Source: a virus | Lineage: Duplodnaviria > Caudoviricetes | Direction: 5' to 3' (one strand) | Virus record (IMG/VR): IMGVR_UViG_3300037245_001527 | Span: 1 to 55,310 of that record | DNA: 55,310 nt | Shown: piece by piece, positions 1 to 55,310 of the stretch | Position numbering within the stretch: the first letter of the stretch is position 1 | Layout: each line of letters starts with the position of its first letter | Notes under the pieces: generated by a model | Seen by the model: the letters and a program-made list of their open reading frames with translations, nothing else | Database searches by the model: none | What the model was told of the DNA's origin: nothing | Translations under genes and position numbers: made by a program

Positions 1-1578
1 GGGTACAAGCATGGTTATGCCTGGCCCGGCGTTATTCGGCACCATATTTCTCATTGGTTACATCATAAGTTTGCTCGTATCTACGCAGAGAAGGACGTAG
101 TCTACACCCGAGATCTGTACAAGTTCTTCGGGAGTCCCGAGCCTGGTGATATTAACAGTGAGTTGGCTTGTATGGTGGGGGCCGTCAGGTGGAAGGGTTT
201 CACGCTCGACATTCCAGCGTTGAAGGCGTTGAGGGTGAAGGCGGAGGTCAAGTCAATGCTTGCCCCAAAGGCCCCCGGCCCTGTCTTGCATTATGTAACC
301 GAGCACATGGACGAGATCGAGAAGCTACATTTCGAGACACACAAGTCGACCAAGAAAACGATACTCGAAGAAGTTGCAGCATGGGAAGGTGGCGATCACC
401 CAGCAGCCGTACGGGCCCAGGAGGTATTAGATGCTCGCCAGTATAAATCAGAATGTACCCTGTTTGATAAGCTTATCACCGCTGGCCGTTTCCATGCTTC
501 TTTTAGCGTTATTGGTACTCTATCATCTCGAATGTCGGGTCGCGGCTCTGGTCTCAACAGCCAAGGGATCAAGCGGGCGAAAGAGATTCGCCAGTGTTTT
601 CCTCTTAGCACTGGTAGTAATGTGCTATGTGGTGGTGACTTTGTTAGTTTCGAGGTTGTCCTGGCCGATGCTGTATACGCTGACCCCGATCTACGGAAAG
701 ACCTCACGACGGAGTTGCCATGCGGTTACTGTGGGGCAACTGGTAAGCTTGACGGTGGCGAGTGTCCCGTTTGTGAGGGGGCTGGAAAGTACGTCAAGAA
801 GATCCACGCACTATTCGGACAGCACGTCTATCCGAACATGACCTACGAGGAAATCGTAGCAGACAAGGAGAAATACACACGGAGTAAGTCAGCAGTCTTT
901 GCCATGCTGTATGGTGGGGAAGCATTTACACTCAAGACTCGTTTGGGTGTGGAAATCGAAATTGCAGAGAAGGCATACCAGTTATTCACCCAACAGTATA
1001 AGAAAGTAGGTGAAGGTCGTAAGCTGTACAATGATATGTTCTGCTCCATGCGACAGCCGGGCGGGGTCGGGTCCAATGTCGAGTGGCACGAACCGTCCAA
1101 TTTTATTGAGTCCATCTTTGGGTTCCGTAGATATTTCACACTTGAAAATATGATCTGCGAAGCCCTATACAGACTGGGCAGCAAACCACCGAAGCACTGG
1201 AGACAATACCAGGGCAAGGTAATGCGTCGAGATCGCGAACAGAAAGTGTCGGGTGCTGCAATGTCAGCACTGTTCGCAGCGGCGTTTGCACTACAATCAG
1301 CGAATATGCGTGCCGCCGGTAACCATGTTATCCAGTCAAGCGGTGCTCACATTACCAAACAAGTCCAGAGAAATATCTGGGACATGCAACCAAGTGGAGT
1401 GGGCGAGTGGATTGTTCAACCGATGAATATCCATGATGAAATTATGTGCCCAACACACCCGGATCATGTTGGTAGAATTAACAAAGTTGTCAAGGACACC
1501 GTGGAAGAATTCCGCCCGAAGGTGCCATTGATTGAAATCGACTGGGGCGACGACCTTAACTCATGGGCTGATAAATAA
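1..1578 (+). CDS. polA: Family A DNA polymerase, 5'-truncated
   Basis: Frame is open from base 1, with an ExoIII-like YAEKD. Motif A GGDFVSFE, motif B RSKSAVFAMLYG, motif C NIHDEI, plus TLSSRMS and NHVIQS. Confidence 0.95.
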   Translation, partial: GYKHGYAWPGVIRHHISHWLHHKFARIYAEKDVVYTRDLYKFFGSPEPGDINSELACMVGAVRWKGFTLDIPALKALRVKAEVKSMLAPKAPGPVLHYVTEHMDEIEKLHFETHKSTKKTILEEVAAWEGGDHPAAVRAQEVLDARQYKSECTLFDKLITAGRFHASFSVIGTLSSRMSGRGSGLNSQGIKRAKEIRQCFPLSTGSNVLCGGDFVSFEVVLADAVYADPDLRKDLTTELPCGYCGATGKLDGGECPVCEGAGKYVKKIHALFGQHVYPNMTYEEIVADKEKYTRSKSAVFAMLYGGEAFTLKTRLGVEIEIAEKAYQLFTQQYKKVGEGRKLYNDMFCSMRQPGGVGSNVEWHEPSNFIESIFGFRRYFTLENMICEALYRLGSKPPKHWRQYQGKVMRRDREQKVSGAAMSALFAAAFALQSANMRAAGNHVIQSSGAHITKQVQRNIWDMQPSGVGEWIVQPMNIHDEIMCPTHPDHVGRINKVVKDTVEEFRPKVPLIEIDWGDDLNSWADK

Positions 1579-1772
1579 TGACTCCTGCTGAACTACTACA
1601 AGCTGCGATGCTCGGGATCGTGAACTACAACAACGCCATTACGATGGACAGAACCCTTACTGAGTTCGAGATGCTTGCGTACGAACAGTCCTTTCGGACG
1701 TACGAGGCTATCTTGAAGAACTACCGAGAGGCCCTGGAGAAATCTGATGAGCCTGAAAGAACTACGGAATAG
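1578..1772 (+). CDS. Hypothetical protein
   Basis: 64-aa ORF coupled to polA by a TAATG overlap. Confidence 0.6.
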   Translation: MTPAELLQAAMLGIVNYNNAITMDRTLTEFEMLAYEQSFRTYEAILKNYREALEKSDEPERTTE

Positions 1773-2220
1773 TTCTCAAGCTCAACTGTGTCACGCCCGT
1801 AACCTAGATAGGTTGCTTCGCTCAGATGAATTCGAGATTGCTTACAATGCTGCTACGCCGAAACGGCGTGTCTATGTCCGTAACCTGATTGATCGTGGAC
1901 AAAAGGAAAGCGTGCGTAATTTCGTCAAGGAAGAGATGTTAAGCTTAACACCTTTCCACCGTATGAATGTGAAGCGGCTACGAAAGATGGGGCAGCGGTT
2001 GGGTGTGAGAGATTACAACTCACTTAACAAACGAACCTTAGTCGAGGAGATCCAACTTGAAATCGACCGAATTAAAGAAGGTGTTGAACGAGTCACACTT
2101 CAATCCAAAGAACACGGAGCATCCGCTGCACATAGCGGTGAAGATCGGGACCCCGGAGTATTGGCGGATAAAAGCGATGGAGATGATCGAGGAGTCAAAG
2201 GCGTGGGCCACCGGCACTAA
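1747..2220 (+). CDS. Hypothetical protein with a Rho-N-like (HeH) nucleic-acid-binding motif
   Basis: RMNVKRLRKMGQRLGVRDYNSLNKRTLVEEI resembles the Rho termination factor N-terminal motif. Confidence 0.5.
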   Translation: MSLKELRNSSQAQLCHARNLDRLLRSDEFEIAYNAATPKRRVYVRNLIDRGQKESVRNFVKEEMLSLTPFHRMNVKRLRKMGQRLGVRDYNSLNKRTLVEEIQLEIDRIKEGVERVTLQSKEHGASAAHSGEDRDPGVLADKSDGDDRGVKGVGHRH

Positions 2221-2344
2221 GGAATACCACGAGTTACTCACGGACGCCATTTCATTGTTAGCCTTAGCAAGGACCTATTATGCCATTAAGCCCACGACGA
2301 ACAGCACCGGCGACACTACGAAGAGCGACGGGGCCGGAGGCTGA
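2057..2344 (+). CDS. Hypothetical protein
   Basis: 95-aa ORF with GAGGAG RBS upstream of a TTG start; overlaps its neighbours. Confidence 0.5.
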   Translation: MKSTELKKVLNESHFNPKNTEHPLHIAVKIGTPEYWRIKAMEMIEESKAWATGTKEYHELLTDAISLLALARTYYAIKPTTNSTGDTTKSDGAGG

Positions 2345-2666
2345 GATCCAGGCAGCCCTGCTCAAGTTTCTCAAGATCAGGGATTGGCATGTCATGGAGA
2401 CCCATGGCAATATGTATCAGGCAGGGTTCCCTGACTTATACATCTGCCACTATTCACTCGGCACTCGGTGGGTCGAAGTGAAAGTCAAGGATAAGTACAA
2501 GTTCACCCCAGCCCAATTGAAGAACTTCCCAATGATGTCGGCAAAGAACGTAGGCATCTGGATTCTCACAGCGGCAACAGAGAATGAGTACCGTAAGTTG
2601 CAGGGCCCAGCGAACTGGGCATTCTTCCTCGACGTTATGAAACCCAACAGCAGGCTACGACTATGA
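2280..2666 (+). CDS. VRR-NUC family nuclease (Holliday junction resolvase-like)
   Basis: PEAEIQ...GFPDL...WVEVK...FTPAQ, a PD-(D/E)xK VRR-NUC signature. Confidence 0.85.
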   Translation: MPLSPRRTAPATLRRATGPEAEIQAALLKFLKIRDWHVMETHGNMYQAGFPDLYICHYSLGTRWVEVKVKDKYKFTPAQLKNFPMMSAKNVGIWILTAATENEYRKLQGPANWAFFLDVMKPNSRLRL

Positions 2667-3583
2667 TCAGCGACATTGTAATCATTCACCATGAGGGATG
2701 CTCTGACGGGATTTGTGCAGCGATGATCCTGCGGGATTTCTTTCTCACGCTCGATGGTAATCGTAACATCGAGTGCATCCCCGCCAGTTACGGTGACATA
2801 CCACCCGCCCCGGAGAAATTGAACGGCAGGCATGTCTATATTGTGGACTTCTCCTACAGCCGGGGATTCCTCATGGACATTAACATGGGTGCCCGGTCGT
2901 TGGTTGTGCTCGATCACCACAAAACTGCGAAAGCAAACTGCGAGGGCTTACCGTTCTGTTTCTTCGATGAGACACGGTGTGGTGCCGAGCTTGCCTTCGC
3001 CTATGTGTCGACGCGAGAGACCATGGGAGGCTACGACTTGGATACGCCGTTCAGCCTACGCTTGGTAGACTTACCAGGAAAGGTACCGCTCATTGTCGAG
3101 TACGTGGCCGACCGAGACCTCTGGAAGTGGGAGCTTCCCTTCTCGAAAGAGATCAATGCTTGGCTGGCTTCCTTCCGCCGGAGTGAGTTAGTGTGGTCCC
3201 AATTGAAAGATGGCTTGAGGGACGATTTCGACACTGCGGTCACTGAGGGTACGGCGATCCTGCGTAACGAACGTATGTTGACAGCCCGCATTGCAGCCCG
3301 TGCTGTGCCATGTCGTATTGCTGTCGCCGATGGTCTTACGATAATGGCGGTCAACACCCCCATTTTGAACAGCGAAGTGTGTCACTTGTTGCTGGAGTCT
3401 AGCAACTGTGATGTCGCTTGTGCGTGGTATATGGACGGGAAAGGCGGTGTCGTCCATAGTCTCCGCTCCAGGGCCCAGGGCCCTGATGTGAGTAAAATCG
3501 CCCAACAATACCGCGGTGGCGGCGGTCATGAGAACGCTGCCGGTTTCACTACTCAAACCATAGAGGTGATCTGTTGTTCCTAG
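2663..3583 (+). CDS. DHH/DHHA1 phosphoesterase (NrnA-like)
   Basis: CSDG, VDFS, LDHH, DRDLW, SLRS and GGGGHENAAGF motifs. Confidence 0.9.
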   Translation: MISDIVIIHHEGCSDGICAAMILRDFFLTLDGNRNIECIPASYGDIPPAPEKLNGRHVYIVDFSYSRGFLMDINMGARSLVVLDHHKTAKANCEGLPFCFFDETRCGAELAFAYVSTRETMGGYDLDTPFSLRLVDLPGKVPLIVEYVADRDLWKWELPFSKEINAWLASFRRSELVWSQLKDGLRDDFDTAVTEGTAILRNERMLTARIAARAVPCRIAVADGLTIMAVNTPILNSEVCHLLLESSNCDVACAWYMDGKGGVVHSLRSRAQGPDVSKIAQQYRGGGGHENAAGFTTQTIEVICCS

Positions 3584-3777
3584 CACTATGTATCATTCAA
3601 GTCTTCTGTTTCGTTGCCATGTTCGTCTTCCATGTCTGGACGGTTGGTAAGCATACCAAAAAGATCGCGGGCGTTAAGCTCGACATCCAGCAAGCCAAGA
3701 TGAACTTGGACACGGAAGGTTGTCACCATTGCAGTTTTGCCTATCGCAAACTGAACGAGGCCATAGGAGCCCTATGA
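3574..3777 (+). CDS. Small membrane-anchored protein
   Basis: N-terminal hydrophobic helix; GAGG RBS. Confidence 0.5.
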   Translation: MFLALCIIQVFCFVAMFVFHVWTVGKHTKKIAGVKLDIQQAKMNLDTEGCHHCSFAYRKLNEAIGAL

Positions 3778-3983
3778 TCTACGCCATAGCCGTCATCGCC
3801 CTTATCGGGTGGGTGTATAATTACTGGGCCCTGGGCCATGCACAAGCGACGCACGGGATCGACATCGTTCGCATCGCCGTGCTGACGGGCACCATGGAAG
3901 AGATCCGTGGTCTTGCCCGTGATGTAAGCAACGGCTCGGACACTTACAAGGACATATATATTCTTTCAAAGGAGGCACTATGA
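3774..3983 (+). CDS. Small membrane-anchored protein
   Basis: MIYAIAVIALIGWVY...; AGGAG RBS; ATGA overlap. Confidence 0.5.
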   Translation: MIYAIAVIALIGWVYNYWALGHAQATHGIDIVRIAVLTGTMEEIRGLARDVSNGSDTYKDIYILSKEAL

Positions 3984-4198
3984 TTGCCATCGCTATTCTC
4001 GCCACCGTTACCTGTGTCACAACCCTCGTGGCGTACAGCTACTTCCTGCGTGAGCAGGATAGGAATGAGCACCTTACCATCGAACTGGAAGGGATGACCG
4101 AATCCCGTGACGGGTGGGTCGATGCGTATGGTAAGCAACACAAGACGATGGTCGACGAGAAAGCCCGTTGGATGAGGGAGCGTGACAATGTTGCGTGA
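3980..4198 (+). CDS. Small membrane-anchored protein
   Basis: MIAIAILATVTCVTTLVAY...; AAGGAGG RBS. Confidence 0.55.
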   Translation: MIAIAILATVTCVTTLVAYSYFLREQDRNEHLTIELEGMTESRDGWVDAYGKQHKTMVDEKARWMRERDNVA

Positions 4199-4272
4199 AG
4201 ACGGGTGGTACGGCTTGTTAATGTTCATGCTCGGCATGGCGGCCGGCGTTCTTATATTCTGTTAGGATTAAC

Positions 4273-4476
4273 ATGGTCCAGATTACAATCAATTGGGGGC
4301 TGTATAAGAAGCAGATCCGACTACTCCGCGATGCGGTGTCAGTTGAGAGCGACTTAATCGAAATGGCCGACGGCGTTGACGAGTCCGGCAGGTACACAGA
4401 CGCGTACAAAGAAGCAGCGGATCTTGTCGATGATTTACGAGAACTCCATAAGAAGACACGAAAGAAGAACGCATGA
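4273..4476 (+). CDS. Hypothetical protein
   Basis: 67-aa ORF coupled to the RNR start by an ATGA overlap. Confidence 0.5.
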   Translation: MVQITINWGLYKKQIRLLRDAVSVESDLIEMADGVDESGRYTDAYKEAADLVDDLRELHKKTRKKNA

Positions 4477-6413
4477 AAGCGGCACTGAAACTGAGGGACT
4501 CATTTGTTGAGGGCTACCGTGACAAGCAGCCTCCTTGGGGTCCGATAGGCTACATCACAGCCAAGCGGACCTACTCCCGTCTCTGCGATGAAGGCACCGA
4601 AGAGTGGTGGCAGACTATCAAGCGTTGCGTCAATGGTATCGTTGCCATTGGTGGGCAGTTCACGATGGAAGAGCTTGAGACCCTGTACCACTACGTGTTC
4701 AACCTCAAGTGTTGCTTCTCGGGTCGTGCCCTCTGGCAACTCGGGACGGACAACGTGACACGCATTGGGGCGGACAGCCTACAGAACTGTTGGCATACGG
4801 CAGTCAACCACCCGGTCGATCCGTTCTGCTTCACGTTCAACCAGTTGATGCTTGGAGGCGGTGTTGGTTTCAACATCACGCCGCAACAAGTGTACGAACT
4901 TCCGATGGTCAAGTACGGTGTTAAGGTTACCAGGATGGAATCCTACGATGTGGATTTCATTGTGCCTGACAACCGTGAGGGTTGGGTCGAACTGCTACGC
5001 CGCATCTTGAATGCGTTCTTCTACACTGGACAGAACTTGACCTACTCTACGGGCTGCATTCGTGCCCGTGGCAAGCAGATCAAGACCTTCGGTGGTACTG
5101 CCTCTGGTTCTGAGACGTTGGTGCTCGGCATGAACCAGATCATGGGTATCCTTAACAGCCGAGTGAATCACAAGCTTCGTCCCATCGACTGCCTGGACAT
5201 CATGAACATCATCGGCAGCGTTGTCGTTGCTGGTAATGTACGTCGCTCGGCACAGATGGCGATTGGGGACATGTATGACGAAGCTTTCCTGAATGCGAAG
5301 AACTGGAATAAGTACAGTATTCCGAACTGGCGGGCCATGAGCAACAACACGGTCCAGTGCTCGAACGTCGCCGGTCTAACCAATTCTTTCTGGGCCGGTT
5401 ACGAGGACGAAGGAGAACCGTATGGCCTCTTTAATCTTGACCTGTGTCGTAGTCATGGGCGTCTTGGGGATAGCCCTGGCTACCGCCCTGATCCATGGGT
5501 CATCGGACTCAATCCTTGTGGTGAAATCCCGTGCGAATCCAACGAAGCCTGCAACCTCTTCGAGCAGTTCCTCCCCAACCTCCACAGTCGAGAAGAATTC
5601 CTGACCGCTGCCCATTTAGGCTATAAAGTCTGCAAGACCATATCAGCCTTCCCGTTCAGCGAGGCGGCAGTCAATGAAGTTGTTAGCCGTAACCACAGGA
5701 TCGGCCTGTCGGTAACGGGCCTTTTGCAGAGCCATTGGGTGGCAGACCTTGATGCCTTCTCCGTGGTCTACAACTCCATCGAAGAGGAAGACGCTCGGTA
5801 TTCCCGTTACTTAGGGATAAAGGAATCTGTTAAGCTTACCACCGTCAAGCCATCAGGGACGCTGTCCTTGCTGGCTGGCTGCACGCCTGGCCTGCACCCA
5901 GCATACGCCAAGCATTACATCCGGCGTATCCGGTTCGCAGCCAATGATCCTGCACTTGAGAAGTGCCGGTCGGCTGGCTTCCCGATTGAACCACTGATGA
6001 ACTTCGATGGAAGTCGTGACCTTAACACAATGGTCGCGTCGTTCCCCGTGGAGACACCCAGTGGCACAGTGCTGGCGAAAGACATGACAGCGATCGATCA
6101 GTTGAAGATGCAATCGCTGATGCAAACCTATTGGGCGGACAACTCGGTGTCCATGACTTGTTACTACAAGCCGGAAGAGTTGCCCGACATTCACCAATAC
6201 CTCCATGAAAACTATGACGAAGGGATTAAGTCCGCTTCGTTTCTCCGACACTCGGAACATGGATTCAAACAAGCACCGATGGAACCGTGCTCGCGGGAGG
6301 ACTACCTCAGACTCAAGGATAGGACGACACCCATCACCGGTATCAAAGATACCGAAGAAACGACCCTCGCCGAAAGTACGGAGTGCGTATCGGGAGCGTG
6401 TCCAGTCCGTTAG
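4473..6413 (+). CDS. nrdJ: Class II (adenosylcobalamin-dependent) ribonucleotide reductase, monomeric RTPR type
   Basis: RTYSR, SGRALW, NCW, GGGVG, GNVRRSA, NPCGE..CNL, TTVKPSGT and a C-terminal ECVSGACPVR redox tail. Confidence 0.93.
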   Translation: MKAALKLRDSFVEGYRDKQPPWGPIGYITAKRTYSRLCDEGTEEWWQTIKRCVNGIVAIGGQFTMEELETLYHYVFNLKCCFSGRALWQLGTDNVTRIGADSLQNCWHTAVNHPVDPFCFTFNQLMLGGGVGFNITPQQVYELPMVKYGVKVTRMESYDVDFIVPDNREGWVELLRRILNAFFYTGQNLTYSTGCIRARGKQIKTFGGTASGSETLVLGMNQIMGILNSRVNHKLRPIDCLDIMNIIGSVVVAGNVRRSAQMAIGDMYDEAFLNAKNWNKYSIPNWRAMSNNTVQCSNVAGLTNSFWAGYEDEGEPYGLFNLDLCRSHGRLGDSPGYRPDPWVIGLNPCGEIPCESNEACNLFEQFLPNLHSREEFLTAAHLGYKVCKTISAFPFSEAAVNEVVSRNHRIGLSVTGLLQSHWVADLDAFSVVYNSIEEEDARYSRYLGIKESVKLTTVKPSGTLSLLAGCTPGLHPAYAKHYIRRIRFAANDPALEKCRSAGFPIEPLMNFDGSRDLNTMVASFPVETPSGTVLAKDMTAIDQLKMQSLMQTYWADNSVSMTCYYKPEELPDIHQYLHENYDEGIKSASFLRHSEHGFKQAPMEPCSREDYLRLKDRTTPITGIKDTEETTLAESTECVSGACPVR

Positions 6414-6421
6414 GAGATGCG

Positions 6422-6904
6422 ATGCGAGTTGGAATGTTTGTAGATGTTGGCAATCAATTCTATTACGCCAACGGGAGGTGGCCCGGTAAGAAAATTAACT
6501 ACCGTGAATACTTCGCACTAGCCCGTCAATGTGGGCACGTCAGCCGTGCGTATGCGTACGGCACCCAGATTGACGGGTCGGCCATCAAGTTCACCACTGC
6601 CCTACAACACATGGGATTCGAGTGTTGCTGGCGAAGCATCGAACGGGGTAAGTGGTACTCATGGGATGTGGGTATCGCGATGGATGCCTACATCTTTACC
6701 GAGACAGACGGACTCGACATCGTCATCCTCGGTACGTCAAACTACACGATGGTTCACGTCGTGCGTGCGTTACAGGGAAAGGGTGTTAAGGTTATCATTA
6801 TGGCCTGCAACATACCACAAGAGTTGCGTGAGATTGCAGACTCCTGTATTGAAATCACCGAGGAAATGTTGGAGGGCCGTCATGCACACTCAAATCCAGC
6901 CTAA
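6422..6904 (+). CDS. NYN (LabA/DUF88, PIN-like) domain protein
   Basis: FVDVGN...WDVGIAMD...LGTSN...GVKVII...LREIAD pattern; AGGAG RBS before ATG 6422. Confidence 0.75.
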   Translation: MRVGMFVDVGNQFYYANGRWPGKKINYREYFALARQCGHVSRAYAYGTQIDGSAIKFTTALQHMGFECCWRSIERGKWYSWDVGIAMDAYIFTETDGLDIVILGTSNYTMVHVVRALQGKGVKVIIMACNIPQELREIADSCIEITEEMLEGRHAHSNPA

Positions 6905-7337
6905 CTGCTGGTCGTGTCTGCCTACTGCTTTTGCAATGGCACTCGACGTAACGTACCGAGACATCCTGCACTTCTGTGGGCACGATGGATCGGAGATAGT
7001 CTTCCCGGATGAGACGGACCCACACCGTCGACGGGCGTTCCATGCCCAGGAGATGATGACGTTCGCTATGCACCACGATGTGTTCGTCACACCCATCGAG
7101 ATGTACCCCCGGTCGATCAACGTGACCCGGAAAGTGTTCAGGTTACCAGCCCAGACGATCCAGATCATGGACTACATGGCCCTGCACACCGGAGTTATCG
7201 TTGGCACTGTGAATGGGAACCCCCATGCAGTCATGTGGGATGGTAATCTTATCTACGATCCCAATGGATCGACGTACGAAATGAGTGATAAGGTTGCCAT
7301 AGAAATCTTTTTCGCTTGCAACTCAACAATCCTGTAA
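6882..7337 (+). CDS. Putative papain-fold (C39-like) cysteine peptidase
   Basis: QIQPNCWSCLPTAFAM (Q..C) and HAVMWDGNLIYDP (H..D); GGAGGG RBS before ATG 6882. Confidence 0.55.
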   Translation: MHTQIQPNCWSCLPTAFAMALDVTYRDILHFCGHDGSEIVFPDETDPHRRRAFHAQEMMTFAMHHDVFVTPIEMYPRSINVTRKVFRLPAQTIQIMDYMALHTGVIVGTVNGNPHAVMWDGNLIYDPNGSTYEMSDKVAIEIFFACNSTIL

Positions 7338-7363
7338 CTTTTACAGTCCGGATATTTTACCTG

Positions 7364-7391
7364 TTGCCTCATATCGTCGACTGTATATAAT
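7364..7391 (+). promoter_or_regulatory. Sigma70-type promoter
   Basis: TTGCCT-16 bp-TATAAT in the intergenic gap upstream of the sigma-like gene. Confidence 0.6.
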
Positions 7392-7406
7392 GGAATAGCG
7401 GGGGAA

Positions 7407-7430
7407 GAACGGCCGACGGAACGGCCGACG
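7407..7430 (+). repeat. Tandem 12-bp repeat (GAACGGCCGACG)x2
   Basis: Exact duplication just downstream of the promoter, followed by a GGGCCT...AGGCCC hairpin. Confidence 0.8.
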
Positions 7431-7502
7431 GGCCTTATAGGGAATAGGCCCAATGTTTGAAATGTTAAGCTTTTCGTGTTATTCTTACCAAGTGAGGCCC
7501 AG

Positions 7503-8171
7503 ATGTCACGTCGTCGAATTGGTGTTAATCTTAACACCGTATCCGGTATGCTACCGGAAGAAGTACAGGATGGACTGGTTGGTTATCTACGCATTAAAGG
7601 CGATGCGTTGGTATGCACAGAGTGTTGGGCCATCAAGCCCTGCTCCCATCGAAGTCGTGTTACGATTACCAGACTCCTGATCGAATCGCACGTTGGTCTT
7701 GTGCAGTCGATCGTATCGAAGTTCACCTACCACGATCTCCCGGAACTGTTGTCCGAAGGGTTGTTAATCCTGACCGAGTGTGTTCGGAACTACAGGGCAC
7801 TCACCGACAACAACATCTCACCGTACATCAACACCTGCGTTCGACGCGGTATCATGCGGTTCATCCGGCAGAACATCATGCAAGTTACGGTTGACTATCG
7901 TGCCTATGCCAAAGGACAGACCATCACTCTTCGGAGTGGGGCAGCCGACACTACCATCGACAAGCGTGGAGACGCTACGTTAAGTGTTGACATCCAGGAC
8001 ATTGTCGAACACGTTGTTAAGGATAACAACGAGAAGATCATCGCCGAGTGTCTAATCGGTGGTGGCTACACTTCTCAAGACATGGCGGACCTGTGCAATC
8101 TGTCAAGGTCCAGGGCCCAGGCAATAAAAGCCGATGTAGCATTCCGTTTGGGCGTAGCCTGGAATGGATGA
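7503..8171 (+). CDS. RNA polymerase sigma70-family-like factor
   Basis: Region-2-like LIESHVGLVQSIVSKF..ELLSEGLLILTECVRNY..ISPYINTCVRRGI; region-4 HTH YTSQDMADLCNLSRSRAQAI. Confidence 0.75.
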   Translation: MSRRRIGVNLNTVSGMLPEEVQDGLVGYLRIKGDALVCTECWAIKPCSHRSRVTITRLLIESHVGLVQSIVSKFTYHDLPELLSEGLLILTECVRNYRALTDNNISPYINTCVRRGIMRFIRQNIMQVTVDYRAYAKGQTITLRSGAADTTIDKRGDATLSVDIQDIVEHVVKDNNEKIIAECLIGGGYTSQDMADLCNLSRSRAQAIKADVAFRLGVAWNG

Positions 8172-8594
8172 TGGGCCCTGGGCCTAGTAAGGTTGACATG
8201 AACCTGTTCCTGAATGTTCCACGTATGCAGGCCGACGCAGTGTGGCAGTTCGCTATCAGTCGAGACCTGTTCTATGTTGTCGACAACATCGTAGAAGTCC
8301 TGTGTGGTACACACCATACAGTGACGTTTGCTTTTGGGTTGTTCGACGATTTCAAATTGGCCCACGATTTTCTAAGAGGGTTATCATGAAGTTGTTTCTA
8401 GCAGTGAGTATTGACGACAAAGGTGAAGTGCGTGTTAGCTTACCTGACAACGGCTACGTCATCATGGATGGCCACACAGCGAAGTATCCGGTCGGTGAGT
8501 TTGTGGGTAAGCTTATCAAACAGACGGGCGACACCCTGCGGAATATCGGCGATGACCTGATCGAAAGCAGTAAGTTACCGGGGGACGACGGCCG

Positions 8595-9113
8595 ATGATG
8601 TACACAATGGATGTTCCGGTAGCGTACGTTGATGACTTCTGTACGGCACTCACGGACTTTGAAGTCGACTATCGAATCAAGGGTGAACACACCGTGCTGA
8701 CCCTGGAGAACACCAGCGATCATTGGACGTTGCTGTTTGGGAATGAGGCGAGCGACAATAAGGCCAGGCGTATGCTCGCTGCATATCGATTCTGTGCTGG
8801 GTTTGTCCAGCCCACGCAACTCTTGAGCAGACTGCGTCAACACCATGGTCTGTTCTATCGTCACAAGCAAGTCCACCTGTGGTCGATCGAGTGTACGACC
8901 TCGGGTAAGGGTACCCACTTCAAGGGTACGTTTGCTGAGGTCTGCCGTGAGGCAAGAGCATACCGTTCGTTTGAGGCTGGGATCTGGCTCCAGCCGGGAA
9001 ATGTTAAGATTGCCCATCTGGATCAGCACGACAAGATCCACATGATGGACCTCTGCCACGTATACTGTTTGACCGAAGCCATCTGTTCAGGAGAACAAGC
9101 CCATGCAGTTTGA
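8595..9113 (+). CDS. Hypothetical protein
   Basis: 172-aa ORF within a run of overlapping co-oriented genes. Confidence 0.6.
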   Translation: MMYTMDVPVAYVDDFCTALTDFEVDYRIKGEHTVLTLENTSDHWTLLFGNEASDNKARRMLAAYRFCAGFVQPTQLLSRLRQHHGLFYRHKQVHLWSIECTTSGKGTHFKGTFAEVCREARAYRSFEAGIWLQPGNVKIAHLDQHDKIHMMDLCHVYCLTEAICSGEQAHAV

Positions 9114-9534
9114 TAAGGTTGACAAGAAGCTCGTCAAAATCTGTCGGGACTCGGGACTGCTGGTCCTGATCTACGAAGAGGGGAAGCCTGACTTCTATGC
9201 CTGGGATCACGAGTCCGAGCACGCATCCCTGATCCCGGTGGACGAGGTCCACGCCTGGACACTGGTTCTCTGCGGCCTCAAGACCGAGGAGGAATACAAG
9301 GAAGAGACGGAGATGGCACGCCGTGAACGTGCTGAGAAGATCCGCCACGACACAGAAGACCAGGAGTACCACATGATGTGGCAACTCTACCATAAGTATG
9401 GAGGCTCGATGCCCACCCGGTTCCCGACCAACGTACTCAACATCGCTGCCGTGTGTGACTGGGACACACCGGAGAGTGTTGATATTCTTAACAACGGAGT
9501 GATCTTCCACGTAACCAAGAAAGACCTGCAATGA
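9103..9534 (+). CDS. Hypothetical protein
   Basis: 143-aa ORF; AGGAG RBS; coupled to the ligase gene. Confidence 0.65.
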   Translation: MQFDKVDKKLVKICRDSGLLVLIYEEGKPDFYAWDHESEHASLIPVDEVHAWTLVLCGLKTEEEYKEETEMARRERAEKIRHDTEDQEYHMMWQLYHKYGGSMPTRFPTNVLNIAAVCDWDTPESVDILNNGVIFHVTKKDLQ

Positions 9535-10577
9535 GAATACCCAAGAGAGAACTGCTACAACTGGCACACACGTTCAACCCCGAAAAGCATGGTGTCGGTG
9601 GCTACTTCGCCAGCGAGAAGCTCGATGGAATGCGGGCATATTGGGACGGCGGCATGAGTCGTGGTAGGCTCAGCGTCGAGATACCATGGGCGAATACCGC
9701 CAAGGACCATCGTCTGGTGGGAGAGGTCAGAGCTACTGGGCTATGGAGTCGGTATGGCAAGGTTATCAGAGCACCTGACTGGTTCCTTGACAAATTGCCG
9801 AATCATGTGCCGCTCGATGGTGAATTATACTTGGGCCCTGGGCTATTCCAGGAGTTGATGTCCATCATCAAGCGACACGACGCCGACAATCGGTGGCACA
9901 AGGTACAGTATCGTGTCTTCGAGATCGTGCCGACCGAACAGTTCCATCTGGCTGGTAGGATTAACAATCCCAACTACTCGACGGACGTGTTCAATGGGAT
10001 GCCGTTTGAGGGTGACCTGGGAGTGCTCACACCGAAGCGATCGTTCGAGCGTCAACTCACTGTGCTCGACGACCTGAGTGCATCGTTTGACTTCGATCAT
10101 CTGCGGGTGGTGTGGCAGGAGAAGCTGCCGATCCAAACGAAGAAGGCAGAGGATCGTATCGCCGAGTTGATGTACGACATCCAAGAGAAGAACGGCGAGG
10201 GACTTATCTTGCGTAAGCCCGAGTCGATCTGGCTCCCACGTCGTACGCAGGATCTTCTCAAGGTCAAGCCTAGCTTTGACTCCGAAGCCGTCGTCCTCGG
10301 CTACGTCTGGGGCAAGGGCAAGCTGGAGAATCTGATGGGTACGCTGGTCGTAGCGTGGCAAAACCAAGAGTTCGAGTTGTCAGGATTCACAAACGTCGAG
10401 CGTGAGTTAGTCTACACGGAAGATCCGTCGGTCTCCGTGTCTGGTGAGCCGAAGTCGGAAGTCAGTGATAAGGTTGCCAGCGAGCATTTCCCCCGTGGGA
10501 GTAAGGTCACGTTCAAGTTCCGTGAACTGTCCGTGGCTGGCATCCCGAAGGAAGCCCGATACCTGAGGCCAGCATGA
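9531..10577 (+). CDS. lig: ATP-dependent DNA ligase
   Basis: SEKLDG (KxDG), LDGELY, EGLILRK, LLKVKP and a C-terminal OB fold. Confidence 0.93.
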   Translation: MRIPKRELLQLAHTFNPEKHGVGGYFASEKLDGMRAYWDGGMSRGRLSVEIPWANTAKDHRLVGEVRATGLWSRYGKVIRAPDWFLDKLPNHVPLDGELYLGPGLFQELMSIIKRHDADNRWHKVQYRVFEIVPTEQFHLAGRINNPNYSTDVFNGMPFEGDLGVLTPKRSFERQLTVLDDLSASFDFDHLRVVWQEKLPIQTKKAEDRIAELMYDIQEKNGEGLILRKPESIWLPRRTQDLLKVKPSFDSEAVVLGYVWGKGKLENLMGTLVVAWQNQEFELSGFTNVERELVYTEDPSVSVSGEPKSEVSDKVASEHFPRGSKVTFKFRELSVAGIPKEARYLRPA

Positions 10578-10861
10578 CACCACTACCAACCAAAAAGTTA
10601 AGGATACCAAAGCGTCGTAAAATATCCGAGTACCATCTTAACCAGATGGTGGCCGCATTCAAGAAGGAAGGGCAACTCAAGCCCATCCTAATTGATACTC
10701 GGCTCGGGGTCGTCGATGGTGCTGCCCGTCTTCTGGCAGCCCGCGAACTTGGATGGAAAACGATACTCACCCGTAAGCTCACCGAAGGCCCAGCTATTGC
10801 TAGGCGTACCAACCAACGTGGTAGTCGGCGAGCCCCAACAACAGCAGGTCACATATCGTGA
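10574..10861 (+). CDS. Stand-alone ParB N-terminal-like (ParB/Srx) domain protein
   Basis: LNQMVAAFKKEGQLKPILID...VVDGAARLLAARELG. Confidence 0.65.
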   Translation: MTPLPTKKLRIPKRRKISEYHLNQMVAAFKKEGQLKPILIDTRLGVVDGAARLLAARELGWKTILTRKLTEGPAIARRTNQRGSRRAPTTAGHIS

Positions 10862-11247
10862 ATGACTTTAGCGATAGAGTTATCGAACGGATCAAGGGGC
10901 GGGCTGCCGCCGGTGTTATTATTGAGTTGGCTATCACGGAGGGACAGGAACTATCACTCCCAGCCCAGGAAGCGTACCGAGAGTTGCTACTCCAGTCGTT
11001 TGGGGAAACTGTGCCGGAACCCGAGACGCCGGCGGACAAGCCAATGGATGACGTCGAAGCGATACGGTACGCCCAGAACACGATGCTACCTAGCGTCACG
11101 TTCCATGGTGGGATCACTGTTGGTCAGATTAACATGGTCGACTTACATCTCTGGGCCGACGCCCAGAGGGAGTTGAAAGAGTTACGTCGTTACCTCACAT
11201 CACAACACGCCAAGATCCGGGAAATAGCAGAGGACCCACATGGCTAA
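10858..11247 (+). CDS. Hypothetical protein
   Basis: 129-aa ORF with a GTGA overlap. Confidence 0.55.
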   Translation: MNDFSDRVIERIKGRAAAGVIIELAITEGQELSLPAQEAYRELLLQSFGETVPEPETPADKPMDDVEAIRYAQNTMLPSVTFHGGITVGQINMVDLHLWADAQRELKELRRYLTSQHAKIREIAEDPHG

Positions 11248-11415
11248 GCCAATGTCGCTCAATGGGTTGATTAGTATCGTCAAAGCTGACGGGCTAGACC
11301 CTGACGCCCCACTGAACTTTCGTATCTTTCAGGGGGACGACGTCGTCAATATGGACATCGACGAAGTGTCGGAAGGAACCGATGATACCATTTGTATTTA
11401 CCTCTCGGAGACAAT

Positions 11416-11637
11416 ATGATCTGTCCTGACTGTGGCGGTGAAGTCGTAGGAACTATCTGTATCATGTGCGGGTTCGACCTGTACGAGGCGGAGTGTGCCG
11501 CCGACTTCTACGACGATTACATTGATGAGCTTACCAAGGGCCCAAAGATTGAGCCGTGCCCGGCTTGTCAGCAATCTCAACAGGCATGTGAAAGAACATG
11601 TGGTCGGGAACAGTGCCCGCACGTTCTCGCCAAGTAG
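11416..11637 (+). CDS. Small Cys-rich zinc-ribbon protein
   Basis: CPDC..CIMC and CPAC..C..C..C; GGAG RBS. Confidence 0.5.
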   Translation: MICPDCGGEVVGTICIMCGFDLYEAECAADFYDDYIDELTKGPKIEPCPACQQSQQACERTCGREQCPHVLAK

Positions 11638-11700
11638 AGTTAATATCTGGTGTTCACTGTCGTACCACTTTTATAAGAATTGAGGTGACCTATTTTTCTC

Positions 11701-13125
11701 ATGATCCAAAATCCTGGTGTCGCTCCCATCGAAGGGTTCACTGTCTTCGGTCTGTCGTCCACACGTAAGGACAACAACGAGCAATTGATCGGCCAGTTTG
11801 GTAGCGGTAACAAACATGCTATCAACCTGCTACTTCGTAAGGGAGCGGCCCCGCACGTCTTCTTGGGCAAGCGGCACCTCCAGTTCTTCGCCAAGCCTGC
11901 CGTCATGCAGGATGAACTCGGCTCGACGGACTACATGACCGTCAACATCAACGACGATGGTAAGATTACCGACCTCGGTTTCGCCCTGGAATATGGCGAG
12001 ATCGATTGGAAGAACCTGAGTATGGCTCTTCGTGAGTTCGTGAGCAATGCCATCGATCGGACCATCCGGGAGTTCAACAGCTACAAGCATGACGACCTCA
12101 TCGTCGAGATGGTCGAGATCCCGGAGGGTAAGGAAGGTGTCACCCGCATCTTCGTCCCGGTTGACACAGACGTGAGCAAGTTTTATGCTGAACTGCCTAT
12201 CCGGTTCCTCCAGTTCAGTGGGTCTGGCAACATTAGCAAGTCGATCATACGGAAGGTGCCGCCGAAAGTGGAGGTGTCGCTCGGCAATCCGGAAGACACT
12301 CGGTCCGGTGAGGGGGATCGACAACCCAGAATCTATCGGAACGGAGTCTACATCCGTCAGCATGGGGAGTTGGGACTGTTCGACTACAACTTCGGGCGTG
12401 ACCTCAAGATCGACGAGTCCCGTAATCTGAGCGACTACCATGTCAGGGAGGCAGCGTTCAAATTGCTGCAGAAATGTGGGTCGGTCGATGACTGGATGCA
12501 CCTGTTTGAGCACATTACCAACAACCCCAAGTCGTCGTTCTTCGAGGCCAACTTCATGTACTACAGTCACCATCCGATCACGGATGAGACGATAGTGCGG
12601 GTCAAGGAGGCATGGCAACGGACAGTTGGTGCTGCCGTTCTGTTGAAGTGTAGCAACCTTATCACGGCCGACTTTGTCCACCGGAAGGGGTATGTTCCTG
12701 TCGGTGTCTGTTCGGAAAGCTGGTTCTCTTTCCTCAACAACTGTGGGGTCAAGACTGACCAGGACATCCTGACCAGTGATGAGCGGGATGGTAAGGTTGT
12801 CAGCGTGAAGACCGTTGATGTCAACGAAGTCTTCGAGTCAGTGTGGGCTCGACTATGGGGGTGTAACCTGATCCCCTTCGGCTGCGAGAAGCCCGAACTC
12901 TGTTGTTTCGATCTGCCCGCAAACGGCGAGACCAAGCTCAATGGCGAGTACAGGAACGGCAAGGTCTACATCCACAAAGATATTGCCGACGGTAAATCGA
13001 AACTACTTTACAAGGTAATGTTGGAAGAGGTTGCCCATCACATCACTGGCTCCGATGATCGTAGCTACGACATCCAGGAGTTCATGGGGTCGGCAGCCGT
13101 AGCATTCGGAGGATTCTGTGACTGA
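11701..13125 (+). CDS. GHKL/HSP90-like ATPase domain protein with a C-terminal EExxH motif
   Basis: IGQFGSG and ALREFVSNAID resemble the HtpG G2 and N boxes; C-terminal LEEVAHH. Confidence 0.6.
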   Translation: MIQNPGVAPIEGFTVFGLSSTRKDNNEQLIGQFGSGNKHAINLLLRKGAAPHVFLGKRHLQFFAKPAVMQDELGSTDYMTVNINDDGKITDLGFALEYGEIDWKNLSMALREFVSNAIDRTIREFNSYKHDDLIVEMVEIPEGKEGVTRIFVPVDTDVSKFYAELPIRFLQFSGSGNISKSIIRKVPPKVEVSLGNPEDTRSGEGDRQPRIYRNGVYIRQHGELGLFDYNFGRDLKIDESRNLSDYHVREAAFKLLQKCGSVDDWMHLFEHITNNPKSSFFEANFMYYSHHPITDETIVRVKEAWQRTVGAAVLLKCSNLITADFVHRKGYVPVGVCSESWFSFLNNCGVKTDQDILTSDERDGKVVSVKTVDVNEVFESVWARLWGCNLIPFGCEKPELCCFDLPANGETKLNGEYRNGKVYIHKDIADGKSKLLYKVMLEEVAHHITGSDDRSYDIQEFMGSAAVAFGGFCD

Positions 13126-13375
13126 GACCAAGATAGGGCCACGCAAGACGATCTACGTGGTTGACCACCCGAGGAATCATACCCTCGTTAGGCTTTTCGT
13201 CGTTCAAGGAGGGAAGATCGAGGAAGTAACGAAGTACGTTGCTAAGATTACCAAGCTCAAGCTGAAAAGGAAATGGCTAGATGCAGGAACCGGAGCCAAT
13301 CCTGGCTGCCGTACAGTTGCGATATTCGCAGCAGTCGCCGGAAGGGAAAGTCAACCCTATCACAACCTCTACTAG
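13118..13375 (+). CDS. Hypothetical basic protein
   Basis: 85-aa ORF; GGAGG RBS. Confidence 0.5.
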   Translation: MTETKIGPRKTIYVVDHPRNHTLVRLFVVQGGKIEEVTKYVAKITKLKLKRKWLDAGTGANPGCRTVAIFAAVAGRESQPYHNLY

Positions 13376-13578
13376 AATCGAAGGAACGTTCCGGTCCAAT
13401 GGACCACTCACTGTGTATACAGTCGGGAACGAGATTATTGGGACCGTGGTCAAGGAAGCCGACAGCCGGTGGAAATGGGCACGGTTAGAATCAGCACGCC
13501 TGCCAGACTGGGATGCCCCTAAGCAGGGGGCAGTCGAGTCCAAGGTCGAGGCACTACTACTATCATCGGGAGAGAAAC

Positions 13579-14646
13579 TTGCGAAAACCGAAGTACCTGA
13601 GTCCGACGAGCATCGACAAATACTTCTCGGACCCCGAAGAGTTCTATCTGATGTACCTAGCGGATGATAGGCCGCCGCGTATGCCACAGACACAACCCAT
13701 GTCTGTTGGTTCGGCGTTCGATGCCCACGTTAAGGCATACTACCATGAACTTCTGTTTGGTAAGGGTACCAATCCGGAGTTCGAGTTCGAGACGATCTTC
13801 GAGGCTCAAGTCGAACCGCACAACCGGGACTGGGCACGACACGCCGGACAACATGCGTTCACCAGTTACAAGACGAGTGGGGCGTGTGTCGACCTGCTTG
13901 TGGAACTCCAGAAGGCGAAGGCCGAGCCGCGTTTCGAGTTCACACTGGAGAAGAGACTGTGGGTTGGCGAGCCGGGCTGTCCGGGGGGTGTCAACATCCT
14001 TGGCAAGCCCGACGTGTACTTCCTCAACTACTGTTCGTGTCCGATCGTCCTCGACTGGAAGGTCAACGGCTACTGTTCCAAGTACAACAAGTCCCCGGCG
14101 AAGGGGTACGTTAGGATTCGGGACGGGTGGACAGGCATGAAGCCAAGTCGAGGTGCTAACTCCGAGCACAAGAACGCCATGGTCGTGAAGGAGAATGGTA
14201 TCAAGATCAACGTGGCTACCACGATGGAGCACGTCGATCTGAAATGGGCACAACAGTTGTCAACCTACGCATGGTTGATGGGTGCCAGAGTTGGTGAACA
14301 GTTCGTGTGTGCCATCGACCAGTTGTGCTGTAAGAAGCACGAGTCGGACATGCACTACATCAACCAAGAAGAGAACTCACCGATGATCGAAGTGCCCAAA
14401 CCCCTGATCCGGGTGGCCCAGCACCGTTGTACGATCTCGCCCGAGTTCCAGGACAAGATCAAGCAGAGGTTCATCCATCTCTGGGCAGTCATCGAGGACG
14501 GCACGCATATCTTCCGTGACTTATCGCTGGAAGAGAGTCAGGAACGATGTGCCGCTCTTGATAAGATGCACATGGCGTTCAAATCAGATCCGGAAACGCT
14601 AGCCGCGGGAACGGAGGACCTATTCAAGGAGTTGATGGGCCGATGA
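13579..14646 (+). CDS. PD-(D/E)xK exonuclease (RecB/Cas4-like)
   Basis: YLSPTSI..., VGSAFD, GKPD..LDWK, QLSTY; probable TTG start after GGGAGA. Confidence 0.75.
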   Translation: MRKPKYLSPTSIDKYFSDPEEFYLMYLADDRPPRMPQTQPMSVGSAFDAHVKAYYHELLFGKGTNPEFEFETIFEAQVEPHNRDWARHAGQHAFTSYKTSGACVDLLVELQKAKAEPRFEFTLEKRLWVGEPGCPGGVNILGKPDVYFLNYCSCPIVLDWKVNGYCSKYNKSPAKGYVRIRDGWTGMKPSRGANSEHKNAMVVKENGIKINVATTMEHVDLKWAQQLSTYAWLMGARVGEQFVCAIDQLCCKKHESDMHYINQEENSPMIEVPKPLIRVAQHRCTISPEFQDKIKQRFIHLWAVIEDGTHIFRDLSLEESQERCAALDKMHMAFKSDPETLAAGTEDLFKELMGR

Positions 14647-14904
14647 GAGAAGGCGACATCTACGAGCCGGCGAGGAGTATGTGGCAGGTGGGGTGGAATT
14701 CGTTCTTCCTTATCCCAGGTATAGAGCCGGAGATTGAGGACCCTTTCGACTGGTGGGAATGGCAAAGTGGTTTTGCTGCTGCCTATGGTCAGTCTACTAC
14801 ACCCGAATGGATGCTTGTATGATCGTGCTCGAAGCTGTTATCGTTTTCGTAGTGTGTTACTTCGTCGCACTTGCGGGGGTGGACCTCTGGAATAGGTACG
14901 TCAA

Positions 14905-15102
14905 ATGAAGTACATCTACATCATAACAAATGGAAGGTCACCACATATCTTCGGTGTGTTCACGGATCTGAGTGAGCTACAGCTATGGATGGTTCAGAGC
15001 AAAAACTTCTCTCGTGATTTGGAAGTGTGGCGGTTTGTTGACGGCAACCCGGATGTTAAGGTTGACAGAATCCAGTGGAATTCTGGGGAGGTTATCGAAT
15101 AG
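14905..15102 (+). CDS. Hypothetical protein
   Basis: 65-aa ORF. Confidence 0.5.
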   Translation: MKYIYIITNGRSPHIFGVFTDLSELQLWMVQSKNFSRDLEVWRFVDGNPDVKVDRIQWNSGEVIE

Positions 15103-15195
15103 TCAGGGCCCAGGGCCCATGTGTGAGGAGTCAATTATAACTCCCACTATGTGAAAATTATCCTGAACACTGGGCCCTGGGCCCTGGAGGAATCA

Positions 15196-15417
15196 ATGGC
15201 GAAGAAGAAACGTGGTCCGGCACCGAAACCCAAGCCCGAACTCCCGTGTCATATCATTGACACATGCTGTGAGGCGGACTTCGTACGGAAGGTGCAAGAG
15301 TATCTCGACAAGGGGTACATCATGTCGTCGTCCCATGCCTGTGTCATCAACGACCAACGGTATGAGTATTGTTCATCTTACCAAGCCATCATGGTTAAGA
15401 GAGAGTTTCACGTATGA
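15196..15417 (+). CDS. Hypothetical protein
   Basis: GGAGG RBS; MAKKKRG...FVRKVQEYLDKGY...YQAIMVK. Confidence 0.55.
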   Translation: MAKKKRGPAPKPKPELPCHIIDTCCEADFVRKVQEYLDKGYIMSSSHACVINDQRYEYCSSYQAIMVKREFHV

Positions 15418-15514
15418 ATAAGTGGACCGATCGAATCTTTCACGCATCACTGATTGCCTTCCTCGCATGTATTGCGGGTCGGGTCATCTATCTCATCATC
15501 GAGAACGTAATACT

Positions 15515-16474
15515 ATGAGCAACCGAACCGAAGCTATCCGACTGGCACTTGGAAGTCTCTGTAAAAAGTACGACGCCCAGGTGGAAACCATCCGTAAGTT
15601 GCGGAAGACCAGTAGTCATGCTTACCACTTGCAGCAGGGTAAGGAGATCACGAAGTGTCATACTCAAATCCTGAAAGAACGGAAGGACCACGCCTACGAG
15701 GTTAGCCTGCTGCACTGCCGACTCTTGGACGAGAAAGCAGGGATTCATCAGTATGTTGGCAAGATTGACAGACTGGAGCAACTGCTGGCAGCCGAGAGAG
15801 GGGCAGCCGACCGGAAGGCCAGTCGGCTCAACGAGTTGTCCACCGAGATCGAGACCAAGAACACCGACATCAAGGACCTGGAAGGTGTTCGCGAGAAGAT
15901 AATCATCTCCCTTGCCAACGAGAGAAGGGGTCGGGAAGTAGAACTTGCTGAGTTGTACGAGTTGAGGGCATGTCACGACAGCCAGGTCTGTACGATCAAG
16001 AGGCTCAAGCGGGAGGGCACTCACCAAGTGTACGAAGCACAGGTCGAACAGATTGCGAATCTTACCAGGTGCCACACGCAATCCAAATCTGAGATCCGTG
16101 CCCTCCGGTCACGAGTCGCCGATCGGAACATGGATCTTGATAAGATGAACAAGCTACGGAAGGATGCCCAAGCTGACATCACTCGGGTAGCTGGCGAACT
16201 CTCGCGGGCACTGACAGCCAAGACCCGGCTGAGTAAGAAATACGATCAGGCCAAGTTCGACTACGACAACCTGAGCACCGAGAAGCGTCGGGTGGACGAC
16301 TGCCATGCACAGCAAGTCCTGACCATCCAACGCTTGACCAGTGAGGCTGCCGATCGGTGTGATCAGCACTCAACCATCACTGACCTGCGTGCTGGCAACC
16401 GGCAACTGGCCGAGATCAATGAGGAATTGTCGAGACGCCTCGGCAGGATTAAGGACACCGCCAATGGTGAGTGA
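15515..16474 (+). CDS. Long coiled-coil protein with internal repeats
   Basis: Heptad-rich; recurring QVxTIxxL units. Confidence 0.7.
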   Translation: MSNRTEAIRLALGSLCKKYDAQVETIRKLRKTSSHAYHLQQGKEITKCHTQILKERKDHAYEVSLLHCRLLDEKAGIHQYVGKIDRLEQLLAAERGAADRKASRLNELSTEIETKNTDIKDLEGVREKIIISLANERRGREVELAELYELRACHDSQVCTIKRLKREGTHQVYEAQVEQIANLTRCHTQSKSEIRALRSRVADRNMDLDKMNKLRKDAQADITRVAGELSRALTAKTRLSKKYDQAKFDYDNLSTEKRRVDDCHAQQVLTIQRLTSEAADRCDQHSTITDLRAGNRQLAEINEELSRRLGRIKDTANGE

Positions 16475-16675
16475 CCCACTCAAACGGGGCGATACGTTCA
16501 TGACTAATCTGGGGCCACGCCGCAATGTGTATGTCAAGGACACTGGGTACTTCCAGAAAGACAACCGACGTTATCTTTGTGTTGTTCTTAACAGAAGGAT
16601 ACAACGCTACTTCGATTCAATGGGCAGGAGTCGTTCCCGCCTCCGTATAGAACTCAAGGTTGTAAAGGTATAAGA

Positions 16676-17668
16676 ATGCAGATCACTGATTTTGTTAACA
16701 AACCCTGGGGTGACAATGGTATCCAGGTCAACACTGCCTGTATGCAAGAGGCGATGCGAGTTGCTGATCTGGACTGGGAGGTCGAGAAGACTCCAGCGTA
16801 CATGATTGCACCCGGTGGGCACACTGGTGTCGAGCAGTACAAACGGGTGAAGGGGGAATACTTCATCCGCCGGAAGGACAATCAGGACGTAGTCCTCGGT
16901 CGATGCGGTAGCAGATGGACACCGCTACAGAACACGAAAGCGTTCGGCTTCTTCCAACAGTTCCTCGACGAACAGCAGGCTCGGCTGCACACGGTCGGCA
17001 CTATCGATGGTGGTAAGAAGGTATGGGTACTGGCCCAGATGAACGGGGAGGCTCACCACATCACACCGACAGGTGACAAGGTTAACAAGTTCATCCTGTT
17101 GGTGAACAGTCATGACGCTAAGACGAGTGTCATCGTCGGATTCATTCCAATCCGGTTCAGTTGTACGAACATGCTTAGCATGTTGGCACGAGATGGGTCA
17201 AGCCAGATCATCCGCATCCGACACACGTCGAGTGTTGCCGATCAGGTTGAACAGTTGGCCCCGATGATGTTGAAGTATCAGGAAGTGTTCGACGATCAGG
17301 TTGAACTCTACCGAATGCTGGCCAACGTCAAGTTCGATATGTCCGAGCTACATGAGTACGTGAAGGAGGTTTTCAAGATCACACCGCCGGAAGGGCAGAC
17401 AGAGCTGACATCCAGGGCAGCCAAGAAACTTGGTACGCTTACCAACTACTGCCTGAATGGGATAGGGCAGGACGATCCATTCTCCAAAGGTACTTGGTGG
17501 GCTGCCTACAACGGTGTCACTCAGTACCTTAACTACGAGTACGGACGCAGTACGAATTCAAGACTGAACGCTCTCTGGTTCGGCGAGGGCCAGCGTACCA
17601 GTCAACGGGCACTCGAAGCTGCCGCCCGTTTCGCCAAGATCGAAGAGCTACTAACCCAAGGAGTCTAA
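16676..17668 (+). CDS. DUF932/DUF945-family phage protein
   Basis: ADLDWEVEK, LQNTKAFGFF, GGKKVWVLA, NSHD, RFSCTN, RHT, GTWWAAYNGVT, LWFG. Confidence 0.85.
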   Translation: MQITDFVNKPWGDNGIQVNTACMQEAMRVADLDWEVEKTPAYMIAPGGHTGVEQYKRVKGEYFIRRKDNQDVVLGRCGSRWTPLQNTKAFGFFQQFLDEQQARLHTVGTIDGGKKVWVLAQMNGEAHHITPTGDKVNKFILLVNSHDAKTSVIVGFIPIRFSCTNMLSMLARDGSSQIIRIRHTSSVADQVEQLAPMMLKYQEVFDDQVELYRMLANVKFDMSELHEYVKEVFKITPPEGQTELTSRAAKKLGTLTNYCLNGIGQDDPFSKGTWWAAYNGVTQYLNYEYGRSTNSRLNALWFGEGQRTSQRALEAAARFAKIEELLTQGV

Positions 17669-17669
17669 G

Positions 17670-17960
17670 TTGTCCAAGCGAACGAAGAGGAAACAGGCTA
17701 AGAACCGGACACGGCAGAAGCACCAGACATCGGGTGCCAAGCTAATCGTGGCGAAGTCAAGGATCGATGGGATCACTGCCCACCTGACTGATGCCCTTAC
17801 CAAGAACAAGAACGCAGTCAACATGAATCGGATACTCCGGGACAGGCTGGAACAGTATCGGGTTGGACAATTTTGCCCGGACTGTAGCCTACTGTGGTAT
17901 AACGTCAAGCTGTCGGCGTGCCCCAACTGTGGTCAAACTGACCTGGAGGAACCAAAGTAA
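17670..17960 (+). CDS. Zinc-ribbon hypothetical protein
   Basis: CPDC...CPNC; AAGGAG RBS. Confidence 0.55.
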   Translation: MSKRTKRKQAKNRTRQKHQTSGAKLIVAKSRIDGITAHLTDALTKNKNAVNMNRILRDRLEQYRVGQFCPDCSLLWYNVKLSACPNCGQTDLEEPK

Positions 17961-18092
17961 GATGTTTCACCATTTGTGCAATGAGTGTGACCACGAGTGG
18001 ACAGACGATGAGGATATGTCCGTATGTCCCGAGTGCAAAAGTCTTGATATGATTACCACTGGGGACGAATTCCGTTCAGAAGGGGGAGCGTA

Positions 18093-18404
18093 GTGAGCGT
18101 TGAACGCCACCACATGATCGTCGTAACGTACTGGAAACAGATCACTCTCGATCTTGCCCACGAAATGGCACACAAGCTACTGTTAAGGCCCACGCCCATC
18201 GTTCCATCGGGACGTGAGGGATGGGGAACATTCTACATCTCACCCGATGGCAGTAAGGAAGGCTGGCCCGAGAGTGAGATGTGGGACGAGAGACGGAACG
18301 AGTTCTGTTCGTTCCTTGAGGAAGAGTGTAAGCCAGTGGACTATGTCCTCTTGGCATACGGAGGCAGTGAGGGACAGTCGCCGACAATCGTTCGTTCACA
18401 ATAG
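18093..18404 (+). CDS. Hypothetical protein
   Basis: 103-aa ORF containing PDGSKEGWPES; GGGGGAG RBS. Confidence 0.65.
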   Translation: MSVERHHMIVVTYWKQITLDLAHEMAHKLLLRPTPIVPSGREGWGTFYISPDGSKEGWPESEMWDERRNEFCSFLEEECKPVDYVLLAYGGSEGQSPTIVRSQ

Positions 18405-18428
18405 TTAAGATTAACAAAGGAGAGTACG

Positions 18429-18998
18429 TTGAGCACTGACGACAGACAAGACGCGTTGGCCAAAAACTTCAAGCGAGCATACGGCAAGGACCCGGTTGGA
18501 AAGGAACCGAGCGACAAGGTGCCGGACATGGGCGTCGGTGAAAACTTCGTTAAGCAATCCGATGCTGTCGCCCACGCCGAAAACCTCAAGCGTATCAACG
18601 AGGGGGAGCCGGCAAAGATCCCGACGCCGGAGGAACTGGCGAAGCAGAGAGAGAAAGCCGAAAGGTTCCGGACGGCGTACGGTGGCGGCAGCGAAGGGAT
18701 CGGGGCGAACGTACGGCAAGAGTTGGGCCGGAAGAAGGAGCAGTTCGACAAGGAGTTCACCCCGCCTGTGATCGAGACGGTCGACGGACCGGAGAAGGAA
18801 GGTGAGCTGTCCCTTGCTAGTGTTGCCAAGCTGTTCCTTCTCAACGACGACAAGATGACGGACTACGCCGAAGAACTTCGGCAGCGGTGCAACTGCGACG
18901 CAAAGCACCCGATCGTTGTCGTCGAAGTGCCCGGCCCCAGGGATGTGAAGCTCATCTGGCGAGGTGAGAGTGGGATCACGGTGATACCCTGTGAGTGA
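18429..18998 (+). CDS. Hypothetical protein
   Basis: 189-aa ORF; AAGGAG RBS. Confidence 0.65.
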   Translation: MSTDDRQDALAKNFKRAYGKDPVGKEPSDKVPDMGVGENFVKQSDAVAHAENLKRINEGEPAKIPTPEELAKQREKAERFRTAYGGGSEGIGANVRQELGRKKEQFDKEFTPPVIETVDGPEKEGELSLASVAKLFLLNDDKMTDYAEELRQRCNCDAKHPIVVVEVPGPRDVKLIWRGESGITVIPCE

Positions 18999-19338
18999 CG
19001 GCAACCTGGAGCATGACCTCAAGAATCTTACCCGGTGTAGCGGGGACTCACCACCAACAATGGGGAAGACGGTAGCGACGAAGAAGCCATACGCCACAGT
19101 ATATACGCCTGATGGGCCAGTTGTATGTGACACCAAGGTCATGTATGATAAGGTTATCGCCCACTGGGACCAGAGACTTACGGCTGGGACCAGGCGAAGT
19201 GCCGTGATCAACACGGTCGAGATACCTGTGACGGAATGGGAGAGGCTGTGTGAGCGGGACACCGTGCTCGATGCGTTAGAGGCAGCCGGTGTCGACAACT
19301 GGGAAGGTTTCGATATTGCTATGGAGAACATCAACTAG
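18991..19338 (+). CDS. Hypothetical protein
   Basis: Ends in LEAAGVDNWEGF, a motif common in small phage proteins. Confidence 0.6.
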   Translation: MSDGNLEHDLKNLTRCSGDSPPTMGKTVATKKPYATVYTPDGPVVCDTKVMYDKVIAHWDQRLTAGTRRSAVINTVEIPVTEWERLCERDTVLDALEAAGVDNWEGFDIAMENIN

Positions 19339-19541
19339 GACGAGGGATCTCTAGGCCCAGGGTCCGTGACTCATAGTTACGCCGAATGGGAATGTTACAC
19401 CATAGAAGATATGTTCAACACTCAGATGGAGGTGCAGTATGAAACGCTAGACCTATTATCGTAAGCCGCTGGCTTTCACCCCACTGTAGATATACGTTCC
19501 TGCTTACCAAGAGGGAGAATCTATAGGCTATTCATAGTATC

Positions 19542-19584
19542 GGCCCGGACCCAGGGGTCAAATCCCCTGGGCCCTGGGCCTTTT
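19542..19584 (+). terminator. Intrinsic terminator
   Basis: GGCCCGGACCCAGGGG-TCAAAT-CCCCTGGGCCCTGGGCC followed by TTTT. Confidence 0.7.
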
Positions 19585-19663
19585 ATAGGAGAATCATGCT
19601 CAAACCGCGACGAAAAAATTTCGGCAAAAGAATGGGAAGATTACCAATGCGGCCTGTCCATAA

Positions 19664-19978
19664 GTGGATAGCCTGGCTCAGAGAAATGAAAAGGAAGATC
19701 AAGTGAAAGCACCCGAACAACTGCTAGGCGAGGCCATCCGTGAACTCAAAGAGGCACCGTCCAAGGAATGGATCAAAGGGTTCGATGCCGGGTATGCTGC
19801 CGCTATCAAGGTCATTGATGAACTGACGAAAACCCAAGGGCGTACGGTGAGACTTAGCAAGGATGTGCGGGAGAAAATCTCAGCAGTGGCAAAGACTCTT
19901 CACCATCTTGAGGATACTATCCACGATTTCACCCGCCCAGTGCGTCACTCCATACTGGAGGATGATCTGAAATCATGA
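19664..19978 (+). CDS. Hypothetical protein
   Basis: 104-aa ORF; true start uncertain. Confidence 0.55.
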   Translation: MDSLAQRNEKEDQVKAPEQLLGEAIRELKEAPSKEWIKGFDAGYAAAIKVIDELTKTQGRTVRLSKDVREKISAVAKTLHHLEDTIHDFTRPVRHSILEDDLKS

Positions 19979-20382
19979 TCAACGGTCAAGACCTACGACG
20001 TATGTTGCAGCTACGCAAGGACACATGTGTCGATCAAGGAATCGATACCGCTGGCGAGAATGTCCAGCGTGGTATGCTTATCAACAACCAACTCCTCATT
20101 ATGGAGGCACTACGTTGCCTGCTCAAGGATGACGACAGGTGTAGGACCTGCACACATTGGGTGGTGTTGAACCGACAGGTCCGTAAGTGCGTATGCCCTA
20201 AGATGGTGTACGGTTATGGTAAGGATACCACTGACCCCGATGGGGTAGCGATCGAAGACGACGAGGGTTGGGGTATGATCCCTAACCCACAGTTTGGATG
20301 TATCCATCACAATTCCAAGGAGAACGCGGATGAAGAAGCGACAGATGAGAGAACTGCTGGCCAACAGGACGAAGCAGCTTGA
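19975..20382 (+). CDS. Hypothetical Cys-containing protein
   Basis: CRTCTHW...C...FGCIHH. Confidence 0.55.
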   Translation: MINGQDLRRMLQLRKDTCVDQGIDTAGENVQRGMLINNQLLIMEALRCLLKDDDRCRTCTHWVVLNRQVRKCVCPKMVYGYGKDTTDPDGVAIEDDEGWGMIPNPQFGCIHHNSKENADEEATDERTAGQQDEAA

Positions 20383-21433
20383 CACTGTCAGGGATGCCAG
20401 GAACAGGGCGATGAGCGACAAGCGAGAGGTGCTCAAGCAATTGACCCATCTTGGTAATGTTAGCGAGATACACCGCCAAGAAAACAGTGCGTTGGGTGCA
20501 AGGCTGATCGACTTCAACACGACGATCAATACCATGACCCACGAACTCGCTGACGCCCGAACATGTGCCACTCGACGTGCCCGAAATGAAACGCTATTGC
20601 GTGCCAAGATAATCGATCTCCAAAAGGAGATCAAAGAACTTGGTGGTATTGATATCGCCGGCCTCGAATACCAGGTGCATGAGGCACAGTCTATGAACGC
20701 CACCCTCCAGAGCAGGTTGACCGAAGCTCTGGCACGGGTGGAGGTAGTGCAAATCGATTTACGCAATGCACAAGACAGGAATGTCTCGCCGAGACGGGAC
20801 CCGGACGCCGAGGTCGTTGCACTCAATGCTCTGAATGGGGCGTTGCAATCGGAGAAGGTCCATCTCCAAGGGGAGTTGGCCAAGGCCCATGCCCAGATCG
20901 ACAGTTTGTGTCGGGTTACGGATGATAACCCTAACAAGGTCAAGGCCCTGGAGATAGCAGCCCAGTGCTGGTGTGATGAACACACCGAGTCCACTACCAT
21001 GGATACGAAGCTGGCCGAAGCCATGGCCAAGCGTATCGAACCCATGCTGACTGCTATCGATGAGGCATGGGCTATCATCTTCCATGCGGGCTGGACCAAG
21101 GCCAACGGTGAATGGCGGGAGCGGGCAACGGACTGGCGTGACAGGAACCACATGGACAAAGTCGCAGTGGTCGAGGACCAAGACACCGAGGGTAACCATG
21201 ACAAGGCCGTATCGTTGGCAGCCCTCATCCTTACGGAGTCCGATGTCGTTCTGCACACACGGTTGCGTAATGATATTATCAGAGCTTCAGTTACGCATAT
21301 CGAGCCGCTGTTGGATGGGATCGAAGAGGCATGGGGCATCCTCGCCAACGCACACGGTGGCAACTGGTCGGAAGCAACCGACGAATGGCGTGCTGCCATG
21401 GATCGGTGGCGTTCCAAGTACGTCGATATGTAG
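20330..21433 (+). CDS. Coiled-coil protein with a duplicated C-terminal domain
   Basis: AAGGAG RBS; two IEP..I.EAW.I...EWR..W repeats. Confidence 0.7.
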   Translation: MKKRQMRELLANRTKQLDTVRDARNRAMSDKREVLKQLTHLGNVSEIHRQENSALGARLIDFNTTINTMTHELADARTCATRRARNETLLRAKIIDLQKEIKELGGIDIAGLEYQVHEAQSMNATLQSRLTEALARVEVVQIDLRNAQDRNVSPRRDPDAEVVALNALNGALQSEKVHLQGELAKAHAQIDSLCRVTDDNPNKVKALEIAAQCWCDEHTESTTMDTKLAEAMAKRIEPMLTAIDEAWAIIFHAGWTKANGEWRERATDWRDRNHMDKVAVVEDQDTEGNHDKAVSLAALILTESDVVLHTRLRNDIIRASVTHIEPLLDGIEEAWGILANAHGGNWSEATDEWRAAMDRWRSKYVDM

Positions 21434-21502
21434 GCCCAGCGTCCAGTATCATTTCAATCTATTGTTCATGGGCCCTGGGCCCGGTAAGATTAACAAAGGA
21501 GA

Positions 21503-22792
21503 GTGAGTATGTCCGAAGGAATGATGATAGGTCCACCACTGATTATGATGAAGGACATTATACTGTTGTCCGAGCATGTCGGTGTCGCACGAGTTCACGC
21601 CATTTGCTTGCGTAAGCATATGGACGAGGGTTTTGTGCTAGTGTGTGCCGAAGAGCACATTGTCAATATCATGGATGAGTATGTTCAGGCTGCCATGGAT
21701 AAGGGTGTGCCTGTCGAAGGTATCGAAGAGAATCTCGGCCCCGCAATCTTACTCCCAATGGATGGACCATGATCGAATCAATCACGTTCGCCAAGAGTCC
21801 GGATCTGATCCCACTTGCCAACATCAGGTCATTCCAGCTTGTCCGGTACACCCAACAGGCAGGTGTAGTCTTAACCGGGTGCCTCAAGGACGCCCTCATG
21901 TACCGGTTCTCGCTAGCCGGCCAGAACTATGTTAGTTTTATCAGTGCGTCCGAGTTAGTTTCGGTCCAACCGGTAACTGAGTACGATCTCAAGCACGTCT
22001 ACGTTCGGACTATCGAGCCCGGCGAGGTCATCACTATCCGGTTCAAGGAGTCATCGTAATGGACATAGTAGACAGAGCCTATGCTGCCGCCGAGGCAGAG
22101 GGCCGGGACAAGTGTGTTATGATTCTCTTCCCGTGTTACGCTGACTGGAGTAAGCACAACCGGGTAATACTAAATAATATCCATGTACGTTACTCCGATC
22201 AACACTCCGGGTTGAAGATGCTACCTGTCGACACCCTCATTGTTGTTGACCCTGACAGTGATGAATGGGACAGCAAGGGGTGTGATTACGCCAAGGAAAG
22301 GCTCCGTGCGTCAAGGGATGGTAAGATTACCTTAATTGAGAGGAGTGTGGCATGTGGGTAGGAACTATCAAGCTGATACCCGAGGCTGTGTTTGCAACCG
22401 AGGGGCTGGCCGCAAACTGGCAACGAGTGCGGACATTGACTGCCCCGGAAGGGGTGCTCGTTTTAATCCACGATGTCCCGATGCTCACCTACGATGCACC
22501 GATCGTTGGTCACCTCGATGCCCCGACACTGCAACAGATGGCAGAAGAGTACGCTGTGCTCCATGGCCTCGTCGAGTTGGTGGATTTTGATGCCGCCAAG
22601 TGTATTCTCGTGGGCACGGAAGCCAAGGGCAAACTCAAGTGGTACTTCAACCAGCTCGTCAATGAGTTTGATCAGAAGAATAAGCCTCTTGCTTTCCGCA
22701 CCAGCCAAGACCGACTCGTCGTTGTTAAGCGTACCAGTGATGGGACGCCTGACATTACAATCCTAGACATCATACCCTCGGATACCCAATGA
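21503..22792 (+). other. Four coupled hypothetical CDSs (21503-21772, 21769-22059, 22059-22361, 22352-22792)
   Basis: Overlapping start/stop codons and RBS-like motifs; no recognisable motifs. Confidence 0.6.
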
Positions 22793-23670
22793 AAGTATTT
22801 CTACTCGCACAGACTCGACTCGCTCCCGAAGCCGTTGACTTCTTTACCGAGGTTGATTGGCTACCCGGCATGGAATGTACCGAGGGAGATGCACTCGCGG
22901 AGATGGCTGGCCGTCTCTGCTACAAATCGTGGAAGGCATACGATGGAACGCAAGGAACAAATGCTAACGTCACCAAGGTCCGTGAAGGTAACGTGCCATA
23001 CATTGGTAACATCATTGATAGTGGACATGGCAGCGTGTTGGAGCACATTAACTTCACCTTCGCTTGCATGGGAATATCCAGAGTGTTCACTCACGAGTTG
23101 GTTAGGCATCGTGCTGGATGTGCATACAGTCAGGAGTCTCTCCGGTACTGTCGCCTGCAAGACCTGCAAGTGGTGTTGCCCGAGGACCCTGCTATCACAC
23201 CCGCCAACCGACGGGATGCCCTCGAAGGAATTATGGACCTCAAGAGGGTGATCGCCAAGCTCGACGAGGTGATGATCGCACCACTGAAAAGTTTTTCGCT
23301 CAAGAAAAAACTCACGTCGTGGCTGCGTCGCATCGCCCCGATTGGTATTTCTACCAACATCATCTTCACCGCCAACGTGCGTGCATTGCGACACATGATT
23401 TGCACTCGCACGTCCATCCACGCAGAGGTGGAGATCCGCGAAGCGTTCGCGATAGTGGCGGAGAAGTGCATCGAGCAGTGCCCGGCTCTGTTCCAAGACC
23501 TGTACCCCGATGACCAAGGACAGTACGTCAGTTCATTCACGGACTCGGCCTGTACCAACACGGAGTGTGATTATGAAAGCACGGTCGCCGGACCACCCGA
23601 CATCAGTATCTGCCCCGAGTGTGGGTGGGAGACGGTCGTCTTGGACCAGCGGGACAGGTCCAAGATATGA
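22789..23670 (+). CDS. thyX: Flavin-dependent thymidylate synthase
   Basis: GHGSVLEH and RVFTHELVRHRAGCAYSQESLRY (RHRx7SxR ThyX motif), NVRALRH, EIR. Confidence 0.95.
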   Translation: MKVFLLAQTRLAPEAVDFFTEVDWLPGMECTEGDALAEMAGRLCYKSWKAYDGTQGTNANVTKVREGNVPYIGNIIDSGHGSVLEHINFTFACMGISRVFTHELVRHRAGCAYSQESLRYCRLQDLQVVLPEDPAITPANRRDALEGIMDLKRVIAKLDEVMIAPLKSFSLKKKLTSWLRRIAPIGISTNIIFTANVRALRHMICTRTSIHAEVEIREAFAIVAEKCIEQCPALFQDLYPDDQGQYVSSFTDSACTNTECDYESTVAGPPDISICPECGWETVVLDQRDRSKI

Positions 23671-24931
23671 GGATCAAACTCCGGTTCACACCCGCCGAGT
23701 TTGTTGAACACCACACTTGTATCGAAGCGATACTCCGGGACAATGCCAGTCACGTCATCGATGGGGACTACACACTGACATATACCATGGGTCTTGAGCC
23801 CGCTGATGTTGCTCTTGCCTTTGCATCGCTCGTCGCAATTGCTGAGGTTAACAACCACGTCACCAAGCGGGAGGGTGTCGACGAGGTCAAGGATCTTCTT
23901 CGTGAACTACTATACAGATTGGAGCAGATATGAGGCACCATACAGGACACGTTCGACGTCTCGGCGAAGAGGCACACGCCAGATTCAAACGTCTGGTCGA
24001 TGTGTTTCCTGCTTGCGGACCCGGCTGTGCCCCAGATACCGTCATGGTTAATGGGTCCAAGGTCCGGATAGCAGTCGACGACTTCAAGACAATCCTAGCA
24101 GAGATACGGAGGCTCAAGTGAGGTACCACAATGGCCCAATGAGGCGGGTCAAGCTCACGTTGCAGCATCGTATCGATGACCTCATGGCACTAATGCCAGC
24201 GACCAAGGATCGACACGAGTCTGCTGTTAGGGTTACCAATGGTGCTGACCTCCGTCGAGCCATTGCACCCATTCAATCAATACTGGAAGAACTGAAGAGG
24301 TGCTCGGGATGAGAACTATGGTATCCATAGCACTGGGAATGTCACTCGTAGCGATAGTCCCTGGTGTACAAGAGACAATCTCTCTTGTCATGGTGAACGT
24401 AAATCAGGTAATCGAAGTGCTAAAGGGGTGCTCGGGATGATAAGATTCGCAGCGGGTATACTGGCGTTCCTTGGTCTAGGCTTCTGGATAATAGGACTGG
24501 TGATGCTATGTTCAAGATAACGATCGGCGTCTACAAGGAAGAGGACATCGTATTTTTCATTGAGGCTGATGATGCAACGGCTGCACTACACAAGGCACGT
24601 CGCATGATATACCTTATCACAAGTGCGGGCGTGCTAAGCATCGACGCCGAAGCAACATGATGACTGGGCCCTGGGCCCAAGGGAGAAGAGCATGGGAGTT
24701 TTGAACTGTGATCGGGTGGGTTGCGATAGTATTATGTGCGATAGAATTTCACATACGTTCGGATACCTATGCTACAAATGTTTCGAGGAACTGGTTGGGC
24801 TTGGCGTCACGACGGACATCGGGTTCTTCATGGCCAACGCATCACGACCTAAGATTCCGACGGTGGATGCGAATGATTTCTTCAACGAAATCTTTCCGGA
24901 TCGGAGGGAGGAGCAATGGTCCTCACTATAG
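23667..24931 (+). other. Cluster of small hypothetical CDSs (e.g. 23667-23933, 23930-24121, 24118-24312, 24692-24931)
   Basis: ATGA/GTGA overlaps and RBS motifs. Confidence 0.5.
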
Positions 24932-25359
24932 ATGAACTCATTCGGTTCGTTGATAAGGTTGACAAGACCGAAGGTGGATGCCACATCTGGACTGGTGGGA
25001 CTAACGGCCAAGGGTATGGTTGTTTCTTGGTCGATGGTAAAATAGTAGGGGCACACCGTGTTGCATGGGCTATTGCTCATGAACGCTGGGCCCTGGGCCT
25101 GGTACTGCACAAGTGTGACACACCACTTTGTGTTAACCCTGACCACCTGTATGAGGGTGACAATAGTCAGAACATGATAGACAAGTCACAGCGTGGCCCA
25201 TTGCATTGCAAACAAAAGCTAACACCCGACGATGTTCGGGAGATCCGTCGGCTCCTCTTTCTTGGTTGTTACACCCATCAAGAGATAAGCGAACAGTTTG
25301 GGGTAGACCGGTCTTCGATTGGTAAGATTAACACCGGTAAGTATTGGAGCCACGTCTAA
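24916..25359 (+). CDS. HNH endonuclease with a C-terminal HTH
   Basis: CHIWTG..GYG..AHRVAW..VLHKCDTPLCVNPDHL..N; KLTPDDVREIR..THQEISEQFGV. Confidence 0.9.
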   Translation: MVLTIDELIRFVDKVDKTEGGCHIWTGGTNGQGYGCFLVDGKIVGAHRVAWAIAHERWALGLVLHKCDTPLCVNPDHLYEGDNSQNMIDKSQRGPLHCKQKLTPDDVREIRRLLFLGCYTHQEISEQFGVDRSSIGKINTGKYWSHV

Positions 25360-25856
25360 TGGTATGGAAGGAGACCAACATAGAAGCGGTGGCCTCTCAG
25401 TTTGGGGGCAACCAGACCAATGTACCCGAGCGGCAGAAGAGGAGGATGCGTACACTATTCATCGAAGGGGCAACGGTTCCTCAGTTGATGGAACGATTCG
25501 GTGTGATGAAACGAACCGTTAATTGGGTGCTCAAACAGCCCGACAAGAGGACAAAGGGGGAGGTAGGGAAGTGCCCCACATGTGGTGCCTTCGTCTACCT
25601 CCCTTGCGTGGAGTGTACTACCTTGCAGTACCCTCCAATACCATCACTGTCACCATCGGAGGATTGTGATGTCGAATTGCACGGTCCAGAACTGCAACGA
25701 TACCTCGTGCTCAAAGCAAAGAAGGACGCAGAGGTGGAGGCCAAGACGCACAAGGAGGATGACGAGCACACAAAGCGTGAGCGAAGGCTACTTGATATCG
25801 AAATGGAGCACGATGATAATCTTAACAAACGTCCTAACGTGGCACTGTTCAAGTAA
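25359..25856 (+). CDS. HTH plus zinc-finger hypothetical protein
   Basis: ATVPQLMERFGVMKRTV (HTH-like); CPTC..CVEC. Confidence 0.55.
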   Translation: MVWKETNIEAVASQFGGNQTNVPERQKRRMRTLFIEGATVPQLMERFGVMKRTVNWVLKQPDKRTKGEVGKCPTCGAFVYLPCVECTTLQYPPIPSLSPSEDCDVELHGPELQRYLVLKAKKDAEVEAKTHKEDDEHTKRERRLLDIEMEHDDNLNKRPNVALFK

Positions 25857-26059
25857 TCAGGTCTGGGAAGTTGTATTTTTGAATGAGAAAGGCCAGTTGG
25901 AATACGGGCGTGGTGTCGTTGACAAGTGGGCTGAGCCGACGGCCTTCCAAGTCATCGAACGTTTACGTGAGTTGCGACTCACACATGTCGGAAACGTAAA
26001 GTTCTACAAGGCGTTTGTAGAGAAACGAAACGATTCTCTTTTAGCAAAGGTTCACAAAC

Positions 26060-26503
26060 ATGCTCGGATTACAGATTAAATTGAAAGATGGTGCAATGCT
26101 CCCTTACTGGAGCGACAATCCGAATAGGATGTACGTCCACGATGGTGGCCTTGACATCCGAGCAAACGAATGCTGCATCCTGCTTCCCGGTGAACGGGGT
26201 GTCGTGAAGACGGGGATTCATACTGCATTTTCGCCTCAATACGTGGCCTTGCTGCGTGATCGTTCGGGGTTGGCTGCCAAACACGGCATCACTGTGCTTG
26301 CCGGTGTCATTGACAGTGGGTATAGGGGTGAATGGAGCGTCGTGCTATTGAACACCGGAAAGGTGAGCTATCACGTCGACCCAGGTGATCGCATTTGTCA
26401 AGCGATCTTTGTTGTACCTAACCACCTTGCCATTGAGCAGGTCGACGAGCTTCCCAACTCGGAGCGAGGGGAGAAGGGGTTCGGGTCGAGTGGAAAGCAG
26501 TAA
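26060..26503 (+). CDS. dut: Trimeric dUTPase
   Basis: GGLDI, DRSGLA, GVIDSGYRGE, GDRICQ, RGEKGFGSSG. Confidence 0.96.
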   Translation: MLGLQIKLKDGAMLPYWSDNPNRMYVHDGGLDIRANECCILLPGERGVVKTGIHTAFSPQYVALLRDRSGLAAKHGITVLAGVIDSGYRGEWSVVLLNTGKVSYHVDPGDRICQAIFVVPNHLAIEQVDELPNSERGEKGFGSSGKQ

Positions 26504-26504
26504 C

Positions 26505-26771
26505 ATGAAGCAGTACATGGGCATTCCCCAAGAGGTGGAGATTCCAAACCAAGAGCTTCGAGTCGTGTTCACACGATTGTTAGCCTTAACCGGTGGAACA
26601 GCGATCGAGATTGCGGAGAGCATGGGCGATACGGCCCACGAACGTGAGATATTGCGTACCAGTCGACGCATGATTACACAAGCTTTCAAGGGACACCTGT
26701 ATAAAGCCCACCTTAGACTACCTTGGTGGGAGATACGCCCTCGCAGAGGACGCAGTGGTACCTGTGAATGA
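26505..26771 (+). CDS. Hypothetical protein
   Basis: ATG immediately after the dut stop; followed by a terminator. Confidence 0.55.
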   Translation: MKQYMGIPQEVEIPNQELRVVFTRLLALTGGTAIEIAESMGDTAHEREILRTSRRMITQAFKGHLYKAHLRLPWWEIRPRRGRSGTCE

Positions 26772-26777
26772 GGCCCA

Positions 26778-26811
26778 AGGCCCGGTTTCCAATAGGAAAC
26801 CGGGCCTTTTT
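26778..26811 (+). terminator. Intrinsic terminator ending the replication arm
   Basis: AGGCCCGGTTTCC-AATA-GGAAACCGGGCCT-TTTT; perfect 13-bp stem. Confidence 0.9.
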
Positions 26812-27070
26812 CATTTGTGGGACCTTCTATTGCACATGATTCAAGGCATTTTGTACCAAACGCGTCTGAATACTGGGCCTTGGGCCCTGGGCAAGCTTAA
26901 CAAATAATTTTAATTATTTGTGTATCTACTACCATTGGGGGTGTCGGTACCCACCCGACCATACTAGAAACACCACCTTAGAGGACGACATACCCGTCCA
27001 AGGTGGCACCACACCTTACGGCTTACACCTTGTGGGTGGTGAGCCAAGCCTTGTCAGTCCACCTTGTCGT

Positions 27071-27099
27071 CGTAAGTCCTTACTACATAGCAGGTTACG
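27071..27099 (-). repeat. 29-bp imperfect palindrome, inverted relative to the 30406-30612 copies
   Basis: Reverse complement is CGTAACCTGCT-ATGTAGT-AAGGACTTACG. Confidence 0.75.
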
Positions 27100-27451
27100 A
27101 CGATTCGAGACCTTACCTTACGACTGACAACAACTACTATTTACTATATCTCCCATAAGGGCTTAAAAGAGAGAGAAATAAATATAGTATAGAGAAATAG
27201 GAAATAGTTGTCAGTCAGTCAGCCGGCCCACGAGTCGCCTTTCGACCGCGTGGGTGGCCGTTCGACGGAACACCCTGCCAGATCAACGAGGATAGGCCGT
27301 CCGTCGCCTTGCGTGGCATTCTCGCACGATCATAGGGTCGGACCAACAGGCCGGTAATGGTGCCTTCATTCGCGAGTAAAAAGTTGTAACAAATTCCGTG
27401 CAAACTGCAACCTTACCCAATTGGTAGCATTACCTTAAAATGCAGGCATAG

Positions 27452-27487
27452 AAAAAGCCCCGCCATCTCACGTTGAGACGACGGGGC
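27452..27487 (-). terminator. Intrinsic terminator of the minus-strand island
   Basis: Minus strand reads GCCCCGTCGTCTCA-ACG-TGAGATGGCGGGGC-TTTTT. Confidence 0.85.
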
Positions 27488-27499
27488 TTAGAACCAGAA

Positions 27500-27667
27500 T
27501 CACGCGTCGACAGCTTCCCTTGCTGTTTCGATGTGCCGCTCGCAGAAGATAAAGGTGGTGCCATGTTGCACGACACCATTGGACGCTTTGCGAGTGCAAC
27601 GGACACCATCGGCTTCATGGTACTGGCATTGATTGTTGTCCTTACCAGCTTTTGCCCTCTTGCTCAT
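27500..27667 (-). CDS. 55-aa Cys/His (putative Zn-binding) protein, not in the ORF track
   Basis: GGAG RBS; MSKRAKAGKDNNQCQYHEADGVRCTRKASNGVVQHGTTFIFCERHIETAREAVDA; terminator follows. Confidence 0.65.
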   Translation of the reverse strand: MSKRAKAGKDNNQCQYHEADGVRCTRKASNGVVQHGTTFIFCERHIETAREAVDA

Positions 27668-27747
27668 AATTACTCCCGATTGTTAAGCGTAACAAATTGA
27701 CGACCTTACGAACAGACAGAGCATCCCTCATTTGGGGATACAAATAG

Positions 27748-27890
27748 ACAGTAAGACTTCACGTCCCCTAGCAGAGCCATTGATACATGCCAAGTGGCAT
27801 TGAGTATTCCTATCGGTCAAGTGACCAACGTATTGCATACCCCTGTCGGGTGCTTGGCACTATCCACTAGGGGACGTGAAGCCTTACTGT
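27748..27890 (-). ncRNA. Candidate rod-like structured RNA
   Basis: 24-bp closing stem (23/24 Watson-Crick; the remaining pair is G-U on the minus strand) with further nested pairing. Confidence 0.5.
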
Positions 27891-27945
27891 TGTGTAGACT
27901 CTGCAAGTTGCCCCCGGTCAATTGCATTGGGAAACTCTAACGACG

Positions 27946-27968
27946 CACTCACTCACTCACTCACTCAC
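27946..27968. repeat. (CACT)n tetranucleotide tract
   Basis: cactcactcactcactcactcac just downstream of the ParB-like gene. Confidence 0.85.
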
Positions 27969-27977
27969 GAACGACGC

Positions 27978-29249
27978 TTAGCTGCTGACGGTAGCAGCCT
28001 TGCCGAAGATGTTAAGGTTAGCCGCGGCGATTTCCACCTGGGCTACCTTGTCGACGCGGATGGCCTTGATGAACGCGGCCAGTCCTTCGTCCTCACAAGC
28101 GGACTCCAGTTCGGCCAGCTTGGCCATTACCTTCTGGAGTCGATAGGACTCCAAGTCGACCGCGTTCAGGTTGATGTCCCGGCTTCCGAGAACGACCGCG
28201 AGGGTTCCCTTGACCGCTTCCGAGATATAAGTCTCGGACCGGCTTTCGAGAGCCTTTTTGGTCATCATCTTGGGACCTTCGGCAGCAGCGATAGCTTCGC
28301 TTGCTTCCTTGGCCGAACCGGGGTCCTTCTCCTTGATGATCATTGCTTCCAACAATTCGTTGAAGTACAAACCACCACCTTCGATGGCAACCTTAACAGA
28401 GCCATCGTCGGCCGTAGTGATTGCCACATCGGCAACCGGACCGAACCACGTAACCTCGCGAGGCTCCTTGGTCTCCTTGTCGACCGTCGCGGTGTCACGC
28501 TTCCAAGCCTTGGAAAGCTTGTTCATCTGGCCGGTACTGATAGGCAGATCGTAGTTCTCCCCTTCGGCCAGAATCTTGTCGCTGACCTTGTGCTTGTAAA
28601 GCACTTGCTCGGCGACCCAAGGCCCCAACTTCTTGGCCTTGATGTAGTAACTCCCCACCTTGGTGTGGAGCCATTCCCGAATGCAGTCCCTTCTCGCTTG
28701 CGAGTTGGGCGGCAATTCGGAATACTCACGAACCTTGGCACCATCGCCCGGATAGAGGATCTTACCAATCTGCTGATACAGTTTGGCAGTCACTTCGATT
28801 TCCGAGAAACCACGGTCGAATAGGCGATAGATCGCATTGACGACTTCGGCCGGACTCGCTTGGAGCGAGGCACCTTGGTCGAAAACTTGCTCTTCCGCTT
28901 CCGCTTCCGTACCCTCGAAAAAGATTACCGGGACGGTTTCCAGGGACTGAACCAACTCGAACGAGAAGTCCGCCGGGTGGGCCAGTATGTACGCTACCGC
29001 ATCCGATCGACGATGACCTTGAAGCCGGATAACCGAACCCTTCGGCAACCCATGCTTTTCACAGAATTCGTCGGACGCAACCCACACCAATAGGGGATGG
29101 GGGACGCCCCCGAACCGGACGATTTCCTCCACCATGGACGGAATATCCATGTTGTTGGCGAACCGGTAATTCCAGGAAAAGGCCAGAGCCAATTGAATGA
29201 ATGGCAATGCCACGATTTTGTCGATAACGGTCTGCTTTTTGTTAGCCAT
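27978..29249 (-). CDS. ParB-like protein (ParB/Srx N-domain plus HTH), about 423 aa
   Basis: NYR..DIPSMVEEIVRFGGVPHPLLV..LQGHRRSDAV..VPV (GxRR patch), then SPAEVVNAIYRLFDRGFSEIEVTAKL; likely ATG at 29249. Confidence 0.7.
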   Translation of the reverse strand: MANKKQTVIDKIVALPFIQLALAFSWNYRFANNMDIPSMVEEIVRFGGVPHPLLVWVASDEFCEKHGLPKGSVIRLQGHRRSDAVAYILAHPADFSFELVQSLETVPVIFFEGTEAEAEEQVFDQGASLQASPAEVVNAIYRLFDRGFSEIEVTAKLYQQIGKILYPGDGAKVREYSELPPNSQARRDCIREWLHTKVGSYYIKAKKLGPWVAEQVLYKHKVSDKILAEGENYDLPISTGQMNKLSKAWKRDTATVDKETKEPREVTWFGPVADVAITTADDGSVKVAIEGGGLYFNELLEAMIIKEKDPGSAKEASEAIAAAEGPKMMTKKALESRSETYISEAVKGTLAVVLGSRDINLNAVDLESYRLQKVMAKLAELESACEDEGLAAFIKAIRVDKVAQVEIAAANLNIFGKAATVSS

Positions 29250-29343
29250 TGGAATAGTCTTTCTGTAAAGATAGACCAGGGGCAACTAGCAGAATCTACA
29301 CACTACGGCCCGTCAATGGCAGCCTTGACACTTGTTAAGGTTA

Positions 29344-29439
29344 TCAGCGGTAATCGGAATCGTAGAACATGAACCGACGAACACAGATCAGAAGCGGAAC
29401 AATCGTCAAAAATGCTATTAGTGGGATCATCGTGGCCAT
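29344..29439 (-). CDS. Small hydrophobic peptide (28-31 aa)
   Basis: MATMIPLIAFLTIVPLLICVRRFMFYDSDYR; AGGA RBS before the second ATG; fills the loop of an inverted-repeat pair. Confidence 0.5.
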   Translation of the reverse strand: MATMIPLIAFLTIVPLLICVRRFMFYDSDYR

Positions 29440-29511
29440 CCTATCTGTCAAGGCAGCCATTGACGAACCGTAGCACTTACAGGGCCCAGTACATCCTACC
29501 CGGTAAAAAGT

Positions 29512-29910
29512 TCATCTGAAGCATTTTTGTGCTTTGCCATGTAACTCTGAACCGGACTTCTTTCTGGTAGAAAGTCGCTTGCCACCCGTTCCGGTGGGTC
29601 CACATTCCCCAGGGGTGGGGTAAATTCGCCCCAACCCGCCAGGTTGACAATCCCGCATAACCGGCCGTTTCCCTGCAATCAGCAGTTCCTCGACCAACCG
29701 CCATGCGTTTTCAAACCCGTCAAAACCCCGTAAAGTATTCACCATATCGGCGGAATCATGAACATGATACCGTCCAATGTAAGATACTCTTGGTTTCCGT
29801 GGTTTCCTCACTAACTCTTCCATCGTGGGGGGTGGGTCCGGTAAATCTTTCTCTTTGACAACTGGACCAGTCCACGACGTACCATAATCGATATGTTCCA
29901 CAGTTCCCAT
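29512..29910 (-). CDS. Hypothetical protein
   Basis: 132-aa ORF with GGGTGGT upstream; enclosed by a 29-bp inverted-repeat pair. Confidence 0.55.
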   Translation of the reverse strand: MGTVEHIDYGTSWTGPVVKEKDLPDPPPTMEELVRKPRKPRVSYIGRYHVHDSADMVNTLRGFDGFENAWRLVEELLIAGKRPVMRDCQPGGLGRIYPTPGECGPTGTGGKRLSTRKKSGSELHGKAQKCFR

Positions 29911-30169
29911 ATAACACCACCCGTTCTCCGGGTAGGATCTACAGGACCCTGTAAGTTTTTCTCTTTTTCACCATGTGGACGGTAGTTGTTCCCGGTTTCC
30001 ACGGGTTCGTCCGACCCTCCAGTTTTTACTGGCCGAATCGACTTGCAACCCTACAACCCACAATATCCGGACTGACGGTTTCTGGTTGGGCTCCCTGCCC
30101 CCGCCCCATGGCCCCCTAAATTGGCCGACCACCGGATACCCTGCACATTATGGTGCTATATACGCCAGA

Positions 30170-30217
30170 ACTCACTCACTCTGTAAAACTTACTCACTCA
30201 CTGAAAAACTTACTCAC
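30170..30217. repeat. About 20-bp iteron-like direct repeats ACTCACTCACT..AAAACTT
   Basis: actcactcactctgtaaaactt / actcactcactgaaaaactt / actcac. Confidence 0.7.
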
Positions 30218-30405
30218 GTTGCGGTTTTCACTCTTGACCCGGTTATGTCGGTCGCGGCGGTTGGGGCGGTCATGCCGTCCCGTTGCCATATAGGCGTTTG
30301 CCGCGTCCGTCGTTCCCGTTGTCCGTCGTTCCTTCCCGCACTTACATAATACGGCCGACCACCCGAAAGGAAAGGCCCCGAAAGGAAGGACGCCGACCGA
30401 ATCGT

Positions 30406-30612
30406 CGTAAGTCGTTTGGTGGTAAGGACTTAAAATCTTTCGAGAATAATCCGATCCGTTGTTTGGACACTTAGTATCGGTACAACAATCGTCGTAAGTT
30501 AAGGTTACCAAAGGACTTAGGACGACGCATCGTAAGTCGTTTGACAGTAAGGGGTTACGAAATACCAAGTGTCCACCTCGCATCGTAAGTCGTTTGACCA
30601 TAAGCACTTACG
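30406..30612 (+). repeat. Cluster of four 29-bp imperfect palindromes CGTAAGTCGTT-N7-AAGSACTTACG
   Basis: Copies start at 30406, 30493, 30531 and 30584. Confidence 0.85.
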
Positions 30613-30628
30613 TCGTTTTGGCATGGGT

Positions 30629-30730
30629 GGCGTGGGCGTGGGCGTGGGCGTGGGCGTGGGCGTGGGCGTGGGCGTGGGCGTGGGCGTGGGCGTGGGCGTG
30701 GGCGTGGGCGTGGGCGTGGGCGTGGGCGTG
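30629..30730 (+). repeat. (GGCGTG)17 hexamer microsatellite, G-quadruplex-prone
   Basis: 17 perfect units giving regularly spaced GGG tracts. Confidence 0.97.
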
Positions 30731-31637
30731 GGCCCGGACCGCATCCCGGCACAACCATTACAACCAGCATCGCCAATCAAATCGGAACGACTCAGGCAAT
30801 CAGGGCCCAGGGCACAGCCCATTTGTTTATAATGACCCATAATCTCCACACGATGTGGCCCATTACTATATTCATTACGACCGGACCCATGTCAACCTTA
30901 CCATGGGCCCAAGGCCCAGGAGTAATATCTACTGGCAATATCTATAGCTCCATGCCCTACTGTATATACTGTAGATAGTACAGGATGGCTGGGCCCTGGG
31001 CCAGTGGACAGTAGGATGTACAGTCCCCAATGGTGGTAGTATATAGTACACATATACATATAAAGAATGCAGGGATATTCTACACTGTTCCCTGTACATC
31101 CTACATACAGTAGAATATACAAGGGGGAGGGTCAAATCTTTCCGGTAAAGTCTACAGTGGTTGCCCTATCCTCCCACCCCCTATGCTATAAGAATATTTC
31201 AACTTTTATTTTGACCTAATTTTACCTAACCGGGTGAGGTGGGTCAAATGTTAATTCTACCAGTGGCAATGGAAGGGCAAATCGCAGTGAAAACGAAATT
31301 CGCAAAATTTTAATTACGATCTGGACGGCTCTGGACGACGAAATGGCCCAGGGCCCAGTTTTCATACTATTTCACGGTGTTCAGTGGTCATGATCTATGT
31401 GCAATACACCATTTATCGATCTAGGGGTTATAATGGGACCCTATAGGATGGGCCCTGGGCCCGTTATAGCCCGCAGGGCTATATTTGAGCTTAGAATGCG
31501 TTCCCTGGTGTCCTGATGGTGTCAAAACACACCGAATTGGACCTAGAACGCGTTTCATGGGCCGATTTTGCACATTATATGTAATATACATTTTGTGCAG
31601 GCAAAAAGCTTTGTGATGTGCTATAAGTATGTAGGAG

Positions 31638-32846
31638 ATGCTCTATTCCACACCCAAGTCGAGCCCTGGAGCCTGTAAAATGTTGTTACACCGATCGTGC
31701 AAAACACTTGTTAGCCTTACCATCGCGATCCTTCTCTTGGTGGGTAGCGTGCAAGCCCAGACTTATGACCCGTCCACAATAGGCATCCTTTTCCCCAGTT
31801 GTCGGCAAGGCCAGTGCGGCCCGCGTGGCTGCAATGTCCCACGACCCCCGGTTATCCGGCCTCCCAGGCCGGCACAACCTCCTCGCCGGACTCCCGACAT
31901 CCGGCCTGGAGGACGAAGACACGTCTCTGAGATTCGAGTGCGAGCCGTCCACGGCAATCAGTCCCAATTGGGCTGGGCGAGCTTCATCGTCTACAAAGAC
32001 AAACAATACCTTCTTTCGTGTACTCACGTCTTTCGTGCGGGCTGGAAAAGCTACGCTCTAATCAACGGACAAGACGTTGAGCTTACACTTCTTTCGGCTG
32101 GTGGTCTTGCTGATATTACCATTTGGGCAGCACCCGCCAACCATCCATCACCCCTACGGCTGGCACCCACGTCAGCCCCAGTTGGAACAGCCGTAACGGT
32201 CGCCGGGAATCCCGGTGTCGTACTCGGTTACGTTGGTAGTGACATCGAGGTGCGTGCCAACGTCAAAGAGGGAGACTCCGGTGGCCCCATGTTTTCATCG
32301 CAAGGTCTAGTGGCAATCCTGACAGAATACGCTCCCGGCGAGGGAACGTGTATCGGTCCGAATGTGTTATTGATCTCCGCCTTACTCGATGGCCTCGCTG
32401 GTCCCCCTCAAGCAAAAGAACGTCCCATGGTTCCCGTCGTCCCGCCTGTTGTGGTTGTAGAGCCCCCGCAGGTAGTCGTGGAACCATTCGACGATACTGA
32501 TATTCGTGCCCGTCTCGATGCACTAGAGAGTAAAATCACCGGTGTTAAGATTAACAAAGACGAAATTGGATTGCACGGTAAGCGGATAGCATCGATCGAA
32601 AAGGTCGCAAGAGAAAACACTATTTTGATTCAGCGTGTTGTGGGGTCGGTAGAGTCCTTACAGAAGGAGGTGGTCCGAGACGGGAAATCCGTGGACACCT
32701 TGACCACGGAGAACAGAGAGTTGAAGATTCGGTTACAACGACTGGAACAGACTTCAACCGTCCTCTCCGACACGTTGAAAGGTAAGATGCAGTTTCGTGT
32801 GAGGATCGATCAGTCCGGTCGTGTGATCGGTGTCGATCCTCGTTAG
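31638..32846 (+). CDS. Secreted trypsin-like serine protease with Pro-rich linkers and a C-terminal coiled coil
   Basis: Signal-like LVSLTIAILLLVGSVQA; LSCTHV (His), ADITI (Asp), GDSGGP (Ser); alternative start at 31680. Confidence 0.85.
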   Translation: MLYSTPKSSPGACKMLLHRSCKTLVSLTIAILLLVGSVQAQTYDPSTIGILFPSCRQGQCGPRGCNVPRPPVIRPPRPAQPPRRTPDIRPGGRRHVSEIRVRAVHGNQSQLGWASFIVYKDKQYLLSCTHVFRAGWKSYALINGQDVELTLLSAGGLADITIWAAPANHPSPLRLAPTSAPVGTAVTVAGNPGVVLGYVGSDIEVRANVKEGDSGGPMFSSQGLVAILTEYAPGEGTCIGPNVLLISALLDGLAGPPQAKERPMVPVVPPVVVVEPPQVVVEPFDDTDIRARLDALESKITGVKINKDEIGLHGKRIASIEKVARENTILIQRVVGSVESLQKEVVRDGKSVDTLTTENRELKIRLQRLEQTSTVLSDTLKGKMQFRVRIDQSGRVIGVDPR

Positions 32847-32868
32847 TTCCTTAGAAGGAGATTGAGTT

Positions 32869-33072
32869 ATGGGCGTAGACATGCAAGAGCAACTGACGGC
32901 ACAGTTGGCCGTCGTAGCAACCCAGGGCGTTGCGAACAACCAGCAACTGTCCCAGAATACGCTGTTGGCGTATCAGAAGGACTTGTTCCAAGGTGGGCAG
33001 GGTGAGTCGCCGGCGTTGATGGCGGCCTTGTCGACTGCCGATCGAACCCCGGTCATCAAGGTGGAGAAGTAA
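32869..33072 (+). CDS. Hypothetical Gln-rich small protein
   Basis: AAGGAG RBS; 67 aa. Confidence 0.65.
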   Translation: MGVDMQEQLTAQLAVVATQGVANNQQLSQNTLLAYQKDLFQGGQGESPALMAALSTADRTPVIKVEK

Positions 33073-33076
33073 CGTC

Positions 33077-33595
33077 ATGCCGGACCAACGCGAACAGCCT
33101 AATCCCATGCTAGAAGAAGCAGCCGCCCAAATGGGTAACGCTGCCAATCTACGGGAACAGGCCAAAGCACAACACCGGACAGCAGGTCTTTGGGGCTCGA
33201 TGAACGTCATGAAACGTAATTCGGACGTTGAACGTGCAGCAATTGCCAAGCAAAACGGGATTGACCCGAGGGAGTTACCGAACTTCCTTGCAGAGATCCC
33301 GTTTGGCAATCAGACCGTTGTCCAACAGAGTGCTGAGAATCCAGCACCGTCTGCCGTTGGTAACTTTACCAAGGCAGCGGTGCTCGCGTTGGCCGCTGGG
33401 GCGGCAGGTTTCGGTCTGTCACAGCTTAACATAGCACCCGAACCGCTACCATTACCACCCCCGGTCAATGCGGTCATAGAATGGGAGATCACACCCAATG
33501 AGTCAATCATCAGCAGAGATTCAAGCGTTTTTGGAGAAGAACGCGGAGTTCATCGAAGCTCACGGAGCGAGATTAGTAGCGGGGATCGAGAGTAG
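33077..33595 (+). CDS. Hypothetical membrane protein
   Basis: Hydrophobic AAVLALAAGAAGFGL segment. Confidence 0.6.
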   Translation: MPDQREQPNPMLEEAAAQMGNAANLREQAKAQHRTAGLWGSMNVMKRNSDVERAAIAKQNGIDPRELPNFLAEIPFGNQTVVQQSAENPAPSAVGNFTKAAVLALAAGAAGFGLSQLNIAPEPLPLPPPVNAVIEWEITPNESIISRDSSVFGEERGVHRSSRSEISSGDRE

Positions 33596-33770
33596 TCAGG
33601 GTTCCACCGCCACAGTCAAAGATGTCGGGCTTGACGAGGATCTTGCGGCAGCTTTTAACGGCGTCGCAGGTAACTTGTCCGGACAGTTGGTTATCCTGCA
33701 AATGCAGACTAACCGGCGACTCGATCGATTGGTCGAGATATTAGAAAATCAAACCGCGTTAATGGAGTAA
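33498..33770 (+). CDS. Hypothetical protein
   Basis: GGGAG RBS; 90 aa. Confidence 0.6.
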   Translation: MSQSSAEIQAFLEKNAEFIEAHGARLVAGIESSQGSTATVKDVGLDEDLAAAFNGVAGNLSGQLVILQMQTNRRLDRLVEILENQTALME

Positions 33771-33772
33771 GT

Positions 33773-34087
33773 ATGAACTGGACCGCCGATAGTCTTCTGA
33801 CGTATCTAACGATAATCACACTTTTCGCTGTGGTTGTCGGCGATAGGGTACTAGGGTGGCTCAGGACACGCGGAGTCGATTTAACCAAATTGGGTGAGAT
33901 TCATGAGACAACGCAGGAACTGCTTAGGCGGTTTGACGATGGTGCCCTAGAAGAGGCCATCCGTGCGTTATCCCTGAATGTTGCAGCCCAGACAGCTATC
34001 CTCCAAGAGTTGGTAGGGCTATCAAAATTGCAACATCAAGAGCACAAGCTGATTTTGGACCAATTGGTCCGAAACGGCAAACGATAA
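33773..34087 (+). CDS. N-terminal transmembrane plus coiled-coil protein (holin-like candidate)
   Basis: LLTYLTIITLFAVVVG followed by heptads; terminator follows. Confidence 0.5.
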   Translation: MNWTADSLLTYLTIITLFAVVVGDRVLGWLRTRGVDLTKLGEIHETTQELLRRFDDGALEEAIRALSLNVAAQTAILQELVGLSKLQHQEHKLILDQLVRNGKR

Positions 34088-34100
34088 TCTCCTTGGGTGG

Positions 34101-34139
34101 CCCTGGCGGCGGGAAATGTTCTCGTCGTCAGGGTATTTT
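34101..34139 (+). terminator. Probable intrinsic terminator
   Basis: CCCTGGCGGCGGGAA-ATG-TTCTCGTCGTCAGGG-TATTTT; the G-U pairs fit the + strand. Confidence 0.6.
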
Positions 34140-34147
34140 GAGAGCTA

Positions 34148-35836
34148 ATGGCAATAAAATGTACATTTCCTGGTGATCTGTGGGACGGCCTCACTGGCTG
34201 GCGGGGTAACCTGAATACTCAGGCTGCCCCCGACGCAGAGGACTGGGCAGAGATGCTTGCCGAAGTTCAATCCATCGAGAAAACCTTATTTGCGGCATCA
34301 GACGATGCTATCATTTGGGTTGAGCAACATGCACGAGCCACTGGAACTGGTAGCATTACCAACCCTGTAGCTTCAATTAACGACGCTGTAGCACGACTAT
34401 CAGTAACCAAGAGCATTATTGCAATACTGCCGGGAATTTACGACTTAGATGCCATCGCTGTTATACCAGACCTCCCGTTTGCTGACTCCAATGTGCGAGT
34501 CGTCGGTGTAGGTGGCTCAGCAGCGACAATCATCAATGCCGGGGATACAGATGAAGCAATTCAGGTGTATCCGATACATGGAACGTCCGAACTACACAAC
34601 ATTACAATAGAAGGAATCACGCTCAATCAGTTTGCCGGCAAGATCGGTATTAAGGTCATTGACCGACTCGGTGCGAGTGACACAAAGCTGACGTTGAAGG
34701 ATGTTAATCTTAACATGGACACAGCGGGTGCGTCCTTCTTCCAAAACACAACGTACGGAACAAAGTGTCATCTTGTGATGGAACATTGCAATGTCACTGG
34801 GGCGATTGATTTCACGTACACAACAAATCTCTGTAACAATGAATTCACGCACTGCAACCTACTAGGTGGCGTTGTCACATCGGCAGACAACCATGCGATT
34901 GAATACGTGTTCAGGGACTCAATGATTAAGGCAGGCGGTATTTCAGGTGGGTTTGCAAGTCAGATCATTAAGGCACTCAACTGTTTCACAGATGCACACG
35001 AAGCAGTATCGGAAAGCGATTTTGTTGGGGCACATACAGTAACGATTCTCGGGAGTGGCGGAGGTGGCGGGGCAGAGGAATATGTAGATGACACGCTATG
35101 GGTAGGGCCACAGGGAACAGGTACAGGGAGTCGGAATAATCCCTATGGAACGATTGCCGAAGCTATAGCGGCGATGACACAAACAAAACATATACTTTGT
35201 GTTTTGCCTGGTGAGTACATCATAAGCAGTCAGATCGTACTGCCCGATATAACTAATTTTGTGCTAATCGGGATTGGTGGGAGTAAAGCCACAACATTTA
35301 CGCATCTCCTCGGCGGCACAGTCTTTCTGCTCCAAAATGACCAGAGAAACGATGACTTGTACCTGACATTTCAAGGTATCAAGTTCGACAAGAATGGTAG
35401 CGGTGGCCTAGAAGGCCCGGCAATAAAGATTAACCAAGGTGAAGAGTGGACAACCTATTGGGTTACACTAAATGATATTGTTGTAGACCGTCATGACCGC
35501 TGCCTCGATCTTGAGACTATTAGTCAAGATTACGATATAAAGCTAGATTGTAATGACTGTAATTTTGGTGGCACTGTCAATATAGAAACAGCAGGTAATG
35601 GCGGTCGTTATTTCTTTGATCGGTGTTATATTGAAAATGGGGTGTTATTTGATAATAGTTTCAGAGACAAGTACCCTGAATTTTGGTTAAAGAACTCAGA
35701 GTCTGCTTCGTGTCATGTTTTTGGTGGGACACCAGGAAGAGTTCAAGCCTATGTAATCAATTCGTTCCGCACCACCAAGACCAACTTTGTTGCTTCCGAG
35801 TTTGAACCAGACTTCCTAGTGCAAGGGGTCTGGTAA
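34148..35836 (+). CDS. Virion protein with two tandem pectin-lyase-like beta-helix domains
   Basis: Two GTGSxxNPxxxIxxA...LPGxY starts joined by GSGGGGG. Confidence 0.7.
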   Translation: MAIKCTFPGDLWDGLTGWRGNLNTQAAPDAEDWAEMLAEVQSIEKTLFAASDDAIIWVEQHARATGTGSITNPVASINDAVARLSVTKSIIAILPGIYDLDAIAVIPDLPFADSNVRVVGVGGSAATIINAGDTDEAIQVYPIHGTSELHNITIEGITLNQFAGKIGIKVIDRLGASDTKLTLKDVNLNMDTAGASFFQNTTYGTKCHLVMEHCNVTGAIDFTYTTNLCNNEFTHCNLLGGVVTSADNHAIEYVFRDSMIKAGGISGGFASQIIKALNCFTDAHEAVSESDFVGAHTVTILGSGGGGGAEEYVDDTLWVGPQGTGTGSRNNPYGTIAEAIAAMTQTKHILCVLPGEYIISSQIVLPDITNFVLIGIGGSKATTFTHLLGGTVFLLQNDQRNDDLYLTFQGIKFDKNGSGGLEGPAIKINQGEEWTTYWVTLNDIVVDRHDRCLDLETISQDYDIKLDCNDCNFGGTVNIETAGNGGRYFFDRCYIENGVLFDNSFRDKYPEFWLKNSESASCHVFGGTPGRVQAYVINSFRTTKTNFVASEFEPDFLVQGVW

Positions 35837-35857
35837 GCTTACCACCCAAGGTAAATT

Positions 35858-36475
35858 ATGACCCAAATTGCAAACAAATTCACCCGCTGGGACCCACTCG
35901 TCCATGAAGCTAAGCATAGATGCAAAGGGCACAGTGCTCAGTATGGTACGTGCCCCTACCTCGCGGAAGAGAAAAGTAACTATTGTGTTCGCCATGGTGG
36001 CGGACTGTCCGCGAATGCAGTGGAAAAAGAAGCAGTCAGGAACTACCATCTGACAATATGGCAAGCAAGAGTCCACCAGCTTGCCGATAACGAGAGTATC
36101 AAATCATTACGGGAAGAAGTTGGTATTCTCCGAATGGTACTGGAAAACATGTTGAACCAGTGCCACGATGAACAAGAGTTGTTGATGTTCTCCTCACGAG
36201 CGGCTGATCTTGTTATTAAGATCGAAAAGCTTGTTGTGAGTTGCGACCGGATGGAAGGCAAGATGGGGCAGTTGCTCGGTAAGGACTCTGTCCTACGCTT
36301 GGCAGCCCAATACGTCGAAATCATACACGAACACATTGAAGATACCGATATTATCGATATTATCAGTACCAAAATGATCCAAGCAACGGTAACACTCGAT
36401 GCACCTGAACGACGAAACCCGATGGAATCCACTGTGCCAGTCGACTTGTCCCAACTTGATGAATACGATTCATGA
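35858..36475 (+). CDS. Putative terminase small subunit
   Basis: C..C..CVRHGG motif plus a helical C-terminus; lies upstream of terL. Confidence 0.5.
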   Translation: MTQIANKFTRWDPLVHEAKHRCKGHSAQYGTCPYLAEEKSNYCVRHGGGLSANAVEKEAVRNYHLTIWQARVHQLADNESIKSLREEVGILRMVLENMLNQCHDEQELLMFSSRAADLVIKIEKLVVSCDRMEGKMGQLLGKDSVLRLAAQYVEIIHEHIEDTDIIDIISTKMIQATVTLDAPERRNPMESTVPVDLSQLDEYDS

Positions 36476-36528
36476 TCCATTGTATAATGTGAGCGTAGAC
36501 CCAAGGCGTTCAGAATTTCTGCTACCCC

Positions 36529-37458
36529 TTGACCCGAATGAGGATGAATATGACTGTTAAGACTGCTAATTTCCCATCAACTGTTTGGGATGGAATCACT
36601 AACTTCCGACAAAACCGACGCCTGGTAAAAGGACCCGACCATGAGGATTGGGATGAGATGCTAGCGGAATTGCTAGCAGTGGAAACGTCTCTCGCCGGCT
36701 TAGCCGCCGATACTACCATCTGGGTAGCCCCATGGGGCGTAGCTGCCACGGCCATCGGCAGTATGACCAACCCGTACGCTACGATTGCAGCGGCCATTGC
36801 GGCCATTACGTCTGCAAAGAAGACCATCGTCTTGCTGCCAGGCATCTACGCACCTACGGCCATCTTGGTGTTGCCGGTTGATCAGAATGACTGTCATATC
36901 GTTGGCGTATCCGGCTCGCACAATACGATCATCACGGGTGCCGAACTCGATCAGATTATGTCTATCACGCCCGGTGCCCAAGGTGCTCCCTTCGAGATCA
37001 CGATTCAGGGCGTCACCCTCAATCAATTCGCCGCAAAGAAAGGCATCTTCATCGATGACACATCGGCTGACGATACCATAACTGTCACCTTGCAGGATGT
37101 TACGATTAACAAGGACGCATCCGGCGATTCAATCGACCTCCTCCATGCCGTTGATATAGCGGTTACACTTAGTATCAACCATTGCACTATTGATGGTGCC
37201 GTCCAACTTGACGTTGCATGCGACACAGATCAATTCTTTTTTGATCAGTCCACCCTTGTAAGCATCGTATCAGATGCAGGTACCGCTACAGGGTCCTTCA
37301 TATTCCGGCATTGCACCCTCTTCACAGGTTGCTTGACCGGTGGTCATGTCAATCAAACCGTAACGGCTTTGTACTGTCACTCTATCGCTGCGGTACTTGC
37401 CTCAACGACCGAGTTCACCGGCAACCACACTGAGACCCTGATTGCACCAACTTCGTAA
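36529..37458 (+). CDS. Beta-helix protein, paralog of the 34148 gene
   Basis: Shares FP..WDG.T..R..PD.EDW.EMLAE and GSMTNPYATIAAA..LPGIY; real start is probably 36544 or 36550. Confidence 0.7.
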   Translation: MTRMRMNMTVKTANFPSTVWDGITNFRQNRRLVKGPDHEDWDEMLAELLAVETSLAGLAADTTIWVAPWGVAATAIGSMTNPYATIAAAIAAITSAKKTIVLLPGIYAPTAILVLPVDQNDCHIVGVSGSHNTIITGAELDQIMSITPGAQGAPFEITIQGVTLNQFAAKKGIFIDDTSADDTITVTLQDVTINKDASGDSIDLLHAVDIAVTLSINHCTIDGAVQLDVACDTDQFFFDQSTLVSIVSDAGTATGSFIFRHCTLFTGCLTGGHVNQTVTALYCHSIAAVLASTTEFTGNHTETLIAPTS

Positions 37459-37471
37459 TGTTAACCCTAAC

Positions 37472-37504
37472 AACTCCTAGCCCCTTCGGGGGTTATGGAG
37501 TTTT
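37472..37504 (+). terminator. Intrinsic terminator with a UUCG loop
   Basis: AACTCC-TAGCCCC-TTCG-GGGGTTA-TGGAG-TTTT. Confidence 0.75.
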
Positions 37505-37528
37505 GTATGTCGAACGAGATGCGAAGAT

Positions 37529-39181
37529 ATGCACAAATTAGCAGCCTTGCTTTCGGAGCGGCTTTCCTCCGGACTTAAGCGAAAATCAATTGTTCTTCCC
37601 TCCCAGTGGGCTGAAACCTACCGGGAAATGGGACCACCATACCCTGGAAGATGGTCATTCAAACGCCATCCGTGGTTGCGTGGAATGCACGATAGCACGG
37701 CGGACTTCAATGTCGGACAAAAAGCGGCCCAGATGGGTTTCACCGAAACTGTACTTAACATCGTATTTTATCATATTGATATTCATGGTGTTGATTGCCT
37801 CTACGTGTTGCCCGCTAAAACTCCCGATGCTAGTGACTTTAGTGCTGCTCGTTTCGATCCCGCTATCGAGTCTTCGCCGCATCTGGGAAATATCTTCACA
37901 GATGTTAAGAACGTCGGACACAAACGGGCAGGGCAAGCTAACCTGTACATCCGAGGAAGCAAGTCCCGAGCGGGGCTAAAGTCAGTTCCAGTCGGCGTTC
38001 TGGTCCTCGATGAGAAAGACGAGATGCGACAAGAGAATATCCCACTAGCACGCGAGCGACTGTCGGGCTACCATATGGCCCTGACGTGGGAAATCTCTAC
38101 CCCAACAGTTAATGATATGGGGATCAATGTCACATTCAAAGCATCCACCCAGGAATCCTTCTTTTTCAAGTGTCCAGGTTGTGGTAGGCTTATCAATCTG
38201 GAATTCCCCAGGAACATGCAGATTTGCGGCGACGGACCCGAAGATCCCGAAATCATGCGGTCCTATTTGAAGTGCCATCTCTGCGAAAAGAAGTTAGAGC
38301 ACAAAGATAAAGTCAATTTCCTAAGCACAGGTCAGTGGGTTCCCGCGAAACTTCAACGGCCATCACGGGGCTTTGGTGTAAGCCAAATGTACTCTAGCTC
38401 AAAGAAGGCTGAGCCGGGATCATTCATCCATGCGTACTTCCTAGCACAAACGAATCCGGCCGACGAACAAGAGTTCTACAACTCCAAGCTTGGACTCCCG
38501 CACATTGTGGAAGGTGCCAAGCTTACGGACGCAGACATCCAGCGTGTACTGGGCGGGTATCTCAAGCTAGAGTATTGCTCGAACTCAAACAGATGTATCA
38601 CGATGGGCGTGGATGTTGGTAGCTGGCTGCACTATGAAATCGACGAATGGAATCTAACTCCAGGCTCCCCAAGCGTCAACACCCATGCAAAATGCCGCGT
38701 TCTCCGGGAGGGTAAGGTTCGGGACTTCGAGGAACTCGACCAGTTGATGAATGCCTTTAAGGTCAATCATTGCGTTATCGATGCCCAGCCGGAACGTCGA
38801 AAGGCAACAGAATTTGCTCAACGATGGTACGGCAGTGTTAGCCTCTGTCAGTATACACGCGGAATATCAGGCAAGCAGATCCATGTCAATGATGACGAGA
38901 TGACTGTCTCCGTTGACAGAACGTCATGGCTGGATCTCGCTTTGAGTCGGTTCCGTAATGAGTTGATAAGCTTACCAAAAGATACATCGAACGAATACAA
39001 AGAGCACCTAAAGTCATTGGTGCGAATCTATGAAAAAGACACCGACGGTAATCTAGTCGGGAAGTATGTTAAGGGTGACAACAACAATGATCACTTTGCT
39101 CATTCCCGTAATTATGCGGAGATTGCATTACCTTTGGCAGTTTCAGTCGGTGCCCCTCAATCAATGGAGTCTCCCGCATGA
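37529..39181 (+). CDS. terL: Terminase large subunit (lambda gpA-like)
   Basis: KAAQMGFTE (gpA-type Walker A), LVLDEKD, ISTPT, CPGC..CHLC, MGVDVG, NDHFAH. Confidence 0.92.
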   Translation: MHKLAALLSERLSSGLKRKSIVLPSQWAETYREMGPPYPGRWSFKRHPWLRGMHDSTADFNVGQKAAQMGFTETVLNIVFYHIDIHGVDCLYVLPAKTPDASDFSAARFDPAIESSPHLGNIFTDVKNVGHKRAGQANLYIRGSKSRAGLKSVPVGVLVLDEKDEMRQENIPLARERLSGYHMALTWEISTPTVNDMGINVTFKASTQESFFFKCPGCGRLINLEFPRNMQICGDGPEDPEIMRSYLKCHLCEKKLEHKDKVNFLSTGQWVPAKLQRPSRGFGVSQMYSSSKKAEPGSFIHAYFLAQTNPADEQEFYNSKLGLPHIVEGAKLTDADIQRVLGGYLKLEYCSNSNRCITMGVDVGSWLHYEIDEWNLTPGSPSVNTHAKCRVLREGKVRDFEELDQLMNAFKVNHCVIDAQPERRKATEFAQRWYGSVSLCQYTRGISGKQIHVNDDEMTVSVDRTSWLDLALSRFRNELISLPKDTSNEYKEHLKSLVRIYEKDTDGNLVGKYVKGDNNNDHFAHSRNYAEIALPLAVSVGAPQSMESPA

Positions 39182-40995
39182 TCGATTTTAGTGAAGCAAT
39201 TGCAGCCGGTACCGCCCATGTTAGCCAGATCGTGGCTAACAGTGTGAAGATTGCTGGTCTGCGACATCCGTTATACGAGAAGGACCAAGAAAACTGGATC
39301 AAGTGGCGGTTGACGTACGCAAGTGGTGATGAGTTCATTACCAAGTACCTCAAGAAATTCAGCAAGCGAGAAGGCACCGATGACTTCGCGACCCGGAAAG
39401 AAGTCACTTATGTTCCGGCGTTTGCAAAAGGTGCCGTTTCGGACGTGAAAGATTCGATCTTTCAGCGTATTTCCGATGTGACCCGCGATGGCGGGCCGGC
39501 ATCCTACTTGGACGCAGTCACAGGTAAGACGTTTGGTGTTGATCGTAAGGGTAGCACCATGAACAGCTACATGGGCCGCCATATCCTCCCGGAACTTCTT
39601 TCAATGGGTCGTGTTGGCGTCTTTGTGGACATGCCGCAGATCGGCGGACCTACGCTTGTAGAGAAGGGGTTAGCTCGCCCGTATATCTATCACTACAAGA
39701 CCGAGGATATTTGCAATTGGGTCATCGAGCATGAGGAAGACAACGTAGAGTACACGTCACTATTGTTGCGTGACTTTGCTCTTGGCGAAGACGAGGTGAC
39801 TGGACTCCCAACCGAACAAGTTGAAAGGTATCGTTACTTGTGGCGTGGCGAAGGATGTGTCTTTTGTCAGTTCTTTGATAAGGACTCGAAGCCGATTTCG
39901 CCACAAGGCGAAGAGGGAATAAGCGTTCAGTTCGCACCAATCCCATCGATCCCATTTACTCTCTTTTCCATCTTTGAGAGTCTGATGACGGACATTGCCA
40001 ACTACCAGATTGCACTGTTGAACTTGGCAAGCTCCGATGTCTCGTATGCCTTGCGAGCGAACTTCCCATTCTACGTCGAGCAGTTTGACCCCAAGTCGGA
40101 GAACTTTTTCAATCGGTCGGCCTCGCAAGTTTCGGGTGTGGATTCCGATGGTGTCACGATTGTCCGACCTGGGCAAGCCGAAGATGCAGAAACGTCACGC
40201 AGCAAAGAGATCGCTGTCGGTTCGGCATCTGGGCGTCGTATCCCAAAGGGACTCGATATGCCCGAGTTCATCCACCCATCGCCGGAACCCCTCATGGCTT
40301 CAATGAAGAAGCAAGAGGAACTGAAACGGGACATCCGACAGCTTGTTAAGCTTGCCATTTCTGCCATGGCTACGAAGATGGCTTCGGCCGAGAGTAAGGG
40401 TCATGATGAACGGGGACTCGAAGCGGGACTAAGTGCTATCGGGATGGAACTTGAACAAGGTGAACGAAATGTAGCCCGCTTCTGGACGATGTACGAAGAC
40501 CTCAAGGGAGATGTCCCAACTGTTAGATACCCGACACAATACTCCCTGCGAACCGATAATGACCGACGGGACGAGGCGAAAGAACTTCGCGATTCGATGA
40601 AGAATAACCCGTCGATGATCTACCAGCGTGAAGCCCTGAAACAGATTGTCTCAATTGACCTCGCACATAAAATCTCGGAAGAGAAGCTGAAAAAGATGCA
40701 CGCAGAGATCGATGCGGCACCTGTCATCTTCTCCGACCCCGAGGTACTAAAAGAAGACATCGAGACCGGCTTGATCGATCTGGAAGCGGCAAGCAGAGCT
40801 AAGAATTATCCGGAAGGTTCGGTAAAGAAGGCCAAAGCGGACCATGCCGAACGTATTGCTCGCATCGCCGAGTCGCAAGGACAGGCTCGTGGTACTCCCG
40901 ACCTAGGTGGAGTACAGAACGCCAGCAAGGACGAGAAACAGGACAAGACTTTGGACGTAGTGCCAAAAGATACAACTCGTGGGGAGGGTAAATAA
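39178..40995 (+). CDS. Portal protein
   Basis: Directly follows terL; 605 aa; HPLY..W, GRVGVFVD, YKTEDICNW, IPF motifs. Confidence 0.8.
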   Translation: MIDFSEAIAAGTAHVSQIVANSVKIAGLRHPLYEKDQENWIKWRLTYASGDEFITKYLKKFSKREGTDDFATRKEVTYVPAFAKGAVSDVKDSIFQRISDVTRDGGPASYLDAVTGKTFGVDRKGSTMNSYMGRHILPELLSMGRVGVFVDMPQIGGPTLVEKGLARPYIYHYKTEDICNWVIEHEEDNVEYTSLLLRDFALGEDEVTGLPTEQVERYRYLWRGEGCVFCQFFDKDSKPISPQGEEGISVQFAPIPSIPFTLFSIFESLMTDIANYQIALLNLASSDVSYALRANFPFYVEQFDPKSENFFNRSASQVSGVDSDGVTIVRPGQAEDAETSRSKEIAVGSASGRRIPKGLDMPEFIHPSPEPLMASMKKQEELKRDIRQLVKLAISAMATKMASAESKGHDERGLEAGLSAIGMELEQGERNVARFWTMYEDLKGDVPTVRYPTQYSLRTDNDRRDEAKELRDSMKNNPSMIYQREALKQIVSIDLAHKISEEKLKKMHAEIDAAPVIFSDPEVLKEDIETGLIDLEAASRAKNYPEGSVKKAKADHAERIARIAESQGQARGTPDLGGVQNASKDEKQDKTLDVVPKDTTRGEGK

Positions 40996-42011
40996 TGTTA
41001 CTCTTGATTGACAGTTTTGATACCTATGTAACAGCCGATCTTTCCCGGCGGTATGCGGTATCTGGTTCCCCTACCATTGACGCCGTCGAGATGCGGACGG
41101 GCGTAGGCTGCCTCTTGGCAAACTCGTACCTCCATGGTATTACCATTGCCCAGTCATTCACCGATGACAAGTTCGTTATTGGGTTTTCCTTTAAGACAAG
41201 TGACGCGACCCCTGGAAAGGTAATGCCACTCATGCGTGCAATGGGTGGTGCCACTGTCAATTTGAGCATCGCACTGAACATGGATGGGACACTTACTCTC
41301 TTACGTTCACTCGCGGTGCTCGGCACATCAACAGAAACACTTATTGATGACACCTGGCACCATATCGAATTGATTGGTGAGGTTAGTAACTCAACGACGA
41401 TTGAGTGCATCTTGAAGCTTGATGGTATGACAGTGATAACCGTACCAACAACAGCGGATACTCTCACCGGCGGCGGGCTCACTGGTCTACAGCTTGGCTC
41501 GTACAACACAGGCGGTCCGAACTTCTACTTCGATAGCCTGTACGTTATGGATACGACAGGGTCCAAGAATAATACATTCTTGGGCGACTGTGTTGTTGAG
41601 GCTATCCTCCCTGATGGGAATGGGTACAACAGCGATTTCGACGGCAGTGACGCTGATAAGGTTGACAACTATCTGTTGATTGATGAGGCTGACCCGGATG
41701 ACGATTCAACGTACATCGAAGACGAAGATGTTGGCGGGATTGATGCCTTCACCTATAGTGCCATGGCTGAGAGCCCCGCCACGATTCATGGTGTCGCTGT
41801 TACCGCCATGGCAAAGAAGACAACAGCCAATCTACGAACGATCAAGCAGATAGCCCGCCCGGCGTCGACAAACTACGAGGGTAGCGAACATACCCTGTCC
41901 GGGGGATATGTGTCCTACCAGCACATCTGGGAAGACAACCCGGAAGATGCGGCAGCGTGGGAAGAGGCGGACGTTAACGGGTCAGAATTTGGCGTGAAAG
42001 TGGAGTCCTAA
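40995..42011 (+). CDS. LamG/concanavalin-like virion protein, paralog 1
   Basis: TWHHIEL, YFDSLYV and the conserved C-terminal WEDNPEDAAAWEEAD. Confidence 0.65.
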   Translation: MLLLIDSFDTYVTADLSRRYAVSGSPTIDAVEMRTGVGCLLANSYLHGITIAQSFTDDKFVIGFSFKTSDATPGKVMPLMRAMGGATVNLSIALNMDGTLTLLRSLAVLGTSTETLIDDTWHHIELIGEVSNSTTIECILKLDGMTVITVPTTADTLTGGGLTGLQLGSYNTGGPNFYFDSLYVMDTTGSKNNTFLGDCVVEAILPDGNGYNSDFDGSDADKVDNYLLIDEADPDDDSTYIEDEDVGGIDAFTYSAMAESPATIHGVAVTAMAKKTTANLRTIKQIARPASTNYEGSEHTLSGGYVSYQHIWEDNPEDAAAWEEADVNGSEFGVKVES

Positions 42012-42012
42012 A

Positions 42013-43014
42013 GTGGCACTTCTGGTATTAGAAACTTTTGACCATGTCTTGAATCAAGACAAGTATGAAGTCGAGCACGCCTCGCTGGTGAGTATCTCGT
42101 CAACGTACTCACGTAGACATACTCGAAGTCTAAGGTGCTATGTTGGTTATTACTGTAAGTTCCCCATCCCAGCGAGCGATACGGGCGTGATAGGCTTCGC
42201 CGCATTTATGGCCGGGATACCAACGTCGTGCCCGATAATCCAATTTGTGCGGAATAGCTCTGAGACTTTTGCACTCTGGATTGATGGCGATGGGATAGTA
42301 TCCTTCCGACGAGGATCAACGAAAGTCGCGACGGCCTCCATACCATTTAGGACTTTCACATGGCATTATGTGGAGGTCAAGTGGAACTGCGTCAACAGCA
42401 TCGGTGCAAACACGTTCCAACTCGTAGTCGATGGTACGCTTATCATGGATATTCCAACCACAACAGATTGCCAGAACTATTCCTCAAGCGGCGTTGATGC
42501 ACTCAATATCCAGGGATTTGCTACTTACACTTACTTCAATGATGTGTATATCTGTGATCTTACTGGGTCGGATTGGAATGATTTTCAAGGTGATATTACA
42601 GTTGATGTTCTTCATCCAGATGGTAATGGGGATACAAACGACTTCGTTGGTAGTGATGCCGATAGCACAGATAACTACCTCCTCGTTGATGATGCCACAC
42701 CCGATGATGATTCAACGTACACAGAGTCAGCGACGGTCACGGATGTTGACTTGTATACGTTTGATAATTCTGAGTCGCCCGACACGATCCTTGCGGTAGC
42801 CGTCGATTGCTATTGTATAATGGATGATGCGGGGCCGAAGAGTGGTAAGATTATCACTCGCGTTGGTGGTACAACATACGAAGGCGACGCGTTCAGCTTG
42901 GCAGAGACCTACGAGTATGCAACACAGATTTGGGAACTCAACCCGGATGATTCGGCGGCGTGGGAAGCGGCAGATATTGATGCAGCCGAATTTGGCGTAA
43001 AGGTGGAAGCATAA
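42013..43014 (+). CDS. LamG/concanavalin-like virion protein, paralog 2
   Basis: TWHYVEVK, YFNDVYICD, WELNPDDSAAWEAAD. Confidence 0.65.
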   Translation: MALLVLETFDHVLNQDKYEVEHASLVSISSTYSRRHTRSLRCYVGYYCKFPIPASDTGVIGFAAFMAGIPTSCPIIQFVRNSSETFALWIDGDGIVSFRRGSTKVATASIPFRTFTWHYVEVKWNCVNSIGANTFQLVVDGTLIMDIPTTTDCQNYSSSGVDALNIQGFATYTYFNDVYICDLTGSDWNDFQGDITVDVLHPDGNGDTNDFVGSDADSTDNYLLVDDATPDDDSTYTESATVTDVDLYTFDNSESPDTILAVAVDCYCIMDDAGPKSGKIITRVGGTTYEGDAFSLAETYEYATQIWELNPDDSAAWEAADIDAAEFGVKVEA

Positions 43015-44057
43015 TGGCACTACTTCTGATAGAAGGCTTTGACACATACAACTACGCTACCGACGCGTACCTGGCGTCATCTATAGGTGACTTCCCAATC
43101 GAAAGAACGATTACGAACTCCGGTCAAGGGTCCCTAAATCTCAGCGGCTCATCGACGCTGAAAATAGTAATACCGTTTGGGGGCACAAGTAATGAAGTGT
43201 ATATTGGTTTTGCCTTTTACCAGACAGCCCGTGCGACAAGCGATAATGCGATTTTCGAGTTCCTAGGCGGCGGGGGTGGAGATCTATACCTCACGCAGGA
43301 GACCACCGGGGTCCTCAAGTTCGAGTTATCGGCAGCCAACAAAACACCAACTTCAGGGGCGAACGTATTACAGGTTAACACATGGCATTACATCGAAGTC
43401 AAGATTGTCAAGAAAAACAGCATTGATGCCGGCGATGTTTCCCTCCGTGTTGATGGTGCTGAGTGGATTGAATTGGATGCCGCAACGGACACGCTGTATT
43501 CCGTTAACCCGGCGTACACAGATACTATAGAGTTCAGGTGCTTGACTGGTGCGGAACGGTATATTGATGACCTCTATGTTTGTGATGAGACTGGACCAAT
43601 CAACAATACATTCCTCGGACCTGTTAAGGTAGAAACTCTCTATCCGGATGGTGAGGGCGATGTTAACGACTTCACCGGCAGTGATGCAGACAGTACCGAC
43701 AACCATCTGCATGTGGACGAAGTAACAGGGCAAGATGATGACACGTCGTATGTTGAGTCGGATACTGCTGACCACATTGATCTGTACACTCTCGACGATA
43801 TGGCAGCCACCATCGACATAATTCATGGGATCGACGCTGTTTCAGTAGTCAAGAATGATGTTATGGGTGGTGGTAGTGTGAGACAAGGGGCATCCATCGT
43901 GCGGATCGGTGGATCAAATTACCAAGGCGACACGTTCAATATCGGCAGTCCCTACACGCACAGGCACAACATCCTAGAAGAAAACCCAGATGATGCGGCA
44001 GCATGGGAAGAGGCGGACATTAACGCACTTGAAGCTGGAATCAAAGTGGTAGCATGA
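43014..44057 (+). CDS. LamG/concanavalin-like virion protein, paralog 3
   Basis: TWHYIEVK, YIDDLYVCD, EENPDDAAAWEEAD. Confidence 0.65.
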   Translation: MALLLIEGFDTYNYATDAYLASSIGDFPIERTITNSGQGSLNLSGSSTLKIVIPFGGTSNEVYIGFAFYQTARATSDNAIFEFLGGGGGDLYLTQETTGVLKFELSAANKTPTSGANVLQVNTWHYIEVKIVKKNSIDAGDVSLRVDGAEWIELDAATDTLYSVNPAYTDTIEFRCLTGAERYIDDLYVCDETGPINNTFLGPVKVETLYPDGEGDVNDFTGSDADSTDNHLHVDEVTGQDDDTSYVESDTADHIDLYTLDDMAATIDIIHGIDAVSVVKNDVMGGGSVRQGASIVRIGGSNYQGDTFNIGSPYTHRHNILEENPDDAAAWEEADINALEAGIKVVA

Positions 44058-45274
44058 CCGTATTACGGACAACACAACATGTCGTACAAGTAGCTGAGCA
44101 GAATGATGCTAAGCTCCGGTCGACGCTGCAATATGTTCAGGTCTTGTACACTGAGTTAAGTCTCGACCCTGATGAGGCTCGCGTTACGCAGCAGGTAGTC
44201 GAAGTCCTGCACACAACGGATGCCGTCCCTGAATCCCGGATAACACAACAAACTGTCGAGATACTGTACTCACTTTCAGGGGCACTGAATAAGACAGCAT
44301 CGAATACTCTTGAATTCACGCAAGACATCGATGTTATCGCGATATTCAGCAAGCCAGCGTCCAGTACCCTTACATTCGCAGGGGTAGCTGAGGGATATAC
44401 TGTCGGCAGTCTTGGTAATACTATCCAGTTTGCCCAGGAGCTATCAGTTGAAAAGATACTGAGTCCAGCAGCATACAGTGCGATTGGATTTACCCAGTCC
44501 GCTGTGTGTGCGTACACCAGGGCCCAAGGCCCAAGCTCAATACTCGAATTCACCCAGACGGTCCATTGTGCGAAAGTGCTTCCTGTCCAGGAAGCTAGCA
44601 ATACTTTAGAATTTACCCAGTCCGTATCCGACTTTAGGTCGGCAGACAGTCAGCTTGAATTTACGCAAGCTGTGTCCTGGGCCTGGGGCGGCCAAGAGAA
44701 GTACCTCGAATCAGATCTGACATTCGACCAGTCGGTCGATGTTGACCTTATCATAAATGTGTCGGCGTCCAATACGATTGAATTCGTGAGTGTGGGCAGC
44801 ACTGGCGTCGTAGTTGTCGGTGCGACCGACATGACTCAGATATTGACGTTCAGCCACTTTGCCGTGGGGACGATCGTTAGCACCGATCATTACGTTATGT
44901 TGCAAGCTCCGTTCCCGCGAGTAGAGGCATCGATCATTATACCGGCAGCGGAGTTCGATGATAAGGAAAACGCTCTCGGCGACATGAAGATCAAGCGGTC
45001 CATGGACGGGACCAGACGGACATATGTTAATCGTACCAATTCACGTCGGCTAGCTTACACGTTTGATATGACACGCGAGAAGGGCATGGAACTCCAGGCT
45101 TTCCTCGAAACGTACAACGCCGAGCACCTTCGGTTACACAATTGGAAGGGTGAGATTTGGGATGTTCAGTTGATGACCAATCCGCTTGAGTTCACCCAGA
45201 ATCGTCGTTTCGATCCCGAAGGTGCGAACTGTGCCATCAACCTAGAATTTGAAGGAGTGAAACTCAGTGGCTAG
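44054..45274 (+). CDS. Virion protein with about 10 ASNTLEFTQ-like repeats
   Basis: Repeats TASNTLEFTQ, PASSTLTFAG, EASNTLEFTQ, SADSQLEFTQ and others. Confidence 0.65.
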   Translation: MTVLRTTQHVVQVAEQNDAKLRSTLQYVQVLYTELSLDPDEARVTQQVVEVLHTTDAVPESRITQQTVEILYSLSGALNKTASNTLEFTQDIDVIAIFSKPASSTLTFAGVAEGYTVGSLGNTIQFAQELSVEKILSPAAYSAIGFTQSAVCAYTRAQGPSSILEFTQTVHCAKVLPVQEASNTLEFTQSVSDFRSADSQLEFTQAVSWAWGGQEKYLESDLTFDQSVDVDLIINVSASNTIEFVSVGSTGVVVVGATDMTQILTFSHFAVGTIVSTDHYVMLQAPFPRVEASIIIPAAEFDDKENALGDMKIKRSMDGTRRTYVNRTNSRRLAYTFDMTREKGMELQAFLETYNAEHLRLHNWKGEIWDVQLMTNPLEFTQNRRFDPEGANCAINLEFEGVKLSG

Positions 45275-45716
45275 TCATTACGGTACAACCGCCGAAGCTA
45301 CGATCTACTTCGGCGAGAGATTGAACACAATCCCGTGGGATAATGCCATCCCCGGCGACCGAGTCAAAGCACTTTACATGGCGACCCGAGCAATTGATAA
45401 GCTTAACATCGCCGGTGAGAAACTTGACGATGACCAAGAGCTACAGTTCCCTCGCGTAGGGGACAGCGTAGTTCCGACCGATATAAAGCTCGCTTGCTTT
45501 GAGTGTGCTTTTGCGTTCCTGGACGGTGTGGATATGGAACTTGAACAGAAGAACTTAGGCATGACGTCCGATGCCTTTTCAGGTGCGAGAACCACCTACG
45601 ACTCGTACTTTGTCGAGGAACACATTAGGGCTGGTATCCCAAGCAGCGAAGCTTGGGCATACCTGTACCCATACCTCCGTGATCCTCGCGAACTTATCAT
45701 CAGTAGGGTTCCCTAA
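45267..45716 (+). CDS. Putative head-tail connector (DnaT-like family)
   Basis: EATIYF..W..KALYMATRAID..GEK..QELQFPR..VPTDIKLACFE. Confidence 0.65.
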   Translation: MASHYGTTAEATIYFGERLNTIPWDNAIPGDRVKALYMATRAIDKLNIAGEKLDDDQELQFPRVGDSVVPTDIKLACFECAFAFLDGVDMELEQKNLGMTSDAFSGARTTYDSYFVEEHIRAGIPSSEAWAYLYPYLRDPRELIISRVP

Positions 45717-45727
45717 GGAGACTTGAG

Positions 45728-46555
45728 ATGTTACGAGATTTTTTGACGCAACCGTTTGTGCTTGTCTACGATGACAACGAAGGTGGAGACGATGGCGGTG
45801 GTGACGGCGGCGACGGTGCCGGCGGCCAAAAGAAGGGTGGGGACGACGGTAAGTTGTCTATGACCCAAGACCAGTTGAATAAGATGATGGCGGACAACCG
45901 CCGGAAGATTACTCAACAGAACGAGAAACTGGTTGCTGAGATCAACGGTCTCAAAGATCAGGCGAGTATGACTGCTACCGAGCGGTCGGAATTGGAAGAG
46001 CGTGTGGAGAAGCTCCAAGAGCTTACCATGTCGCACGAAGAGATCACCAAGCGGAACACGAAGAAGGCCAGTCAAGCCCACCAGAAAGAGCTTGATAACC
46101 TTACCAATGAACGTGACCATTGGCGATCCAACTACACCAACGAGCGGGTCAGTCGATCACTACAGGACGCGGCTATCGAAGCCAAGGCCACGGTGCCCGA
46201 ACAGATCGTTTCGCTCTTGGGACCACAAACTCAACTGAGCGAAGTGCTTGGTGAGGACGGGAAGCCCACTGGGGCCTACCAGCCGTTGATTAAGTTCGTC
46301 GATGTCGACGACGACGGCAAACCGACCACCCTTTCCCTATCGCCTGTCGATGCCATGAAACGCATGAAAGAGCTACCAGATCGATTTGGTAATCTCTTCA
46401 TGAATCCTGGTGCCGGCGGCTTCGGTGCCGACAACGGTTCCGGCGGCAAGGGTGGAAAGAAAACGACAATCGACGCCATCAAAGATCCCGCTGCTTATAT
46501 GAAGTGGCGGAAAGAAAATCCCGGTGTCGATCCCACATCCCTTTTGAAAGGTTAA
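45728..46555 (+). CDS. Capsid scaffolding protein
   Basis: Gly/Asp-rich N-terminus, TQDQLN, coiled coil, PGAGG tail; directly upstream of the coat gene. Confidence 0.75.
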   Translation: MLRDFLTQPFVLVYDDNEGGDDGGGDGGDGAGGQKKGGDDGKLSMTQDQLNKMMADNRRKITQQNEKLVAEINGLKDQASMTATERSELEERVEKLQELTMSHEEITKRNTKKASQAHQKELDNLTNERDHWRSNYTNERVSRSLQDAAIEAKATVPEQIVSLLGPQTQLSEVLGEDGKPTGAYQPLIKFVDVDDDGKPTTLSLSPVDAMKRMKELPDRFGNLFMNPGAGGFGADNGSGGKGGKKTTIDAIKDPAAYMKWRKENPGVDPTSLLKG

Positions 46556-46559
46556 TCAA

Positions 46560-47990
46560 TTGATTACGAATACCCAACCGTTCCAACTCGTGTACGCCAA
46601 TAGCCTGGATGCGTTCATCCCGGAAGTGTGGGCGAACGAGTCTGTCGCAATCCTGTTGGAAAACATGATTGCATCCAGTATGGTCCATCGTGACTTCGAG
46701 AACGAACTCGCGAAGTTCGGCGACCTCGTCCATACCCGTAAGCCGGCGGAATTCGTCGCCAAGCGGAAGACGAAGTCCGACGACGTCACCGTCCAGAACG
46801 CGGAGGCGACCGACATTCAAGTGCCGCTTAACCAGCACTTGCATACGTCGTTCACCCTCCAGGATGAGGACCTTACCAAGTCGTTCCAAGAGCTTCGCGT
46901 GCTCTTCCTGGAGCCGGCTGTTGTCTCACTGGCCCAAGCGATGGACAAGATCACTCTTGGCCAGTGCTACCAGTTCATGGCGAATCAGCAAGGCCATCTC
47001 GGTCTTGGTGCTGCCGGTACGATCAAGTCGTACATGATCGATACGCGGAAGCGTATGAGTATCAACAAGGCTCCGGAAGCCGCCCGAACCCTGATTATCG
47101 GTCCGGAAACCGAAGCCCACATGTTGAACTTGGATACGTTCACCGAAGCCGACAAGGTGGGTGATGACGGTTCTGCCCTGCGAGAAGCGAGCATCGGACG
47201 CAAGTTCGGGTTCAATATCTACCAGTGTCAAAACACGCCAAACCCGACTGTTTCCGTCGATTCGGCCGCGTCCAAGATCGATCTCTCCGGCGGCTATGCT
47301 GCCGGCACGACGGCCATCCATGTGGATACCGCCGGCTTGACCGACTTCGAGAATCTGGCTGGTTGCTATATCAAGATCGCCGGCGACGAGACAATCCAAC
47401 GGGTTGCCTCCGAATCCGGTGCGGCAACGCAGGACATCGATCTCGTTATCAGTCCCGGCCTGCGTCACGCTGTCTTGGACGACGCTGTCGTCACCAAGTA
47501 CGAGAACGCCCTCGTCAATGATTCCGACGATTACGCCATTGGCTACGCGAAGGAAATCACGGTCGACGGCTACACCGGCGTTATCGAGCAAGGCACACTT
47601 GTCTCGTTCTCGACCGACGGTGCCCCGAATGTCCCGTACGCCGGCGTCTACTGTGTCATCTCGACCACGGAAACCACCGGTAACACCACGGGCATCACGC
47701 TTGATCGTCCGCTGGCATTGGCCATCGAGGACAATGACGTTATCGATCTCGGCCCGTCCGGGGAAGTCAACTTCGCCTTCCAGCGAAACTGTCTCGCCTT
47801 GGTCATCCGTCCGCTCGTGACGGTTCCCGGCGGCATGGGTGCCATGTCGGCCATCGCGTCGTTCAACGACGTGGCCGTCCGCGTCACCGCCAGCTACGAA
47901 GGTCGTGCCCAGGGTATCCTGATCACGGTCGATCTGCTGTGTGGTGTGGCGACGTTGGATACCAACCTCGCTGCCATCATGCTTGGCTAA
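46560..47990 (+). CDS. Major capsid protein (P22 gp5 coat-like)
   Basis: FIPEVWANE..VHRDFENE..FGDLVH..P, LEPAVVSLAQAMD, IGRKFGFNIY, DLLCGVATL. Confidence 0.88.
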   Translation: MITNTQPFQLVYANSLDAFIPEVWANESVAILLENMIASSMVHRDFENELAKFGDLVHTRKPAEFVAKRKTKSDDVTVQNAEATDIQVPLNQHLHTSFTLQDEDLTKSFQELRVLFLEPAVVSLAQAMDKITLGQCYQFMANQQGHLGLGAAGTIKSYMIDTRKRMSINKAPEAARTLIIGPETEAHMLNLDTFTEADKVGDDGSALREASIGRKFGFNIYQCQNTPNPTVSVDSAASKIDLSGGYAAGTTAIHVDTAGLTDFENLAGCYIKIAGDETIQRVASESGAATQDIDLVISPGLRHAVLDDAVVTKYENALVNDSDDYAIGYAKEITVDGYTGVIEQGTLVSFSTDGAPNVPYAGVYCVISTTETTGNTTGITLDRPLALAIEDNDVIDLGPSGEVNFAFQRNCLALVIRPLVTVPGGMGAMSAIASFNDVAVRVTASYEGRAQGILITVDLLCGVATLDTNLAAIMLG

Positions 47991-48001
47991 GTCTTGTCCC
48001 G

Positions 48002-48042
48002 ATTCACCCTCGCCTTCGGGCGGGGGTGGATTGGTTTCTTTT
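48002..48042 (+). terminator. Terminator after the coat gene
   Basis: ATTCACCCTCGCC-TTCG-GGCGGGGGTGGAT followed by a T-rich tail. Confidence 0.75.
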
Positions 48043-48065
48043 GTTACGCTTAACAAGGTTCATAT

Positions 48066-48551
48066 ATGTCCCGCACTCGACTACAGTATATCCGAGCGAC
48101 GCTGTACCGTATGAAACGATCGTACGGGTTGCCAATCGATCTGTGCCAGCAAACGCTGGGGCAGACTGATTTACAGACAGGTGAAAAGGACATTTCCTAC
48201 ATGAAGGTGTCCATTCCGAGGGCAATCATACAGCCTGCACGGACATCTCGTTCATTCGTGTACGACCTTGCATATATATCCGCGAATAAGGATTTTACTT
48301 CTGGTGGTTTCTTCGACGTTTCCGACAGACGTATCATTCTCGACGCGGCCGATTTGCCGGCTGATTGGGAATTGGATAACGACCAATTCATAATTTACAA
48401 TAACCGGCGGTATGACATCAAAGGCTTTTACGAGTTCGAGGCAGACATGGGGTTCATCCTCATGGTTCGCGAAACGAAGGGCCAGAAGATGGTACGACTA
48501 CTTGATGCGGTCTCGATTCTAAGTCTCGAACAAACGGTGGAGACTAGCTGA
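48066..48551 (+). CDS. Putative head-closure protein
   Basis: Position after the coat gene; D.IIYNNRRYDI motif. Confidence 0.5.
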   Translation: MSRTRLQYIRATLYRMKRSYGLPIDLCQQTLGQTDLQTGEKDISYMKVSIPRAIIQPARTSRSFVYDLAYISANKDFTSGGFFDVSDRRIILDAADLPADWELDNDQFIIYNNRRYDIKGFYEFEADMGFILMVRETKGQKMVRLLDAVSILSLEQTVETS

Positions 48552-49024
48552 TGGAAATCAATGCCGACTGGTACAGATGGATTGTTGCTTCAATTGCCAA
48601 ACACTTCGATGGCTACAAGGACACATACCATCTCTACGTTGAGGGTGACGAACGGGATACGAATACCCTAAAGGATTTCGCGGAACTCCGAACGGATGGT
48701 CCCTTTATCACCCGCGTCTGTAAGCAGCTAATGTTTCTTGATGTTGAAGTCAACCTCTTGATCCAATCGCTGATGGACCCGAAAGACTTGTATGCAGGTG
48801 CTAGAGCCGTTGGCGTTTTCGCCCGTGGTTTCACCAATTCGATCAATGTGTTCAAGTACGGGAACGGACCGAACGACGACGATTCACTTCTGGGATGTTT
48901 GGTAATCCGAACAAAACGGAATGAGAATACTGTTGATATAGGTAATTTTGGGATCATCCACCAGGATACCCGGATTACTCAATTTACAATCGAAGGCCAT
49001 TACCGCCTTGAACTTAAAGAATAG
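48551..49024 (+). CDS. Putative tail terminator/completion protein
   Basis: Position before the tail tube gene; 157 aa. Confidence 0.45.
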   Translation: MEINADWYRWIVASIAKHFDGYKDTYHLYVEGDERDTNTLKDFAELRTDGPFITRVCKQLMFLDVEVNLLIQSLMDPKDLYAGARAVGVFARGFTNSINVFKYGNGPNDDDSLLGCLVIRTKRNENTVDIGNFGIIHQDTRITQFTIEGHYRLELKE

Positions 49025-49035
49025 GAGCCATCTCT

Positions 49036-49854
49036 ATGGCAATCATCGACCTAAAGAATGCGACCATCCGATTGTGGGATGGAACCGTTCCGATTTTGAC
49101 CACAACCCACGCCTCCGGTGTGGACGGACAAGTTATTCTTACCGCTATTGGTAAGCACCATGGAAGTTCGACGCCTTCCATTACCCTTCTCGACACTGGC
49201 GAGGATCAATCACTCTCTCTCGCCGTCGTAGGAAAAGACGTCATTGTCACGATGGAGCGTGCAGCCTCCGCCCTCGTCACAACCGCCGCCCTCCTTGAGA
49301 CCGCATGGAATGCCGACCCGCTCTGCCTCGCACTTGCGACGATTGAGCTTGCCGGTACCGGTGCCGAAATCCTTGAGGCCCAAGCCGCCACACGGCTTAC
49401 GGGTCACAACTCAGTCGAAGTCACGATCGGTGAGGGTAACCTTACCTATACGGAGAAGAAGACTCGTGAGTTCAAGCTCAACCGTGGCAAACTGGGCTCT
49501 GTCCGGAATGCCGACGATGAGCCCATGGATGTCTCGTTCGACTTCACTTGGGAGTTCATGACGTCCGCGAATGGTGCCTCGGTGCCGACGGTCCAAGAGG
49601 TGTTGAAGCGGGTTGCTCCTGCCGACTCTTGGGTCACAACCGCGGACGATCCTTGCCAGCCCTACTGTGTTGACCTTGAAATCGTCAACGCCCCGGAGTG
49701 CTCGGCAATCGACGACGAAGGATTCCTGTTCGAGGAATTCTACTACGAGCAGCTTGATCCGGATTCCAAAGAAGGATCAGTTGCGTGCTCTGGTCGGTGT
49801 AACCGTCTGGAAGCCTCCATCACGAGGTTCGACTCCACTGTCATGCCTCTCTAA
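49036..49854 (+). CDS. Putative major tail (tube) protein
   Basis: Position; AGGAG RBS; beta-rich C-terminal half (GEGNLTYTE..VSFDF). Confidence 0.6.
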   Translation: MAIIDLKNATIRLWDGTVPILTTTHASGVDGQVILTAIGKHHGSSTPSITLLDTGEDQSLSLAVVGKDVIVTMERAASALVTTAALLETAWNADPLCLALATIELAGTGAEILEAQAATRLTGHNSVEVTIGEGNLTYTEKKTREFKLNRGKLGSVRNADDEPMDVSFDFTWEFMTSANGASVPTVQEVLKRVAPADSWVTTADDPCQPYCVDLEIVNAPECSAIDDEGFLFEEFYYEQLDPDSKEGSVACSGRCNRLEASITRFDSTVMPL

Positions 49855-49891
49855 TTGTTAATCTTACCACACCCGAGGAGATCCGTACACT

Positions 49892-50401
49892 ATGAAGTAT
49901 AAAGGAAAGAAAGTTGAAGGCCGTAACACCGAACTGTTGGTCCTACGCCGACCCAATGGTGAGACTATGGCTTTCAAATGTGAAGCTGTGGGTGACTACA
50001 GCGAGTTCGAGAAAATCTGTCCGGCACCAGAGCCGCCGGAGGTTCTCAAGCCGGGAGGCGTTCGTGAACGCAACGTAAAGGCTCCGGCGTTCCGTAAGGC
50101 ACTTGAAGAGTGGGCAGGGCGGAAGACGGATTACACCGTGCTCAAGTCTCTCGAAGCGTCACCGGACATCGAGTGGGACACCGTCGATATCAAGGACCCG
50201 AATACGTGGGGCAACTACCGGACAGAAATGACGGAAAGTGGCTTCACCGAGATCGAAGTCGCCCGTGTCCTAACGACGGTTGGTATTGCTAACTGTATGG
50301 ATGACAGTATGCTTGAGGCGGCCCGCGAGGATTTTTTAGTCGCGGAGGCGGCCGCGGAACAAAAATCCGTCTCGCCGGAGGACGGTCCTTTAAGTACCTG
50401 A
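49892..50401 (+). CDS. Tail assembly chaperone (gpG-like), with a -1 frameshift extension to 50544
   Basis: Position; in-frame T TTT TTA slippery site at 50332-50338; open -1 frame. Confidence 0.7.
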   Translation: MKYKGKKVEGRNTELLVLRRPNGETMAFKCEAVGDYSEFEKICPAPEPPEVLKPGGVRERNVKAPAFRKALEEWAGRKTDYTVLKSLEASPDIEWDTVDIKDPNTWGNYRTEMTESGFTEIEVARVLTTVGIANCMDDSMLEAAREDFLVAEAAAEQKSVSPEDGPLST

Positions 50402-50543
50402 TGTGGCGTGGGTTCGAGAGATTCGCGGTGCTACCGTACGGCTTGACCAGCGATATAGATAGCTGGTCAAGCTGGCAGGTTGCGGAGTTTGCGAGCTATG
50501 AAGAAATTCGGCAGATCGAAGAAGCTGGAGATGTGAGCACGTA

Positions 50544-51110
50544 ATGTCAGTACCACGAATCCGCGGGGAAATGTCATTGATGCAAATCCCTGTTGCTAAT
50601 TTTACCAAGACCCTGCGAGCTAGGCTTGAAGCCAAACAACGCCAGGCAATCCGAGCTTGGCTTAGGGCCGTGATTGCGAAGACACCATCCTACACTGGGA
50701 CGGTACGCGGAACATTCAAGCCGCTCGCAAGGGTACTTGGTCAGATAAGCGTGCAACCAGGCTCAGTTTCCAAGGGAGCAAAGGCCAAAATTGCACGCGG
50801 AACAAAGATCGATGGACAGCACTACCAATTAGGATTCGGAGCAGGCGGACAATACTCCGATTACTCAATCGAGCAGGAGGTCAGCACATTTCGGCTAAGC
50901 TTTATCTTCATCTTTGATAGCAGCCTGCCGTACGCCCTTTGGAATAATATCCAGCCAGCACCCAGTTGGATACATCTCAAAGAGCAAACTCCTTGGCACG
51001 CACTCCGAGCCGGGGCCCTAGCGTTTGAACAGTACGTCCAAAAAGAAGTCCCAATTGTAATGGGTGATTTTGGTAATCTTATCAAAATAAGGAAAGTGGT
51101 GATTGGCTAA
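50544..51110 (+). CDS. HK97 gp10-like neck/tail component
   Basis: VIAKTPSYTGTVRGTF resembles the TPVDTG.LR motif. Confidence 0.45.
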   Translation: MSVPRIRGEMSLMQIPVANFTKTLRARLEAKQRQAIRAWLRAVIAKTPSYTGTVRGTFKPLARVLGQISVQPGSVSKGAKAKIARGTKIDGQHYQLGFGAGGQYSDYSIEQEVSTFRLSFIFIFDSSLPYALWNNIQPAPSWIHLKEQTPWHALRAGALAFEQYVQKEVPIVMGDFGNLIKIRKVVIG

Positions 51111-54100
51111 TGGGAAATACAACTTCACGATCGAAAATGATCTTTGATGTTGAGGGTCTGGCTAATGTTAAGCGGGCTGCCGACATCCTCGATGCGATGA
51201 ACAAGAAGCAGCTTGCCTTGATTGGGACACAAGGTAAAGCAACCGCTGCCAACAAGAGAGTCACATCATCTATCACGGAACAGGTCGGAGCCCATAAGCG
51301 TCTTCAGACTACACTGTCGACAACAGCAGCCGGGACTTCCAGGCTAACCGCAAAATTCATCGCCACAGGTGCAGCGGGTGCAATGGCGGCAAACAAGGCC
51401 GGAACAGCTTGGATCGGACTGGGCCGAGTTATTGCTGGCTTTGCTATGTACCGTGGCCTCACATTGATTACGCAGGGGTTCCGTAATGCAATAGTGGAAG
51501 CCGTAAAGTATGAAATCGCAATCGGCGAAATTATGTCGATTTCGCATAACGCCCCACTCGGATTTAATCGATGGTCTCAAGGCATTCGAGAGCTATCGGA
51601 AGCATGGAAAGAGTCCGCTGCCGACGTGGCCGAAGGTGTGTACCAAGCACTCTCAAACCAGGTTGCAGAAGGTGCTGAGGCACTAAGCTTCATGACTGAG
51701 GCTATGCGGCTCTCAACGATCACCGTCAGCACAACGACTGATGCTGTTCAATTACTCACGGGAGTAATGAACTCTTACCATATGTCGGTTGATGATGCCG
51801 GGTACATCTCGAATATCTTCTTTAAGACTGTCGAGCTTGGGCGGCTTCGTTTGAAGGATATGGCTAACACCATGGGCCGGGTGAATATGCTCGGTGCCCA
51901 AATGGGTGTTCGCTTTGAAGAAACAGCGGCCGCGGTTGCAACTCTGTCTCGTCAGGGTGTCCAACCTACGGTAACCTTAACATTACTTCGTGCTGTAATG
52001 ATGAAGTTGATCCGGCCCACGGATCATATGAAAGAAGTCTTCCACTCGTGGGGCGTTACTTCGGCAAAAGCAGCCATCGACGCGTTCGGTCTTGTCGGTG
52101 TCCTCGCTAAGATTGAAGAAGCAGCCAAAGGTGGCGGCGATGAGATGCAGGAACTCGGTGAAATGTTTGGTCGCATCCGGGCTATCGTCGGTGCGGCGGG
52201 ACTAATCGGAAACCTCAAACTATTCAATTCAACCCTTGCCGAACTTACAGACGGGGCAAAGGATGCTAACCAGGCCCTGTTGGAAATTACCCAGACGGCA
52301 GGGTACAAGCTACAGGTTGAATGGAACAAACTCAAGAATATCTTCACCCATGATATTGGGCAGCCGCTTATCCAGAGCCTATCGAATATGAACGATGCGA
52401 TAGGTGGATTTTCCAATCGGCTAAAAGACGTACTTGAAATAATGAAATTGGTAGCAATCGCGGCCGTTGCCTTAACCGCAGGATTCGTTGTTGGCCGTAT
52501 CGCAGCGGTAACTGCTGAACTGTACGCGTTCGCGAAAGTCGGATTAGCATTCCAACTTATTGCCGAGGGGATGAAAGTTAAGTGGATGGCCTTCATCGCG
52601 AAGTTTGGTGCTATCCCACTTCTCTTCGCGGCCGTTGCCACTGCCTCATACCTCATGGCCACTGCCTACTTCGATTCAGTCGAAAGGATGACTAACGTCC
52701 ATCTTGCAATGGATGAAGAGCGTGTTAATTCTACCAAGATGGCGGCAGATGAAATAGGTCGCCTTAACCGGGAGCAAATAGCAAATACCTACCGGGCCCT
52801 GATACAGGCCGTCGAGAATCAAAAGCGAGTTCTGTTGGGCGTGATCGCTGACATCCAAGCAGCCCACAATGAGCTACAGGGTGTAATGACTCTACAGTTG
52901 TCTCTTGAGAAAGCGATATTTGACTTACGGTTCAAGAACGCTTCGGAGACAAACAAGAAGCGGATGCTCGATAAGAAGATGTACGAAGAGTACAAAACGA
53001 TCAGAGCACATATTGAAGCGGGTGAGGACGAGGCCGCGGCAAAGATGATCTCTCGCTTCGAGGGGACGGTCTCTGCAATTGAGGGACTCATAGACGGCAA
53101 CAACAGGTACGTGCCGGCAACCGGTCTTCGTAACCGGATGGCCGCAGCATTTGAGGCCCGCTTGGCAGCTAGTATGGGTGCCAGTGGGGATCAGACAACT
53201 CCAGGTGCCCAGGCCAGAATGGCAGCGAACCAAACGCTTATCGATGGGGAGCGTGAAAAAGTTAAGGCCATCGATAAGTACCTTGTTAAGCTCAAGGAAG
53301 AGGATGAAGCACACAAGGCATTAGCTACGAATATAGCCCAACAGACGGGTGAACTCCAGGCTAATATCCAACGTATGCAGGCTACGCTATCTGGCTGGTG
53401 GACTGATTTTAACTTCAATGCGATGATCACAGCGGAACTTAAAAAGGGAGATACCCGACCCGCCTGGAAGAAGTTCTTCCTCCCGATGTCGGAGGAAATG
53501 CAGCTACAGGGTGAAGCTGCGATGAGCGGATTCTTGGCGTTCAAGAAGAAGATCGGTGAGCTTGCTGAAATGCCCATGGATCAATTCATGGCCATCCCGG
53601 TGGAGACGCTGGAAAAAGATGTGAACGCGATGCGGGAGATCTATAGACAGTTCTCTCAACAACTAGACGAGACGCAGAAAATAAAGTTTGAGACATTCTT
53701 CGCGTGGTACCGGGCACGCTTGGCCGAGGTCGAAGCCAACAAGGGAGGGCTCCGAGGGATGGAAGGGGCGATCCGAGGTCATGCCGACGCCATTGGGGAT
53801 GCACAACGTAGTGCTCTTATTCTAAAGGAAAATTGGAAGCATATCGGGGACAACTGGAAGAACACCGCTGGTGGGATCACTCGGGGCATCATGGCAATGC
53901 AGGAATCCACGGGGACTGTCTCGGTTCTGTATACGAATGTAATGCACGCATCTGCGAATGTACTTGAAACTGCCCGAGCCCTAAATGCCGAGACGCAGAG
54001 ACTCAACAATGAGACGCGGGCCCTCCAAGCCCAAACAGCAGCAATGAAGGGTGGGGCCTTTGGTGGGCGGTTCGCAGCCGGCGGACTTGCATCTGACTTC

Positions 54101-54340
54101 ATTCCGGCAATGCTACGAAAGGGTGAGTATGTTACGAACCCAAGAGCCACAAAGAACTTCCTGCCCGATCTGGTTGCAATGAATAACGGTGCCCGACATG
54201 CGGCGGGTGGTAACATTACCAATAATATCGGGGACGTCAATGTGACTGTCCAAGGTGGAGATACATCTGAGCGAACCGCAAGAGCAATCGCCCAGAAGCT
54301 ACGCCGCGAGCTTCGACGCGGAACAAGTCGCCTTAGTTAG
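51110..54340 (+). CDS. Tail tape measure protein
   Basis: 1076 aa, Ala-rich helical, TP901-type core (YQALS, KTVELG, GVRFEETAAAVATL), C-terminal FAAGG..AMLRKGEYV. Confidence 0.92.
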   Translation: MGNTTSRSKMIFDVEGLANVKRAADILDAMNKKQLALIGTQGKATAANKRVTSSITEQVGAHKRLQTTLSTTAAGTSRLTAKFIATGAAGAMAANKAGTAWIGLGRVIAGFAMYRGLTLITQGFRNAIVEAVKYEIAIGEIMSISHNAPLGFNRWSQGIRELSEAWKESAADVAEGVYQALSNQVAEGAEALSFMTEAMRLSTITVSTTTDAVQLLTGVMNSYHMSVDDAGYISNIFFKTVELGRLRLKDMANTMGRVNMLGAQMGVRFEETAAAVATLSRQGVQPTVTLTLLRAVMMKLIRPTDHMKEVFHSWGVTSAKAAIDAFGLVGVLAKIEEAAKGGGDEMQELGEMFGRIRAIVGAAGLIGNLKLFNSTLAELTDGAKDANQALLEITQTAGYKLQVEWNKLKNIFTHDIGQPLIQSLSNMNDAIGGFSNRLKDVLEIMKLVAIAAVALTAGFVVGRIAAVTAELYAFAKVGLAFQLIAEGMKVKWMAFIAKFGAIPLLFAAVATASYLMATAYFDSVERMTNVHLAMDEERVNSTKMAADEIGRLNREQIANTYRALIQAVENQKRVLLGVIADIQAAHNELQGVMTLQLSLEKAIFDLRFKNASETNKKRMLDKKMYEEYKTIRAHIEAGEDEAAAKMISRFEGTVSAIEGLIDGNNRYVPATGLRNRMAAAFEARLAASMGASGDQTTPGAQARMAANQTLIDGEREKVKAIDKYLVKLKEEDEAHKALATNIAQQTGELQANIQRMQATLSGWWTDFNFNAMITAELKKGDTRPAWKKFFLPMSEEMQLQGEAAMSGFLAFKKKIGELAEMPMDQFMAIPVETLEKDVNAMREIYRQFSQQLDETQKIKFETFFAWYRARLAEVEANKGGLRGMEGAIRGHADAIGDAQRSALILKENWKHIGDNWKNTAGGITRGIMAMQESTGTVSVLYTNVMHASANVLETARALNAETQRLNNETRALQAQTAAMKGGAFGGRFAAGGLASDFIPAMLRKGEYVTNPRATKNFLPDLVAMNNGARHAAGGNITNNIGDVNVTVQGGDTSERTARAIAQKLRRELRRGTSRLS

Positions 54341-54349
54341 GAGAGACCA

Positions 54350-54472
54350 ATGAGCGAGAGTAATCTTCAAATGACTCACAGGGTCGATGTTGAAGTGATA
54401 CGTGCGGCGGACCGTACGGATCTCAAAGACCCAAAAGAAACCATTCCGGAGTCGTCCACGGACGATTCATAA
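54350..54472 (+). CDS. 40-aa hypothetical protein, not in the ORF track
   Basis: AGGAG RBS; MSESNLQMTHRVDVEVIRAAD... Confidence 0.45.
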   Translation: MSESNLQMTHRVDVEVIRAADRTDLKDPKETIPESSTDDS

Positions 54473-54493
54473 CCCCGCTGTAAGGAGGGCTTT

Positions 54494-55018
54494 ATGCTCA
54501 ACTTCCTCAAGAGGTTCTTGCCCCGCAAGGACAACCTAAAGTTCCGTCTCGACGTTCATTGTGAACACTACCGGGATGGAGTACATATTGGGACGTACGA
54601 CGTTCCCAATGGTATCACGAACGTGGGCAAAGATCTCGCCCTTGACGTTCAGTTCAATGATGGCGTGGCCATCGCCCAAGCCAGTTGGTACATTGGTCTT
54701 GTCGACTTGAGTGGTTACTCCGCTCTGGCGGCAGCCGACACAATGTCCAGCCATGCTGGCTGGAATGAATTCACGTCCTACACGGAAGGTAACCGTGTTG
54801 CGTGGGGTCCGGGTTCGGCATCCAGCCAATCCGTTACCAATTCCACACCGGCGACGTTCAACATCAATGGTAGCGGTACCGTTAAGGGTGTGTTCATCGT
54901 GTCGAACAACACCAAGAGTGGTACGGCCGGTACGCTTTGGGCCACTGCCTTGTTTGGTGCCGACGTCCCGGTCACCAGTGGTGACCAACTCAAGATCACC
55001 TACACGGTGAGTTGTTAA
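54494..55018 (+). CDS. Tail/virion structural protein
   Basis: NGITNVG..L, WYIGL, GTLW..GDQLKITY pattern typical of tail-associated proteins. Confidence 0.65.
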   Translation: MLNFLKRFLPRKDNLKFRLDVHCEHYRDGVHIGTYDVPNGITNVGKDLALDVQFNDGVAIAQASWYIGLVDLSGYSALAAADTMSSHAGWNEFTSYTEGNRVAWGPGSASSQSVTNSTPATFNINGSGTVKGVFIVSNNTKSGTAGTLWATALFGADVPVTSGDQLKITYTVSC

Positions 55019-55037
55019 TCCTACCAGGGGTAAGTAG

Positions 55038-55310
55038 ATGCCTAAGAAACGAAAGAATGCCTCGGGGCAAAGCTCCATAGCTTGGCAACAGTCTGTCACC
55101 TTCGATAAGACGACTGTCCTGTCAGCATCCAACACGTTGGTTTTTACACAACCAACGTCGGGAACGTCGTTCCTTATGGAGACGGCCGAGTCGACTTTAG
55201 CATTCACGCAAGAGGTAACTCTTGCCCCTATCCACAACGAATCCGCTTCCGACGTGCTGGACTTCCAGCAGTCGGTTGCGGTAATTCGTCCTGTCTACCT
55301 TTCCGTAGAG
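55038..55310 (+). CDS. Tail-associated repeat protein, 3'-truncated
   Basis: Open to the window end; SASNTLVFTQ, TAESTLAFTQ and SASDVLDFQQ repeats resemble those of the 44054 gene. Confidence 0.65.
   Translation, partial: MPKKRKNASGQSSIAWQQSVTFDKTTVLSASNTLVFTQPTSGTSFLMETAESTLAFTQEVTLAPIHNESASDVLDFQQSVAVIRPVYLSVE

Follow-up and report, generated by a model that had tools for sequence, protein, structure and literature searches.

The minus-strand operon described here, in a 55,310-nucleotide stretch of viral DNA (the window), carries four inverted-repeat pairs of 24-32 nt that abut one another, each pair enclosing one unit. The enclosed units are three open reading frames (ORFs) and one conserved non-coding RNA. 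These four gene-enclosing pairs are real; the same layout recurs in related lineages, and the pattern of sequence change in the window's clade supports selection on the structure of the sense transcript. The gene-by-gene stalks likely control the cutting and translation of each message.

Abutting stalks and the units they enclose

The features of the operon, in window coordinates and in the order of the minus strand, are as follows.

29928-29956, minus strand: 5′ arm of stalk D, pairs with 29475-29503
29512-29910, minus strand: 132-aa ORF inside stalk D
29475-29503, minus strand: 3′ arm of stalk D, pairs with 29928-29956
29446-29474, minus strand: 5′ arm of stalk A, pairs with 29302-29330
29344-29430, minus strand: ORF of a 28-aa hydrophobic peptide inside stalk A, from its conserved start
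29302-29330, minus strand: 3′ arm of stalk A, pairs with 29446-29474
29271-29301, minus strand: 5′ arm of stalk B, pairs with 27892-27922
27978-29249, minus strand: 423-aa protein inside stalk B, N-terminal half weakly ParB-like
27939-27973, minus strand: 3′ untranslated (GUGA)n repeat of unit B
27891-27922, minus strand: 3′ arm of stalk B, pairs with 29271-29302
27863-27890, minus strand: 5′ arm of stalk C, 24-nt core 27867-27890
27776-27862, minus strand: unit C loop, a structured RNA that is conserved but contains no conserved ORF
27748-27775, minus strand: 3′ arm of stalk C, 24-nt core 27748-27771
27500-27667, minus strand: last gene of the operon, 55 aa, cysteine-rich, outside any stalk
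27455-27489, minus strand: hairpin resembling an intrinsic terminator at the operon end, 16 pairs followed by a U run

A sequence-only reading of this DNA had reported the four pairs, and all were recovered where it placed them, with adjacent arms 1, 0 and 0 nt apart; a 132-aa ORF, a small hydrophobic ORF, a large ORF and 95 nt are enclosed as it had described. The intergenic bases of the operon are almost wholly occupied by arms. Stalk D is 29 nt long and 90% complementary, with 27 of its 29 positions paired, including one G-U. The core of stalk A (29303-29330/29446-29473) spans 28 nt and is 89% complementary; taken over 29 positions, 28 are paired, three of them as G-U. Stalk B (27891-27922/29271-29302) reaches 32 nt at 88% complementarity and contains the 29-nt core recognized earlier, and the 24-nt core of stalk C (96% complementary) grows to 28 bp once G-U pairs are counted. 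Read on the minus strand, the 10 non-Watson-Crick positions of the four stems are six G-U, three U-U (one apiece in D, A and B) and one G-G, exactly the tally given in the sequence-only reading; all six G-U pairs become A-C on the plus strand.

We evaluated the pairs against chance with a G-U-aware helix scan across the full 55-kb window and 12 dinucleotide shuffles of it. The four pairs are the top four long-range minus-strand helices, with scores of 28, 27, 25 and 21, against shuffle maxima of 17-22. Stem D by itself scores within the shuffle range, yet it is present in all relatives. Minimum-free-energy folding of the entire operon, a check proposed for the reverse strand at the outset, recovered D, A and B in 4/4 lineages. 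In the window, cognate arms form duplexes of −50 to −52 kcal/mol and non-cognate arms only −10 to −19 kcal/mol: the four stalks are mutually orthogonal and their arm pairs unrelated in sequence, as had been claimed. An additional outermost helix joining the leader to the operon end was rejected, as ungapped helices there reach scores of 11-12 at most, compared with maxima of 14-16 among shuffles, and the folding energies of the flank duplex equal those of shuffles.

The 132-aa ORF starts 17 nt past the 5′ arm of stalk D and stops 8 nt ahead of its 3′ arm. Its product is 75%, 51% and 60% identical to homologs in lineages L008, L007 and L010, respectively, and is without a Pfam or PHROG match. 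An Atlas search offered it as a relative of solute-binding proteins; the clusters share only 118-132 features, and the match was taken as chance. The hydrophobic ORF of unit A is 38 aa as listed and 28 aa from the conserved start. That start and its Shine-Dalgarno sequence both lie in the loop, and the start codon located within arm A is not conserved. Hydrophobic peptides of 28-29 aa occur within a 25-29-bp helix in 4/4 lineages.

For the 423-aa protein of unit B, the earlier designation as ParB-like is only weakly supported. The top 10 Foldseek matches are all ParB or Noc chains, with KorB at rank 12, at E values of 2.7e-3 and weaker, query TM scores no higher than 0.22 and a pLDDT of 61 for the model, and ParB_N appears below its cut-off (E 0.0015-0.0024) in 2/10 distant family members. 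Neither the protein nor six close homologs match a Pfam family at E ≤ 0.01, and the protein has no sequence match among solved structures. Searches of a cultured-phage collection with tblastn gave no match to the ParB-like proteins, and the best terminase match there is 26.6% identical. The (GUGA)n repeat that follows the gene differs in length among lineages.

The interior of unit C measures 95 nt, or 87 nt with stem C lengthened by G-U pairs. Its loop is conserved at the nucleotide level with L008 and L011, its inner helices carry compensatory changes, and the ATG present in the window is lost in relatives; by these comparisons unit C encloses a structured non-coding RNA. Rfam 15 gave no matches at E ≤ 1 on either strand of positions 26500-31700. 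Beyond the stalks, the 55-aa protein has homologs in L007, L008 and L011 and a weak match to DUF5763 (E 1.8e-4, under the curated cut-off). The terminator-like hairpin has counterparts in L008, L011 and L007. Promoter prediction gave no sigma-70-like site on the minus strand inside the operon, and a conserved terminator follows the operon, which appears to be one transcription unit. No RNA run was listed among those containing the region. A promoter motif at 30134-30159 is common to the window and L007 and is missing from L008.

Conservation, covariation and strand signature

The layout of the window is found in three further lineages with proteins 60-79% identical: stems D, A and B in L008, L007/L006 and L010, and stem C in L008, L011 and L010. 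The arms of these lineages differ in sequence but retain their pairing, and cognate arms reach −38 to −53 kcal/mol compared with −9 to −30 kcal/mol for arms swapped from the other clade. All 16 stem-lineage combinations form helices of 21-30 bp within this cognate range. A search of genome contigs gained no further lineages. Among candidate members, L012 proved to be an unrelated AT-rich locus and was dropped, P0008 has no viral locus, and L017, the sequence of which ends inside gene D, was left out.

Compensatory change in homologs had been named in advance as a test of the RNA reading, and it was observed. Across eight within-clade comparisons comprising 218 pairs, 177 pairs were unchanged and nine were lost, 16 had one-sided changes with the pair retained, and 16 had double compensatory changes. 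These counts were scripted directly and not taken from whole-unit MAFFT alignments, in which the arms of the two clades fell out of register.

The mismatches are also polarized by strand. On the sense strand of the window's clade there are 31 G-U versus 5 A-C cells, or, by our reading, about 25 versus 4 independent events. Stems A-C have 27 G-U and 0 A-C cells, and stem D is without bias (4 G-U, 5 A-C cells). Pyrimidine-pyrimidine mismatches likewise outnumber purine-purine mismatches, by about 8 events to 2. At four-fold sites in genes B and D, polarized transitions have the opposite tendency, with 2 that would make G-U and 7 that would make A-C, which indicates that substitution bias at such sites does not explain the sense-strand G-U excess. 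Taken together, conserved layout, compensatory change in four lineages, and the G-U and pyrimidine-pyrimidine biases support, at the level of sequence, selection on the RNA structure of the minus-strand transcript in the window's clade, in agreement with the sequence-only reading.

Remote homologs of the ParB-like gene lead to five distant phage genomes (37-60% GC, three complete), and at 5/5 of these loci genes are enclosed by stems arranged in tandem or nested. Of the 16 helices in the five genomes that have a score of 25 or more and a loop of 60 nt or more, 14 lie within about 4 kb of the ParB-like gene; the maxima of 24 shuffles were 17-23. The sense strand of these loci has 9 G-U versus 24 A-C cells, with pyrimidine-pyrimidine and purine-purine mismatches equal at 8 each; the strand signature thus lacks generality beyond the window's clade and may even be reversed. 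In one distant locus, L020, a pair of 33 nt that is 97% complementary (2320-2352/5233-5265) runs across another stem and shares bases with the end of a coding sequence. The arms of L020 have a common core, and adjacent arms are 81-92% complementary, so that local hairpins between adjacent arms are alternatives to the gene-enclosing stems; a search for close relatives of L020 recovered L020 alone. The lack of a sense-strand G-U excess in the distant loci and the crossing pair of L020 weaken the RNA reading.

Arm placement and a proposed Shine-Dalgarno switch

In 34/35 pairs, the arms are clear of ribosome-binding sites and coding sequence. In 31/34 stems, a sense ORF no shorter than 28 aa takes up 0.53-0.98 of the loop; the stop codon precedes the 3′ arm by 16 nt or less in 20/31 of these stems, and the start codon lies 10-28 nt beyond the 5′ arm in 22/31. 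Shine-Dalgarno sequences and conserved start codons are in the loops, outside the stalks.

The 5′ arms are nevertheless related to the Shine-Dalgarno sequences they avoid. At stalk D, the 5′ arm has an inner end, CCUACCCGG, that is able to pair with the Shine-Dalgarno-like CGGGUGG. Averaged over units, pairing between the 12 innermost nucleotides of a 5′ arm and the Shine-Dalgarno region of the same unit yields −10.3 kcal/mol, versus −5.6 kcal/mol for the outer 12 nt (p 1e-4), −6.8 kcal/mol for shuffled inner ends (p 1e-5) and −6.7 kcal/mol for non-cognate units from unrelated loci (p 3e-4; Wilcoxon tests). Individually, 12/24 units reach p ≤ 0.05 and 7/24 have p > 0.25, the homologous units of related lineages within these 24 not being independent. 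The computed energies indicate that the 5′ arms have inner ends whose complementarity is specific to the Shine-Dalgarno region of the same unit. Since the inner end would pair locally with the Shine-Dalgarno sequence, closure of the stalk is expected to open the site and not to hide it. Over 25 units, the predicted probability that the Shine-Dalgarno window is unpaired rises from 0.30 when the arm is free to 0.51 when it is occupied, which suggests that stalk formation frees the ribosome-binding site; in closed unit A the predicted accessibility is mixed (0.10-0.60). The idea that these RNAs are translationally gated thus survives in altered form: the stalks themselves leave Shine-Dalgarno sequences and conserved starts outside, and it is local pairing by the arm that may hide the site until closure opens it.

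We propose that every cistron has a long-range helix of its own that closes it, as does one non-coding RNA. These helices of 24-35 bp would join an arm located immediately 5′ of the ribosome-binding site to one immediately past the stop codon. During transcription, the free 5′ arm would fold back into a short local hairpin that conceals the Shine-Dalgarno sequence. As the 3′ arm emerges, it would gain a toehold on the unoccupied outer part of the 5′ arm, pair along the full length of that arm and displace the short hairpin, leaving the Shine-Dalgarno site open; translation of a cistron would therefore require a 3′ end that has already been synthesized and is still intact. The closed stalks would be typical double-stranded substrates of host RNase III, whose cleavage would split the polycistronic RNA into single units with their ends still paired. 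Such cleavage by the host enzyme is plausible. No RNase III gene (Ribonucleas_3_3) was found in the window or seven related records, the same family being detected in 10/14 reference genomes as a control, and no dsrm match was found in the window.

We give about an even chance to the reading in which elements of the sense transcript form one long-range helix per cistron that serves both as a Shine-Dalgarno switch and as an RNase III substrate. More tentative, and on balance doubtful, is the extension that the stalks provide a built-in check of 3′-end integrity for each cistron, whereby only complete, undegraded copies would be translated, with RNase III perhaps releasing end-paired or circular single-gene RNAs. 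Such a check would be a bacterial-virus counterpart of the eukaryotic closed-loop idea, made of RNA alone and repeated for each gene. Translation held back during transcription would expose nascent RNA to Rho in many hosts, and this weakens the gating model.

Known systems and rival explanations

Stalks of this kind are known from bacterial rRNA operons, where RNase III processing stalks of roughly 25-30 bp flank 16S and 23S rRNA. As in those operons, the flanks of a long RNA form a long-range helix inside a polycistronic transcript, unit C is also non-coding, and a flanking long-range helix of about two turns or more is found in 16/16 stem-lineage combinations. In contrast to rRNA operons, the phage units are mostly protein-coding, their stalks are 0-1 nt apart with four to six in a row or nested, and the stalks have an anti-Shine-Dalgarno inner end. 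RNase III sites also occur in polycistronic phage transcripts, namely T7 early mRNA and the early RNA of the Bacillus phage SP82. There too, each intergenic region of a polycistronic phage RNA encoding small genes contains a double-stranded element that relies on a host enzyme. Sites in T7 are local intergenic hairpins, whereas the arms described here pair across a gene; for the window's clade, pairing of a unit's 3′ arm with the 5′ arm that follows it reaches only −8 to −20 kcal/mol, and we rejected a T7-type intercistronic hairpin, which is an alternative only in L020.

The type I toxin mRNAs hok and aapA1 have long-distance 5′-3′ pairing, and the closed form of hok is inert. The hydrophobic peptide of 28-29 aa within the 5′-3′ closing helix of unit A resembles them. 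Here, in contrast, every unit is closed and not just the small peptide, and the closed form is predicted to be open for translation; a search of unit A for a type I antitoxin found no plus-strand promoter-like site inside it and identified no antisense RNA gene. In toehold switches, a hairpin-hidden ribosome-binding site is opened by strand displacement, and in the closed-loop mRNA of eukaryotes translation is tied to the 3′ end. The proposed phage element would share toehold-driven opening of a hidden site with the former, but with a natural trigger located in cis at the end of the cistron, and would share the link between translation and the presence of the 3′ end with the latter, but with no protein bridge implied. 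Shufflons and other invertible segments are tandem DNA segments flanked by inverted repeats, as are the units here, and the repeats of L020 have a common core; unlike in shufflons, the search for a recombinase gene found none, all units are seen in a single orientation, and the four pairs of the window are unrelated.

Two further precedents come from cellular mRNAs. According to PMC11780869, B. subtilis RNase III cuts long-range mRNA duplexes of 10-36 bp, with cuts up to 505 nt apart. The strands of those duplexes are likewise hundreds of nucleotides apart in mRNA, but they are scattered single cellular cases with no per-cistron array, and the phage loops reach 1.3-1.8 kb. In S. aureus icaR, as reported in PMC3868564, translation is repressed by base pairing of the 3′ UTR with the Shine-Dalgarno region, with involvement of RNase III. 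Both ends of one mRNA pair and engage the Shine-Dalgarno region in icaR as in the phages, although the phage 3′ arm is predicted to relieve a hiding hairpin, which is the opposite sign, and to do so for every cistron. Our literature search found no description of a layout with one stalk per cistron, consistent with the suggestion in the sequence-only reading that the system is possibly undescribed.

If the proposal is true, uncultured phages of about 95 kb organize one operon by one long-range RNA helix per gene, and 5′-3′ pairing in bacterial messages, so far seen in isolated examples (icaR, hok, rRNA stalks), would also be used as a modular design that is repeated. The operon would provide a natural cis strand-displacement switch that couples translation to transcript completion. 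Orthogonal stalks could then serve as compact parts that insulate genes in synthetic operons. The regular geometry, with stop codons 3-16 nt before the 3′ arm and Shine-Dalgarno sequences just past the anti-Shine-Dalgarno end, permits clean experiments.

Several other explanations have to be weighed. The stalks could be solely RNase III processing or stabilizing elements, as in rRNA and T7-like transcripts, with functionless Shine-Dalgarno complementarity. Helices of 24-35 bp with few mismatches, placed between genes, fit this well; long-range mRNA duplexes are already known targets of the enzyme, adjacent arms of L020 could form T7-like local hairpins, and translation control cannot be the purpose of unit C, which encloses a non-coding RNA. 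What this explanation leaves unaccounted for is the cognate over non-cognate Shine-Dalgarno match of the inner ends, and local hairpins would be enough for cutting, yet it is the gene-enclosing pairing that is conserved; we regard it as rather improbable. Passive armour or insulation against single-strand nucleases or Rho, with cistrons folding independently and neither cleavage nor switching, agrees with the orthogonality of the stems and with arms that fill almost all intergenic bases, but local hairpins would do equally well, and the gene-enclosing topology, the tight placement after stop codons and the anti-Shine-Dalgarno inner ends would be unexplained, making this quite unlikely.

Another explanation is that the repeats act at the level of DNA, the units being cassettes in which recombining inverted repeats invert, gain or lose genes and gene conversion keeps the arms alike. 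Gene conversion would likewise yield co-varying arms, and those of the distant loci are near-perfect without a sense-strand G-U excess. L020 has a shared arm core like that of shufflon sites and one pair that crosses another. The arms, at 25-35 bp, are close to the minimal length for homologous recombination. Duplication as a sign of mobility, which the sequence-only reading had named as pointing to DNA-level repeats, was seen once: L008 carries, where B and C meet, an additional ORF bordered by a 14-nt duplicate of the outer 3′ arm of B. No serine or tyrosine recombinase (Resolvase/Phage_integrase) was found in the window or five related records, three of them at least 99% complete. The enclosed ORFs share one orientation in 9/9 lineages, the window's four arm pairs show no sequence relation to one another, arms keep clear of the Shine-Dalgarno sequences to which they are nonetheless specifically matched, and the sense-strand G-U bias of the window's clade runs against the background substitution pattern. 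Contigs of four runs contain no strand-changing joint, which is weak evidence as contigs drop rare variants. We consider the DNA-level explanation very unlikely. That the pattern reflects chance or an assembly artefact is barely credible: stem D alone scores inside the shuffle range, but the other three stems lie above all 12 shuffles, and the layout recurs in independent assemblies of several records, with the region present in runs of two studies. DNA contigs of four runs include a relative that differs at about 12% of aligned letters.

Four stalked units in a minus-strand operon

The virus record is linear (55,310 bases; estimated completeness 59%), and most of its genes lie on the plus strand, in a first block for replication and nucleotide metabolism (family A DNA polymerase, class II ribonucleotide reductase, a sigma-70-like protein, ligase, ThyX and dUTPase) and a second block of structural genes that starts with a GpA-type terminase. 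Between the two, with ORF-poor DNA on either side, sits a short minus-strand operon containing four inverted-repeat pairs, or stalks, each formed by a 5' and a 3' arm around one unit.

Operon features, in 5' to 3' order
Leader, minus strand
Stalk D, minus strand, encloses the 132-aa ORF
Stalk A, minus strand, encloses a 28-aa hydrophobic peptide
Stalk B, minus strand, encloses the 423-aa protein
Stalk C, minus strand, encloses 87-95 nt without a conserved ORF
Last ORF, minus strand, 55 aa, cysteine-rich, outside any stalk
Operon-end hairpin, minus strand, 16 pairs followed by a U run

The four stalk pairs are confirmed. A repeat finder recovered them where the sequence-only reading had placed them, with neighbouring arms 1, 0 and 0 nt apart, and their 10 non-Watson-Crick positions on the minus strand comprise 6 G-U, 3 U-U and 1 G-G, in agreement with its count. 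In a G-U-aware scan of the whole window they are the top four long-range minus-strand helices (scores 28, 27, 25 and 21, against maxima of 17-22 in 12 dinucleotide shuffles), and their plus-strand scores are lower. The stretch spanning D and A folds with a z of -7.4 in the sense and -5.9 in the antisense direction, the sense fold being more stable by 39 kcal/mol. In unit A the conserved start and Shine-Dalgarno sequence both lie in the loop, and an ATG within the arm is not conserved. No sigma-70-like promoter was predicted on the minus strand within the operon, and no helix above chance joins the leader to the operon end.

The loop of unit C (window 27776-27862; 3062-3160 and 1133-1231 in the related loci L008 and L011) shows nucleotide-level conservation, lacks a conserved ORF and contains inner helices with compensatory changes. 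It has no Rfam match; the conservation and helices make it look like a small structured RNA, as yet a candidate. Between unit C and the last gene, a small conserved hairpin of the CCCC-AAAUGA-GGG type (window 27721-27741), followed by a U-rich tract and also present in L008 and L011, may be an attenuator.

Sequence searches with the 423-aa protein gave no match in Pfam, PHROG or solved structures. The description of its gene as ParB-like draws support from an AlphaFold model (pLDDT 61), whose top Foldseek matches are ParB, Noc and KorB at E 2.7e-3 and weaker, and sub-threshold ParB_N matches occur in two of ten distant relatives; we regard the assignment as plausible. No family was found for the 132-aa protein.

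Conservation of the stalks in close and distant relatives

A word-indexed search of 5.8 billion proteins returned just 7 clusters for the 423-aa protein. Loci encoding it, drawn from virus and metagenome contigs, represent four lineages.

Close lineages, with identity to the 423-aa protein
Lineage 1, the window
Lineage 2, L008 and L011, 78-79%
Lineage 3, L007, L006 and L009, 61%
Lineage 4, L010, 60%

Stalks D, A and B abut in identical order in all four; stalk C is found in L008, L011 and L010 and has shrunk to a shorter hairpin in L007. Arm sequences diverge among lineages while pairing is kept: duplex energies are -38 to -53 kcal/mol for cognate arms, as opposed to -9 to -30 for arms taken from the other clade and -8 to -21 for arms of different stems in one lineage. 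Among 218 pairs in eight within-clade comparisons, 177 are unchanged and 9 are lost, and the others still pair after a change on one side (16) or on both (16); the double changes are the compensatory substitutions that had been proposed as a check in homologs. The stalks are a real, conserved feature.

A profile search of 1.84 billion representative proteins placed the 423-aa protein in a wider family (134 representatives at E <= 1e-3, 69 at E <= 1e-10). A sub-alignment of seven members led to five distant viral loci, L018-L022, on records of 43-97 kb and 37-60% GC, three of them estimated to be 99-100% complete. Long inverted repeats enclose the ParB-like gene and small neighbours in all five, and in every genome the stalk module is oriented against the bulk of the genes.

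Layouts at distant loci
L019, three stems in tandem, two abutting
L020, six tandem units
L022 and L018, nested, with an outer stalk around a small stalked unit and the large gene

When the five genomes were scanned whole, 14 of 16 helices with a score of at least 25 and a loop of at least 60 nt lay within about 4 kb of the ParB-like gene; maxima across scans of 24 shuffles were 17-23. Of 34 stems in the nine lineages, 31 have in their loop a sense ORF of 28 aa or more, which occupies 0.53-0.98 of it; the other three are all C units. The fit is close, with a stop codon at most 16 nt ahead of the 3' arm in 20 of the 31 and a start 10-28 nt past the 5' arm in 22. Elsewhere in the distant phage records, G003 (57941-58137) and G006 (56191-56544) carry stems of 37 and 48 bp with loops of 123 and 258 nt; both are distant from the ParB-like module, occupy similar positions in their genomes and contain no clear ORF. 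A 24-bp stem in G003 (91297-92431) snugly surrounds a 357-aa ORF on the minority strand.

Complementarity between arms and Shine-Dalgarno regions

A terminator scan revealed a small hairpin between the inner end of arm D and the Shine-Dalgarno-like stretch directly downstream, and such pairing proved general beyond arm D. Pairing between the inner 12 nt of a 5' arm and the unit's own Shine-Dalgarno region averages -10.3 kcal/mol. It is weaker with the outer 12 nt of that arm (-5.6; Wilcoxon p 1e-4), with shuffled inner ends (-6.8; p 1e-5) and with the Shine-Dalgarno regions of unrelated loci (-6.7; p 3e-4); these p-values are optimistic because homologous units of related lineages are non-independent. 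Individually, p is <= 0.05 in 12 of 24 units, including units of L018, L019 and L020. The anti-Shine-Dalgarno feature is specific to the sense strand, in the distant phages as well.

A three-way match links the 5' arm to its Shine-Dalgarno region and to the start of the 3' arm. Formation of the long stalk excludes that of the short hairpin hiding the Shine-Dalgarno sequence, and the stalk is predicted to be far more stable, so that stalk closure would release the ribosome-binding site. The predicted unpaired probability of the Shine-Dalgarno window is 0.30 with the 5' part folded alone and 0.51 with the arm occupied, and 12 of 25 units gain more than 0.2 on occupation. Translation of a cistron might then depend on its 3' arm, starting only after the arm has been made and lasting only as long as it persists. 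We offer this mechanism, drawn from sequence, as a proposal.

Probable selection on RNA, possible cleavage and neighbouring motifs

The four close lineages show 31 G-U against 5 A-C cells on the sense strand, or about 25 against 4 as independent events by our own reading; stems A-C contribute 27 and 0, and stem D 4 and 5. Pyrimidine-pyrimidine mismatches exceed purine-purine ones by about 8 events to 2. Mutation bias fails to explain the G-U excess, since at four-fold degenerate sites in genes B and D the polarised transitions show the opposite trend (2 G-U-making against 7 A-C-making, small numbers). Within the window's clade this points to selection on sense RNA, as the sequence-only reading had claimed.

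An alternative, that the stalk repeats act at the DNA level, is kept alive by the relatives. At the distant loci the sense-strand counts are 9 G-U and 24 A-C cells, with no asymmetry between pyrimidine and purine mismatches, which is the expectation of neutral decay under the four-fold-site background bias and contrary to sense-RNA selection. In L020, a 33-nt inverted repeat (2320-2352/5233-5265; 97% complementarity, 2.9 kb apart) crosses another stem, a misfit with a nested RNA fold; there is also overlap between its 3' copy and the end of a 90-aa ORF, and the arms of this locus have a common core, so local hairpins between neighbouring arms are possible. L008 carries, exactly at the B|C junction (2804-3031), an extra 55-aa ORF (2823-2990) that is missing from L011 and the window, followed by a perfect 14-nt duplicate (3017-3030) of B's outer 3' arm, and this looks like DNA-level gene gain at a stalk junction. 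Duplication and mobility had been named as signs of DNA-level repeats; the former is seen at this junction, whereas no serine or tyrosine recombinase was found in the window or five related records. Unit orientation is moreover uniform in all nine lineages, and the arms avoid Shine-Dalgarno regions yet match them. Most likely the arrangement is an RNA-level one, in which each cistron has a single long-range stalk and a predicted competition over its ribosome-binding site.

Bacterial RNase III ordinarily accepts helices that are 24-35 bp long and contain few mismatches, and by analogy with rRNA stalks and T7 early mRNA we infer that the enzyme may cleave the stalks. The records searched yielded no RNase III gene, no double-stranded-RNA-binding domain and no RNA ligase, so cleavage would need the host enzyme. 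According to one study, B. subtilis RNase III cuts long-range mRNA duplexes of 10-36 bp with at most 505 nt between cuts (PMC11780869). This study, the S. aureus icaR paper on 5'-3' UTR pairing and an E. coli RNase III study, in which terms for flanking or long-range pairing did not turn up, are the nearest literature. The arrays are a variation on both known themes, 5'-3' pairing and RNase III stalks; full-text searches turned up no account of phage arrays of gene-enclosing stalks, in keeping with the earlier "possibly undescribed", and no cultured relative was found.

Several motifs surround the operon. A motif AAACGACTTACGA(C/T)G, which has an inverted half-site GTAAGTC, recurs on the upstream side and occurs once downstream (window 30403-30595 and 27068-27107; L008 1-350), with 6 matches at <=3 mismatches against 1.5 expected, one of which (46461-46475) lies outside these window ranges. 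A 35-nt outer pair (27073-27107/30398-30432), found independently of the sequence-only reading, is built of these repeats, to which the ParB-like protein or some other regulator may bind. Short repeats of the (GTGA)n and GAGTAAGTTTT types occur upstream of the operon (30165-30215) and in the 3' untranslated part of unit B (27939-27973); the repeat after gene B differs greatly in length among lineages, L010 having the longest. A 26-nt block, ATAGCACCATAATGTGCAGGGTATCC (30134-30159), single-copy in the window, common to it and L007 and absent from L008, may be a promoter or leader element. The long dinucleotide-type repeat at 30608-30776, whose frames read (PT)n, (RP)n or (HA)n, is probably non-coding. 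Palindromes resembling GGGCCC(A/T)GGGCCC recur in intergenic DNA (window 8096-8195, 26772-26886 and 30803-31462; L007 near 2082-2101), and two neighbouring HNH-endonuclease-like ORFs (window 24916-25856) lie directly ahead of the dUTPase gene.
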